Source: Candidatus Sericytochromatia bacterium
Lineage (GTDB): Bacteria; Cyanobacteriota; Sericytochromatia; UBA7694
Length of the DNA: 64,000 nt
Direction of reading: 5' to 3'
Assembly: GCA_037968875.1 (NCBI GenBank)
Contig: JBBKWI010000197.1
Location: 6,748-70,747 of the forward strand
Shown here: positions 1-64,000 of the stretch, in pieces
Numbering within the stretch: the first letter of the stretch is position 1
Layout: every line of letters starts with the position of its first letter
Position numbers and translations under genes: made by a program
Notes under the pieces: model-generated
Seen by the model: only the letters and a program-made list of their open reading frames with translations
The model's database searches: none
What the model was told of the DNA's origin: nothing

Positions 1-1
1 T

Positions 2-718
2 GGTTATCGCTTTCTTTTCGGCGAGCGCAGCGCTGAAGTGCTGGAAACCCGTGACGGCGGCCAGGTGATCTTAGAGTTTGAAGCCGAGTCTGATATGGAA
101 TTTATGCACTGGCTAGAAGGTTACGGTGAAATTCCCTATCCGCCTTATATCAGTTCACGGGTTTCTGAACAAAGTCGCTATCAAACCGTTTTTGCTGAAC
201 ACCAGGGCTCTGTTGCGGCCCCTACAGCAGGCTTGCACTTTAGTGAGTCTTTGATTGAAAGTCTAAAACAAAAAGGCATCGACTTTGCTTTTTTGACTTT
301 GCATGTCGGCATTGGCACCTTTACCCCCGTGCGTAGCGAAGAAATTGAATCCCACCAAATGCATGCTGAATACTATGCGCTCTCGGCAGCAACCGCTGCA
401 AAATTAAATCAGCAACGGCAAGAAGGCAAACGGATTATTGCCGTCGGCACCACAGCCACCCGCACCTTAGAAACCGTCTATAGACTGGGTGAAGGCCAAT
501 TTTGCGCCAGCGAAGGGGACACCCGTTTGTTTTTGTATCCAGGTCAAAATCTGAATGCCATTGATGGCCTGATCACCAATTTCCACTTGCCCCGCTCCAG
601 TCTCTTGATGCTGGTTTCAGCCTGGATCGGCCGTCAGAAATTGATGCAATTATATCAAACCGCTGTGGCTGAGAAATACCGTTTCTATAGCTTTGGCGAT
701 GCGATGTTTATTCACTAG
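2..718 (+). CDS. queA: S-adenosylmethionine:tRNA ribosyltransferase-isomerase, C-terminal ~240 aa (5' end is outside the window)
   Basis: ORF 38..718 is open back to the window edge. Motifs GLHFSE, TLHVGIGTF, RIIAVGTTATRTLE and the NFHLPRSSLLML tail are characteristic of QueA. TAG stop at 716-718. Confidence 0.85.
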   Translation, partial: GYRFLFGERSAEVLETRDGGQVILEFEAESDMEFMHWLEGYGEIPYPPYISSRVSEQSRYQTVFAEHQGSVAAPTAGLHFSESLIESLKQKGIDFAFLTLHVGIGTFTPVRSEEIESHQMHAEYYALSAATAAKLNQQRQEGKRIIAVGTTATRTLETVYRLGEGQFCASEGDTRLFLYPGQNLNAIDGLITNFHLPRSSLLMLVSAWIGRQKLMQLYQTAVAEKYRFYSFGDAMFIH

Positions 719-782
719 AAAAGCCACTCCCGTCTGGGCCGATTCAATCAAGAGAAGACTTAATGCTATAATTCAGCAGGAA

Positions 783-1358
783 AACAATCACATGCCAGCA
801 ATACTTCAAACTGTTTATTCAACTTTATTTGAGCCAGCGCAAATGCTCGAGCACTATACCCGTCGCCAATACTGGTGGCAAGCTGCTGTTGCTGTTTTAC
901 TAAGCGCTACCTTATGGCTATTTACCCAACTGGGCCTGGCTCACAACCAACATCTGGGCTTGAGCTTATTAATTGTCTGGGGCAGCGCTTTTATCATTTG
1001 GTGGTGGTGTAGCCTGATGCTGCATTTCTCTGCCGACCTCTTCGGGGGTAAGGGACGCTTTGCCGATACGATGACTGCTGTCGGCCTGGCAGCCTTGCCG
1101 TTGATATTTATAGCTCCCCTACAGAGCTTGCCCAATCTGATCGGAGATTTGGGTTATACCCTGAATCTACTCGGCCAAATGGGGATTGCTTTCTGGGTAT
1201 TAGCACTTTTAACCCTTGGCTTAGGCCATAGTGAAGCCTTTAGCTTAGATCGCTCGATTGGCAGTCTAATTTTGGCATTTGTTATCAATCTGGCATTTAT
1301 TTTCAGCATTGGGCTCATTTTTATGCTTCAATTAATGAATTGGGGCCTTTCCCTGTAA
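783..1358 (+). CDS. Yip1-like multi-pass membrane protein (hypothetical)
   Basis: ORF 693..1358. The first convincing start is the Met at 783 (MPAILQT...). Five to six hydrophobic helices. No catalytic motif. Confidence 0.45.
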   Translation, partial: NNHMPAILQTVYSTLFEPAQMLEHYTRRQYWWQAAVAVLLSATLWLFTQLGLAHNQHLGLSLLIVWGSAFIIWWWCSLMLHFSADLFGGKGRFADTMTAVGLAALPLIFIAPLQSLPNLIGDLGYTLNLLGQMGIAFWVLALLTLGLGHSEAFSLDRSIGSLILAFVINLAFIFSIGLIFMLQLMNWGLSL

Positions 1359-1425
1359 TGGGCGCAACACTCTAGAAAAAATAGATAGGCTATAATATCT
1401 CTATCAGATAAGCAGAGGCAGTGAT

Positions 1426-2268
1426 TTGAAAGCAAAATTCTGGGGTGTGCGCGGCTCAATGCCGACAGCCAGAGCTGAAGTAATGGGAGTCGGTGGAAAC
1501 ACTTCCTGTGTCCAGGTGATCTCTAAACAGAATGACCTGATAATTTTAGATGCCGGCACAGGAATCGCCCATTTAAGCAAAGCGCTAACCCGCCAGAAAC
1601 AGGCTCACCCCCTGCGTATTCATTTGCTACTCACCCATACCCATTGGGATCATATTCAGGGCCTGCCTTTTTTCAATTTATTAAATCACCCTGACAATCA
1701 TGTCACGATCTATGGTTGTGATAAGCCCGACAAAAGCCTGAAGTCAATTTTGCATCAGCAAATGAATTTTGAATACTTCCCTGTGGGTCTAGATGAAATT
1801 CAGGCCCAACTGGACTTTAAAATCATCGAGGCCGATTCCCAGTTTTCTATCGGTGAGATCCAGATCAGGACAGCTGCTTTCAATCACCCGGGCGGGGTTC
1901 TGGGTTATCGCATCCAGGAAGACGAGGAAGTATTGGTCTATGCCACAGATATGGAATATACCCATGAAACCCTCGATCCCCATCTGATTCAATTTGTTCA
2001 GGATGCGGATCTCTTGATCTTTGACGCCCAGTATACCCCTGACGAATATAAAGAAAAACAGGGCTGGGGCCACAGCAATTATGAATTGGCGACCCACCTG
2101 GCAAATCAGGCCAAAGTCAAACAACTCTATCTCTTCTCTCATGATCCCGATCATGACGATCTCGACCTCTATGATATCGAAAAACAAGCCCAACAAGCCT
2201 TTGCCCAGACCTATCTCGCCAAAGAAGGCGTCGAAGCCCAGGTCGGGCACCCTTTGGCACTCAAATAA
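1426..2268 (+). CDS. MBL-fold metallo-hydrolase
   Basis: HxHxDH motif (LLLTHTHWDHIQG) and downstream His/Asp ligands. The track start codon is TTG. Confidence 0.75.
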   Translation: MKAKFWGVRGSMPTARAEVMGVGGNTSCVQVISKQNDLIILDAGTGIAHLSKALTRQKQAHPLRIHLLLTHTHWDHIQGLPFFNLLNHPDNHVTIYGCDKPDKSLKSILHQQMNFEYFPVGLDEIQAQLDFKIIEADSQFSIGEIQIRTAAFNHPGGVLGYRIQEDEEVLVYATDMEYTHETLDPHLIQFVQDADLLIFDAQYTPDEYKEKQGWGHSNYELATHLANQAKVKQLYLFSHDPDHDDLDLYDIEKQAQQAFAQTYLAKEGVEAQVGHPLALK

Positions 2269-2351
2269 GTTTGATTCATTTGTGACTGCTCAGCTCAGCA
2301 GGTTACAGCCTTTTTTGATTTAATCTAAAGAAAAACCCAACCTCCTGAATC

Positions 2352-4526
2352 TTAAAGGCTACCCGAAAGACGCTGCAAAGGCGCATTGCGCAAATCCAAG
2401 ATACGTTTACCAAAGCCCTGAGGGAAATGCACGATCGCGATCGGGCGATTGCCACTGGAATAAACCTTTTCTACTGTGCCATTGCCAAACTCAGGGTGAT
2501 AAACTGGCTCGCCTTTTTGTAGATCAGCCAGCCCAGCAGAATCCGGCTCAGGCACACTGCTATCAAAGAGAGGCTCCGTATCGAGCACACTTTTTTGGAT
2601 CGCCGCATCAGGCAAATGGCCTTCGATTTCTTCCAAAAAGCGCGACATAGCCTGATAATGGGTTTGCCCATGTAAGCTACGACACTTGGCCGAACTGAGA
2701 TATAAGCGCTCCTCTGCGCGGGTCATCGCCACATACATCAGGCGGCGCTCTTCTTCAATTGGGCCATCAAGACCATCGTCTTCAGCCACAATCGAACGTT
2801 GATGCGGGAAGACGCCTTCTTCGAGGCCTGTGATAAAGACCACAGGGAACTCCAGGCCTTTGGCAGCGTGCACGGTCATCAAACGAATCAAGCGACCGCT
2901 GTCTTTGAGATGGTCGATATCTGAGATCAAAGCCAAATGCTCCAGAAAATCGCCCAGGGCAGTCTCTGTCGATTGAGGTACAAAGTCACGTGCTGCTTGA
3001 ATAAACTGCTGCACATAATGGGAACGCTCTTCGAAAGTCTCATCATCTTTTGCTAACTCAGCCTGATAGCCACTCTGCAAGTAAATATCTTGGATCAACT
3101 CAGCCAATGTGCCTGAGAAGGTTTGCAATTGCTTGAGCCAGTCAATAAGCTTACTGACCACTGGCCGCACCCGTTTGGGCAAAGCAGCCACAACCTCAGG
3201 CACCTGAACAACATCCCAGATCGAAAGCCCTTCTCGCTCAGAGGCGTGGCTTAAACTCAACTGGCTTTTGGCACCCATACCACGTTTGGGGGTGTTGAGG
3301 ATGCGTTTGAAATTGAGATTATCGAGGGGATTATAAATCACGCTCAAATAAGCCATCAGGTCTTTGATTTCTTTGCGATCATAAAAGCGAAAAGCTCCCA
3401 CCACCTGATGTGGGATATTGTTTTGCACCAGTCGCTCTTCAAATAAGCGCGACTGGGCATTGGTGCGATAAAGCACACAAATATCGCCATAGTCGAATTG
3501 CCCCAGGCTCTTTTGCTTGCGAATTTGGGCCAGCACAAAATCTGCTTCCTGGTATTCGTTTTGGGCCTGATGCAATTTCAGTTTTTCACCGGCTCCGCGC
3601 GTTGAGATCAAGATTTTTTCAAAGCGGTCACGGTTGTGCGCGATTAGCGTATTGGCGGCCTCCAAAATCGCTGAAGTCGAGCGGTAATTATGTTCTAGCT
3701 TGATCACACTTGCTCCCTGGTAATCCTGCTGAAAGCGCAAAATAATCTGGAAATCCGCATGACGAAAAGAATAAATACTTTGATCGACGTCTCCGACGGC
3801 AAATACATTTTGCTGGGGCGCACTTAACAAGCGTAAGAGCTCAAACTGCACGCTATTGGTATCTTGATATTCATCTACCAGCACATATTGAAAATGTTGC
3901 TGATAACGCTTGAGTAAATGCGGGTGGCGCTGCAGCATCTGTAGAGTGACCAAAAGAAGATCATCGAAGTCCATGGCATTATGACGAGCGATTTGTGTCT
4001 GATAACGCTCATAGACCCGTGACAATGTCATTTCATGGAACTCCAGATCTCCCTGCCGAAAAGCGGCCGGAGACAGGCCCTGGTTTTTCAGTCCGCTGAC
4101 TTGCCTGAGCATACTGCGGGGTTTGTATTGGGTTGGATCCAGCTCCATTTCACGCAAGATCTCACGCATCAGCTTTTCTTGATCCTGGGTATCGTAAATC
4201 ACAAAACGGCGGGTATAGCCCATCGCCTCGGCTTCTTGACGCAAGAGGCGTACACAAACCGAGTGAAAGGTACCTGCCCAAATACGGGAAGTATCAGCGC
4301 CGCCAATCAAATGAACCAGACGATCTTTCATTTCACGGGCCGCTTTATTGGTAAAAGTCATCACCAGAATCCGGGATGGAGAGACTTTCTCTTGCTGAAT
4401 CAGATGGGCCACACGATAGGTCAATACACGGGTTTTACCGGCTCCGGCCCCAGCTAAGACCAGCACCGGCCCCTGACCAAACTGGACGGCTGATTGCTGA
4501 TTGGGGTTGAGCTCTGCCAAACTCAT
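2352..4526 (-). CDS. uvrD: ATP-dependent DNA helicase, UvrD/PcrA family
   Basis: N-terminal Walker A (AGAGAGKTRVL), DEYQDTN, and 724 aa of full UvrD-like architecture. 4-bp overlap with the upstream gene. Confidence 0.9.
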   Translation of the reverse strand: MSLAELNPNQQSAVQFGQGPVLVLAGAGAGKTRVLTYRVAHLIQQEKVSPSRILVMTFTNKAAREMKDRLVHLIGGADTSRIWAGTFHSVCVRLLRQEAEAMGYTRRFVIYDTQDQEKLMREILREMELDPTQYKPRSMLRQVSGLKNQGLSPAAFRQGDLEFHEMTLSRVYERYQTQIARHNAMDFDDLLLVTLQMLQRHPHLLKRYQQHFQYVLVDEYQDTNSVQFELLRLLSAPQQNVFAVGDVDQSIYSFRHADFQIILRFQQDYQGASVIKLEHNYRSTSAILEAANTLIAHNRDRFEKILISTRGAGEKLKLHQAQNEYQEADFVLAQIRKQKSLGQFDYGDICVLYRTNAQSRLFEERLVQNNIPHQVVGAFRFYDRKEIKDLMAYLSVIYNPLDNLNFKRILNTPKRGMGAKSQLSLSHASEREGLSIWDVVQVPEVVAALPKRVRPVVSKLIDWLKQLQTFSGTLAELIQDIYLQSGYQAELAKDDETFEERSHYVQQFIQAARDFVPQSTETALGDFLEHLALISDIDHLKDSGRLIRLMTVHAAKGLEFPVVFITGLEEGVFPHQRSIVAEDDGLDGPIEEERRLMYVAMTRAEERLYLSSAKCRSLHGQTHYQAMSRFLEEIEGHLPDAAIQKSVLDTEPLFDSSVPEPDSAGLADLQKGEPVYHPEFGNGTVEKVYSSGNRPIAIVHFPQGFGKRILDLRNAPLQRLSGSL

Positions 4527-5365
4527 TTTTGGGCTTGCTCAAAAAACTGGTTCATTAGGTGCATTGCTTCTGTCACGCGCGGCCCCGGCCGTGAGATCAG
4601 ATCGTCGTTGATAATCAAGACTTTGTTTTGCTTCACGGCTTGTAATTGATTAAAGGGGGCTTTGTTGAGATCAACACGTTTGGAAACAGACTGCGGGATC
4701 ACCAGGACTTGCGGGTTGTGTTTGAGCAAGCTTTCAAGGGAATAATGCAAAAATGGCGTCTTGCTCTGCACAATGTTTTTACCCCCACTTTTCTGGATCA
4801 GACTGCCAATAAAACTGGATTGACTGGCGCTCATCAAGGGACGATCCCAGACCAGATAAAAAACACGGGGAGCTTGAGCAGCAGGCCATTGCTTCAATTG
4901 CTTTTGCGCCGTTTGCATTTGCTGCACACGGGCCTTAGCCTGAGTGGATTTTTGGGTGAGTTGCCCCAGAATCAGCAATTGCTGTTCGATAGCCTCTGTA
5001 TTTGGCATATTGAGAGCCAAGACTGGAATTTTTAGGCGCTTGAGTGGGCTCAAAACCTGCTTCATCTCTGACGTTGCCAGGATCAAATCGGGCTTAAGCT
5101 TAAGAATTTTTTCTAAGTTGACTTCACCAAACTTGCCGACGCGGGTTTTACTTTGCGCTGCTTTAGGGTAATTACAGTCATGGGTAACGCCAACCAGAGC
5201 CGACTCAGCTCCAATGGCATAGATCATCTCAGTCGTAGCTGGAGACAGTGAAATAATTCGCTGGGGTTGCTGAATCTTTAGGGGACGCTGCCAGAAATCT
5301 TCCAAACTCTGGGCCGGCAGCAGCCAGCTAAACAAAAATAGAAAGGCCAAAAAAAGTCGCTTCAA
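4523..5365 (-). CDS. Periplasmic substrate-binding protein, class III (BtuF/FhuD-like, cobalamin or siderophore)
   Basis: Signal peptide. Motif RIISLSPATTEMIYAIGA...VGVTHDCNYP is typical of BtuF-like binding proteins. Confidence 0.6.
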   Translation of the reverse strand: MKRLFLAFLFLFSWLLPAQSLEDFWQRPLKIQQPQRIISLSPATTEMIYAIGAESALVGVTHDCNYPKAAQSKTRVGKFGEVNLEKILKLKPDLILATSEMKQVLSPLKRLKIPVLALNMPNTEAIEQQLLILGQLTQKSTQAKARVQQMQTAQKQLKQWPAAQAPRVFYLVWDRPLMSASQSSFIGSLIQKSGGKNIVQSKTPFLHYSLESLLKHNPQVLVIPQSVSKRVDLNKAPFNQLQAVKQNKVLIINDDLISRPGPRVTEAMHLMNQFFEQAQK

Positions 5366-5468
5366 AATAATTCTCCCGGAACGTGTATATTTTAGTATAA
5401 CAAAAAAAGCGAGTCTGATCGCTTAGCTAATAAAAGGAATGCAAGTGGAGCAAATGAGTTAAGAAGCT

Positions 5469-7784
5469 CTAGAAATTACGAGCTTTGAGAACTTGTACCC
5501 GAGAGTTGCCTTTGTCTAAGACAAAAACTTCGCCATCATCACTGACAGCAATACTTTCAGGACCCCAGAAGTCCGTCGGACCTCTGCCTTTTGAACCAAA
5601 GGACTCAATAAACTCGCCCTGAGGTGAGAAAATTTGAATGCGGTGATTGAGGGTGTCAGCGACGTAGACACGGCCTTTGATATCAACAGTAATTCCGCGT
5701 GGAATACTAAACTCGCCCCCGCCAACGCCGCGCTTGCCAAAGTCCAAACGCGCAATACCCTGGCGATCCATCATTTGTACTCGCGGAATACCATAATCCA
5801 GGATGAACAAATTATCTTTGGAGTCTAAAGCAATTGCATAAGGGGTTTTAAACTCACCCGGACGTGTGCCTGGGCGACCAAATATTTTCATGACCTGACC
5901 ATTGGGATCCAGCACTTGAATGCGGCCATTTTCGGTGTCGGCGACATAGACTTCATCTTTAGAGGAGATCGCAATTCCGTAAGGGTTCGCAAACTCGCCC
6001 CGGTTTTTACCATGCGAGCCAAAAGAGCGAATAAAGCGGCCCGATTGGTCAAAAATAGCTACGCGGCTAGTGCCTGAGTCAACGACATAAATCTGCCCTT
6101 GTCGGCTCACGGTCACCGAGCAAGGAGCTTTTAGTGAATCTTGCTGGCTACCGGCACGTATCAAATACTGCCAATCACCCATTTTGTTAAAAACCTGAAT
6201 GCGCTGATTTTGAGTATCTGCAACAAAAATCAGTCCTTGATAAACAGCCAGTCCGCGCGGCTGGTAAAACTGCCCTTTGCCAGCACCGACCTGACCGATT
6301 TTATGCGAGAACTCTAATTGCAAAGAGGCTTTGTCGCCATCTGCTGATGCGGTCGAACGCGAATCAGAAGGACGTGAGGGAGCCGAACGGGCTCCCATTG
6401 AAGGCATAGCAGGTGGTTGAGGCGGCCCACCACCAGCAGGCGCATCTGATGTTGAAGAACGAATCGTGGTATTGGATGGAGCAAAATGCCCTGTTTTACG
6501 CATCGGGTTTAGAACCTGGGTGTTGTTTTCAGGAGCTACGGCCTGGGTGCGCCCAAAACTGTGTCGATCTATACCTGAGCGCGGATTACTTTGATAAGTA
6601 CTCGCAAGCTCAAGCAAACGATTCAAACGGTTTTTCAGCGAATTAATTTTTTCAGGTTTTTTGGTTGCTGCGGCATTACGCTCTGCCATATTCGTACGCA
6701 GCATCGGTCTCTTTAATGCGTCTTCCCGGTTATTATAAAGTTCATTTCGAGGAGGCTCTGGTGGCTTGGGAACAACCATCTGAGGTGTCGCAGGCCCTGT
6801 ATTTACAGGCGCATCACCTAGATTCAAACCGCAATAAGGGCAAAATTTAGCCCCCGAAAAAATCATGTTCTTTTTGTCACAAGGGCATGGAACCATACCT
6901 TCTGAGGTATCGTTAGCTCCTCCGCTGCCACTAGCACCAGACATAGTGCGCTTAATTTGGCGTAGCTCTTCAGAGATCTCACTGGCATTTTGATAACGAA
7001 AGTCCGGCAATTTCTGCAAGGCTTTCATCACGATCTTTTCCAAACGGGGATCCATATCAGCATTTACGCGAGTTGGGGGAACCGGATCTTCAGAGACAAT
7101 TTTTAAAATCGTTGCACCCAAATTACCACCATCAAAAGGCAGTTTGCTGGTATACAGCTCGTACATCATTGCACCCAAAGAGAAGATGTCCGCCCGGTGA
7201 TCCACGCCACGAGAGTCTTGCAATTGCTCTGGGGAAATATAACCCAAAGTGCCCAGCATGGTACCATCCTGGGTCATAGACATCATAGGATTGGTGGTGG
7301 ACATACGCGCAATGCCAAAATCAGTAATTTTGACGTCGCCTTTGGCTGTGATCGAAATATTATCGGGCTTGATATCCCGGTGAATAACTTTGCGCTCATG
7401 GGCATGTTGCATGCCTTCGCAGATTTGAATTAAAATATCAATTAATTCTTCATCTGAGAAGTCATGACCTTCTTCCATGTATTCCTTGAGGTTTTTACCC
7501 TCAATGAATTCCATGGCAATATAATGATTGCCGCTATCAGCGCCAAAATCATGAATTGTAACGACGTTGGGATGCGAAAGTCCACCTGCTGTTTGCGCCT
7601 CACGGTGAAAACGAGCAATAATCTCATCTGCGGCTTTAGCCAAAGAAGGATTAATTAAAAGCTCTTTTATCGCAACTGTACGATTAATTCTGACGTCCCT
7701 GGCCCGATAGACAACGCCCATGCCGCCCCGGCCAACTTCATCCAGAATTTCGTATTTCCCAAGTACTAAGCCTTTGTGTGCCAT
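5469..7784 (-). CDS. Ser/Thr protein kinase with C-terminal zinc ribbon and six NHL repeats (PknD-like, but with no TM segment)
   Basis: Hanks kinase motifs (GxGxxG, VAIK, HRDIKPDN, DFG). CPCDKK...CPYCG zinc ribbon. Repeated NHL units (G-F-PRG-VYVAD-N-RIQVF). Confidence 0.85.
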   Translation of the reverse strand: MAHKGLVLGKYEILDEVGRGGMGVVYRARDVRINRTVAIKELLINPSLAKAADEIIARFHREAQTAGGLSHPNVVTIHDFGADSGNHYIAMEFIEGKNLKEYMEEGHDFSDEELIDILIQICEGMQHAHERKVIHRDIKPDNISITAKGDVKITDFGIARMSTTNPMMSMTQDGTMLGTLGYISPEQLQDSRGVDHRADIFSLGAMMYELYTSKLPFDGGNLGATILKIVSEDPVPPTRVNADMDPRLEKIVMKALQKLPDFRYQNASEISEELRQIKRTMSGASGSGGANDTSEGMVPCPCDKKNMIFSGAKFCPYCGLNLGDAPVNTGPATPQMVVPKPPEPPRNELYNNREDALKRPMLRTNMAERNAAATKKPEKINSLKNRLNRLLELASTYQSNPRSGIDRHSFGRTQAVAPENNTQVLNPMRKTGHFAPSNTTIRSSTSDAPAGGGPPQPPAMPSMGARSAPSRPSDSRSTASADGDKASLQLEFSHKIGQVGAGKGQFYQPRGLAVYQGLIFVADTQNQRIQVFNKMGDWQYLIRAGSQQDSLKAPCSVTVSRQGQIYVVDSGTSRVAIFDQSGRFIRSFGSHGKNRGEFANPYGIAISSKDEVYVADTENGRIQVLDPNGQVMKIFGRPGTRPGEFKTPYAIALDSKDNLFILDYGIPRVQMMDRQGIARLDFGKRGVGGGEFSIPRGITVDIKGRVYVADTLNHRIQIFSPQGEFIESFGSKGRGPTDFWGPESIAVSDDGEVFVLDKGNSRVQVLKARNF

Positions 7785-7814
7785 CCTGCCGCTGCTTACT
7801 CTTGATACTTTGCT

Positions 7815-8558
7815 TTATTCGTTGTAAAGAAGGACAACTGTGATATTGTCTGTTCCGCCATTTTCATTGGCTAAATCAACCAGTTTCTGGCAGGCAACTT
7901 CAGGAGTGTTTTCATTGAGCATCTCTTCCATTTCTTTATCAGACACCATGTTTGATAAACCATCAGAGCACATCAAAACTTTGTCACCCGGTTGAAGCAC
8001 CAACTCCACTGTATCTGGCTCTACATTTGCCTGCATCCCGAGGCAACGTGTAATCACGTTTTTATATGGATGCACCTGAGCTTCTTCTTCAGAAATCGCT
8101 CCGGCCTTCACCAGTTGTTGAACAACTGAGTGATCTTCGGTAATCTGGGAGATTTGCTTTTCGCGTGTTAAATAGGTCCGGCTATCGCCGATATGCCCAA
8201 CAAATAGGCTACCCTTATTTGCAACAGCAACAATTGCAGTTGTCCCCATACCCTGGAGATGTTGATTACTCAGAGAAGCTAAAAGAATCTGTTCATTTGC
8301 TTCTTGGAGAGCGTAACGAATCAGTTCTTCAACGGACATACCGTTTTCCGTCTCGTCTTCAACATCATCTTGAGAAAAATCATAGTTCGAAAGAATTTCG
8401 GTAATGGTTTTAACCGCAATCCGACTGGCTTGATCGCCTGCCGCATGACCGCCCATACCATCTGCTACGATGTAAACTTGTTTGTCTTCCAGTAAATGGA
8501 AGCTGTCCTGGTTTATACTTCGGACTTTTCCTGTATCAGTTAAGCCAGCCGCGCGCAC
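7815..8558 (-). CDS. PP2C-family Ser/Thr protein phosphatase
   Basis: DTGKVRSINQD, ADGMGGH and DGLSNMV motifs. Sits directly upstream of the kinase on the same strand. Confidence 0.85.
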   Translation of the reverse strand: MRAAGLTDTGKVRSINQDSFHLLEDKQVYIVADGMGGHAAGDQASRIAVKTITEILSNYDFSQDDVEDETENGMSVEELIRYALQEANEQILLASLSNQHLQGMGTTAIVAVANKGSLFVGHIGDSRTYLTREKQISQITEDHSVVQQLVKAGAISEEEAQVHPYKNVITRCLGMQANVEPDTVELVLQPGDKVLMCSDGLSNMVSDKEMEEMLNENTPEVACQKLVDLANENGGTDNITVVLLYNE

Positions 8559-8685
8559 GATGATTCCTCACAGCTCTCTAGAAAATTTTGGTCAATCGAA
8601 ACGGACTCTAGCCCTTTAGACTGGAGTACTGACTGATTAAACAGCATTATATCACAAGCCCCTTGTAAGACAGAGTCACGCTTGA

Positions 8686-9486
8686 TCATAAGAAGCTCTT
8701 TAGATAAGCTTGTAAAGCTTGCCACTCGGATGATGTCAATTGAGCAACCTGAGCACTGAAGCCATTTTGCTCGGCACTGGCCATCACCATTTTAGAGAAA
8801 TCCGCAACACTCGACTGTGCTGCGTTTTCTGCATTACTTAAAAAAGTCAGGGCACGTGAAGTGTCATAAATAAACGGTTTCCAGCGATTTGCATTAGAAC
8901 TTTGATCTTTTTCTAATTTCTGAGTTGCTTTGGCAACCTTTTCACGTTTTGGCTTGGATTCAGCTACCAATTTGGCAATTGCCACATTAACAGGAATCAG
9001 CCGTTTTTTGGCTTTTAAAGCCTGGGCTACATTATATTCTTCTTGAAGCTGCGCCATTTCTTCGGCAGAAACTGCCGGGAAATTGCCAGGCGCCAAACTG
9101 CGAATATAATTGATCAGGGCGACCCGATCGGTGGCAGGCAATTGCTTGTAAGAGTTCATGCCTGTGGCACCGCCATTGACGCCTTCTTCGAGGGTTTTGT
9201 ACATCCCTGCAAAATTGCGGCCGTTAACCCAATTTTGATCTTGATGAAGATTACGAGGCTTGGGGTTAAGGGCAGCAGCTGCCGCTCCGTCACCTTTGCC
9301 GGTAGCACCATGACAAGCGGCACATTGAGAGAAGAGTTCCTCTCCCTTTTTGAGCATCTCATCATTGGGTTGCACTTGCTGCACTAACTCCGGGCCGCTT
9401 TGCGCTTCTGCCTGGCTACCGCCATAAGAGACGGCGCCGACAGTACAAGCTAGCGCAACCAGAGTCAATTGATGTTTAATTTTCAT
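8686..9486 (-). CDS. Mono-haem c-type cytochrome, secreted
   Basis: Signal peptide and a single CAACH haem-binding motif. Immediately downstream of the ACIII genes. Confidence 0.7.
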   Translation of the reverse strand: MKIKHQLTLVALACTVGAVSYGGSQAEAQSGPELVQQVQPNDEMLKKGEELFSQCAACHGATGKGDGAAAAALNPKPRNLHQDQNWVNGRNFAGMYKTLEEGVNGGATGMNSYKQLPATDRVALINYIRSLAPGNFPAVSAEEMAQLQEEYNVAQALKAKKRLIPVNVAIAKLVAESKPKREKVAKATQKLEKDQSSNANRWKPFIYDTSRALTFLSNAENAAQSSVADFSKMVMASAEQNGFSAQVAQLTSSEWQALQAYLKSFL

Positions 9487-9494
9487 AATCGCTC

Positions 9495-10694
9495 CTATAG
9501 CCGGAAATTCAGTCCGCGCTGTAATTTGGGGTCGCCAACAGGCACCAGGTTTTTACCTTTAGCTTGCTGTTGGAACAAGACAATCAAGAATCCAGCTGCA
9601 ATGGCTACTGCAGCAACTTCAGCCAGACCAAAAGTAGGACCATGTGAATGGGCTTGAGGATGGTGTCCATAAGCAGGCATCACGATCCAATACAGGTCAA
9701 ACATATGAGCAAAGATAATCCACAAAGACATGAATAACATGCGGTTGGGATTGGTTTTATTGCGACGTTGAATCAAGCCAAACAAAGGGATTATGAAGTG
9801 AATCACAATTAAAGCTAAGGTGATTACATCCCAGCCGTTTTCCCAGCGATGCAGAAACCAGGGGGTTTCTTCAGGCAGGTTGGCGTACCAGATCAGCATG
9901 CCCTGAGAGAAAGCTGTATACGTCCAGAAAACGCAACCAGCAAACATGCCAAAGCCCAAGCTGTAATAGTGATGACCACTAATACCTTTGCCCATGTAAC
10001 CATTTTCATTCAACATGATCGTAGCAATTGAAACTACTCCCAGAGAAGCGACCAATGAACCAGCAAAGAAGTTCACACCAAACATGGTTGAGAACCAGTG
10101 CGGCTCTAAACTCATCAGAAAGTCAATTGACAATGCTGTGAGCGTTAAACCGAAGATAGGGATAAAAATCGCTGACAATTTGATATTTTTACTGGTCAGG
10201 GTCTGATCAGCCGTCTGATCTTGTTTAAATGAATTGCCCGTAAAGAGCTTATAAAATAAGATCCAAACCAACAGAATCACGACCAAACGAACCAGGAAAA
10301 AAGGCTGATTCAAATAAGCTGCTTTGCGCAGCAAAATGGGGTCATCCCCCATATTGGTCCACTCATAAAGATGAGAAAACCACATGCCCAGAACAGGCGG
10401 AATCGCAAACAAGGGTAAAAATAGAACACTCGAAGCGACCAATTCAAATACCCGTCGAATCGGTGTAGACCACACCGCTCCAGCAATGTATTCAATGGCT
10501 ACCATAAACAAAGCACAAATCCCGACACCTGCTACAAACATAAATAGCATGATGCTCACATATTGCGAACGAATCGGATCCATAGCAAAGGCAGCCGCTC
10601 CCAAAATCAGCCCAACGACCAGCATAATCCAGCCCGTTGAGGCAACGCTTCCGGGAAGGTCACGTTTTTTGTAGGTTACAGCGTGTGTACTCAT
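9495..10694 (-). CDS. actF: Alternative complex III subunit ActF (NrfD-like quinol-interacting membrane subunit)
   Basis: About 10 TM helices in a NrfD/PsrC-like fold. Position after actD/E in the operon. 4-bp overlap with the upstream gene. Confidence 0.6.
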   Translation of the reverse strand: MSTHAVTYKKRDLPGSVASTGWIMLVVGLILGAAAFAMDPIRSQYVSIMLFMFVAGVGICALFMVAIEYIAGAVWSTPIRRVFELVASSVLFLPLFAIPPVLGMWFSHLYEWTNMGDDPILLRKAAYLNQPFFLVRLVVILLVWILFYKLFTGNSFKQDQTADQTLTSKNIKLSAIFIPIFGLTLTALSIDFLMSLEPHWFSTMFGVNFFAGSLVASLGVVSIATIMLNENGYMGKGISGHHYYSLGFGMFAGCVFWTYTAFSQGMLIWYANLPEETPWFLHRWENGWDVITLALIVIHFIIPLFGLIQRRNKTNPNRMLFMSLWIIFAHMFDLYWIVMPAYGHHPQAHSHGPTFGLAEVAAVAIAAGFLIVLFQQQAKGKNLVPVGDPKLQRGLNFRL

Positions 10695-11842
10695 TGCATA
10701 TCACTTTCTTTGGGGTTCAACGAACGTTGTAAAGCACGGATATAGTGAATCACGGCCCAACGCTCATCACGCGTCAATTGTTTGGCATAGCCTGGCATCA
10801 GATTTTGGCCATAAGTCATGACGTGGTAAATTCGGCCGTCGGTCCACTGTTCCGCCACTTTGGGTGAATGTAGACTTAAGCCATTCAAACCGACATCAGC
10901 TGGCAAACGGCCATCGCCCTGAGCATAATAGCCATGACAAACTGAACAACGGGATTCATACTTTTCTTTACCCAGTTCAAATATTTCTTGAGACTGCGGC
11001 AAAGGATTCACCAGATACTTACCCATTTCATCGGCTTGATCTTTGCCAAATGTTTCAGGCAAATAACCACGCGGAATCGTATAGTCTACGGGCTGCTGCA
11101 TGGAACGCTGATCTTTAAAGACCATCTTAGTTTCTTGCGCAACCGCTCTGGGCTGAACTGACATCCAGTTAAAAGGCGGCATAAAAACCATCCGATTGAG
11201 GCCAAAATAACCAGCACCGGATACGGTAATCGCCACGACTACAGCAAACCCCAGGAAAAGCGGATTGGCTAAAGACAATCCTGAACGGGCTTCTTTGACA
11301 TCATAATATACCGGAATAATCGTCTTTGCACCCAGGTTTTCCAACATTTCACGGGCAGATACTTCTTCAAAACGCTCATCTGCGGCCTCAATACAGAGAC
11401 CAAACATATCATCAGAGGTTCGCTGCATATAAGCCGTATCATGTAGGGGGTGATTATTACGAGGGAAACCTGAAACAATCAGGAATAAGATCAGTACCGT
11501 GCCTACAGCACCGGTTAAAACCAAAACTTCAAATAGAATCGGAATATAACCGGGTAGACTAAAGTAAGGCTTACCCGCCCAAACATTGGGGTAATCAACT
11601 AAAGATACCCAGGCAATAAAGGACAGCATCAACAACATACAGGTGGTCCCTATAATTAAGGTTAACCAACCCATTCCAGATTCACCCAAACCCATTGCAT
11701 CATCTAAACCATGCAGTGGGTAGGGCGTGTGCGCATCGAATTTACGATAGCGCTTGCGTGCGGTATCTGCCGCATGCAAAATTTCTTCAGGCTTCTCAAA
11801 GAGGCCAGTTAAAGCATAGAGTTTTTGCTCTTGTGCGCTCAT
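10691..11842 (-). CDS. actD: ACIII ActD membrane subunit fused to a C-terminal mono-haem cytochrome c (ActE-like)
   Basis: The N-terminal half has 2-3 TM helices. The C-terminus carries CSVCHG haem c and MPGYAKQL (Met ligand region). 4-bp overlaps on both sides. Confidence 0.6.
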
Positions 11843-13302
11843 GCAGGTTGACCTCCAATAATAGTGGCTTCTGTATCCACTGGATCTTCTTCATGGTGAT
11901 GGTGAACTTGCGCGCCATCCATCACACTTTTGACTTCAGCAATCGAAACCACTGGCATAAATTTCACGAACAAGAGTGTCAGCGTGAAAAACATGCCGAA
12001 GCTGCCGAGCAACAGCATGAAGTCGACCAGGGTTGGGTTGTACCAACCCCAGCTCGAAGGCAAAAAGTCACGGGCCAGTGAAGTCACGGTAATAACGTAG
12101 CGTTCAAACCACATCCCGATATTCACGAAGATTGAAATAACAAACATAATCGGTACCGAGCGACGCAATTTACGAAACCAGAACATTTGCGGACTGATCA
12201 CGTTACAAGAAATCATAACCCAGTACGCAAAAGCATAAGGACCAAAAGCCCTGTTAATAAAGGTAAATTGCTCAATCAGGTTACCTGAGTACCAGGCAAT
12301 AAAGAACTCCATACCGTAAGCGTATCCGACTAGCGTACCGGTCAAAAGAATGATTTTATTCATTTTCTCTAAGGTATCGATTGGAATCAGATGCTGCATA
12401 TCAAAGATATAGCGAATGAAAACCAGCATGGTTACCACCATCGCAAAACCAGAGAAAATAGCACCGGCGACGAAATATGGTGGGAAAATCGTGGTATGCC
12501 AACCGGGCAGACCAGATACCGCAAAGTCAAAAGAAACGATCGTGTGAACCGAAAGCACCAGCGGAGTCGAGAGACCCGCCAAAATCAGATATACTCGCTC
12601 ATAGTGGCGCCAGTGGCGATTTGAAAAGCGCCAACCGAGGCTCAGCACTGAGTAAATCGTTTTACGGATTTTGCTGACCATGTCCTTGCCAAGCGTGCGA
12701 TCACGCAGGGTGGCGAAATCAGGGATCAAACCGGTATACCAGAAAAACAAAGACACCGTAAAATAGGTCGAAACCGCAAAGACATCCCAAACGAGGGGTG
12801 ATAAGAAGTTGACCCAAACAGCGTGTTTGTTGGGGTAAGGCATTAAATACAAAGGAAGAAATGGGCGGCCCGTATGAAACAGCGGGAACAAGCCCGCACA
12901 CATAACTGCAAAAATAGTCATGGCTTCAGCAAAGCGCGCAATCCCGTTACGCCATTTCTGTCTGAATAAAAACAAAATCGCTGAGATCAGAGTGCCTGCG
13001 TGGCCGATACCGATCCAGAAAACGAAGTTGACAATTGGGAAGGCCCAGGCCACAGGGACGTTATTGCCCCACATGCCTGTACCGTAATAAAAGCTAATTC
13101 CCCAGCCAACAAGCTCTACCATCAGTAGAGCAACTGAAAAAGCAAAAGCGATATACCATTTCAGGGTCGCTTTGGTTTCAATTGGGCGGGAAATCACCTC
13201 CGTAATATCGTGAAGCGTGGGTTGTTTCAAAACGACGGAGGGCTGGACGGAAAAATCAGGATGTCCGTCAGGGAGTGTATTGGGTTTTTTGGCTACCTGC
13301 AT
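11839..13302 (-). CDS. actC: ACIII subunit ActC (NrfD/PsrC-family membrane subunit)
   Basis: 487 aa polytopic protein with a NrfD-like helix pattern. Immediately downstream of actB. Confidence 0.75.
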
Positions 13303-13311
13303 CGTTGTTTC

Positions 13312-16300
13312 CTATACTTTTTCGTATGTGTTTCTAAGTTTCGTCACGTACGTTATCGCTGGACGAGCGTTAAACTCTTCCAGAACATGATAAGCCGTCA
13401 CGTGTTTACGATACTGAGAAACAGATGATTGTGGATCATTGCTGTCCCCAAACACAATCGCTTCAGAAGGACAGATTTCCTGACAGGCAGTCACAACGTC
13501 ACTGCCCTTCAGATCGCGCTTCTCACGAATCGCTTCTTGTCTGGCCCACATAATGCGCTGAATACAGAAGGTACATTTCTCCATAACACCGCGCGAACGC
13601 ACTGTGACTTCAGGGTTATGCACCAATTGATTCATATCTTTGTGATAAAAAGCTTCTTTGAAGCGATCGCGATAATCAAAGAAATTAAAGCGACGTACCT
13701 TGTAAGGGCAGTTATTGGAACAATAACGGGTACCTACACAGCGGTTATAAGCCATTTGATTGAGACCATCTGGACTGTGGTTGGTCGCATTGACTGGGCA
13801 AACCACTTCGCAGGGCGCATTATCACAATGCTGGCACAGCATCATTTGTTGAGTCACGGTCGGCTCTTCAGCCGAACCTGAATAATAACGGTCTAAACGG
13901 ATCCAATGCATTTCACGACCACGGTCCACCTGGTCAGGACCGACAATCGGCACATTATTTTCGACATTACAAGCCATCACACAGGCATTACAGCCAGTAC
14001 ACTTGTTCATATCAATCGCCATTCCCCATTTGATGCCTTCATAGACATGGGTGCTGGTGATATTAAAGGTCTTGTGGCCGTGCATTTTAGCCGATTCAGG
14101 ATTTTTTTCGTATTCGGGGTAATTGGCTTCGTGGGTAATACCACGGGCCGTATGCAAATCCTGCTCACGGGGAACGTCAAAAGCGTGGTGCAATTGGGTG
14201 GTTACCAGATGGTGACTGCCCGCAGCCTTGACCACATCGACTTTAGCAATAAAAGGACTGTCTGAGTTCAGATCAATCAGCGCATTGACATCAACGCCAA
14301 CACCTGTCCCGATTTCACCGGCTTTGCTTCGTCCATAACCGAGTTCAACGGCAATCACTTTATCAGCCATACCGGGTTGCTCTAATACAGGCAAAGTCAC
14401 AGTTCCAGATCCGCCAGGCAGAGTCACAGTCACCATGCTTTCGGTTTTAACACCGAGCTCTTTGGCTGTCGTTACTGACATGGCCGCATAATTGTCCCAA
14501 ACCACTTTAGAAACCGGGTGTGGAATTTCTTGCAGCCAACCACTATTGGCAAACTCGCCGTCGAGAGTGGCATAACCATAATGCAAAGAAAGCAAATAGT
14601 CCTTTTCCAGCTTGGGGCGTTTGACCTGACTGAGGGCGTTGACATTTAAACTGCCATAATTAATTTTTGTTCCTTTTAGAGAAACAAAACCATCATGCAA
14701 GGCCCCTTGCCAGAAAGTGGTAAAGTCGCTGAGCGAATTGGTTTTACGATACACCGTATCTTGCCAGTTGTTCTTGAGGTAATTGTGATAAAGCTTTTCG
14801 CTGTACTGAGCCGAATCATCAGCCAACCAGGTCAGCAAAATGCCTTCTGCCTGACGAGAATCATGCAAAGGTGCAATCACAGGCTGCTGTAAATTATGCA
14901 CGCCCGCATAAGCTTCAAAGTCTCCCCAGGACTCTAGATCATGGTGAATCGGCAAGACAAAAGTTGACTTTTCACCCGTTTCATTAAGATGGGTATCCAG
15001 CGTCACGCTTACAGGTACTTTCGCCAGCGCATCAGCATATGCCAGTGCAGCCAGATCATAAGCCGGGTTCACATTCCAGTGAATCACCAGGTCATATTGA
15101 CCCGCGAGCATATCTTTGCTGAGTTGTGCCAGTTCAGCCGGCGCACTCGGCTGGGCCTGGTAAAAAGGCGCATTTTGACGCTGATAGAGCGCATCAGCAC
15201 CCAGGTCAGCATTTAAAGTGTTAACCAACACATGGACAGACTCAGGCAAACGATCGCCAGCATAGAGAAGGGCTTTGCCCCGATTTTTGTAGAGGTCATT
15301 AACCAGATGCTTTAAGCTGGATTCGGCCAAACCATGGGATGAGGCAAACCGACTCAATGTATGATTTTCAGCCTGAGGGACCAAAGCAGCCGAAAGCGCT
15401 AAGCCTTGCTCTTGCAACGCATTTGCGAGTGCCAACACCAATTCATACTGGGCATCTGGACGCAAGCGCAAACGATAATCAGCATTCATGCCTGTCAGAC
15501 TCAAATTGCCTTCAGCCACATACAGGCGACTAAAACCTTTGTCATTCATGACATCACGGCGTTTTGAAAAACCCAGACTCATTGCTTCCGTGCCTTCGGC
15601 ACCCAAGAAGTCGGATTCAAGCGCCAAAACAACATCGGCTTTGGTCCAATTAATCTCAGGCAGCTGCGCGACCCCATAGGACTTCTTCCAGGCACTTAAG
15701 CGTGGCGACAACTGGGTCAGGCTGTAATTAAAAACGCCCAGACCAGTATATTTCTGGCTGAGTTTGTCTAGAATTTTTTTGGCTGATGGCGACATCAAGC
15801 GTGAAGTCACAATCGCCGCTTTTTTGTTGTTTTGACTTAAGCTGCGCAAGGCGGAGCCGACAGCTTCGTCAACGACTTCCCAAGTCACGCCAGCAGAGCC
15901 CTTCAAAGGCGCGGCCACCCGTTCAGGATCGTAAAGACTCATAATCAAAGACTGAACATGAGGTCTCATTTTACCCTGATCAATAGGATGGTCGGGATTG
16001 CCCATAATTTTAATGGGACGGCCCTCACGGGTTTTAATCAGAGCTGAAACCGCTTGTCCACGTGAAGTGACAGTAGAGGCATAAAAATTAGGACGCCCGA
16101 CGATGACATCATCAGGCTGAACATTGTAGGGAATGATTTCCCCTTTGTCCATGTAATTTTTACAAGCGGTCAGAGTAAAGGCGGCAGAAGCTCCCATGGC
16201 AGCTAGAAAGCGGCGGCGAGAGATTCCACTCATTTCACGAATATCAAAGTCTTCTGTGACCCCTTTTTTAAATTCGTGATTTTTGGCTTCGAGTACTTCT

Positions 16301-16365
16301 GGATTGCTATTCAGCTCTTCCAGGCTCTGCCAATACAGGGGTTTATTTTTTTGCTGCAAATCCAT
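13312..16365 (-). CDS. actB: ACIII subunit ActB (molybdopterin-oxidoreductase-like plus 4Fe-4S ferredoxin domains, Tat-exported)
   Basis: Twin-arginine motif SRRRFLAAMGASA, a long MopB-like domain, and a C-terminal multi-Cys ferredoxin region (CTGCNACVMAC, CQHCDNAPC, CPYKVRRF). The ORF is open to 16422, but the YWQSLEELN start typical of ActB begins at the Met at 16365. Confidence 0.8.
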   Translation of the reverse strand: MDLQQKNKPLYWQSLEELNSNPEVLEAKNHEFKKGVTEDFDIREMSGISRRRFLAAMGASAAFTLTACKNYMDKGEIIPYNVQPDDVIVGRPNFYASTVTSRGQAVSALIKTREGRPIKIMGNPDHPIDQGKMRPHVQSLIMSLYDPERVAAPLKGSAGVTWEVVDEAVGSALRSLSQNNKKAAIVTSRLMSPSAKKILDKLSQKYTGLGVFNYSLTQLSPRLSAWKKSYGVAQLPEINWTKADVVLALESDFLGAEGTEAMSLGFSKRRDVMNDKGFSRLYVAEGNLSLTGMNADYRLRLRPDAQYELVLALANALQEQGLALSAALVPQAENHTLSRFASSHGLAESSLKHLVNDLYKNRGKALLYAGDRLPESVHVLVNTLNADLGADALYQRQNAPFYQAQPSAPAELAQLSKDMLAGQYDLVIHWNVNPAYDLAALAYADALAKVPVSVTLDTHLNETGEKSTFVLPIHHDLESWGDFEAYAGVHNLQQPVIAPLHDSRQAEGILLTWLADDSAQYSEKLYHNYLKNNWQDTVYRKTNSLSDFTTFWQGALHDGFVSLKGTKINYGSLNVNALSQVKRPKLEKDYLLSLHYGYATLDGEFANSGWLQEIPHPVSKVVWDNYAAMSVTTAKELGVKTESMVTVTLPGGSGTVTLPVLEQPGMADKVIAVELGYGRSKAGEIGTGVGVDVNALIDLNSDSPFIAKVDVVKAAGSHHLVTTQLHHAFDVPREQDLHTARGITHEANYPEYEKNPESAKMHGHKTFNITSTHVYEGIKWGMAIDMNKCTGCNACVMACNVENNVPIVGPDQVDRGREMHWIRLDRYYSGSAEEPTVTQQMMLCQHCDNAPCEVVCPVNATNHSPDGLNQMAYNRCVGTRYCSNNCPYKVRRFNFFDYRDRFKEAFYHKDMNQLVHNPEVTVRSRGVMEKCTFCIQRIMWARQEAIREKRDLKGSDVVTACQEICPSEAIVFGDSNDPQSSVSQYRKHVTAYHVLEEFNARPAITYVTKLRNTYEKV

Positions 16366-16599
16366 CTCAACCTCGTATTTCTCTCTTAACTGCCAGGGGG
16401 TGTTCTTTGACACGGGCAGCATATTTATTGCGAACAGGAGAGACCTTAGCGCGTTGGGTTGGCTTTAAAACCGTCAACCCGCTAGGAATGGCGTTTAAGA
16501 TCCAAATCCCCACTGCAGACTTGCCAAGCAACGACAAAAAGCGCCGACGCGCTAAACCTTTAATAGGCATTGATTCATTCATTTTTAGCTTAACTCCAT

Positions 16600-17178
16600 T
16601 TAACGGTGACACGCAGCACAGTTTTCTGGACCGTTTTTCAAACCGGTCAGAGAAACCAGATGCGGGTATTTCTCAGTTGCTGTACGGTGACAGTCTAAAC
16701 AATCTGACATCATAAAAGGCTTAATCTGCTCAACGACTTTCATGTTTTGAACATCACCATGACATTCAATACACTGCAAGCCTTTGTTGACGTGTACGCT
16801 ATGGTTAAAGTACACATGTTCAGGCATTCTATGAACCCGTTTCCAGGGAATGGCTTCATTGTTTTCAAAATACTTTGTCAATTTTTGAATTTCTGGTTTA
16901 TCTGTACGCGCTACTTCGTGGCAGTTCATACAGGTACTTACAGGGGGAACGGTGGCATGCCGGCCTTTGCTAACGCCAGTATGACAATACTGGCAATCCA
17001 TCCCCATTTTGCCGGCATGAAGTTCATGGGAATAATTGATGGGTTGGGTCGGTGCGTATCCGATATTATATCGTTCGTCCCGAGAGACGAAATAGGTTAC
17101 TGCATAAGTCGTAAAAACGATGAGCAAGGTAACCGGGAGGTAGACACGCAAAATATAATCAAGTACAGACTTTCTCAT
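16600..17178 (-). CDS. actA: ACIII subunit ActA, penta-haem cytochrome c with N-terminal membrane anchor
   Basis: Five CxxCH motifs (CQYCH, CMNCH, CIECH, CLDCH, CAACH). N-terminal TM helix. Confidence 0.8.
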   Translation of the reverse strand: MRKSVLDYILRVYLPVTLLIVFTTYAVTYFVSRDERYNIGYAPTQPINYSHELHAGKMGMDCQYCHTGVSKGRHATVPPVSTCMNCHEVARTDKPEIQKLTKYFENNEAIPWKRVHRMPEHVYFNHSVHVNKGLQCIECHGDVQNMKVVEQIKPFMMSDCLDCHRTATEKYPHLVSLTGLKNGPENCAACHR

Positions 17179-17545
17179 GGGTCACCTGAAATTTTACTTT
17201 AATTGCAACGAACTTAGACTGCATTTATTTTAATTGCTCTACCACAGGATACCATTAAATTCCTGTCCGAATAGTAGATCGGTTACAAATCAGAGGCGTT
17301 TCTGAGCACTTGAGCCATTCCTAAGCCCCTGAATAAACGCATAAATTCAGTCTGCTTATAATTTATCCTTAACACTCGGAAACGGCATTGATATGTATCA
17401 AGTCTCGGGAATGAAAACTAACAAAACAAAAATAGACTCTCGGCTCGTGAACGTAATCATTTATATTTTAGCAGCCCAACTGTTTATAGGATGCTGCCAC
17501 TTTAATCAATAAATGCCTATATCTGGCGGGCTTTTACTCTCAGCA

Positions 17546-17815
17546 TCAGTCGGTGTGATTCTGCCAGTACTGTAAAAGCTGATCAGCGCACTTTTGCAAG
17601 TCTGCAGGGGGCAGGTCATGGGCATAATAGCGCTGAAACAATAAGACCTTTAATTCAGCGGGAGTGGCTTCTGGATGCGCTAGCTTCAGACTGTTTTCGG
17701 CTAACCTGCGAATGTCTTCGATCTGACGCATACCAAGTGCAACCCGTTGCTGTGCAGACATCTTGTGTATTATCTGGCGTTGAATCGCGAGCACTTCATC
17801 AGGGGTATCACGCAT
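17546..17815 (-). CDS. Small helical hypothetical protein (downstream partner of an overlapping two-gene module)
   Basis: 89 aa ORF. 8-bp overlap with the upstream 169-aa gene. Confidence 0.4.
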   Translation of the reverse strand: MRDTPDEVLAIQRQIIHKMSAQQRVALGMRQIEDIRRLAENSLKLAHPEATPAELKVLLFQRYYAHDLPPADLQKCADQLLQYWQNHTD

Positions 17816-18317
17816 CAGCTAACAAACCAAAAGTCTCTAATTTCAAATCATTGACCCATTTATAAAGATAAGCTCTATCGACTGTCTCAATGGACAGTAA
17901 ATGCTTTAAACCTTCTGTTTGCCGATCGCTTTGTAAGTCTTGGCTCCAGATCAGTTTCGAAAGAATCAGATCTTCAACTTGCACCAGCCAAATAGGGAAA
18001 CCAAAGGCTTCTGAACGGATACGGCGAGAAAATTCAGCCTGGCGAAACGGCTCTGGTTTTAAAACAATGAAATCCAGTTTGTAACCCGTTTCAAAGTCGA
18101 TCACATTAAACATACCGGGTGTTTCCAAGGCCTGTTCAATTGCTGGTTTTCTAAAATAAGCCTTTTCAGGAGAAAATAAAGCGATAAAAATATTCAGCTG
18201 CTCAGGGGTCAAAGCAATCACCAGGTCACACGCGTCATGCGCGGCACCGTATAGGCATTTAAAGCCATACTGCCTGAGACCATATAGCCCAGCCCCTGGC
18301 TCTCTAAGCGCTCGCAA
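17808..18317 (-). CDS. Hypothetical protein, possibly a nucleotidyltransferase-like fold
   Basis: 169 aa. Weak NTase-like Gly/Asp patch (LYGAAHDACDLVIAL). Coupled to the 89-aa ORF. Confidence 0.4.
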   Translation of the reverse strand: MRALREPGAGLYGLRQYGFKCLYGAAHDACDLVIALTPEQLNIFIALFSPEKAYFRKPAIEQALETPGMFNVIDFETGYKLDFIVLKPEPFRQAEFSRRIRSEAFGFPIWLVQVEDLILSKLIWSQDLQSDRQTEGLKHLLSIETVDRAYLYKWVNDLKLETFGLLADA

Positions 18318-18421
18318 ACAGATTTTAAAAATGACAGCATCAACCGATTATATCAAGCCACAGATCAAGTATGCTTTAAATAACTTTCCCCACTTAGCAA
18401 CGCATCAGAAAGATCACCGCC

Positions 18422-19531
18422 ATGCCCACCCAAATCTCATCCCGTCAGGAAGATTACTTCAGACTGAATACTCAGCTCTCCCTCTTGAGCAATCAGCAAA
18501 TCGCCAAACAGCTCAAGGCCAGCAGTCATACTCAGGGCTGGGGTTTGAATCACACGCTCGAGATTGACGGACAAGCGGTCTTTGCCAAACGGATCCCCCT
18601 GACCGCCCTGGAGCACGCGCGTTTGTTTGATACCCGCAATCATTTTCAGCTGCCGATGTACTATCACTATGGCGTGGGATCAGCAGGCTTTGGCGCTTTT
18701 CGAGAGCTGATCCCCCATATCAAAACCACAAATTGGGTCTTACAAGGCCACAGTCCCCATTTTCCACTGCTTTACCACTATCGCATCTTAGAGAGCAATG
18801 CTCCCTGGCAAAGCCCTTCAGCTGAATCATTGACCAGGCATCTGTGCTACTGGAACCACAGCAAGCGGATTGCTAGCTATTTGCAGGCCCGCGCAGAAGC
18901 ATCTTATGAAATGGTGCTTTTTTTGGAACACTGGCCCCATTCACTCTATAGCTGGTTTCAAGCCCATCCGGGTAAAAACATTAAATCCCTCTTTGACCAA
19001 AGTCAGCAGGCCCTGGCCTTTTTAAACCAGCAGGGGATCTTACATCTGGATGCCCATTTGGCCAATATTTTAACCAATGGGAAGCAGATCGCAGTCAGTG
19101 ACTTTGGCCTGGCTTTGGATCAGGGCTTTGCTCTGGCTAAAAACGAAAAAGAATTTTTTGAAAATCATCAATCTTATGATCAGGGCGAATTGATCTGCAG
19201 TTTGGATTTTTCATTACATCAGGAACTCGAAAACCGGCCTGACAAAGCAAAGCTCTTCAAACAATTAAATCTTGATCCAGAGAAGAGCTCACTGGCACAA
19301 ACCCAGCAATTATTACAAAAAATTGATCAGCTTCAGCTCAGCCCTGATCTGAAGGCATTGCTAAAACAATACCAGCAGCCACTGCTGATCATGGACGCAT
19401 TTTTTGAAACGCTCCGCAATAACCCTAAGAAAAATACATTTTTTGACGACTCCGGCTTGCATCAGGCCTTGTTAAGTAGCGCCAAGACAAGCCGCAAAAA
19501 AGCACCGAGAATTAAAAATCCCGATGCTTGA
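18422..19531 (+). CDS. Atypical protein-kinase-like protein (ePK/APH-like fold)
   Basis: G-W-G loop, VFAKRIP (putative beta3 Lys), catalytic-loop-like HLDAHLANIL (HxDxxxxN) and SDFGLA (DFG). Gln-rich C-terminus. Confidence 0.55.
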   Translation: MPTQISSRQEDYFRLNTQLSLLSNQQIAKQLKASSHTQGWGLNHTLEIDGQAVFAKRIPLTALEHARLFDTRNHFQLPMYYHYGVGSAGFGAFRELIPHIKTTNWVLQGHSPHFPLLYHYRILESNAPWQSPSAESLTRHLCYWNHSKRIASYLQARAEASYEMVLFLEHWPHSLYSWFQAHPGKNIKSLFDQSQQALAFLNQQGILHLDAHLANILTNGKQIAVSDFGLALDQGFALAKNEKEFFENHQSYDQGELICSLDFSLHQELENRPDKAKLFKQLNLDPEKSSLAQTQQLLQKIDQLQLSPDLKALLKQYQQPLLIMDAFFETLRNNPKKNTFFDDSGLHQALLSSAKTSRKKAPRIKNPDA

Positions 19532-19552
19532 TTTGTTGATTGGGAGCAAATT

Positions 19553-20167
19553 TTATTTTGCGCAGCTAATCACAGACTGATGCACCCAATGCTTTTTGTC
19601 CATCGCCGAAGCTGTTAGCCACCAGCCATTTTGAAAATAGCCGCCACCATTATCGGCTTTGACTAGCTTAAGCAACTCACCTTTGGGAGCTGTACGATAA
19701 GTCGCAGAACTCAGGCTGGGACGTTCTTTGAGATAAGCATACTTCCAGGTCACGCGAGCCGAATCACATTTGCCCAGACCCGCCGTTGTCACGGTGGTTG
19801 GGGTTGACTGTTTTTGGGACTCAGGGTTGGAGCAAGTCGCTACCGATTGATGTACCCAATAGCGGCGATCTCTAGCTGATTTGACTAGCCACCAACCGTT
19901 TTTCATATAGCCATAGCCCTGAGCAGATTTGACCAGGTTGAGCAATTCTCCCTGCGGAGCAATGCGATAGGTACGTGACTCAAGGCTGGGATCCGCCTTT
20001 AAGTAGGCGTATTTATAAGTGACGCGCAGGCCCTGGCAGCTGTGTGTCGGATTCTTATAATAGTTACCCCCTGGTTGGATGGTGACTTGTTGTGCGGTTG
20101 CGGATAAAACCAGGCTGCTCAGCATCAGCAAACTCCCCGCAATTGAAAAGGTCGATTTTAAAGTCAT
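19553..20167 (-). CDS. Secreted protein with two tandem SH3b-like domains
   Basis: Signal peptide. Two units of about 95 aa, each with VT[YW]KYAYLK...YR[IT]AP[QK]GELL.LVK...NGWW...HWVHQSV. Internal gene duplication. Confidence 0.55.
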   Translation of the reverse strand: MTLKSTFSIAGSLLMLSSLVLSATAQQVTIQPGGNYYKNPTHSCQGLRVTYKYAYLKADPSLESRTYRIAPQGELLNLVKSAQGYGYMKNGWWLVKSARDRRYWVHQSVATCSNPESQKQSTPTTVTTAGLGKCDSARVTWKYAYLKERPSLSSATYRTAPKGELLKLVKADNGGGYFQNGWWLTASAMDKKHWVHQSVISCAK

Positions 20168-20215
20168 GATTACTCCTTTGTTTTTTTGATGTCTTTATTA
20201 AATAGGGCTCTTGAC

Positions 20216-20872
20216 TTAGTAAGTATCCATAATTTTAGGTTGATGACTGCTCACAATCGCCTGGGCCTGTTCAAAGCGATTAACTGTATCTGTATTCGGA
20301 TGAACAATCACGATAAAATTACCTTTTTCAAACTCGGTTTTGTAGAGTACCTCACGGTCTTCAGGGATCCGAATATCTTTGATCAGTCCGACTAACATGC
20401 CAATACTGGCCCCAGCAGCAGCCCAGGTGGCCGTCGCCGCCACAGCAGCCGCAATCGCGCCCCCGGCCACAATCGGGCCAATACCAGGGATCAAAATAGC
20501 ACTTAGCCCGATGGCGGTGCCAATCATAGTGCCTGTGGTAGCACCACTTTTCATGGCCGCAGGATCTTTATCTGAGATATCATGTTGGGCTTTGATATAT
20601 TTATTGTCTAAAAAAGAGACCGTAGGCTCACCGTGTTCGTCTAAATGATTGGGGGGAGCATCAGGGTGGCCAGTCGCTACATAGAGCTTCACGTCAACAG
20701 CGTCTTCGCTGTTTTTGGCCATCACCGAGACCTCCTCGTGATTAAATCCCTGGGTATTTAACTCAGTCAGGGCATGGTCGGCAGCTGATCTATCAGCAAA
20801 TATAGCAACCAGATTTTCATGAATAGTCATCGGTATTACGCTCCTTGTTGTATCGCTTGTTAGCATAGACAA
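20216..20872 (-). CDS. YflT/general-stress-protein-17M-like domain protein with glycine-zipper membrane segment
   Basis: N-terminal motif VAIFADRSAADHALTELNTQGF..EEVSV. Central G/A-rich glycine-zipper helices. Confidence 0.5.
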   Translation of the reverse strand: MSMLTSDTTRSVIPMTIHENLVAIFADRSAADHALTELNTQGFNHEEVSVMAKNSEDAVDVKLYVATGHPDAPPNHLDEHGEPTVSFLDNKYIKAQHDISDKDPAAMKSGATTGTMIGTAIGLSAILIPGIGPIVAGGAIAAAVAATATWAAAGASIGMLVGLIKDIRIPEDREVLYKTEFEKGNFIVIVHPNTDTVNRFEQAQAIVSSHQPKIMDTY

Positions 20873-21030
20873 AGAGAGATCAAAAAAGCATCAATCCTTC
20901 ATCAAAAAAAGCTAATATCGACTTGAATCGTCACCAAGTGATACCGTTCACTCCTTTGGTGACCATTGTGCCCGATTCTATATCCTAAGCTAAGCTAAAA
21001 AGATGACAAACCCATTAAAGGAGGGATCAC

Positions 21031-21633
21031 GTGTCTTCAATGTCGTCCGATTTTTCAGCGTTGCAGTCGCTATTGCACTGGATGCAGCATTTTCCTCGCC
21101 CCTGGTTTGTAGCCGGAGGCTGGGCTATAGACGCATTTCTGATGCGTCTGACCCGTGAGCACCAAGACCTTGAGATAGCCATCTTTAGAGAAGATCAACT
21201 GGCATTGCAACAGCACCTGCAAGCCTGGCGCTGGCAAAAAATGGTCAAGCAAGAGCCGCAGCCCTGGCCCACAGATGAATATTTACTCTTACCGATTCAT
21301 GAGTTGCACGGTAGTCGGGGCCCAGATCGATTAGAAGTCTTGCTCAATGAGCGCTATGGGGACTATTGGGTTTTCCGGCGCAATTTTGCAGTCAAACGCC
21401 AGTTAAGAAGATGCTGGAAAATCTCTTCGATTAGCGGCTTCTTTTCAGATGGCCTACCGATACTCTCACCGGAAATTATCTTGCTCTATAAAGCCAAAGC
21501 CAATCGCGAAAAAGATGCCCAGGACTTTTTTAATATTCAAGCGGCACTCACGCCAGCAGCCAGAGAGTGGCTGCTAGAAGCAATTGCACTCTGTTACCCG
21601 GGGCACCCCTGGATTCAACATCTAGAAGACTAG
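21031..21633 (+). CDS. Nucleotidyltransferase of the aminoglycoside-2''-adenylyltransferase (ANT(2'')) family
   Basis: WFVAGGWAIDAFLMRLTREHQDLEIAIF closely parallels the LWIGGGWAIDARLGRVTRKHDDIDLTF core of ANT(2'')-Ia. Confidence 0.6.
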   Translation: MSSMSSDFSALQSLLHWMQHFPRPWFVAGGWAIDAFLMRLTREHQDLEIAIFREDQLALQQHLQAWRWQKMVKQEPQPWPTDEYLLLPIHELHGSRGPDRLEVLLNERYGDYWVFRRNFAVKRQLRRCWKISSISGFFSDGLPILSPEIILLYKAKANREKDAQDFFNIQAALTPAAREWLLEAIALCYPGHPWIQHLED

Positions 21634-22622
21634 GGAACTTTGATTTGATTGAGAATCCGTTCAATCAATGACTCTGTAGTTAACTCCTGAGCTTCCGCTT
21701 CGTAACTCAAGCTCAGGCGATGACGCAAAACATCCATAGCCAGAGCTTTGACATCCTCAGGAATCACAAAAGCACGCTTTTCTAAGAAAGCATGGACCCG
21801 TGCGGCATGTGCCAAATAAATAGAGGCCCGTGGCGAAGCCCCCGCGCGAATCAACTCGCCCAAATCTAAATTGTATTGGGCCGGAGTACGCGTGGCGTAC
21901 ACCAAATCGACAATATACTTCTGGATCTTGGGATCGACATAGACCTTACGCACCAGATCCCGTGCTTTTAAGATGTCTTCGGCATTGAGTACCGGCTCAG
22001 GCATACTGACTTTGGCAGACAATAAATGCTGCTGTAAGATTTTAAGCTCTTCGTCGAGGGTCGGGTAATCGACGCGCACCTTGAGCATAAAACGATCGAG
22101 CTGGGCTTCAGGCAAAGGGTAAGTGCCTTCTTGCTCCAATGGATTTTGAGTCGCCAACACCAAAAAAGGCGCTGACAAAGGAAAGGTTTTTTCACCGATC
22201 GTGACTTGACGCTCTTGCATTGCTTCTAATAAGGCACTTTGTACCTTAGGTGGGGCGCGGTTGATCTCATCAGCCAATAGAAAATTGGTAAAGACAGGGC
22301 CCGGCTTGATCTCAAACTGAGCGCTTTCAGGATTGTAGATCCGAGTGCCGATCACATCTGCAGGTAAGAGATCCGGGGTAAATTGAATCCGTTTAAATTT
22401 GGCCTGAATCGCATGAGACAGAGTACTAATAGACAGAGTTTTGGCCAGACCCGGCACACCCTCTAATAGAATATGTCCGTCTGCCAGCAAGGCGATTAGC
22501 AAACGTCTGAGCAAAGCATTTTGCCCAATAATCACATGGTGCATGCTCGTAATCAATTGCTCAAAGGCGGGCAAGACCTGTTCTATTTCTTCTTGCAGGG
22601 CCGAGATATGCTCAGAATTCAT
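21630..22622 (-). CDS. MoxR-family AAA+ ATPase
   Basis: LLEGVPGLAKT Walker A, DEINRAPPKVQSALLEAMQE, 330 aa. Convergent 4-bp overlap with the preceding gene. Confidence 0.85.
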   Translation of the reverse strand: MNSEHISALQEEIEQVLPAFEQLITSMHHVIIGQNALLRRLLIALLADGHILLEGVPGLAKTLSISTLSHAIQAKFKRIQFTPDLLPADVIGTRIYNPESAQFEIKPGPVFTNFLLADEINRAPPKVQSALLEAMQERQVTIGEKTFPLSAPFLVLATQNPLEQEGTYPLPEAQLDRFMLKVRVDYPTLDEELKILQQHLLSAKVSMPEPVLNAEDILKARDLVRKVYVDPKIQKYIVDLVYATRTPAQYNLDLGELIRAGASPRASIYLAHAARVHAFLEKRAFVIPEDVKALAMDVLRHRLSLSYEAEAQELTTESLIERILNQIKVP

Positions 22623-22755
22623 AAGACTCCAATAAAATTAATTCAAAGTTTTTGTTGGCTTAACTCAAGCTTAAGTTTAGCAGACAAGTTCTGCGACGCA
22701 AAGCCAGATAAGTAAGAGTATAAGAGATGTAGAGAGTTCGAGAGGATAAAGTTCA

Positions 22756-24180
22756 ATGAAAATTTTAACAACGATGAGTTTAGCACTAACCCTGGCAGGT
22801 GCCCTGACCGCATGTGGCGGCAGCAATCAAAACACTTTACCCCCAATGGGTGTCTATCCTGGCCAATTGCAAGGTCAATACAATAATCAAGTTCCCAACC
22901 TGCCTGGCACCAATGGCGATCCTTTAAACAATAATGCTTTACCTGGCGATGTCACCCGCGGCCAGGTCGGTTCTATCGTAGGCCGTGTCGTTACCCGCTC
23001 AGGTCGTCCCTTGCACAATGTCGTTGTCACCCTCGAAAACAACCCTAGCGTTCGTGCCGTCAGCCGTCAGGGCGACTTCACTCTAATGAACGTGCCTGTT
23101 GGTCAACACTCTCTACTCTTAAAATTTGGAAATCTCGAAACCACTGTCGCCGTTAACGTCATTGCCAATATGGCCGTTGCTCCTGCCCAAAACCCAATTC
23201 AACTGGACGGCGAAGTCGGCTCTGAAGCTTTAGCATTTGCTAACCCCAATCGCCAAACCGCTTCTTTCAAAGTCGATCAAGACATTTTAAACCAATGGCA
23301 AGCTCGCGGCATTGATGCCCAGGGCGGCAACCTCTACATTTCAGCAATTGATATTCGTAATATCACCCGCAAAGGCACCGTCATCAAGATGAATGCCCAG
23401 GGCGAAGAATGGAAAGACCTGGCCAAAACCTGGTTAGGCCTTAAGCACCCCCTGAACAGTTCAGCTCGTGGCATCGCAGCCACCCAGAGCGGTGCTCTGC
23501 TGGTTGTCGACGAAAAAAGCAGTCTCTTCTCTGTCGATAGCGGCACCGGTAAAGTGCAAAAAATCGAAGCTGACTCCGCTCTGGATATCGCATCTGGCGG
23601 CAGCACAGTTTGGATCAGCAGCGTTCGTGGACTTGAAAAATCAGATGCTTCTGGCAGCAGCCGCACCTTAATTTCAGGTGTAGCCGCTAGCGGTGGCGTC
23701 GGTGCAGATGCCGAAGGCAATGCTTATGTCTGCGTTAAAAACACAATTGTGAAAGTCAGCAGCGCTGGCAAAGCAACTCCACTGGTTAAACAATATTTGA
23801 ATTCACCGACCGATGTGGCCATCGATTCACGTAATGGCGATGTCTATGTCTTAGATGGCGGCGAAATCAAGCGCTTCGACAAAAACGGAATCTTCGTCGT
23901 CAGCTTTGGCTCTGCAGCCCTCGACCCCAGCTCGATCGACCTCGACGAAGAAGGCAATCTGTATGTTGCTGATTTTGGTCGCGACCACCGTTCATCACAA
24001 ATCCTCAAGTTTGAAGCTGTCCCTCTGATGCCTCAAAATGCAGCTGCCGCTGGCACCAGACTGGCTGGCCCAGGTAGCTTCAACGACACCCCTGCTGGCG
24101 ACATTCCTCTCCTTGAAGAAGCCAGTGAAGAAGAAGAAGAGTTTGAAGGTGGCGACGAGCTGCCAGAACTCGACCTATAA
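22756..24180 (+). CDS. Lipoprotein with carboxypeptidase-regulatory-like domain, NHL repeats and acidic C-terminal tail
   Basis: Lipobox LTAC. CarbopepD_reg-like segment (GRVVTRSGRPLHNVVVTLEN). NHL-like units (DVAIDSRNGDVYVLD, EGNLYVADFG). EEEEEFEGGDELPELDL tail. Confidence 0.7.
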   Translation: MKILTTMSLALTLAGALTACGGSNQNTLPPMGVYPGQLQGQYNNQVPNLPGTNGDPLNNNALPGDVTRGQVGSIVGRVVTRSGRPLHNVVVTLENNPSVRAVSRQGDFTLMNVPVGQHSLLLKFGNLETTVAVNVIANMAVAPAQNPIQLDGEVGSEALAFANPNRQTASFKVDQDILNQWQARGIDAQGGNLYISAIDIRNITRKGTVIKMNAQGEEWKDLAKTWLGLKHPLNSSARGIAATQSGALLVVDEKSSLFSVDSGTGKVQKIEADSALDIASGGSTVWISSVRGLEKSDASGSSRTLISGVAASGGVGADAEGNAYVCVKNTIVKVSSAGKATPLVKQYLNSPTDVAIDSRNGDVYVLDGGEIKRFDKNGIFVVSFGSAALDPSSIDLDEEGNLYVADFGRDHRSSQILKFEAVPLMPQNAAAAGTRLAGPGSFNDTPAGDIPLLEEASEEEEEFEGGDELPELDL

Positions 24181-24239
24181 AAAACAGTTAAACCTGAAGA
24201 GAGCTTTGCTCTCCGAAGACTTTATCTCTCTACGCAATC

Positions 24240-24266
24240 GGGTCCACCACGGACCCGTTTTTTTTG
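24240..24266 (+). terminator. Rho-independent terminator
   Basis: GGGTCC-ACCAC-GGACCC hairpin followed by a T9 tract, 60 bp after the stop at 24180. Confidence 0.6.
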
Positions 24267-24271
24267 CTTGC

Positions 24272-24679
24272 TTATTGGGAGTCAAGTTGGTGGCGCTGGA
24301 TTAAGATATGCATCACCCGACAGCGCTGCAACCAAAAAGCTTCAAACGCTTCATGACACACCACACGTGCTGACAGGTCAGAGACTTTTGAAATGCCTTC
24401 TTCCTGACACCAGACAATGCACTGGCGGTACATGGCTTGATCGAGTTCTTCAGGCTCCCAGCTTGCCAGAATCGTTTGATAACCCTGAAGATAAAGTGCC
24501 AAAGCACGAGTGTGGCCCTCGGTAATCACAAGCTGCTCGCCCATTTGTTTGATCTGAATCGGTGCCAGCAACATGGTACCGCCACAACCCAGGGCATATT
24601 GTACCGAAGCGAGTTTTTCTGAAGAAATATAGACCTGGGAGGGCTGTAATCCATAGAGATCGACTTCAAAACAGTCCAC
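24272..24679 (-). CDS. ParB/sulfiredoxin-like nuclease-domain protein (hypothetical)
   Basis: 135 aa. ITEGHTRALA resembles the ParB-like GxHR motif. Low similarity. Confidence 0.35.
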   Translation of the reverse strand: MDCFEVDLYGLQPSQVYISSEKLASVQYALGCGGTMLLAPIQIKQMGEQLVITEGHTRALALYLQGYQTILASWEPEELDQAMYRQCIVWCQEEGISKVSDLSARVVCHEAFEAFWLQRCRVMHILIQRHQLDSQ

Positions 24680-24844
24680 TACTACTGCGCCTGGCCGAGG
24701 TGGCCTAAAAAACCAGACTTTCGCTCCAGCTCAAATATATTCATCTGCTGTGTCTGTTTCATATCTGCTCACCTCGTCTCCCTGTTGCTGCTCTGATTTT
24801 ATCAGCTGATCAGGATGCAGAGTTGAAACCCTGAGACTTCAGCT

Positions 24845-26173
24845 CTATGCTGAGTGAAATCGGCTGCGCAAGTCTATTTCTAGTGACCGCCATTCAGTAG
24901 CCGTTACAAAAATCATCTGCTTTAAACCTGGTACCAATAAGCGCTCATTGAGGGAATCATAGCTCAGAGCCTCTGCTCCAGGGAGCATAACAGACTCCAG
25001 AACGCGCTCTTGAGAAGTCAAAATCGTGATCATTAATTCCAGCGAACTTATCTCTATTTGAACCTGTTGAAGCTGAGCTCTGCGTATTGACACTACATAA
25101 AAGAGTAGAGCCGCCAACAACATAAATAGCTGCAAATTTAAAAACAATAGCGAAAAAACGGGGATGCGGAAAGCTGCAAAACCCAAAAATACGGTGGCAA
25201 TAGCCAAAGGTGAAAACACTTTTTTAAAATAATAGGCTTGAATAGGTTTTTTGGTACTTTCTCGTACTGGCAAAATAATACTGAGACCTTCTGCTGAGCG
25301 ATGAACCTGAATTCCATCGGCTAAACGCAGCCCAGCCGGAACATCAACAGGAGCCGCAGGCAAAACAGCCTCGACTAAACGGGCCGGATGACTGTCTTTT
25401 AAAGCACGCTCTGCCTGGGCTGCTGAGGCAAAACGATCTTCAGGAATCGGTGCCAATAAAAGCGTAAGCCAATCTTGCCAGCGTTGAGAGAGCCCTAATT
25501 GAACGAAATCAGGAACCAGCCGCTTGCGTGACAAGTTTGCCGGGTTTTGCCCCGTGAGCAAATGTAGAAGTGTCGTCCCCAGACTATATAAATCAGAAGC
25601 GGGCTCTGCCTGACCCGTGAGCTGCTCCGGTGCCATATAACCAAAGGTGCCGGCTATAGTCGAACCGCCCTGCGACTTAAGCGCTTGATTCATTGAACCA
25701 AAGTCAATTAAATAAATTTGCTGATCGCCCCCCATAATCACATTCGACGGCTTGATATCCCGGTGAATAACAGCTGGATTTAAATGATGTAGATCATCCA
25801 AAACGTCTAAGATCGCCAGAGCAATGGATTCAATTTCAGAATCCGTCGGTCGCCAACCGCAATCTAGCTTTTCTTGCAAAGACTGTCCGGGAATATACTC
25901 AGTTACCAGATAATAAATATCATCGGTCTCGCTAGAGACATGAGCAAAACGCACAAAGCGAGGCAGAGCCGGGTGGCTTAGGGTTGCTAAAAACTGTGCT
26001 TCACGCTCAAAGAGTTCAAGCTGTTTCCAATTGGCACTTTGCGAAAGACGCTGACTTTTGAGCACCACCTGCTCAGAGCTCGTCAGATCACGGGCCAGCC
26101 AGGTTTGGCGGCCGGAGCTAATATTGAGCTCACGAATCAACTCATAGTCGTTAAGAATATCTTGCTCTGGCAT
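24845..26173 (-). CDS. Ser/Thr protein kinase with two C-terminal TM helices and a C-terminal domain
   Basis: VLK, HRDIKPSN, DFG and APE motifs. Hydrophobic helices near residues 300-360. Confidence 0.8.
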   Translation of the reverse strand: MPEQDILNDYELIRELNISSGRQTWLARDLTSSEQVVLKSQRLSQSANWKQLELFEREAQFLATLSHPALPRFVRFAHVSSETDDIYYLVTEYIPGQSLQEKLDCGWRPTDSEIESIALAILDVLDDLHHLNPAVIHRDIKPSNVIMGGDQQIYLIDFGSMNQALKSQGGSTIAGTFGYMAPEQLTGQAEPASDLYSLGTTLLHLLTGQNPANLSRKRLVPDFVQLGLSQRWQDWLTLLLAPIPEDRFASAAQAERALKDSHPARLVEAVLPAAPVDVPAGLRLADGIQVHRSAEGLSIILPVRESTKKPIQAYYFKKVFSPLAIATVFLGFAAFRIPVFSLLFLNLQLFMLLAALLFYVVSIRRAQLQQVQIEISSLELMITILTSQERVLESVMLPGAEALSYDSLNERLLVPGLKQMIFVTATEWRSLEIDLRSRFHSA

Positions 26174-26175
26174 GC

Positions 26176-26655
26176 TTACCAGTAAGCCTGCATCAATTCG
26201 TGACTCCAGCCAGGTTGTTGGATCGCTTCGCGGGGCAGAAACTCTTGCATCACGGGCTTAAGGTCTAAAACAGGGCTGCCGTCGATAGCATCTAGCCCTT
26301 TGACTGTCAGACAGCGTCCGTCGACAGAGACAATTTTAGCTGTGGTTAAGCCCAGGCGATTGGGACGCGATTTTTTACGCTGGGCAAAAATGCCCACTTT
26401 GGGCCAATCCCGGTTTTCACGGGGGTGCTCTGCGGCCGTTATGATTTGCTCTGACTTGACCTGATCAAAATAAAAGATCACTTCTACATGCGAAAAATCA
26501 GCTAAGCCTGCCAGGGCACTTGCAGGAAGATTATCTGCCAGCTGAATTTCAGAAACAATCTCGCCCCAGTGATCATCAGCCAGGCTAGTACGGCTATTTT
26601 TGACAAAAGCAATCGGCTGCAGCTCTATTTTCATAAGGCCCATTATAACACTCAA
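26176..26655 (-). CDS. tsaA: tRNA-Thr(GGU) m6t6A37 methyltransferase TsaA (YaeB family)
   Basis: RPNRLGLTTAKIVSVDGRCLTVKGLDAIDGSPVLDLKP is a TsaA/YaeB signature. Confidence 0.75.
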   Translation of the reverse strand: MSVIMGLMKIELQPIAFVKNSRTSLADDHWGEIVSEIQLADNLPASALAGLADFSHVEVIFYFDQVKSEQIITAAEHPRENRDWPKVGIFAQRKKSRPNRLGLTTAKIVSVDGRCLTVKGLDAIDGSPVLDLKPVMQEFLPREAIQQPGWSHELMQAYW

Positions 26656-26957
26656 AATAGGGCAAGCTTATGAGCATATGGAGAACTAACGCCAGGCTCT
26701 GGGGTCCAAACAAGCCACCCACCAGATCAGCATCATTTTAAACACCAGTAGACTTTCTAACAATTGAAAAAAGACTTTGAAAATCATTTTGCACACCTCA
26801 GTTTTTAGCTACTGATAGTTTGACAGATCGCTAAAGCAAACCGTAGCAGACTGAAATTTCAGATTGTTCCTTTTCAAAAACCCGTTGTAAAAAAAACTCT
26901 GAGTCAGCTGTGGACAACCCTGTGGGAAAGCAGGCGAAGCCCAACAGGGGAATTGCC

Positions 26958-27605
26958 TCAGGTCGTGTGTGTCTGACCCGTTGCGGGATCATACATCTGC
27001 AAGGGTGTAGAGCCGCGCTCTGACGGAGGCTGCTGCGAAGGCGGCGCCAGGGGCAAATCCGTCTCGCCAGCAATAGGTGGCATCCCCTGTTTGGGTCGTG
27101 CATCATCAGGGAATTGAGGCTTAACGTTCAGTAGACCCTCTTTGTTGATAATAAAGTCTTCGCGGCGGGTCGCAAAGATGGCGTAGATGCCTGAGTCCAT
27201 CCGAATGGCATCACAGGGGCAAGCCTCAACACAATAGCCGCAATAGACGCAGCGCAGCAGATCAATTTCAAATTTTTGTGGGAATTTTTCGATCGTTGGA
27301 TCGTCGTGCTCATCGGCCTCAATATGAATACAGTCGGCTGGGCAGACCGTGGCGCACATCATACAAGCGACGCATTTGACCGTACCATCATCACGCTGGG
27401 TCAGACGGTGCTTGCCTCGGTAGCCGGTGGGCATGGTCTTTTTTTGATCGGGGTAAGAAACGGTTTGCATTTGATTGGCACGGAATAAATTGGAAAGTAA
27501 ATGCTTGAGAGTCACACCCATGCCCTGGAAAATGGGCACTAGATAAGTGCGCTCCCAGAAATTGAGCTTCTCACGCTTAATCGTTTTGACTTTGACTGCT
27601 TTCAT
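26958..27605 (-). CDS. nuoI: NADH-quinone oxidoreductase subunit I (2x[4Fe-4S])
   Basis: CVACMMCATVCP and CVYCGYCVEACP ferredoxin motifs. 4-bp overlap with nuoH. Confidence 0.85.
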   Translation of the reverse strand: MKAVKVKTIKREKLNFWERTYLVPIFQGMGVTLKHLLSNLFRANQMQTVSYPDQKKTMPTGYRGKHRLTQRDDGTVKCVACMMCATVCPADCIHIEADEHDDPTIEKFPQKFEIDLLRCVYCGYCVEACPCDAIRMDSGIYAIFATRREDFIINKEGLLNVKPQFPDDARPKQGMPPIAGETDLPLAPPSQQPPSERGSTPLQMYDPATGQTHTT

Positions 27606-28906
27606 GAGGCCAGTCCTCCTGTTAGAAAGATCATAATCCCTGTAATAAATATATTGGCCAATGCCAGGGGTAACAGTGACTTCCAGCCCAAGAACATCAG
27701 CTGATCATAACGGAAACGTGGCAGGGTCCAACGCACCCAGATAAACATCAGGCAGATCAGCATGATCTTGGTTACAAAAGCGCCGACCTGAACCGAAGCG
27801 GCAAACAAAGGACCGCCCCAGGCCGCATTAAAGCCAAACAGATAGAGCGCGCCCATCAAGGCCAGAGCGCCAAAGGCACCCAGGGCCAGTACGACAACAT
27901 ACAAGAGCGGCTCTTTATCGCGCAGGTCGCCAAAACGGCTTGGATTGCGACCATAAAAGCGCCAGGCCCAGGCTGCCAGTGCCAAAAGAAAAACGGTAGT
28001 GCCTAGCAAAGCAACATAGGATAAGCTTTCGGCATGGGTAATCAGGGTCTGTGTTGACATATAGGGGATCTGCCAACCGCCAAAGAAAAGGGTCGCGATC
28101 ATGGCTGAAGCCACAACCATGGCGACGTATTCAGCCATAAAGAAGGTACCAAACAACATGCCACTGTATTCCGTATGGAAACCAGCCACCAACTCTGACT
28201 CGCCTTCGGCCAGGTCAAAAGGGGCCCGATTGGTTTCAGCAAAGGCACAGACAATAAAAATAATCGCTGCTAAAGGCTGAATAAAAATACCCCAGCGGGG
28301 TAAAAAACCAAACAAAAGCTCGCCTTGCTGCACGACCATTTCATTTAGATGCACCGTGCCAAAAACCATGATCAGACCGATCACTGAAAGGCCTAGCGGT
28401 AATTCATACGAAATTAGCTGAGCACTTGAACGCACCCCACCAAGCAAAGCGTATTTATTATTAGAGGCCCAGCCAGCCAGCACCACGCCATAGACCATTA
28501 AAGAAGTAATCGCAAAATACCAGAGCACGCCAGCATCTAGATTAAAAGCCTGCATCGAAATCTCGCGCCCACCGGGCAAATAAACCACATCGGCAAAGGG
28601 CACTATCGGCAGAACAAGCAAAGAGGTGGCTGCCATAAGCACAGGGGCTGCCAAATAATGGAAGAGATGCACATTGCGAGGAATAATCTGCTCTTTAGAA
28701 AGCATCTTGATCGTGTCAGCAAATAAATGAACCAAACCACCCAAGCGTACAAAGCCAATCGCCGCGCGATTCGGCCCCGGACGATCCTGAATCAAAGCAG
28801 ATACTTTGCGCTCCAGCCAAACCAATAAAGGCACCATACTCAAGGGAAACAAAATAAAAACCAAAACTTTGGTCAAAACAATCAGCACATCAAAGACATC
28901 ATTCAT
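27602..28906 (-). CDS. nuoH: NADH-quinone oxidoreductase subunit H, with an internal hydrophobic insertion of about 100 aa
   Basis: NuoH N-terminus (LVWLERKVSALIQDRPGPNR) and C-terminus (RFRYDQLMFLGWK). 434 aa against about 325 typical. Confidence 0.85.
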   Translation of the reverse strand: MNDVFDVLIVLTKVLVFILFPLSMVPLLVWLERKVSALIQDRPGPNRAAIGFVRLGGLVHLFADTIKMLSKEQIIPRNVHLFHYLAAPVLMAATSLLVLPIVPFADVVYLPGGREISMQAFNLDAGVLWYFAITSLMVYGVVLAGWASNNKYALLGGVRSSAQLISYELPLGLSVIGLIMVFGTVHLNEMVVQQGELLFGFLPRWGIFIQPLAAIIFIVCAFAETNRAPFDLAEGESELVAGFHTEYSGMLFGTFFMAEYVAMVVASAMIATLFFGGWQIPYMSTQTLITHAESLSYVALLGTTVFLLALAAWAWRFYGRNPSRFGDLRDKEPLLYVVVLALGAFGALALMGALYLFGFNAAWGGPLFAASVQVGAFVTKIMLICLMFIWVRWTLPRFRYDQLMFLGWKSLLPLALANIFITGIMIFLTGGLAS

Positions 28907-30512
28907 GGGCTGTCGCTACCGCCTGATCTTCGCTGGGTGTTTCAGCCACAGCTTGTAATGACAAGCCCTGATCGGGGATCTCATAAAAGGTCAGATTGGC
29001 AAGCGCCTCAATTTTGGTGCGCAAAAGCGTCCATACATCTTCGACATCGTCGTATTTAGGTGCGGCTGTCAATAAAGGTTTGAAAACCTCAGAAATCAGA
29101 CGCCAGGCTGGTCTAGCAGCAGAGGTCGGGAAGAAAGCCTGATTAACCTTTTGTAATTGCTGATTGGCGTTGAGATAAGACGCATAGTGCTCTGAGTGGC
29201 TGGTGATTGGCAGCGCCACAGCAGCCGCTTGTGTCAAAGGTGATTCATGAGAAGCAAAGACAATCAATTCGGCGCCACTTTGCTGAATCCAGCTCAATAG
29301 ATCTGGATCGTCTTGCTCCATTGCAATCACCAGTTTTAATGAGCCTTGCTTAAAAGCCGCTTCTAGAGCTTCTCGCTCAGTTTCGATACCCAGCAATTTG
29401 ACGCCAGCCAGATTGGGGGTCTTGTCTGCCAAACGTAATAAATCATCGGCCTCACCCCAACGATTGAGGTTGGGCGCAAAGATCTGCTCGCTACCGGTGG
29501 CCTGTAAAAGCATATGCTTTAAGATAAAATTGTCTTCTAAAGAAGCACGGGGGCTGCCTAGCACCAATAGCGATTGCTTTCCAGATTTCTCCAGCACGTC
29601 CTGAATCAATTGAGAGGCCTTCTCGACTGCACGCTCCAAGATCAGGTGCTCATTATTCACCAGGGCGGCATCAAGTCTTTGGGTATGTAAGGCCTTGTAA
29701 CTGAGACGACCTTCATCACAGATCCACCACTGATTCACATCCGGATTATAACGGGGACGATAGCGGTACACATTTTCTTTTTCATAATCCAAATAGACAT
29801 TGCAGCCGCGCGAGCAACCCGTACAGATAGAGTTAGCTGTCGATAAAAACCAGACCCGCTTTTTAAAACGAAAATCTTTGCTTGTTAGGGCGCCAACCGG
29901 GCAAATATCAACCACATTGCCCGAATAGGGATTGTCCAAAGGCTCACCAGGGAAGATTTCAATCCGACTCTGCTCACCCCGCTGGGTGATCACCAATTCG
30001 TGGGTGTCGGTCACTTCATCACAGAAGCGCACACAGCGAGAGCACAAAATACAACGCTCCTGATCCAAGACAACCAGAGGGCCTATATCGACTACTTTTT
30101 GTTTGTTAACTTTAGGGACTGTCGAGCGATTGGTATACAGACCGTAGTCCATATAATAATCTTGCAAGCCACACTCACCCGCCTGGTCACAGATCGGGCA
30201 GTCAATGGGGTGATTTAAGAGTAAAAACTCCATCACGCCCTGGCGCATTTTCTTTACGTTTTCATTTTCAATCCCGACTTCCATGCCATCGTTGACCATC
30301 GTATTACAGGCAATTTGAGCCATGGTCCCCCGGGGACCTTTGAGCTCAACCAGGCACATGCGACAGTTTCCAGACACGCTCAAACCAGGGTGATAGCAAT
30401 AGTGAGGAATTTCAATACCCACGCTGGCAGCCGCTTGTATCAAGTTTTGGCCAGCTTCTACTTCATATTCCACATCATCGATTTTAATAACAGGCATTTC
30501 GAGCCTCTTCAT
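28899..30512 (-). CDS. nuoG: NADH-quinone oxidoreductase subunit G, short form (537 aa)
   Basis: 2Fe-2S motif CYHPGLSVSGNCRMC. HPIDCPICDQAGEC and CILCSRCVRFC clusters. Confidence 0.8.
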   Translation of the reverse strand: MKRLEMPVIKIDDVEYEVEAGQNLIQAAASVGIEIPHYCYHPGLSVSGNCRMCLVELKGPRGTMAQIACNTMVNDGMEVGIENENVKKMRQGVMEFLLLNHPIDCPICDQAGECGLQDYYMDYGLYTNRSTVPKVNKQKVVDIGPLVVLDQERCILCSRCVRFCDEVTDTHELVITQRGEQSRIEIFPGEPLDNPYSGNVVDICPVGALTSKDFRFKKRVWFLSTANSICTGCSRGCNVYLDYEKENVYRYRPRYNPDVNQWWICDEGRLSYKALHTQRLDAALVNNEHLILERAVEKASQLIQDVLEKSGKQSLLVLGSPRASLEDNFILKHMLLQATGSEQIFAPNLNRWGEADDLLRLADKTPNLAGVKLLGIETEREALEAAFKQGSLKLVIAMEQDDPDLLSWIQQSGAELIVFASHESPLTQAAAVALPITSHSEHYASYLNANQQLQKVNQAFFPTSAARPAWRLISEVFKPLLTAAPKYDDVEDVWTLLRTKIEALANLTFYEIPDQGLSLQAVAETPSEDQAVATAHE

Positions 30513-30999
30513 TCAGTTTCAAAAGCGCTTTCTAATTAAAAGGCACAGACATTCTAGCATAGGACGTGTAGAGGGCTGTACCCGAAAGGAGTAGAGAATG
30601 ACAAGCAGACAATTCTGCGATAAAGCAAATTTATGATTGCCTTTTGACAATTCATTAATATCCCCCACCTTATAGTTGACGACACAAATCCCAACGTCAG
30701 GAAAACAATAAGCGCTATATCATTATCATCTTCATCCTGGCACTGGGGCTCGGTATTAACTGCATAGCAAGCGCCAGAGCTGAGAGTATTGTCTGTGTCA
30801 CAACAACCCGACACAAGTCGCCCAGGCGACAACAGCCCCCAGGAAGGCCTCCGTCCCCGCAAACTGAAAACACAAATCGCTTTTCAATCGCACGGGAACA
30901 GCCTGATGATCTTACTCTTACTATTGTTTGTATTGGGCGGGCTGATCGCTATTGCTACCTGCGCTATACGCAGAATCACCACCGCCCGCCTTAAATCAT

Positions 31000-33270
31000 T
31001 TAGATTTTACGAAAACCACTGCGTCGTTGCGAGCGATCTTTGCTAAAGCCAGCATCTTTGCTGAACTTTTTGCTAGGACTGCGGCTGGCACCCGGGGTAA
31101 AACTGCCTGTTGAACTGCCCGTTGAACTGCCTCCGCGATCCCGTTTGAGTTTCAGCAAACGGCCATTGATCTGGGTTTTAGACAAAGACTTAGACAGATG
31201 GGCTTCCATTTCTTCGGGCAAGTCCACAATCGTAAATGAATCAAAGAGTTTGATACGTCCGATATAAGCACTATCTAACCCTGCTTCATTGGCAATCGCC
31301 CCAACCAATTGACCCGGACGCAAATCGTCTTTACGCCCGACTTCGACACGGTAAGGAATCAGGCCAGCGTCATTACGTGGCCCTCCACTCTTCATTTTTC
31401 TGCTGCCCATGCTACCGCCGACACTGCCGACGGTTCTTCGTTTGAGGCGCTCACTCGGTGGAGGAGCGTGCATTTCAGGGGGATCCGGGGGTAGAACCAA
31501 AGGCTTATCGCCTTGCTGCAATACCGCTAAGGCAGCAGCGACATCTTCAATAGCAACTTCGTTGTCATTCACGTATTCTTTGAGTAAGTGTTTGAAGAAT
31601 CCAAGGTCTTTGTTACGCAGGGTTTCGGTTACCAGGTTTTGGAATTTCTGGATACGGCGTTGATTAACCGATTCAGCCGTAGGCAGTGTCAAAGAAGCGA
31701 TCGGCTGACCGGTGCGTTTCTCAATAGACTTTAAAGCATGCTGCTCACGAGGGCGTACAAACAAAATTGCTTTGCCGGAGCGGCCAGCGCGGCCAGTACG
31801 TCCGACTCGGTGAGTATAGACTTCGCTGTCATGCGGCATGTCATAATTAACGACATGTGAAATCCGCTCGACATCAAGGCCACGGGCCGCCACATCGGTG
31901 GCAACCAGAATATCCAACAAGCCGGATTTAAGGCGTTCTACAGTTTGCTCACGCAGGTTTTGCGGCATATCGCCATTGAGGGCCGTTGCTGAAAAGCCAC
32001 GTTTCATTAATTCATCTGCCAGCACCACCGTATCGGCCTTGGTTTTGACAAAGACAATCACACCCTCGGAATCTTCACCTTCAAGAATGCGAATCAAAGC
32101 GGTTGTTTTGTGGATACCACGCACCAGCCAAAAGCTTTGCTCAATCGTAGAAGCAGTTAAGGTTTTTTGTTTGATCATGACTTCAACTGGCTTGTGCATA
32201 TAGGTCTGGGCCAGGCGTCGAATTTCACGTGGCATCGTGGCTGAAAACAAGGCCATTTGATGCTCGTCAGGGGTATGTTCCAGCACCCATTCGACATCAT
32301 CAATAAAGCCCATTTTCAACATTTCATCTGCTTCATCTAAGACCAGGCAAACCAGATTATCCAGTTTTAAAGAGCCTTTGCGCATATGGTCCATCACGCG
32401 ACCAGGGGTGCCAACCACGACTTGAGGGCCGCGGCGCAATTGGCGCAATTGTATTTCATACGATTGACCACCATAAACCGTCGCGACATTCAAAGGCGTC
32501 TTGGCAGCATAATTGCTAAAAGCTTCAGAAACCTGAATCGCCAATTCACGGGTCGGTGCCAGCACCAAAACCTGAGGCTTTTTAACATGAGGATCTAAAG
32601 TGGTCAATAAAGGCAAAGCAAAGGCGGCGGTTTTACCCGTGCCAGTCTGAGCTTGCCCCAGAACATCTTCACCAGCTAAGAGATAAGGGATCACCTGCGC
32701 CTGAATCGGCGTTGGCACGGTATAGCCCTGAGCTGTAACAGCAAGTAAGACATCATCACTCAATCCGAGTGCAGCAAAGCCATCTTTCTTTTCGGCTTTG
32801 GGCTGAGCAACTTCTTTAACGGTCTCAGCAACAGCTTCGGTTACTTTTGCGGCAATGGTTTCGGGCTGAGCGTCAGGCGTTTTCACAGAATCCACGATCG
32901 GCGGCTCAGGCTGCGCAATAAGCTCAGGTTCAACAGCCGGGGCCTGGATTTCAGTCTGTTCAGGTACCGAGGCTGCTTGCGCTTCAAGCGTAGGCGGAGC
33001 CTCAGGCTCAAGAGAAGTTTCGGTGATCGACTCGGGCACGGTTTCTGGAACAGCCTCAGAGATTGGAGCATCAGACTCACTCTCAGCGGTTTGTGAACTC
33101 AAGTCATCGGTCGCCACTGGCTCAGAAGCATCTATTTCAACAGGAGATTCAGCTTGCTGTTCGGGCTGGGCTTCGCTTGTCGCAGCTGAAGCCGGAAAAA
33201 TTGAAAAAGCAGACATTCCCAATGGGGCAAAGTCTGTCTGGGGGGAATCGGAAAAAGAAGTATCAGTCAT
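31000..33270 (-). CDS. DEAD-box RNA helicase (DeaD/CsdA-like) with acidic N-terminal extension and C-terminal DbpA-like/RG-rich tail
   Basis: Q-motif, AQTGTGKT, DEADEM, SAT and HRVGRTGRAG motifs. About 170 aa of E/P/A-rich N-terminus. Confidence 0.9.
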   Translation of the reverse strand: MTDTSFSDSPQTDFAPLGMSAFSIFPASAATSEAQPEQQAESPVEIDASEPVATDDLSSQTAESESDAPISEAVPETVPESITETSLEPEAPPTLEAQAASVPEQTEIQAPAVEPELIAQPEPPIVDSVKTPDAQPETIAAKVTEAVAETVKEVAQPKAEKKDGFAALGLSDDVLLAVTAQGYTVPTPIQAQVIPYLLAGEDVLGQAQTGTGKTAAFALPLLTTLDPHVKKPQVLVLAPTRELAIQVSEAFSNYAAKTPLNVATVYGGQSYEIQLRQLRRGPQVVVGTPGRVMDHMRKGSLKLDNLVCLVLDEADEMLKMGFIDDVEWVLEHTPDEHQMALFSATMPREIRRLAQTYMHKPVEVMIKQKTLTASTIEQSFWLVRGIHKTTALIRILEGEDSEGVIVFVKTKADTVVLADELMKRGFSATALNGDMPQNLREQTVERLKSGLLDILVATDVAARGLDVERISHVVNYDMPHDSEVYTHRVGRTGRAGRSGKAILFVRPREQHALKSIEKRTGQPIASLTLPTAESVNQRRIQKFQNLVTETLRNKDLGFFKHLLKEYVNDNEVAIEDVAAALAVLQQGDKPLVLPPDPPEMHAPPPSERLKRRTVGSVGGSMGSRKMKSGGPRNDAGLIPYRVEVGRKDDLRPGQLVGAIANEAGLDSAYIGRIKLFDSFTIVDLPEEMEAHLSKSLSKTQINGRLLKLKRDRGGSSTGSSTGSFTPGASRSPSKKFSKDAGFSKDRSQRRSGFRKI

Positions 33271-33520
33271 TTATGGGTCTCTTTAAAAAAATTTGGGTCT
33301 CGTGGCCAACTTGAGCACTAGTAGAATGTAGAGTGGGCGTGAATAGGGTGCCAGATTGTTCAAGCAGGTGAAGAACAAATCTTAGTCTAACATAGGCTTT
33401 GAGCCGGATGACAGCAGAAACCCTTAAACTATCACTGTATTCCGCACTCAGAGATAGGGAGTAGATCCAAGTACGTCCAAAACCCAGATGAATGCGTAAA
33501 TGCCTCAAGCAACGCTTTAT

Positions 33521-34111
33521 TTAACGTGTTTTTGAGCCAACAGACCAGCCACCCCAGAGAGTCTCACGCCCTTGCTCCAGAGTATCATCCAGAGCAAGTC
33601 CTTTTTTTTGTAAATGCTCACGGACGGCCTGATAACAGAGGCTACTTTGCTCAACATCATTCCAAAGCCAAAACAAAAAAGGTCCTTGCGTCTGAACAAG
33701 CAGATCAGAGCTTTCTTGTTGCGGCTTCAGGACCGCGAGTGCGGCTTTGGCATCTGAGTCACTCTGCATCTCAAAGACATAAAGACCCACTTCTTGCTGG
33801 CCAATAGCCTGGGTATCATAAATCGCCTGCAATAGAGCTGATCTAGCTGTCGGCAGCTGCTTGAGGCCAATCATGTTTTGCATACAACCCACAAATTTAT
33901 TGTCTTTTGACACATAAGGATTCTGATTAAAGGGGCAGAAAAAACCATCGCCAGGCGCTTTTTCAAACTGACACGTCCTGGGCAAATTTACGGGTTCAAT
34001 CAAAAAATCGTTAATGCTCGGCTGACTACCAGCAGCCTGCACAGCCCCCGAAATCAAAACAAAGCACAGCCCTCCCCAAATCAGAGTCAAGCAGTTTCGG
34101 ATCGTTGGCAT
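33521..34111 (-). CDS. Secreted hypothetical protein
   Basis: Start placed at Met 34111 (AAGGGAG RBS upstream, signal peptide MPTIRNCLTLIWGGLCFVLISGAVQA). The ORF is open to 34237. Confidence 0.45.
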   Translation of the reverse strand: MPTIRNCLTLIWGGLCFVLISGAVQAAGSQPSINDFLIEPVNLPRTCQFEKAPGDGFFCPFNQNPYVSKDNKFVGCMQNMIGLKQLPTARSALLQAIYDTQAIGQQEVGLYVFEMQSDSDAKAALAVLKPQQESSDLLVQTQGPFLFWLWNDVEQSSLCYQAVREHLQKKGLALDDTLEQGRETLWGGWSVGSKTR

Positions 34112-34235
34112 CGAGTACTCCCTTATCGTGATGACAGTATTCATAGGCCTGCTGACAGTTTCTTTACAGTTTACTGAAACTTTCGCAACAGGCTTTTGCC
34201 ATACTAACATTAAGAAAACCAATAAGGAGTTCCTC

Positions 34236-35138
34236 ATGACCTTAACTCAAGGAATCAAAAAACTATCCACAGCGCTGATCGCCAGCGCAATGCTGATTAG
34301 CTTAAGCGCGTGTGCATCCCAGAATCCCGGTGCCAGCATTGAAGACGGCTTTTCACTTTTAAATGCAGCCAATGATGGCCAACAAAGCCAAAGACATGGC
34401 AAAACAGGTAAGCACGGCAAGCATGGCGGTCATCAGATGATGATCGGTATGCTAATGAAAGACCTCAATCTCAGTGATTCACAGAAAACCCAGTTTAAAA
34501 CGCTGATGCAAGATGGCAAAGCCGACCATCAAGCCCTTCGTGAGCAAATGAAAGGCTTTAAAGAAAAACTCAAAACCCAGTTTTTATCAGATAGCTTTGA
34601 TAGTGCAACTCTGAAAGCTGAGCTGGCACAAGTCAGCAAACCCAACGCCAGTGAAATGAGCACCAAAATGGCAACCAAGCTTGTTGCAGCCTGGCAAATC
34701 CTAACCCCGGCACAACAAAGCCAACTCGAAACCAAGCTCAGTCAAATGGAAGCCCGTTTTGCCCAATGGCAAGACAAAAAACCCGCATCGGATCGTCAGG
34801 GCAAGCATCTTGAGCAACTGAAAACAAAACTGGGCTTAAGCGATGCTCAGATTCAAGAATTGGGTGTGCTGAAAGCAAGCAACTCACCAGATCGGGCAGC
34901 CAAAATGGCTGAAATGCGACAAATAAAAACCCAGGTTTTGGCCCAATTAAAAGCGGAAGCCAGCACCGAACAAATCGCATTAACTCTCGCGCCAATGGGC
35001 GAGAAAATGGGCCATGGTTTTGAAAAGCAGCTTGAAAAAATGCAGGCTTTTCATGCAGTCTTGACCCCTACCCAGCGGCAACAAATGGTTGAGATGATGC
35101 AACAGCGTCATCAAGGCCATCGCCAGCACAAAAAATAA
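34236..35138 (+). CDS. Periplasmic LTXXQ-motif protein (CpxP/Spy/ZraP family), duplicated, His-rich, lipoprotein
   Basis: AAGGAG RBS then ATG 34236. Lipobox LSAC. Four LTXXQ-like motifs (LSDSQ, LTPAQ, LSDAQ, LTPTQ). HGKTGKHGKHGGH and HQGHRQH His patches. Confidence 0.65.
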   Translation: MTLTQGIKKLSTALIASAMLISLSACASQNPGASIEDGFSLLNAANDGQQSQRHGKTGKHGKHGGHQMMIGMLMKDLNLSDSQKTQFKTLMQDGKADHQALREQMKGFKEKLKTQFLSDSFDSATLKAELAQVSKPNASEMSTKMATKLVAAWQILTPAQQSQLETKLSQMEARFAQWQDKKPASDRQGKHLEQLKTKLGLSDAQIQELGVLKASNSPDRAAKMAEMRQIKTQVLAQLKAEASTEQIALTLAPMGEKMGHGFEKQLEKMQAFHAVLTPTQRQQMVEMMQQRHQGHRQHKK

Positions 35139-35193
35139 AGTGAGTATGGGGGAGGGCTGGACAGTATTCTGTTCTCCCCTTTATGCTAGCGCT

Positions 35194-35901
35194 ATGACAG
35201 AGATTCACATCATCGACGACGACATTGAGCTACACAGCTTGCTCAAGTCTTATTTTGAGCATAGCCAGCTCAGCCTGAGCGCTTCTGAAACCCCCAGTGC
35301 CGGTATGTCCTATTTAAGCCAACACGAGGTGGATCTGGTGATTTTGGATGTGATGCTACCCGAAATGGACGGATTTGAACTCTGCCGCCAGTTACGCCAA
35401 CTTTACCCACGCCTACCGATCTTAATGCTAACCGCTCGCGGTGATGATTTAAACACGATTCTGGGGCTTGAGATTGGGGCCGATGACTATATGTCGAAGC
35501 CATTTAACCCACGCGAGCTCGAGGCTCGTATCAAAACTATTTTGCGTCGGGTTGAGCGCTATGAAGAAGAAAGCACGCCAGTCAGTACCAGCTTGTTAGA
35601 ATCAGAAGTGTGGAATCTCAAACTCGATCTAGACGCCCGCACCCTACTGCTCAAAGCACAAGAAATTGAACTGACAGCCACGGAATTTGATCTCTTAAAA
35701 GTCTTACTCGAAAACCGGGGAACAGTCCTTAGCAGAGATGCTCTGATGACCAAAATGCGCGGTTACGACTGGGATAGCTTTGATCGCTCGATTGATATGC
35801 ATATTAGTAAATTGCGCTCAAAGCTAGGCGATCCACCACGTAAGCCCCTCATGATCAAAACCGTCTGGGGAATTGGTTATATTTTCTCCGAAAAAGCATG
35901 A
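35194..35901 (+). CDS. OmpR-family response regulator
   Basis: Receiver (IIDDD...LDVMLP...LMLTA) plus winged-helix (VWGIGYIF). The ORF is open from 35140. 4-bp overlap with the kinase gene. Confidence 0.85.
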   Translation: MTEIHIIDDDIELHSLLKSYFEHSQLSLSASETPSAGMSYLSQHEVDLVILDVMLPEMDGFELCRQLRQLYPRLPILMLTARGDDLNTILGLEIGADDYMSKPFNPRELEARIKTILRRVERYEEESTPVSTSLLESEVWNLKLDLDARTLLLKAQEIELTATEFDLLKVLLENRGTVLSRDALMTKMRGYDWDSFDRSIDMHISKLRSKLGDPPRKPLMIKTVWGIGYIFSEKA

Positions 35902-37307
35902 AGCGGCTTTATCAGCGGGTTTATCTCTATATATTTTTGATTTTAATTCTGAGCCTGGTTTTAGCGGGCCTGAGTATGGGTCTGTTTTTTGGCCAGCGAG
36001 AACGGGGCTTCATGAGCCATACCTTTCGGCGACAGGTTCAGTTTATTCGCCGTGAAACCGCTCGCTTTGAACAGCCAACGAATAATCAATTACGCTCCAG
36101 ACGCCAACGACAGGTTCAAGGCATTCCACGTCAAATGGCTGATCCCAGTGATTTACAAGAGCGTCTCAAAGAGCTTTCTCAGCAGCTGGGTTGGGATCTA
36201 GCCTACTGGCGAGAGGGAGAACTGATTTATAGCTCAGTCTCAAAGCCACCCGTCTATGCAGAGTTAAAAGGCAAACTGCAACAGAGCCCCCAGCAACAGC
36301 TCCAAAGCCAGCGTTTTCAGCGCCCCCAAATTGTACTCAGTGTTTACCCCCAACTTCCCCAGGCAGGCGTGTTGTGGCTCCAAATCCGCTTGATCACCCT
36401 GGGTAGCCCATTACAAGGCCCCTTGATTGGATTTGTGTTGCTTTTGCTATTTTTGGGTCTGCTCTTGCTACCCTTTACCCGCTTCTTACTGCGGCCTTAT
36501 AAAGACTTGCAATCCGCCATTCAACAATTGGCTCAGGGACGCTTTGAAGAACCTTTAGATCAAAAAAACTATCCGGCTTTTGAGGAGTTAGTCGAGTCCT
36601 TTAATCAGATGCAATCGCGCTTAGAAGAAATGATGCAGCAAAAACAACGGCTGGTTGCAGATGTTTCCCATGAGCTACGATCCCCACTCACTCGCCTGCG
36701 TCTGATCATGGAACTGGTCTTACAAGCCCCTCCTGACAGAGAAAAAATGGTCAACAAAGCCATCAATGAAATCGAAGAGCTCAATCAGATTATTGATGAC
36801 GTACTAGAAGTCTCTCGCCTGCAATTAAATAACTTGCCTCTGCATACCGAACCCCTCGATTTAACCTTGCTCTTATTTGAGTTGGTCGAACAACACCAGG
36901 ACTTACTCGACCAAAAAGAATTGGAACTAGCAATCAGCATGCCCGACTCAGCGGTCACGATCGAGGCAGATCCACGCTTGCTAAAGCGCTTGTTCAATAA
37001 TCTCTTTAATAATCTGGCCAAGTATGTACCCGGCCCGGGCCTGGTCGATTTTTCCCTCACGATACAAGGGGAGCAGGTAAAGATTTATCTGCGGGATCGG
37101 GGACCGGGTATACCGGCAACAGAACTCGATAAAATCTTCACCCCGTTTTATCGCACCGATCTTTCTCGTTCGCGGCGCTCGGGTGGTGTGGGACTGGGTC
37201 TGGCCATTGTCTGGGAGATCGTGCAGGCCCATCACGGTCAGATTGAGGCGAACTTAGCTGTGGATAAAGGCCTGGCCTTTACCATTCACCTGCCCCTGAC
37301 ACAGTAG
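35898..37307 (+). CDS. Sensor histidine kinase (CpxA/EnvZ-like architecture)
   Basis: Two TM segments, HAMP, H-box VSHELRSPLT, N/G1/G2 boxes (RDRGPGIP, GGVGLGLAIV). Confidence 0.85.
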   Translation: MKRLYQRVYLYIFLILILSLVLAGLSMGLFFGQRERGFMSHTFRRQVQFIRRETARFEQPTNNQLRSRRQRQVQGIPRQMADPSDLQERLKELSQQLGWDLAYWREGELIYSSVSKPPVYAELKGKLQQSPQQQLQSQRFQRPQIVLSVYPQLPQAGVLWLQIRLITLGSPLQGPLIGFVLLLLFLGLLLLPFTRFLLRPYKDLQSAIQQLAQGRFEEPLDQKNYPAFEELVESFNQMQSRLEEMMQQKQRLVADVSHELRSPLTRLRLIMELVLQAPPDREKMVNKAINEIEELNQIIDDVLEVSRLQLNNLPLHTEPLDLTLLLFELVEQHQDLLDQKELELAISMPDSAVTIEADPRLLKRLFNNLFNNLAKYVPGPGLVDFSLTIQGEQVKIYLRDRGPGIPATELDKIFTPFYRTDLSRSRRSGGVGLGLAIVWEIVQAHHGQIEANLAVDKGLAFTIHLPLTQ

Positions 37308-37800
37308 ACTCCAACAAACCCGCTAAAATTAGACATAAAAAAAGCCTGACAAGCAGGCTTGGGGTAGTGAAAAGTTCAATTAGTAAATGGTATAGGTCTG
37401 GGAGCAAATCGGGTCAACGGGTAAGCCCGGCAAATTTTAATACTATTTTTATATCCAAAAGGACAATTTCTATAGCTTATTTACAAGAAATGACTTATAA
37501 ATAAGACAAGCAAACATTTCAAACCAATTGCCTCTTGTTTGCCAGTGCTGCACAGCAGCATGAAATTATCAACGGGTGACTCTGGTAGAACGAGATAATA
37601 CTTTATCTCTTCTGCCTTTTTTCTTTTTTGATCTTAACAAGAAAGCCACTGGCAAGCTGTGATCGATTCCCCGCTCTGATGACTTGACCATCCCACAACA
37701 CCCATGATCAAAATTTCAGGCAAGTTTTACTTACTTTCAGCCTATGATTAAACTAAATAAAAGCTGGTGTTAAACAAACATTAAGGTTCGGGGACAAAAT

Positions 37801-38808
37801 ATGCGTATCCAAAAGATCTCACTCTATCTCTTATCATCACTGACGCTCCTGACTGCTTGCGGTGGCGGAAGCGATTTAACAATGGATCTTAGCGCATCAA
37901 TCCCATCTAGTCCCCCCGTAAGCAGCACAGCCAGCTCTGAGCTCAAAGCCGCTCTGCCTAAAATTTTACTGGGACTTGAAGAAATCAAGCAAGACATTAA
38001 ATCCCTGGGTTCTTCAGGCGCTGTAACCAGCAGCCGTTCGACTTCCTCAACAAGCAAACCCACTAGCAGCCGTAGTACAAGCAAAACACCCACCAGTACC
38101 AGCCGTTCAAGCAGCAGCACCCCCAGCAAAACAACAAGCACCCCTAGCCGTGCATCAAGCCCTGCTCCTGCCCCAAAACCCCAACAACCGTCAGGCACCG
38201 CTGAGCTAAAAAGTATTCTGGCAGCACTCAACAGTACACCTGCACTGGAAGCCGAAATCGAAAAAGCTGAAGGTAAGATTGGCGATCCCAGCTACCCGAT
38301 CAATACTGTGAAATTAAAAATGTTCACCCAGAAACCTGGCACTGTCAAAATCGACATCATTTTCTCTAGCAAAGACAAATCATCAGGCACCAAAATCCTG
38401 TATGAAGCAGGTAGCCCCAAAGCCAAGGTTCGCCCCGGAGGCGCACTTAGCTTTATGACCGCCGATCTGGAGAAAACCGACGACCGCCTGACTTCAACCA
38501 ATGGATTTCCCCTCGATGATCTGGACTTCTTTGGTGCTATCAAACGCCTCAGCAATGGTTATGAAGCCGAGCTGATCGGAAAAACGACGATGAATGGCAA
38601 AACCCTACATATCATTAAGATCAAAACCACAGGCACCAATACAATGGATTCACGGATTGATTATGAATTAATGGGCTATGAACCAGACACCTACAAAATT
38701 CGTCTTTGGGAACTCTATGCCGGTGAGAAAGAGCCTTTCCTGCGTCTGACCATGCCCAAACTTGAGTTTTTAAGCAGCCATTCTGATAGCAAAGCCATGA
38801 AACTTTAA
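37801..38808 (+). CDS. Lipoprotein with Ser/Thr/Pro-rich linker and conserved C-terminal domain (paralogue A)
   Basis: Lipobox LTAC. SSRSTSSTSKPTSSRSTSKTPTS low-complexity linker. C-terminal domain shared with 38926..39969. Confidence 0.6.
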   Translation: MRIQKISLYLLSSLTLLTACGGGSDLTMDLSASIPSSPPVSSTASSELKAALPKILLGLEEIKQDIKSLGSSGAVTSSRSTSSTSKPTSSRSTSKTPTSTSRSSSSTPSKTTSTPSRASSPAPAPKPQQPSGTAELKSILAALNSTPALEAEIEKAEGKIGDPSYPINTVKLKMFTQKPGTVKIDIIFSSKDKSSGTKILYEAGSPKAKVRPGGALSFMTADLEKTDDRLTSTNGFPLDDLDFFGAIKRLSNGYEAELIGKTTMNGKTLHIIKIKTTGTNTMDSRIDYELMGYEPDTYKIRLWELYAGEKEPFLRLTMPKLEFLSSHSDSKAMKL

Positions 38809-38925
38809 CTATTTATTAACCTTTTCTAATCTCTTTCTTAACCAAGCTTAAGAAAGATCTTTTCCCTCTGTTCTATATTTATTGTAGAACAGCTGCTTGT
38901 ACAGGTAGCAAAAGGGAGTAGATAG

Positions 38926-39969
38926 ATGAAAAAACGTTCTTTTAAAACTTTGGCTTTAACGGTGATGAGCAGCGCACTATTATTGAGTGCTTGTGGTAGC
39001 GGCAATGACTTAGCTGGCGATCTGGCCGGCTCTTTGGCCTCTTTAAACACAGATACCAGCTTACCTGCCACCGTCACTTCATCCGCTGACAGCGAGCTTT
39101 CAGCCGCAATCCCCAAGATCCTCAAAGGACTTGAAGACATTAAAAACGAAATTCGCGCATTGGATATTCGCAACATCAGCGATGATGACGATGCCCCCCG
39201 CAGCACTTCTAGCAGCACAGCAGCCACTTCAACACGCAGTTCTTCTAGCACCAAAACACCTACTACTTCAACCCGCAGCTCTTCTAGCACCAAAACACCC
39301 ACTTCAACCCGCAGCTCTTCCAGTACTACAACAGCTAAGCCAGCAGCTCCTAGCGCAGCTGAAAAAGGTGCCGCTGAGCTCAAAGCTCTGGTCGCCAAGG
39401 TTCAGTCAGCTCCTTTTGTCCAGCTTTCTGCTGAAAAAGATGAACGCAATCTAGATACGGGCAAAGTTTCTTTTAATAAACTTGATCTCTACTCGAAGCT
39501 CCCCAACGTGGTTCGAATTAATATTAAAGAGTCCAGCGCTGGTTCTGCCGGAGTTTCTGCTCTCTATACCTCTGGTGAAGGCACCAAAGTCCAGGTCAAA
39601 AAACTCTTTATTAAATTAGATTTGGATAAAACCGATGACCGTTTGGTTTCTAATAATAAATACGGCCCCGATGATATCGATCTCTTTGGGGTTATGAAGC
39701 GGATTGCCCAGCCCAATATCAGCGCAGAGCTGATTGGTAAAACCACCTTTGCTGGAAAAACCATCAATATCCTCAAGCTAACAACTTCAGGAACCCACCC
39801 AATCGACTCCCGCATTAGCCACGAATACATTGGCTATGAGCCAGATACTTACGCTTTCCGTCTCTGGGAAATCTATGATAGCGCGTCTGCCAAAGACCCT
39901 TACTATCGCATGAGCATCACTCAGATAGCTTTCCCAGCTTCTTTGCCAGCGAGCACATTCAAGCTCTAA
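38926..39969 (+). CDS. Lipoprotein with Ser/Thr/Pro-rich linker and conserved C-terminal domain (paralogue B)
   Basis: Lipobox LSAC. N-terminal ...AIPKIL.GLE.IK motif and C-terminal ELIGKTT..GKT..I.K..T.G....DSRI..E..GYEPDTY..RLWE.Y, both aligning to paralogue A. Confidence 0.6.
   Translation: MKKRSFKTLALTVMSSALLLSACGSGNDLAGDLAGSLASLNTDTSLPATVTSSADSELSAAIPKILKGLEDIKNEIRALDIRNISDDDDAPRSTSSSTAATSTRSSSSTKTPTTSTRSSSSTKTPTSTRSSSSTTTAKPAAPSAAEKGAAELKALVAKVQSAPFVQLSAEKDERNLDTGKVSFNKLDLYSKLPNVVRINIKESSAGSAGVSALYTSGEGTKVQVKKLFIKLDLDKTDDRLVSNNKYGPDDIDLFGVMKRIAQPNISAELIGKTTFAGKTINILKLTTSGTHPIDSRISHEYIGYEPDTYAFRLWEIYDSASAKDPYYRMSITQIAFPASLPASTFKL
39232..39330 (+). repeat. Intragenic imperfect tandem repeat (36-39 nt units, about 2.7 copies) encoding STRSSSSTKTPT(T)
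   Basis: Direct reading: tcaacacgcagttcttctagcaccaaaacacctactact / tcaacccgcagctcttctagcaccaaaacacccact / tcaacccgcagctcttccagtact. Confidence 0.6.
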
Positions 39970-39971
39970 GC

Positions 39972-40280
39972 TTAGCTAAAAAATTCCCATGGTTGGACAG
40001 GTTGCGGTTTCTCTGCAACCTGTCCATTTTGTATGATTGGAATCTGCTGATTAGCAAAGATCAAAAGTTCAATCTCTTGCTGGAAATATTTTTGGTCGGT
40101 TTCTTTGAGACATTCAGCCATTTCAAAATAGTCCAGGTGCGCATCCACGCCCCCTTCAGCTATGCCATTCGAACCGAAACCCGTGGGCCGCAAAACCATT
40201 TGCACAATCGATTCCAATTCACTCAAGTCTTTGCAATAGCGAATTTCCGCCAATAGCTGTTCATAACGTAGCTTTTCCAT
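39972..40280 (-). CDS. Small acidic hypothetical protein
   Basis: 102 aa ORF. Last gene of the MVP-like/response-regulator gene string on the same strand. Confidence 0.35.
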   Translation of the reverse strand: MEKLRYEQLLAEIRYCKDLSELESIVQMVLRPTGFGSNGIAEGGVDAHLDYFEMAECLKETDQKYFQQEIELLIFANQQIPIIQNGQVAEKPQPVQPWEFFS

Positions 40281-40354
40281 AGGCTGATTTTAGCATAGCC
40301 ACACAAAAACCAGCAATTTGAATAAGTTCAATACGCTCTGGCAGCCAGCTGACT

Positions 40355-49991: not shown

Positions 49992-50105
49992 TGCCTCCGT
50001 GGTCTCAGTCTACTGCCAGTTTTTTGAAGTGACAAGCACAAGCAAACTGGCCGTTGCTGGAATCAAGCAACGGCCAGAAGTAATCAAAGAGTAAGAAGGT
50101 CTTGG

Positions 50106-51884
50106 TTAGAGCCCTTTGAGTTTGAGATAAGTCTCCAAATAGGCTTTGTATTCGTCAGCCAACGAGCTGCTATGCGACTGTAATAGGCCATCCAATTGCT
50201 GACGTGCCTGCTCAGCCGTGACTTTGCCTGTAAGCACTGAGGTCAGTAAAGTTACCACCTTGGCGTCTTTGATATTATTGAGATCCTGATTCAAAATCTC
50301 TTGAAAAGACTTCTCTAAGACATCGCTTTTCTCTGTGCCCGTGACCGGATCCGTATAGTTAATCGTCAGCTTAAACTGACCGCTGCCGAGCGTCGATTCG
50401 CCGTCCGTTTTGAAGCCTTCCAGAAAATACTGCGAGGTATTCGAAGAAAAGTGAATCGGCTGGACTTCACTGGCCACTTGCGAAGATTGCTCTGCCGCAG
50501 AATGTGTCCGTTCTAAACCAGCAGGATAGTCCAGGCGAAAGCGGACATCACGGGCTGCGATATCGACCAAAGAGAGAAAACGTTCTCCAAAAGCACGTGT
50601 GGCGTCTTTCTCAGTGATCACCGAGAAATAAGTCCCTTTACCTGCTTCGGTCAGGGTATTCAAAAATCCTTCATTAAAACGCTCTCCAAAGCCCAGGCCT
50701 GAGAAATAGATCCCTTCGAGGTCATTAATCCGTGCATTTTCAGAAATCACGCTAGCATCGACGCTGCCCTGATTGGCAAAGGCATCCGTCAACATAATCA
50801 CGCGATTGGTTTTCTTGGGGTCAAAAATCTTCTGGGCTTGCTCATAACCGGTTTTGAGGCCCGCATTTAAATTGGTGCCCCCCTCGGTTTTGAGAGCATC
50901 GATCGCTTTATTCCAGGCAGAAGCATCCCCTGAATAAGCCAGAGCATCAATCAAGATACGCGTGCCCGTCGAAAAAGTCACCAGACTGACCACATCGCCC
51001 GCTTTCAATTGTTGGGGCAAGGCTTTTAAGCCTTTTTTGGCAATCTCCAATAAGCTATTAGCGCTGCCATTTTCGCTCAGAGCAACAGAACCATTATTCA
51101 TTGAGCCAGAAACATCCAGGACCAAGGTTAAAGCCAAATTCCGGCGCTGTGACAGGCTCGTTTCCGGCCCGACTACATGCACGCCCAGATCATAAGCTGT
51201 TTGATTGTCTTGACCCGGAGTCTGGTGCTGCCAGAGCCCCATCGATACTTTAAAGGTTTCTTTTGTTTCTAAGCCTTGTTGTGCAAAGGGCTCAAAACTC
51301 AAGAACTCCCAGGGACGCACCCAGGAAGCCTGCGGCAGCGAAGGAGAAGCTTTGCTCAAAGCGAATTTGGTTTGCTCAACCCCGGCCGTACTGGCTGAGT
51401 CGTCATAAGAAAAATAGAAAAATTGCTGATTCTGCTGGACTTCAGCTGAAGCCGAAACCGTAGGAGTCGGTTCTGAACTGGCGCTAGCCGAGGCTTGAGG
51501 TTTCGGCTGTGCCGTAGCTTCTGCCGTAGGCTGCGGCTCGGGTTGGCTAATTATTGCACTACTATCGTCGGCTGCAGTCGGTGCTGGTGCGCCTGCGGCA
51601 ATATCGGTTCCGGCACTATAGCCGCCGCCAGTAGTCTGATTCACGCCGGCAACTTCACCCTCCATATTTCGGCTTTTATCAGCTCGCTGCATCGCTGAAG
51701 TCGGTAGATTCAAACCCAGATTAACCCCATCCAAGGGCTTGGGACCTTTGGGTTGCGGTGTAATCCCGAGACTAGAGCTAGGGCGAATATCTGAGGGATT
51801 CACATTAGTGCCACCAATATCACTACAAGCTGTATTTAAACTTAAGGCGAGCAAGCCCACCACAGTCCAGGTTATTTTCTTCAT
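50106..51884 (-). CDS. Secreted/lipoprotein von Willebrand factor A (VWA) domain protein with low-complexity N-terminal region
   Basis: Signal peptide (..LSLNTAC). A/P/T/S-rich region of about 150 aa. VWA MIDAS motif LVLDVSGSMNN...TNL...MLTDAFAN. Confidence 0.7.
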   Translation of the reverse strand: MKKITWTVVGLLALSLNTACSDIGGTNVNPSDIRPSSSLGITPQPKGPKPLDGVNLGLNLPTSAMQRADKSRNMEGEVAGVNQTTGGGYSAGTDIAAGAPAPTAADDSSAIISQPEPQPTAEATAQPKPQASASASSEPTPTVSASAEVQQNQQFFYFSYDDSASTAGVEQTKFALSKASPSLPQASWVRPWEFLSFEPFAQQGLETKETFKVSMGLWQHQTPGQDNQTAYDLGVHVVGPETSLSQRRNLALTLVLDVSGSMNNGSVALSENGSANSLLEIAKKGLKALPQQLKAGDVVSLVTFSTGTRILIDALAYSGDASAWNKAIDALKTEGGTNLNAGLKTGYEQAQKIFDPKKTNRVIMLTDAFANQGSVDASVISENARINDLEGIYFSGLGFGERFNEGFLNTLTEAGKGTYFSVITEKDATRAFGERFLSLVDIAARDVRFRLDYPAGLERTHSAAEQSSQVASEVQPIHFSSNTSQYFLEGFKTDGESTLGSGQFKLTINYTDPVTGTEKSDVLEKSFQEILNQDLNNIKDAKVVTLLTSVLTGKVTAEQARQQLDGLLQSHSSSLADEYKAYLETYLKLKGL

Positions 51885-53086
51885 TTTTGATTCTCCTTCA
51901 GCAATTTTTCAAAGGCCAGCGGGCGTTGACTGCGTAAAAACTCTAAGTCAGGATCACGTTGGGCTTCTGAGCGAATATGGGCATCGGAATCGTGCCGAAA
52001 AGCACGCGCTAAAGCCAGCAGAGCTCGCTCTAAATCGGAAGCATCAGAAGCAGTCTGGGCATGATCTGCGGCCTGCTGACGCTGGCTATGCAAGCAAGCC
52101 TCTAGATAATGCACCAGCCAATAATCAGGATTAAAGGCTGAGAGTAAGCCCAGAGTAAGCTCAGCCTGGTCATAGTGCTGGGCCTGGGTATAAGCATGGG
52201 CCAAAAACGCAGCCGACTCCATCAGGGGCTGAGGCCCCAGACTTTCTTTTTGGGGGTTGGTTAAGAGACGGCGATAGGCCTGAATAGTTCCTTCCCAGGC
52301 AGCTGGCTGCTGGAGTAAATAGGCCCGGTTAAATAATAAGCGGGCGTATTCATCCTGAATATAAACATCTTCGGGCGCCTGAACCAAAGCCTCTTCAAAG
52401 TGAGTCAAAGCACTTTGATAGCCTGCTAAGGCTTGCTGTTTCGCTTCAAGAGATCCAGCGGCAGCCTCAGGCATCTGATGATGGGCTTCCATAAAGTAGA
52501 TCGCACCTAAGTTAAAGGTCAAATCACCAAGGGAAACTGAATCCGAAGCCTGCATTTGGAACTGTTTAAGAGCCGTCTCTTGATTGATGCGAGCAGCCTG
52601 ATAATTGCCTTTACTGAGCTCTAATTGGGCCAATAAGGACTGCATTTGTACGGTTTCAGTAAATTGCTGCAGCCCGCTTTGGATACGCTCCTGGGCCTGT
52701 GTGTAACGCTCAGAACGGATCAAGGCCATCATCAAGCGGGAGTAGATCTGGAAATTATCGGGCTGCAGACTCAGGGCCTGCTCATAGCTTTGGAGCGCAT
52801 CTTGATAAGCATTCATCGCTCGCGCATTCATGGGTGCAAAACCCGACAAAACCAGAAGTTCATCGCGCAAAGGCTCAAACTCACCTGAATTTAAGGATTC
52901 GGCCAGCTTCAAAACCACTTCACGTGACGGCTGACGCCCTCCAGATTCCAAAAGGGAGATATAGGATTTGGAAACGCCAATCTGCTCAGCTAGTTTTTCC
53001 ATATTCAGTCCTTTTTCTTTGCGTAAAGCAGCCATTCTTATAGAGAAAGGACTCTTTCCGATCGACTTTTGTTTCCTTTTGGGCAC
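51881..53086 (-). CDS. XRE-family HTH transcriptional regulator fused to TPR repeats
   Basis: HTH motif MEKLAEQIGVSKSYISLLESG. Multiple TPR-like A/Y/L repeats. 4-bp overlap with the VWA gene. Confidence 0.75.
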   Translation of the reverse strand: MPKRKQKSIGKSPFSIRMAALRKEKGLNMEKLAEQIGVSKSYISLLESGGRQPSREVVLKLAESLNSGEFEPLRDELLVLSGFAPMNARAMNAYQDALQSYEQALSLQPDNFQIYSRLMMALIRSERYTQAQERIQSGLQQFTETVQMQSLLAQLELSKGNYQAARINQETALKQFQMQASDSVSLGDLTFNLGAIYFMEAHHQMPEAAAGSLEAKQQALAGYQSALTHFEEALVQAPEDVYIQDEYARLLFNRAYLLQQPAAWEGTIQAYRRLLTNPQKESLGPQPLMESAAFLAHAYTQAQHYDQAELTLGLLSAFNPDYWLVHYLEACLHSQRQQAADHAQTASDASDLERALLALARAFRHDSDAHIRSEAQRDPDLEFLRSQRPLAFEKLLKENQK

Positions 53087-53185
53087 TTTTTTTCTCCTTT
53101 TTCAAGCATGCCCAGGCCTAAATTCAGAGGAGAATTTAGGCCTGGCTACTTTGGTTTAAGTCAGAAACAGTTTTATTTTAATCGC

Positions 53186-54265
53186 TTAACGAAGCGCTTC
53201 TGGGGGCAATGGAGCCGGTCCCGGCTCAATATCTTCGCCAAAATCTAGTTTGCCAGTATACAGCAGCGGCCGATTGAGATTTAATATCGCTCCGCTGACT
53301 GCATCGATCTCAACAAAGCCACTGGCATGACGTTCACCCGCATTAGAGGATCTCGTCAAAAAATTCACCGTAACAAAATAGCGACTGCTTTGTTCCTGGT
53401 TTTGGTTGAGCTGAATCTGCCACTGGGCGTCACTCGGAATCTGGGTGATGATTTGCTGATTGGGGTAGGCCCGCTCAGGGTAAACCGGATAACCCGGATT
53501 ACTGGCAGTGCTTTCAAGGGCCGCTTTGGCTTTGCGTTGAGCCGCATCGCTGTCCAGGCTCACTTTACTCAGATCTAAATTGGGCTCCCCCCAGACCATG
53601 CGATGTACACGAGTCTCTTTGTCAGTTAAATAAACCAGCAAACTTTCTTTGCGCTTGTCTGAAGTCCAACGGAATAAATAATTGAGCTTGATTTGAGCGG
53701 GTTTGCCATTGTCATCAGGCAAGAAAAAGTCGTGTTCAGGACTGGCCGAGGCTCCCAAAAAAGCCTGACTTTCAGACAGTCTCGCGCTAGCGTCCCACTC
53801 TTTCATTAAGGGCTGTGCCGCTTGCTGATAAGCCGTTAGCAGAGATTGGGCTTTACTGAGCGGGAAAATACTTTCTTCGGCAAATTGTAAGACATATTGA
53901 TCAAAAGTGCCCCAGCCATAGCCGGGCATCATCAAACGCTCAGCACTGCTACCAGGAATACCTGATGCAGACGCATCTTGCCCAGCACGCTTCGGGGCTG
54001 AGATCGCGCCACCAGCTGTCGGGACAGTTGCAGCAGCCGGAGCAGAGCCTGTTACATTATTCCCATCAGCGCCTGATTCGGCTGTTTGACCGAATAAGTC
54101 CACTGAGAGACTGCGCTTACTCAGGGCGTTGGCAAACAAACCCTTGCCCGTTTGCTCGCCGTTGTTTACAGAAGGTGAAGCCGAGGGCTGAGTTGAAGGG
54201 CCACCGGGTAGATTAACGCCCTGGCAGGCCGTCAAAAAAGTAAGACTCAAGAGTAGACGTTTCAT
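53186..54265 (-). CDS. Lipoprotein of unknown function (paralogue 2 of tandem pair)
   Basis: Lipobox LTAC. Shares FDQYV.QFAEE, SEWDASARL.ES, RVHRMVWG.PN and NPGYPVYPE blocks with the upstream paralogue. Confidence 0.5.
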   Translation of the reverse strand: MKRLLLSLTFLTACQGVNLPGGPSTQPSASPSVNNGEQTGKGLFANALSKRSLSVDLFGQTAESGADGNNVTGSAPAAATVPTAGGAISAPKRAGQDASASGIPGSSAERLMMPGYGWGTFDQYVLQFAEESIFPLSKAQSLLTAYQQAAQPLMKEWDASARLSESQAFLGASASPEHDFFLPDDNGKPAQIKLNYLFRWTSDKRKESLLVYLTDKETRVHRMVWGEPNLDLSKVSLDSDAAQRKAKAALESTASNPGYPVYPERAYPNQQIITQIPSDAQWQIQLNQNQEQSSRYFVTVNFLTRSSNAGERHASGFVEIDAVSGAILNLNRPLLYTGKLDFGEDIEPGPAPLPPEALR

Positions 54266-55452
54266 TCGCGATCTCCAATCTGAGGAGCGGCCCCTCCATC
54301 CGTAGCAGAGGCAGAGTCCATCAGCTCAGGGGGAGGCCCCTCAGGACCTGGATAGCCCGGATAGGAAACGCCGCCACCATCATACTGACGGTAAATCACC
54401 GGACGGTTTAAGCTTTTGATTTCGCCCGTAATGGCATCGATCTCAATCGAACCACTCAGGTATTGATAAGGCGGGGCTATCGGGCGCGCAGGTGAAACAG
54501 CAACTCCGACAGGAGCATCCATCAATGCAGGCTCAACACCCAAAGGCATAGGATGCGGAACAGGAATCGGCAACGGCACGCCATCATTTCCCTGGCGAAA
54601 ATTAAAGTGCAAGAAATAACGCAATTGATCGCGGCTCTGTTGATTTAAACTCAGGTTCCAACTCAGCTCCTGTGGGAGTTCGTAGACCACCTGAGCACTG
54701 GTATCATTGGCCTCCGGGTAAACTGGATAGCCAGGGGATTGCGCACGGCTAGCAAAGGCTTTGCGGGCAATCTCCAAAGCCCGATCCGAATCAATTTTAA
54801 CCCGTGCGATTTCAATATTAGGTGAGCCCCAAACCATACGATGCACACGAATTTCCTTTTCAAGCACATAGATATTTAAAGTTTCTTTTTTAGAGCTTGA
54901 GGCAAAACGATAAACATAGAGTGGACGCAAACGTAGGGGTTTGTTTTCGTCCTGGCCAGGTAAATATATATACTCGTCGTCAGTGCCATTGACTTGTGCT
55001 CTACTCTCCAGCAGTCGGGCAGAAGCATCCCACTCGCTCAAAATCGGCTTGACGGACTGATTATAGACCTGCAATAAACTCGTGCCCTTAGGAGCTCCAT
55101 AGAGATTCTCTTCAGCAAATTGAATCACATATTGGTTAAAGTCATGCCCACCATAATAATAACCTGGCGCAATTGCTGGGCGAGAGACCGCAATATCGGC
55201 ACTGATAGCAGTGGCGACTTGAGCAAGACCAAAAGCAGGACTCTCAGCTAAAGCAGCAACAGGGACCATTTGACCATTGATCCGTGCCAAAGCCAGAGGG
55301 CGTTTTTGTAAGGCTGAAGCCAGAACCACGTGTTGACTTTGAATTGAGCTTGTTTGTGCGGCTTGTTGAATAGATCCATTGGGAATCGGGCCTGAGCAAG
55401 CCACCAATAAACTACTACAAAGCAAAGCAGAACATATGATGCGATAGGACAT
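54262..55452 (-). CDS. Lipoprotein of unknown function (paralogue 1 of tandem pair)
   Basis: Lipobox LVAC. Same conserved blocks as paralogue 2. 4-bp overlap with it. Pro/Gly-rich C-terminus. Confidence 0.5.
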   Translation of the reverse strand: MSYRIICSALLCSSLLVACSGPIPNGSIQQAAQTSSIQSQHVVLASALQKRPLALARINGQMVPVAALAESPAFGLAQVATAISADIAVSRPAIAPGYYYGGHDFNQYVIQFAEENLYGAPKGTSLLQVYNQSVKPILSEWDASARLLESRAQVNGTDDEYIYLPGQDENKPLRLRPLYVYRFASSSKKETLNIYVLEKEIRVHRMVWGSPNIEIARVKIDSDRALEIARKAFASRAQSPGYPVYPEANDTSAQVVYELPQELSWNLSLNQQSRDQLRYFLHFNFRQGNDGVPLPIPVPHPMPLGVEPALMDAPVGVAVSPARPIAPPYQYLSGSIEIDAITGEIKSLNRPVIYRQYDGGGVSYPGYPGPEGPPPELMDSASATDGGAAPQIGDRE

Positions 55453-55615
55453 AATAGAGAACCTCCAAAGTTAAGCTAATAAAACCAGCTTAGCATTATG
55501 TTTACATCATGTCAACAAGACCACCTAATGTAAACAACAAACCTTTTGGAAATCGGCCTAAAAAAAAATGACCGCCTAATCTAGACAGTCATACAAGGTT
55601 AAATCAAAGGTTAAA

Positions 55616-56095
55616 TCAAAAGGTTGCAGGAACCTGATATGATCTGCGATTGATAGATTGTTGCGGAGCCAGAGCGTTTTGAAAAACACGCTGAAAATTG
55701 AAGAAGCTCATGACATACCAAACCAGGAAAAAGGGAACCGCTAAAACAGCGGTTAAGAGCAGTGAGCTTTCAGTGGCTGCTTGAAACAGAGTAGAGAAAA
55801 ACAGAGTCGCGATAAAAGCAGTGTAAACACGCAGATCCAGGTTTAACAAACGTTCGATCCAGAGAGCAATACCGCTACTCTGAACTTGCACAGGCAATTG
55901 AGCAGTACGAGCTGGGCGATAAGCGAACTGGTCGCCTTGTTGGTAAGGCATGTAGGTTTCACCACCGGATTGGCGGTCGGGGCTACTGCCGCCAGATTTC
56001 AAAGCCGTTTGAGAGGCCTGGAAACTACCGCGGTTTTGAACGTTTTGTGCGCTTGTTAATTGCATCTTGTTAACCTTTTCTGAAGGCGCGAACAT
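55616..56095 (-). CDS. Hypothetical membrane protein
   Basis: 159 aa ORF. Polar N-terminus, then hydrophobic segments in the C-terminal half. Confidence 0.4.
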   Translation of the reverse strand: MFAPSEKVNKMQLTSAQNVQNRGSFQASQTALKSGGSSPDRQSGGETYMPYQQGDQFAYRPARTAQLPVQVQSSGIALWIERLLNLDLRVYTAFIATLFFSTLFQAATESSLLLTAVLAVPFFLVWYVMSFFNFQRVFQNALAPQQSINRRSYQVPATF

Positions 56096-56253
56096 TAAGT
56101 CCGCATAACCTTTACTTAACCTTGTTATATTTATCTTAATCTTTTTAATCTAAATTTGCAAGTGCTTTTTTAACACTTTTTCATGTTAAAATACGCAAAG
56201 CAAGTCATAACAAGGCTTAAGCTAATCTAAAAAAGATTTTAAATTATTAAGTA

Positions 56254-56760
56254 ATGGTTAAGAATAGATTTTTATTGCTTTACCTTGGGCTCTTTTGCAG
56301 CTGTCAAAGTCCCCTTGAGCACCTGAATACTGCTCCCATGAACCCAACGAGCTTAACCCGGCAGACTGTTTTTAGTGCCAAAGAAGGTTTAAGCGAAGCC
56401 CAGGGGCTAGCCAGCCAATGGGCAACTGATGCACGCCTCTTTAAAGTATCTAGCCCCTGGGTCGAGCAAGGAGGCCTCAGCAGTGAGTGGAGCTATCACT
56501 TTTATTCAAATCAAGCCATCAGCACATTCGTTGTCAAAGAGGGAGCTGGACTGACTGTTAGCAGCACACCATCAGCGACTTACCTTAGCCTAAAAGCAGG
56601 CTGGCTCGATAGCTCGCAAGTGACAGCTTTTACTCAAGTCAAAGCTTTTCGCTTTCCTTTATTGTCTATGCAAATTGATGCCGACGGGATCTGGCAGATA
56701 CGAACTGAATTTCAGACCTTGACTGTCACTGCTCATCCCAACAGTCAAATCTCCCCTTAG
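56254..56760 (+). CDS. Hypothetical secreted protein
   Basis: 168 aa with an N-terminal signal-like segment. AT-rich promoter-like region upstream. Confidence 0.4.
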   Translation: MVKNRFLLLYLGLFCSCQSPLEHLNTAPMNPTSLTRQTVFSAKEGLSEAQGLASQWATDARLFKVSSPWVEQGGLSSEWSYHFYSNQAISTFVVKEGAGLTVSSTPSATYLSLKAGWLDSSQVTAFTQVKAFRFPLLSMQIDADGIWQIRTEFQTLTVTAHPNSQISP

Positions 56761-56833
56761 GCTTCGACTTCTCATTCTCTGGCTTTTTGGGTTAGCATAC
56801 CTGCAATTGATGATAAGAAAGCAGCATTGAACC

Positions 56834-57730
56834 GTGTCTAAGTCCCCTTCTTCCTGGCAACTCTGGCTGATGGCAGCCCGCCCCCGTACGCTGGGAGCCG
56901 CTATTGCCCCCGTCATGGTCGGTTCTGCCATGGCTTTTGAAACCGGCGCCCGTGCATGGCTAGCCATGCTGGCCTGCCTGATTGGAGCGGTCTTGATTCA
57001 GATCGGCACCAATTTTGCCAATGATTATTTTGACTTTATTAAAGGTGCGGATACCCATGAGCGCGTCGGGCCGACACGAGTCACCCAGGCCGGTTTGATT
57101 CCACCCGCAAAAGTCAAATCCGCCTTTCTTTTGTCTTTTGGCCTGGTTGCTATCCCTGGCTTATACCTCAGTTGGGTAGGAGGATGGCCCGTCTTTCTGT
57201 TTGGCGCCTTATCAGTGGGGAGCGGTCTACTCTATACGGCAGGTCCGTTTGCACTTGCTTATTTGGGCCTGGGCGATATTTTTGTATTGATCTTTTTTGG
57301 GGGCGTCGCGACCTGCGGAACTTATTACGTGCAAACCCTGAGCCTGAGTCCAGAGATTTTTTGGGCTTCACTCGGTCCGGGACTCTTGTCCACGGCGATT
57401 CTGGTCGTCAATAATCTCAGAGATCGTCGTACAGATGCCTTAAGCAATAAAAAAACCCTGGCCGTGCGTTTTGGAGCCCGCTTTGTCCGGGCTGAATATT
57501 TGATCTGTGTGATCGGCGCCAGCCTGATCCCGCTCTGCATTTATTTATTCACAGGGGCCCAACACCTATTTTCGCTGTCTGCTTGCCTCGTGCTTTTATT
57601 GGCAGTTCCAGCCATACGCAAGGTTCTCAGCATGGAATCAGACCCTCGCTTGAACCCGGTTCTCGGAGAGACCGGTAAATTACTACTCATTTATAGCCTG
57701 CTCTTCTCGCTGGGTTGGCTGTTAAGCTAG
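56834..57730 (+). CDS. menA: 1,4-dihydroxy-2-naphthoate polyprenyltransferase (UbiA family)
   Basis: NDYFDFIKGAD prenyltransferase motif, second Asp-rich motif (NNLRDRRTD), about 8 TM helices. GTG start. Confidence 0.8.
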   Translation: MSKSPSSWQLWLMAARPRTLGAAIAPVMVGSAMAFETGARAWLAMLACLIGAVLIQIGTNFANDYFDFIKGADTHERVGPTRVTQAGLIPPAKVKSAFLLSFGLVAIPGLYLSWVGGWPVFLFGALSVGSGLLYTAGPFALAYLGLGDIFVLIFFGGVATCGTYYVQTLSLSPEIFWASLGPGLLSTAILVVNNLRDRRTDALSNKKTLAVRFGARFVRAEYLICVIGASLIPLCIYLFTGAQHLFSLSACLVLLLAVPAIRKVLSMESDPRLNPVLGETGKLLLIYSLLFSLGWLLS

Positions 57731-57858
57731 GCCCCAGGACGAGAGCGCCCATGAACTGTTCATTCAAATTAAATCTCAGCCAATCTACCGAATATCTTAT
57801 TGCAGGCGCCCGTCAGTAAAGTGCTATGATAAAATGCAAGCGAGAGTAAAACCCAAAA

Positions 57859-58704
57859 ATGCAAACCATTTCTTTTTCAAAAATGCAGGGGCTAGGTAAC
57901 GATTTTGTGCTGCTGGACAGCCAAAAATTGAGCCCCCAGCAATCGATTCCAGAGCTTGCCAAAACCCTGTGTGATCGCCATTTTGGCATTGGTGCCGACG
58001 GCTTGATTTTGTACTGGCCCAGTCAAGTCGCTGATGCGCGCATGCAAATTATGAATGCCGACGGCTCAGAAGCCGAAATGTGCGGTAATGGTCTGCGTTG
58101 TTTTGCCCAGTATCTGCAAGCAGAACACCAGATGGCCCCTGACTTACGAATAGAGACCGGTGCGGGGATCTTAGAAACCCAGATTCTGCCTGAAGCTCAG
58201 GTTCAGGTTCAAATGGGGCACCCGATCCTGGAAGCCGAAAAAATCCCGACGCAGGGTTTTTCGCGTAGCCCGGTAGTGTCACAGGCCATTCATGTCGGCG
58301 AACAGTCGTTTCCGATCACAGCCGTTTCGATGGGTAATCCCCACTGTGTGATTCGAATCCCAGACCTCGAACACGCCGAATGGCAGTACTGGGGAAAAGT
58401 GCTAGAGAAGCACCCAGCTTTCCCGGCCAAAACAAATGTTGAGTTCGTGCAAGAAATCAACGCCACAGAAGCCCGCGTTGCTGTCTGGGAGCGAGGCGTC
58501 GGACCCACCCTGGCTTGTGGAACCGGCGCTTGTGCCGTTTTGGTTGCTGGCGTATTGGGCGGCTGGTTAGATTCTCGTGCGACGATCCATTTACCGGGAG
58601 GGCCACTTGAAGTCGCCTGGCCGGAACAAACAGGTCCCGTCTGGTTGACGGGTCCAGCAAGACTCGTATTTAAAGGTGTTTATCATTGGGAGGAGACCCC
58701 GTAA
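57859..58704 (+). CDS. dapF: Diaminopimelate epimerase
   Basis: FSKMQGLGNDFVLLD N-terminus. Catalytic Cys motifs (MCGNG and ACGTGACA). Confidence 0.9.
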   Translation: MQTISFSKMQGLGNDFVLLDSQKLSPQQSIPELAKTLCDRHFGIGADGLILYWPSQVADARMQIMNADGSEAEMCGNGLRCFAQYLQAEHQMAPDLRIETGAGILETQILPEAQVQVQMGHPILEAEKIPTQGFSRSPVVSQAIHVGEQSFPITAVSMGNPHCVIRIPDLEHAEWQYWGKVLEKHPAFPAKTNVEFVQEINATEARVAVWERGVGPTLACGTGACAVLVAGVLGGWLDSRATIHLPGGPLEVAWPEQTGPVWLTGPARLVFKGVYHWEETP

Positions 58705-59042
58705 TGGCAGAAGTGAATATCAGTGAATTTCAAACGGAACCCGAAATCAGGGCCGCTGAAGCCGAAAAGAAGTTTATGCGTGCAGGTCATAAATTTGAAA
58801 TGGGAGATCTTGATGAAGCTCTGATGCTGATTCGCTCCTCCTTGAGTTTGTGTCCGGGTAACGCCAAATATCACTATAATGCAGGTTTTTTATATTGGCA
58901 AAAAGGTCTATTGGGCGTAGCAATTAATCACTATAAGCTCTTTGTGCGCTATGCCCCGGCCAATGATGAAAATTTGTACATTATTAAAGGGCGGATTAAA
59001 TACCTCGAAAATGAAACCCAAAAGCAAATGAAACGCAGATGA
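58704..59042 (+). CDS. Small TPR-like protein
   Basis: taATGg overlap with the dapF stop. GGGAGGAG RBS. TPR-like helices (YHYNAGFLYWQKGLLGVAINHYKLF). Confidence 0.5.
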   Translation: MAEVNISEFQTEPEIRAAEAEKKFMRAGHKFEMGDLDEALMLIRSSLSLCPGNAKYHYNAGFLYWQKGLLGVAINHYKLFVRYAPANDENLYIIKGRIKYLENETQKQMKRR

Positions 59043-60769
59043 CAATGCAGCGGTCGGAGTCTGATCCGGTCTGGACAGACTTCCTGCAAACACTCGCCGA
59101 TCAGGCTCCAACCGCTGAAAGCAAAAAACGCTGTTTGCATTTACGGCCTGCCTGGGATCACTTTCAGGTACAGCGCTTACATCAAGAAACCAAAGAAATG
59201 CAAGCCCTGCTGCAAAAAAAGGACCCTTTTGAAAAGCACAAACTCAGTCTTTCCAGTGCAAATATTAAAAAGCTAGGGCAACAGGCGGGTTTGCCGACTC
59301 AGCCTCTGGCTGAAATGCTTCAACTGGCTGAGAGCTTAAATCAATTGCTACAGCAACATGAAGCAAAACACCTGACATTTTGGGCTCAGTCTCTCAAGCC
59401 TGACAAACAAGTCCTTGCCGCCATCCAAAACCAGCCCAAAACTGACAGTAAGCTACAGCAACTGCTCAAAAAAAAAGAAGCGCTGCTGCAACAGCAATTG
59501 CAAGCGATCGACAATTTGGGATGCATCGCGGCACGGGCCCGCTTTGCAAAAGCGTCTGGTCATTTGCCTCAAGTGGCCAAAAGCCGTCAATTTGAGCTCA
59601 ATGGTTGGCTGCCCGAAACCCTGGCTCTCAAACACAAACTCAACCTAAAGATCCCCAGCCAGGTTCATGGCCTGATTTTAAGCGGTGAGCATCTCTCGGG
59701 CAAATCACGTCTCTTACAAGCGATTTACTTGAGTGTTTTGATGCATCAGTCTGGTATCCCTCTGACTTGTAATGAAGATTCACAATTGCCCGTCTTTGCA
59801 GGAATCTGGTATCTGCCAGCCCAGCAAAATTTACAACGTCGTCTGGAAGCTCTCAAACCGCTCTTAAAAAGCAAACAAGCGGAGCGTTTAATTTTAATCG
59901 ATGATTTCCCGGCCGCTTCTAATGCCGGTGAAGCCCATGCTTTAGGGCGGGCTGTTATGGATTATTTTGTCCAGCATAAAACCCTCTGTATCGTCGCCAG
60001 CCATGACCAATTGCTCCTGCGTCATTCTCAAGCTGACTCTCCTCTGCAAAGCCTGGCTTTGGATTATGAAGGCTCACGTAAGCAAGGCGCACTGAGCTTG
60101 AGTTGGAATCAAAAAAGACGATCCAATTTGTTTAAGCAAGCCAGCCAGGCGGGCTGGCCCCTCGCACTGACACAGGCTTCAGAAAAGTATTATCAGCAGC
60201 TCACAAATCCAGTGACAGTCCCTGCTACTGCTCAGAAAAGCAAAACAGTCCCTCAGGCCAAAGCAAAAGCCGTCAAACCAGCTCCGGTACAGGCCCGGAT
60301 CCAGTCAAATGTTCCCGTGGGCTCCTGGGTTTATTTACATCAACTCAACCAATATGGCGAATTGCTTTCTGCTCCGGATCGCAAGGCCCGAGTTCAGGTG
60401 CTTTGTCAGGGCATGACCATGAAAATCCCCGCGAATCAGGTCAGCCTGAGTTCTAAGCGCAAAGAAAAAAAGGGTGAAGCCGACGGCATTCGCATTCAAA
60501 CCTGGTCGGTCAGTAGTGAGGTCTGTGATCTGCATGGCATGACTGTCGATCAGGCCTTACCAATTATGGATAAATTTTTAGATGTGGCCTTTCATCAGGG
60601 CTTAAATCCCGTGCGTGTGATTCACGGCAAGGGCACCAGTAAACTCAGACAAGCCGTTCATATTCGTTTGCAAGAATTACAAACAGAAACAGGCTATATT
60701 CGCAGCTTTCGATTGGGGCATCATGGCGAAGGCGACTTTGGCGTAACGGTGGTCGAGTTAACGCTCTGA
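59039..60769 (+). CDS. mutS2: MutS2-family protein with C-terminal Smr domain (divergent, short N-terminus)
   Basis: Degenerate Walker A GEHLSGKS. C-terminal Smr (VCDLHGMTVDQAL...VRVIHGKGTSKLRQAVH). 4-bp overlap with the preceding gene. Confidence 0.7.
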   Translation: MTMQRSESDPVWTDFLQTLADQAPTAESKKRCLHLRPAWDHFQVQRLHQETKEMQALLQKKDPFEKHKLSLSSANIKKLGQQAGLPTQPLAEMLQLAESLNQLLQQHEAKHLTFWAQSLKPDKQVLAAIQNQPKTDSKLQQLLKKKEALLQQQLQAIDNLGCIAARARFAKASGHLPQVAKSRQFELNGWLPETLALKHKLNLKIPSQVHGLILSGEHLSGKSRLLQAIYLSVLMHQSGIPLTCNEDSQLPVFAGIWYLPAQQNLQRRLEALKPLLKSKQAERLILIDDFPAASNAGEAHALGRAVMDYFVQHKTLCIVASHDQLLLRHSQADSPLQSLALDYEGSRKQGALSLSWNQKRRSNLFKQASQAGWPLALTQASEKYYQQLTNPVTVPATAQKSKTVPQAKAKAVKPAPVQARIQSNVPVGSWVYLHQLNQYGELLSAPDRKARVQVLCQGMTMKIPANQVSLSSKRKEKKGEADGIRIQTWSVSSEVCDLHGMTVDQALPIMDKFLDVAFHQGLNPVRVIHGKGTSKLRQAVHIRLQELQTETGYIRSFRLGHHGEGDFGVTVVELTL

Positions 60770-60771
60770 TT

Positions 60772-61326
60772 TTAAAGCGACTCAACCTCTAGCCAGTACT
60801 CAGGGCTGATTTCAATATTTTGCTGATCAGAACCTAGCCACACCTGGCGATCCTGAATCAGGCATTGCAATTGCATATTTCGCGTCACCAAAGCCACCAG
60901 CGCTTTGACATTTTCATCCGGTATATATAAGACGCTCAAATTGCTAAAGCGCTCCAAATCAGACTGAATCTTGCTCCACCAGAGCTCCGCATGGCGCCCT
61001 CCACCATAGCAAAGCACTTGGACTTGCTGAGAGCGCCCACAGGCTTTGCCCAGGCGTTTGGCATCAGGCAATCCCAATTCAATCCAAAGCTCAATTTCGT
61101 CAGTGAGACTTTTACGCCAGAGATCAGGCTCATCCACAGAACTAATCCCACGCGTAAAGCTCAGCTGCGGATCTGCAAAGAGCGCAAAAGCCAAGATACG
61201 CAAAATCATACGTTCATCAGTCTCCGACGGGTGGCGCGCCAGGGTCAAGGCATGACTCTCATAATAATCTCGGTCTAGATCGCTGACCTGTAAATCGGCT
61301 TTAAATATTGTTGCTTTGAGTGCCAT
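60772..61326 (-). CDS. yaeQ: YaeQ-family protein
   Basis: MALKATIFKADLQVSDLDRDYY...HPSETDERMILRILAF matches the YaeQ N-terminal signature. Confidence 0.75.
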   Translation of the reverse strand: MALKATIFKADLQVSDLDRDYYESHALTLARHPSETDERMILRILAFALFADPQLSFTRGISSVDEPDLWRKSLTDEIELWIELGLPDAKRLGKACGRSQQVQVLCYGGGRHAELWWSKIQSDLERFSNLSVLYIPDENVKALVALVTRNMQLQCLIQDRQVWLGSDQQNIEISPEYWLEVESL

Positions 61327-61327
61327 T

Positions 61328-61555
61328 TTATCGCTTTCGGGCTTTGAGTTTGAGATAGAGGGTCTCGACTTTGGTACGCGCCCAGGGCGTTTTACGCAAA
61401 AATACCAGACTGGACTTAATGCTGGGATCCTCTTGAAAACAACGAACCCGAATATACGTCCCCAGCTTAGGCCAGCCCAGATCGTCTACCAATTCGCTTA
61501 AAATCTGCTCAAGCTTGACGCCTTGCAAGGGGTTATTGGAATGTGAATTTTCCAT
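61328..61555 (-). CDS. Small conserved hypothetical protein (75 aa)
   Basis: ORF immediately upstream of yaeQ, separated by 1 nt. Helical, basic C-terminus. Confidence 0.4.
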   Translation of the reverse strand: MENSHSNNPLQGVKLEQILSELVDDLGWPKLGTYIRVRCFQEDPSIKSSLVFLRKTPWARTKVETLYLKLKARKR

Positions 61556-61692
61556 AGTGGATCCTTTTCAATCATTAACGGCTATATATCAAGCTCAGCT
61601 TAACAAGTCTGTACACAGAATAACAAGCACAAACCCAGACCAGTAAATCCATCCAATAAGCCTAGCACTTGCATAATAAAACGCTGGGGTGG

Positions 61693-61699
61693 GTATATA
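61693..61699 (+). promoter_or_regulatory. TATATAA promoter-like element
   Basis: tatataa lies about 33 bp upstream of the ATG at 61732. Confidence 0.25.
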
Positions 61700-61731
61700 A
61701 AAAGTAACAAAAAGACAATGATCGGATTTTT

Positions 61732-64000
61732 ATGAACTTCAATGTCAGCTCCACTCAAGCGAAAGCCTCCGCTCCACTTACGTCAGCCTCTACTAGCCTC
61801 ACTTCAGCCACTGTGAACACAACCAGCCCAGAACCATCTGATCCCCAAACGCCAGCTGACTAGAATTCCCAATATCAAGGCCAGGCTCGACAATTTGCAA
61901 GCAAAGAGCTTACAGGGCAAGTTTCATTTGATAAGCCCTCAGGTAACCAGCACACGGATTTAGAACCCACTTCACCCCAGACGCGCTTTGAAACCTCTGA
62001 GATCAATATTCAATTAAAACCGCTTCCCCTAACCAGAATACCTACCGAGGGGAAAGCTGATGACCGTTTTTCAGAGAGCCGGCGCGATTTTTTAGTGAGC
62101 TTACAATCCGAAATTTCAGATTTATCGCAGGCTGCATCAGCATTAGAGCAAAAAATTGGCCGGAGAAATAACTCTTCTGATCAAGCTCCAGTGTTAAGAA
62201 GAGGGCATAAAAAAGCCAAAGAAGAGTTGGCCAGTTTACAAAAACAGATACAAACGAGAACCGAGCATGCATCTACAATTCAAAACATCCTAAAAGTCCC
62301 ACACATGGTCGAAGTTTATAAAAACTTCGACGTTGACACCCAAATAAGCACTGAAGACAGAAAAAAAGGAGTTTCACCCGAGGCTGCCCACGCTTTGGAT
62401 GTCATTAATTATTATAGCGTCTCTGAATCAGAAAGACCCAAAGGGATAGCTGCGCCCGGATTACAACTTGATCAGGGAATGGATCTTGTCTATACAAAAC
62501 TTATTTCAAACTTTGGGGAGCCTGATAAAACACAGGCTGCACGGACGCTTTTCCAGCAATTACAAAACACTCCAGAGATGCCGCTGTCTGCTGAGCAAGA
62601 GCAGTTGTTAACAGACTTTGGCATGCTCCCTAATGCGGAAGGCCAATTGATCAATTACAAAACCAACGCATTGGTAAGCGCGCAAGATCTCGCTGATTTC
62701 GTGCAAATCATCGACCACCAGGCTGCTAATTTTTTATCCTCAGAAAATTCTGAAGCATTGGGTCAATTCGTGGGCAACACCGGTCGTTCTTATGGCCTGA
62801 ACCAAACAATAGCAAACCCTATGGCAAGTATTGCTCAGGGCATGGGGGCTTTGAATAGTGCAAGCAATGTAATTGAATCTACGAAAACTGCCCTGACGCA
62901 TTTAAACAATTCAGAGGCTGACTTAAACGCTAGTTTGGCTGCTGCCAGAGCAGAAAGAGCAGCTTTACAAGCCGAAATGAACAAGGCTCGAGAAATATTA
63001 AGCCCGCTACAGGATGAAAAAATTCAGGTTGAGTCAGAAATCGAAACCACACAAGGTTTTATCGATGGCTTGAATGGCCTCGAAAGCGCAGAAGATATTT
63101 CAACATTTATAAGCAATGCCAGTCCTGAACAATTAAACTGGATGCAACGGCAGGGACTGACGATCCAGCAAGACAACGGACAAATAAGCTTGCAGCTAAA
63201 TGGTGAAAGCATTGATTCTGTTCAGGCGCTGGATTTACTAAAAACAAAAGCGATTGAACAGCGCAGCTTACTCTCAGATCGGCTGAACAATCTCGCCGCC
63301 CAAATTACAGCAGCTCAAACAGCTGTTGATGGTGTACAAGACAAACTGCAAAACTTAGAAGTCATCGAAGCAAACCTAAACAATGGCAAGATAACTCATG
63401 CCGAAGCATTGTCTGCTTACCAGACTCAGATCAGCGAATTGCAACGGATCAAAAATGATCCTGAAGCCTGGGCCAGTTTAACCACTGAGCAACAGGCTGA
63501 AGCCGATGCCATGTTAGCTGGATATGAAGAAACCGTTGCGTCAGCTCAGGCTGTACAAACAGAAGCGGCTCAAGAATTGGCGACTATCGCTACTGTAAAG
63601 TCCGAAGCAAAAACATTCATCGCTGAAGCCAATCAGGTGATTGCTGAGGCGCAGACCACTCTGACTAAAGGGCGGGCGACATTGCGCGAGATGGACAAAC
63701 TGATCGTGACTCTGGATAAGCAGATCGATGTTGCCCAAAAACAGAGAGCTAAAGCGCTCGCAGAAGCCATTGAGAAGGCCAACGATCTAGGTTCTCGTCT
63801 GGTATTAACGCCGAAGCCTTCGCCGATAGATGTCGGTCAATTGATCGATCAGTGGCAAGATATCTTAGCAGAATCTCAGGAAACCTATAATCGTATGAGC
63901 GCTGCCACCAGTAATGCCCAAAGCATCGAGCGTACTCGCTTGCAACAGTTTTCCGATCAGCTCAGAGAAATGCATCAATATACGCAAGACTATCTACAAG
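61732..64000 (+). other. Large coiled-coil/STP-rich protein ORF (>755 codons, runs off the window) with an in-frame TAG at 61861-61863 after codon 43
   Basis: ATG 61732 opens a 43-codon ORF that ends at a TAG. The same frame then stays open from 61864 to 64000 with no ATG until about 62314. The translated sequence is one continuous low-complexity-to-coiled-coil protein. Confidence 0.5.

Follow-up and report, generated by a model that had tools for sequence, protein, structure and literature searches.

The 64,000-nucleotide stretch of Candidatus Sericytochromatia DNA analysed here, hereafter the window, ends in a long gene that is interrupted by a TAG at its codon 44. The PcrA helicase encoded in the window is 100% identical to an NCBI protein on a 70,747-bp contig and has its nearest named relatives in 'Candidatus Sericytochromatia bacterium' MAGs, so that the DNA almost certainly derives from a metagenome-assembled genome of this non-photosynthetic cyanobacterial lineage. 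Our sequence comparisons indicate that the locus is a disrupted member of an uncharacterised helical-bundle family restricted to Sericytochromatia/'Melainabacteria'. We consider that the TAG is probably an unprogrammed nonsense codon, which has made a fresh pseudogene or null allele of a normally continuous gene. Put more broadly, the lesion is most likely unprogrammed, being either a very recent inactivation that left a pseudogene or null allele, or else an error of the assembly or of the strain consensus.

Direct inspection of the sequence bore out the layout described in the original prediction, an ATG separated by a TAG from a frame of more than 710 open codons. On the forward strand, the ATG at 61732-61734 is followed by 43 sense codons (MNFNVSSTQAKASAPLTSASTSLTSATVNTTSPEPSDPQTPAD) and then by the TAG at 61861-61863, after which the same frame remains open for 712 sense codons, up to base 63999 at the window edge. 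As gauged from the closest relative, P0001, about 25 codons lie beyond this edge. An intact body of 712 codons would be seen after a very recent lesion, but just as well if the gene were still expressed. Because the closest upstream in-frame stop lies at 61705-61707, ATG 61732 is the sole canonical start in the segment before the TAG. The first in-frame ATG after the TAG is found at 62305 (codon 192), 148 codons further on, close to the 150 codons given originally, and the only ATG of this segment is indeed cut off from the body. The first canonical start of any type after the TAG is the GTG at 62095 (codon 122), which had been placed near 62092; it exists, and only its position needed correction. 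It is followed in frame by GTG 62191, TTG 62227 and ATG 62305, and the closest near-cognate codon, an ATC, lies 138 nt 3' of the TAG. In total, 51 stop-free codons precede the TAG; such a run has a probability of about 0.09 by chance, by our own estimate, and is unremarkable alone, so that this segment owes its meaning to the homologue evidence and not to its open length. A frameshifted N-terminus encoded in another frame was ruled out, as both other frames are full of stops. The features of the locus are as follows.

61669..61674, forward strand: -35-like hexamer TTGCAT, 16 nt 5' of the GGG of the box, from the alignment of eight family promoters on the GGG
61690..61703, forward strand: promoter-like box TGGGTATATAAAAA, GGG plus a TATA-type -10 element, conserved upstream of family genes
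61732..61860, forward strand: the 43 codons from the ancestral start ATG 61732 up to the TAG, encoding a disordered N-terminal segment rich in Ser, Thr, Ala and Pro
61861..61863, forward strand: premature in-frame TAG at codon 44, in the context GAC TAG AAT, within a non-conserved linker
61864..64000, forward strand: rest of the gene, 712 codons, leaving the window, 45% identical to P0001
61870..62007, forward strand: conserved block right after the TAG (QYQGQARQFASKELTGQVSFD...TSPQTRF), which holds Ser57 and Phe66
61900-61902, forward strand: near-invariant Ser57, from a ten-sequence alignment
61927-61929, forward strand: invariant Phe66, from the same ten-sequence alignment
62095..62097, forward strand: GTG at codon 122, the first canonical in-frame start after the TAG, unsupported as a start

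The closest relative of the gene product is P0001 (750 aa), the hypothetical protein CVV27_05970 of Candidatus Melainabacteria bacterium HGW-Melainabacteria (GCA_002839735.1, contig PGYP01000117.1), which is 45% identical over 717 columns (residues 47-756, E 4e-155). A HMMER scan of 1.84 billion cluster representatives revealed 25 relatives, eight of them at E below about 1e-30. The relatives P0002 to P0009 have profile E values from 2e-87 to 6e-30 and identities of 22-32%. The top relatives measure 650-930 aa and are all of metagenomic origin, one of them lying on a contig of a Candidatus Sericytochromatia MAG (CJ05B_2.89). When 90%-identity protein clusters were searched by words, P0001 was the only hit, whether the query was the single sequence or the ten-sequence alignment, and pattern scans of genome and metagenome contigs for a closer orthologue found only a distant Sericytochromatia locus, L006. 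Thus, no orthologue more than 45% identical was present in any collection searched, and the ancestral codon 44 is therefore not directly readable.

The members of the family share a disordered N-terminus, a VSF motif, a DVIDYYS/GMDLVY/GQLINY domain, an NDPEAWAALS motif and a C-terminal LIxEWQxILKE. While P0001 to P0009 are uninterrupted, the window copy is broken at codon 44. The uninterrupted homologues agree with the earlier reading of the translated text as one continuous protein, in which a Ser/Thr/Pro-rich disordered N-terminus passes into long helices. The AlphaFold2 model (pLDDT 76) predicts disorder for the first 66 residues and, after them, long helices into which two small domains are inserted. 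No curated cut-off was reached, whether by the window ORF against Pfam or by the family members against NCBIfam. The family profile gave only weak coiled-coil matches against PDB sequences, and Foldseek with the model gave no match at E <1e-3, only generic helical bundles. The likeness to designed three-helix bundles, spectrin repeats, ClyA/AhlB-type alpha-pore-forming toxins and SMC coiled coils is a generic coiled-coil resemblance and not evidence of homology or of a common function, so that the effector or scaffold role suggested originally is conjectural; the sequence matches to SMC and other coiled-coil proteins are far under the family cut-offs.

Three independent lines of evidence, namely the spacing from the promoter box, the distance to an invariant Phe and the 43 codons themselves, identify ATG 61732 as the ancestral start. 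Counted from this ATG, the invariant Phe of the VSF motif is residue 66, exactly as in P0001, and in the nine homologues it is residue 66, 68, 74, 67, 69, 68, 70, 61 and 63 (range 61-74). The start codon is ATG in all nine homologues and lies upstream of the conserved block. The evidence from the 43 codons is the weakest of the three. Their codon-usage score is 0.02 in frame versus -0.39 and -0.71 in the other frames, which exceeds 99.5% of off-frame windows, yet is low for a coding region. Under composition-preserving shuffles, the similarity of the 43-residue peptide to the N-termini of P0006, P0002 and P0003 is modest (p 0.0045, 0.012 and 0.044; summed p for similarity to the homologues, 0.013), as illustrated by NVSSTQAKAS in the window and NVSFSRAKNS in P0006. 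No obvious Shine-Dalgarno sequence precedes ATG 61732, whereas the family loci L001, L003 and L004 have one.

Beyond the TAG, the frame is conserved as coding sequence almost from the stop itself. The similarity to P0001 starts at residue 47 of both proteins, three codons past the TAG, and the stretch of 77 residues that separates the TAG from GTG 62095, queried alone, matches P0001 residues 47-89 with an E value of 2.6e-5. Conservation by codon position, which had been proposed as a check across the TAG, was found on one side of it: codons 47-69 show identities to P0001 of 0.57/0.87/0.43 at the three codon positions, the pattern expected of constrained coding sequence, and no similarity to P0001 is seen over the first 46 codons (0.22/0.37/0.30). 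Moreover, the codon-usage score of the block after the TAG is 0.20 in frame versus -0.46 and -1.20 off frame.

These observations bear directly on the suggestion that translation begins at an internal GTG. A functional protein truncated at its N-terminus might be made from GTG 62095, GTG 62191, TTG 62227 or ATG 62305, given that these in-frame start codons exist and that in the model the helices set in near residue 67, past the TAG, which would leave most of the predicted fold in place. However, the block with the near-invariant Ser57 and with Phe66 lies upstream of every candidate start, and a start at GTG 62095 or later would give a protein without both residues. In all nine homologues the ATG start lies upstream, and its spacing from both Phe66 and the promoter box is fixed. 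Neither GTG 62095 (20 nt examined) nor GTG 62191 is preceded by a Shine-Dalgarno-like sequence. In addition, the candidate starts are at least 231 nt from the stop, which we judge too far for termination-reinitiation coupling; no restart codon of any sort occurs less than 138 nt 3' of the TAG, and these distances disfavour termination-reinitiation near it. The start at GTG 62095 is thus contradicted by the conserved residues between the TAG and the GTG, and a truncated product from any of the four codons seems improbable to us.

The original prediction had also pointed to a TATATAA box before the ATG. This box is present at 61694-61700, within the longer promoter-like element TGGGTATATAAAAA at 61690-61703. 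A TGGGTAT(A/G) box occurs upstream of all nine family genes examined, including the window gene, and 14 of 14 positions are identical between the window and L001. The form in the family genes is TGGGTATA, with TGGGTATG in L094, where GGGTATG replaces GGGTATA. In the 64-kb window, the only intergenic GGGTATA is the one upstream of ATG 61732. In the window gene, the ATG follows the GGG at a distance of 41 nt; seven of its eight homologues have 39-76 nt (39, 40, 47, 66, 70 and 76 nt being the values given), and L001 is an outlier at 228 nt. A (T/C)TGnnT element is found at equal spacing, 16 nt upstream, in seven of the eight aligned promoters and is shifted in L010. In all nine promoters, the GGG is combined with a TATAnn hexamer, of which A2 is kept and T6 is not. 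Based on this conservation, the box and the -35-like element may act as a promoter.

The arrangement resembles the J-Box (GGGaAtacT), the extended -10 element of cyanobacterial promoters dependent on SigJ, a group-3 sigma factor (PMC6495340). As in the J-Box, a GGG stands directly 5' of an A/T-rich -10 hexamer with an A at position 2 (PMC6495340), the -35 region is weak and A/T-rich, and the box is conserved across distant genomes. On the other hand, the hexamer here is TATA(T/A/G)N instead of aAtacT, its final T is not conserved, and a TTGnnT -35-like element is present in the family promoters. Furthermore, the hosts are non-photosynthetic Sericytochromatia, and a dependence on a sigma factor of this kind is putative. 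By analogy with the spacing reported in PMC6495340, transcription is predicted to start near 61706.

We then consider whether the TAG could be read as sense. In the 64-kb window, TAG terminates nine of the 44 ORFs of at least 200 codons, and several of these ORFs stop just past their last Pfam domain: a His kinase domain extends to residue 468 of 469, the NHL Ser/Thr kinase domain reaches about residue 763 of 771 before the terminal TAG, and the MoxR ATPase domain reaches residue 323 of 330 before its own. TAG had previously been called a genuine stop elsewhere in the window, and for the NHL kinase this is correct. Since TAG ends a fifth or so of the long ORFs, several of them at Pfam domain ends, the genetic code is standard here and TAG is a stop. 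A reassignment of TAG to a sense codon has nothing in its favour besides the in-frame TAG itself, and it is refuted by these long ORFs that end in TAG within a few residues of their last domain; we give it practically no credence.

Decoding of this particular UAG, through programmed or leaky readthrough, a suppressor tRNA or pyrrolysine, would yield a protein of about 780 aa, perhaps deliberately at a low level. The frame is kept across the stop, the body downstream is intact, and the base after the stop is A, a context that favours amber suppression in E. coli. However, none of the nine homologues has a stop in the region, which is open in all of them, and the site falls in a non-conserved, disordered linker. 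The predicted RNA structure 3' of the TAG (61855-61975) has a minimum free energy of -20.1 kcal/mol versus a shuffle mean of -21.3 (z +0.39), giving no stimulatory structure, no Rfam element matched near the TAG, and no tRNA gene occurs within the 64-kb window, in which TAG otherwise serves as a terminator. Genes with pyrrolysine or another programmed UAG likewise carry an in-frame UAG inside a conserved frame, but here the UAG is shared with no homologue, lies in a variable linker and not at a functional site, and is accompanied by neither a 3' structure nor any decoding machinery seen in the 64-kb window. To our knowledge, pyrrolysine is unreported in Cyanobacteriota. Recoding signals are absent at the TAG, and the programmed readthrough that had been listed among the options is not borne out; we regard decoding of this codon as very unlikely.

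The proposal of a phase-variable gene fared no better. The stop is of the substitution type and not a frameshift, and no tandem repeat was detected in 61500-62300 at a minimum score of 30, so that no repeat tract lies at the lesion.

Two of the options raised at the outset, a nonsense mutation giving a pseudogene and a sequencing error, do fit the evidence. By ungapped count, the P0001 codon positionally equivalent to the TAG is CAA (Gln), a sense codon at the place where a comparison of orthologues had been proposed. The TAG could be an artefact of base calling, of assembly or of strain consensus, in which case the real gene would be intact with a sense codon, e.g. CAG, at position 44. There is exactly one lesion, it is a single base away from several sense codons, and the remaining architecture is intact; moreover, the source is a 70.7-kb contig, which for an uncultured lineage represents the consensus of a population. 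Against this, no other broken gene is apparent in the 64-kb window, hence no sign of an error-prone assembly, and substitution errors are rare in short-read consensus sequences. An artefact is in our view unlikely, and still the foremost of the alternatives to a genuine nonsense mutation.

We therefore favour a TAG that is truly in the DNA and would terminate translation. In the sequence of events that we propose, the conserved TTGnnT-N16-GGGTATA promoter at 61669-61703 would drive transcription and translation would begin at ATG 61732. Codon 44 would have arisen plausibly from CAG (Gln) through a C-to-T change, and ribosomes would release a 43-residue peptide, leaving the body of 712 or more codons unmade save for trace basal readthrough. 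The body contains no second lesion, which suggests that the inactivation is very recent. The locus thereby resembles the single-nonsense 'internal stop' pseudogenes of bacterial and MAG annotation, with which it shares one early stop, an intact ORF, continuous homologues, the lack of a recoding signal and the lack of a locus product in the protein collection, where products of its neighbours do occur. We see no difference in kind from these pseudogenes; the particulars here are that the family is unannotated and that no second defect has appeared yet. Six neighbour proteins of the same NCBI contig are present in the protein collection and no product of the target locus is, a pattern that would fit annotation by the depositors as a pseudogene, with no CDS translation.

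The genomic context is consistent with such a fate. In the window, the gene has those for VF530 and YaeQ as neighbours, and synteny breaks at this point. Two related loci reached through close relatives of the VF530 protein, L007 (76% nucleotide identity) and L014 (78%), are collinear with the window over UbiA, DapF, an Smr-domain protein (MutS2-like), YaeQ and VF530, and both lack a homologue of the gene next to VF530. Their similarity to the window ends at 61632 (L007) and 61566 (L014), before the gene, so that the synteny break at which the gene stands with its promoter is specific to the lineage. The family gene of four other lineages is flanked on one side by a divergently transcribed metK and on the other by a co-directional cluster composed of a 60-aa ORF, PrkA, Memo, a STAND NTPase and a TPR protein; a tandem 969-aa paralogue is present in one of the four. 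A copy that moved out of the metK-PrkA context and then acquired a nonsense mutation fits a dispensable gene that is starting to decay.

For annotation, these results call for an entry as a disrupted gene (pseudogene or null allele, internal stop) with ATG 61732 as its true start; no shorter protein from an internal GTG or ATG should be entered, and the locus should not be taken to show recoding. Partial decoding of the UAG at codon 44, by an amber suppressor tRNA or by leaky termination, would make the stop a translational throttle on the protein of about 780 aa. If true, it would be the first recoding described in non-photosynthetic cyanobacterial lineages and a rare case of bacterial UAG readthrough; nothing that points toward decoding was found, and we consider such a throttle a long shot. 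A disruption by a single stop is an ordinary feature of genomes, and what is new here is a disrupted member of a family that had not been annotated. The modest leads that our work offers are the family itself, lineage-restricted and probably composed of helical bundles, the conserved J-Box-like, GGG-extended -10 box upstream of its genes, and the recurrent position of the family gene at the head of the PrkA-Memo-STAND-TPR cluster in Sericytochromatia.

In four lineages (loci L003, L004, L009 and L094), the coiled-coil family gene is the first of a co-directional cluster, in which it is followed by an ORF of 59-68 aa and the genes for the Ser kinase PrkA and for Memo, and which adjoins a divergently transcribed metK. 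At the loci that reach that far, L003, L004 and L094, the cluster also encodes a NACHT/MalT-like STAND NTPase and a TPR protein, and L009 carries a tandem 969-aa paralogue.

Family-gene clusters
L003 10001-17780
L004 10001-19002
L009 6001-14043
L094 8001-15795

The window copy lies outside this metK/PrkA context. Collinearity of the window with two loci from related genomes, L007 and L014, extends across UbiA, DapF, the Smr-domain protein gene, YaeQ and VF530, and this synteny is broken just upstream of the promoter of the window copy. In L007, VF530 has as neighbours, instead of the family gene, one Urate_ox_N gene and one FlgE/F/G-like gene.

Synteny break
Window 61566-61632
L007 9816-10000
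L014 1-1936

Elsewhere in the window, an ORF of 804 aa has a Pfam match to the shoulder domain of Major Vault Protein (E 2.7e-28) and a weaker one to a vault repeat; judged by its sequence, it is a predicted vault-protein-like gene, here in the genome of a bacterium (Sericytochromatia). Eukaryote-like Ser/Thr kinases are abundant, including one with a fused NHL propeller, and several window ORFs of 330-400 aa gave zero Pfam matches.

Other window genes
41344-43758, minus strand, vault-protein-like ORF
5469-7784, 18422-19531, 24845-26173, kinases
21630-22622, MoxR AAA gene
50106-51884, VWA gene
9495-10694, 37801-38808, 38926-39969, 44196-45173, 53186-54265, 54262-55452, ORFs without a Pfam match

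A promoter-like motif, TTGnnT-N16-GGGTATA, is conserved upstream of every coiled-coil family member examined, in genomes sharing just 22-46% protein identity.

Promoter-like motif
Window 61669-61703
L001 (locus of the closest homologue) about 4680-4716
L003 9914-9943
L004 9933-9962
L009 5941-5970 and 8068-8097
L010, L012 and L094, upstream regions

In L001, the stretch from the conserved box to the annotated ATG (4703-4930) measures 228 nt, compared with 39-76 nt in the other loci, and this 5' region may have undergone a rearrangement or an insertion. At L001 4901 there is a three-codon mini-ORF, ATGAATTTCTAA (MNF*), in a frame different from that of the family gene; its first three residues equal the MNF start of the window copy.

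The family motif resembles the J-Box (GGGaAtacT), the extended -10 element of SigJ-dependent promoters in Nostoc (PMC6495340). This likeness suggests that a group-3 sigma-factor promoter type may also be at work in the non-photosynthetic Sericytochromatia.
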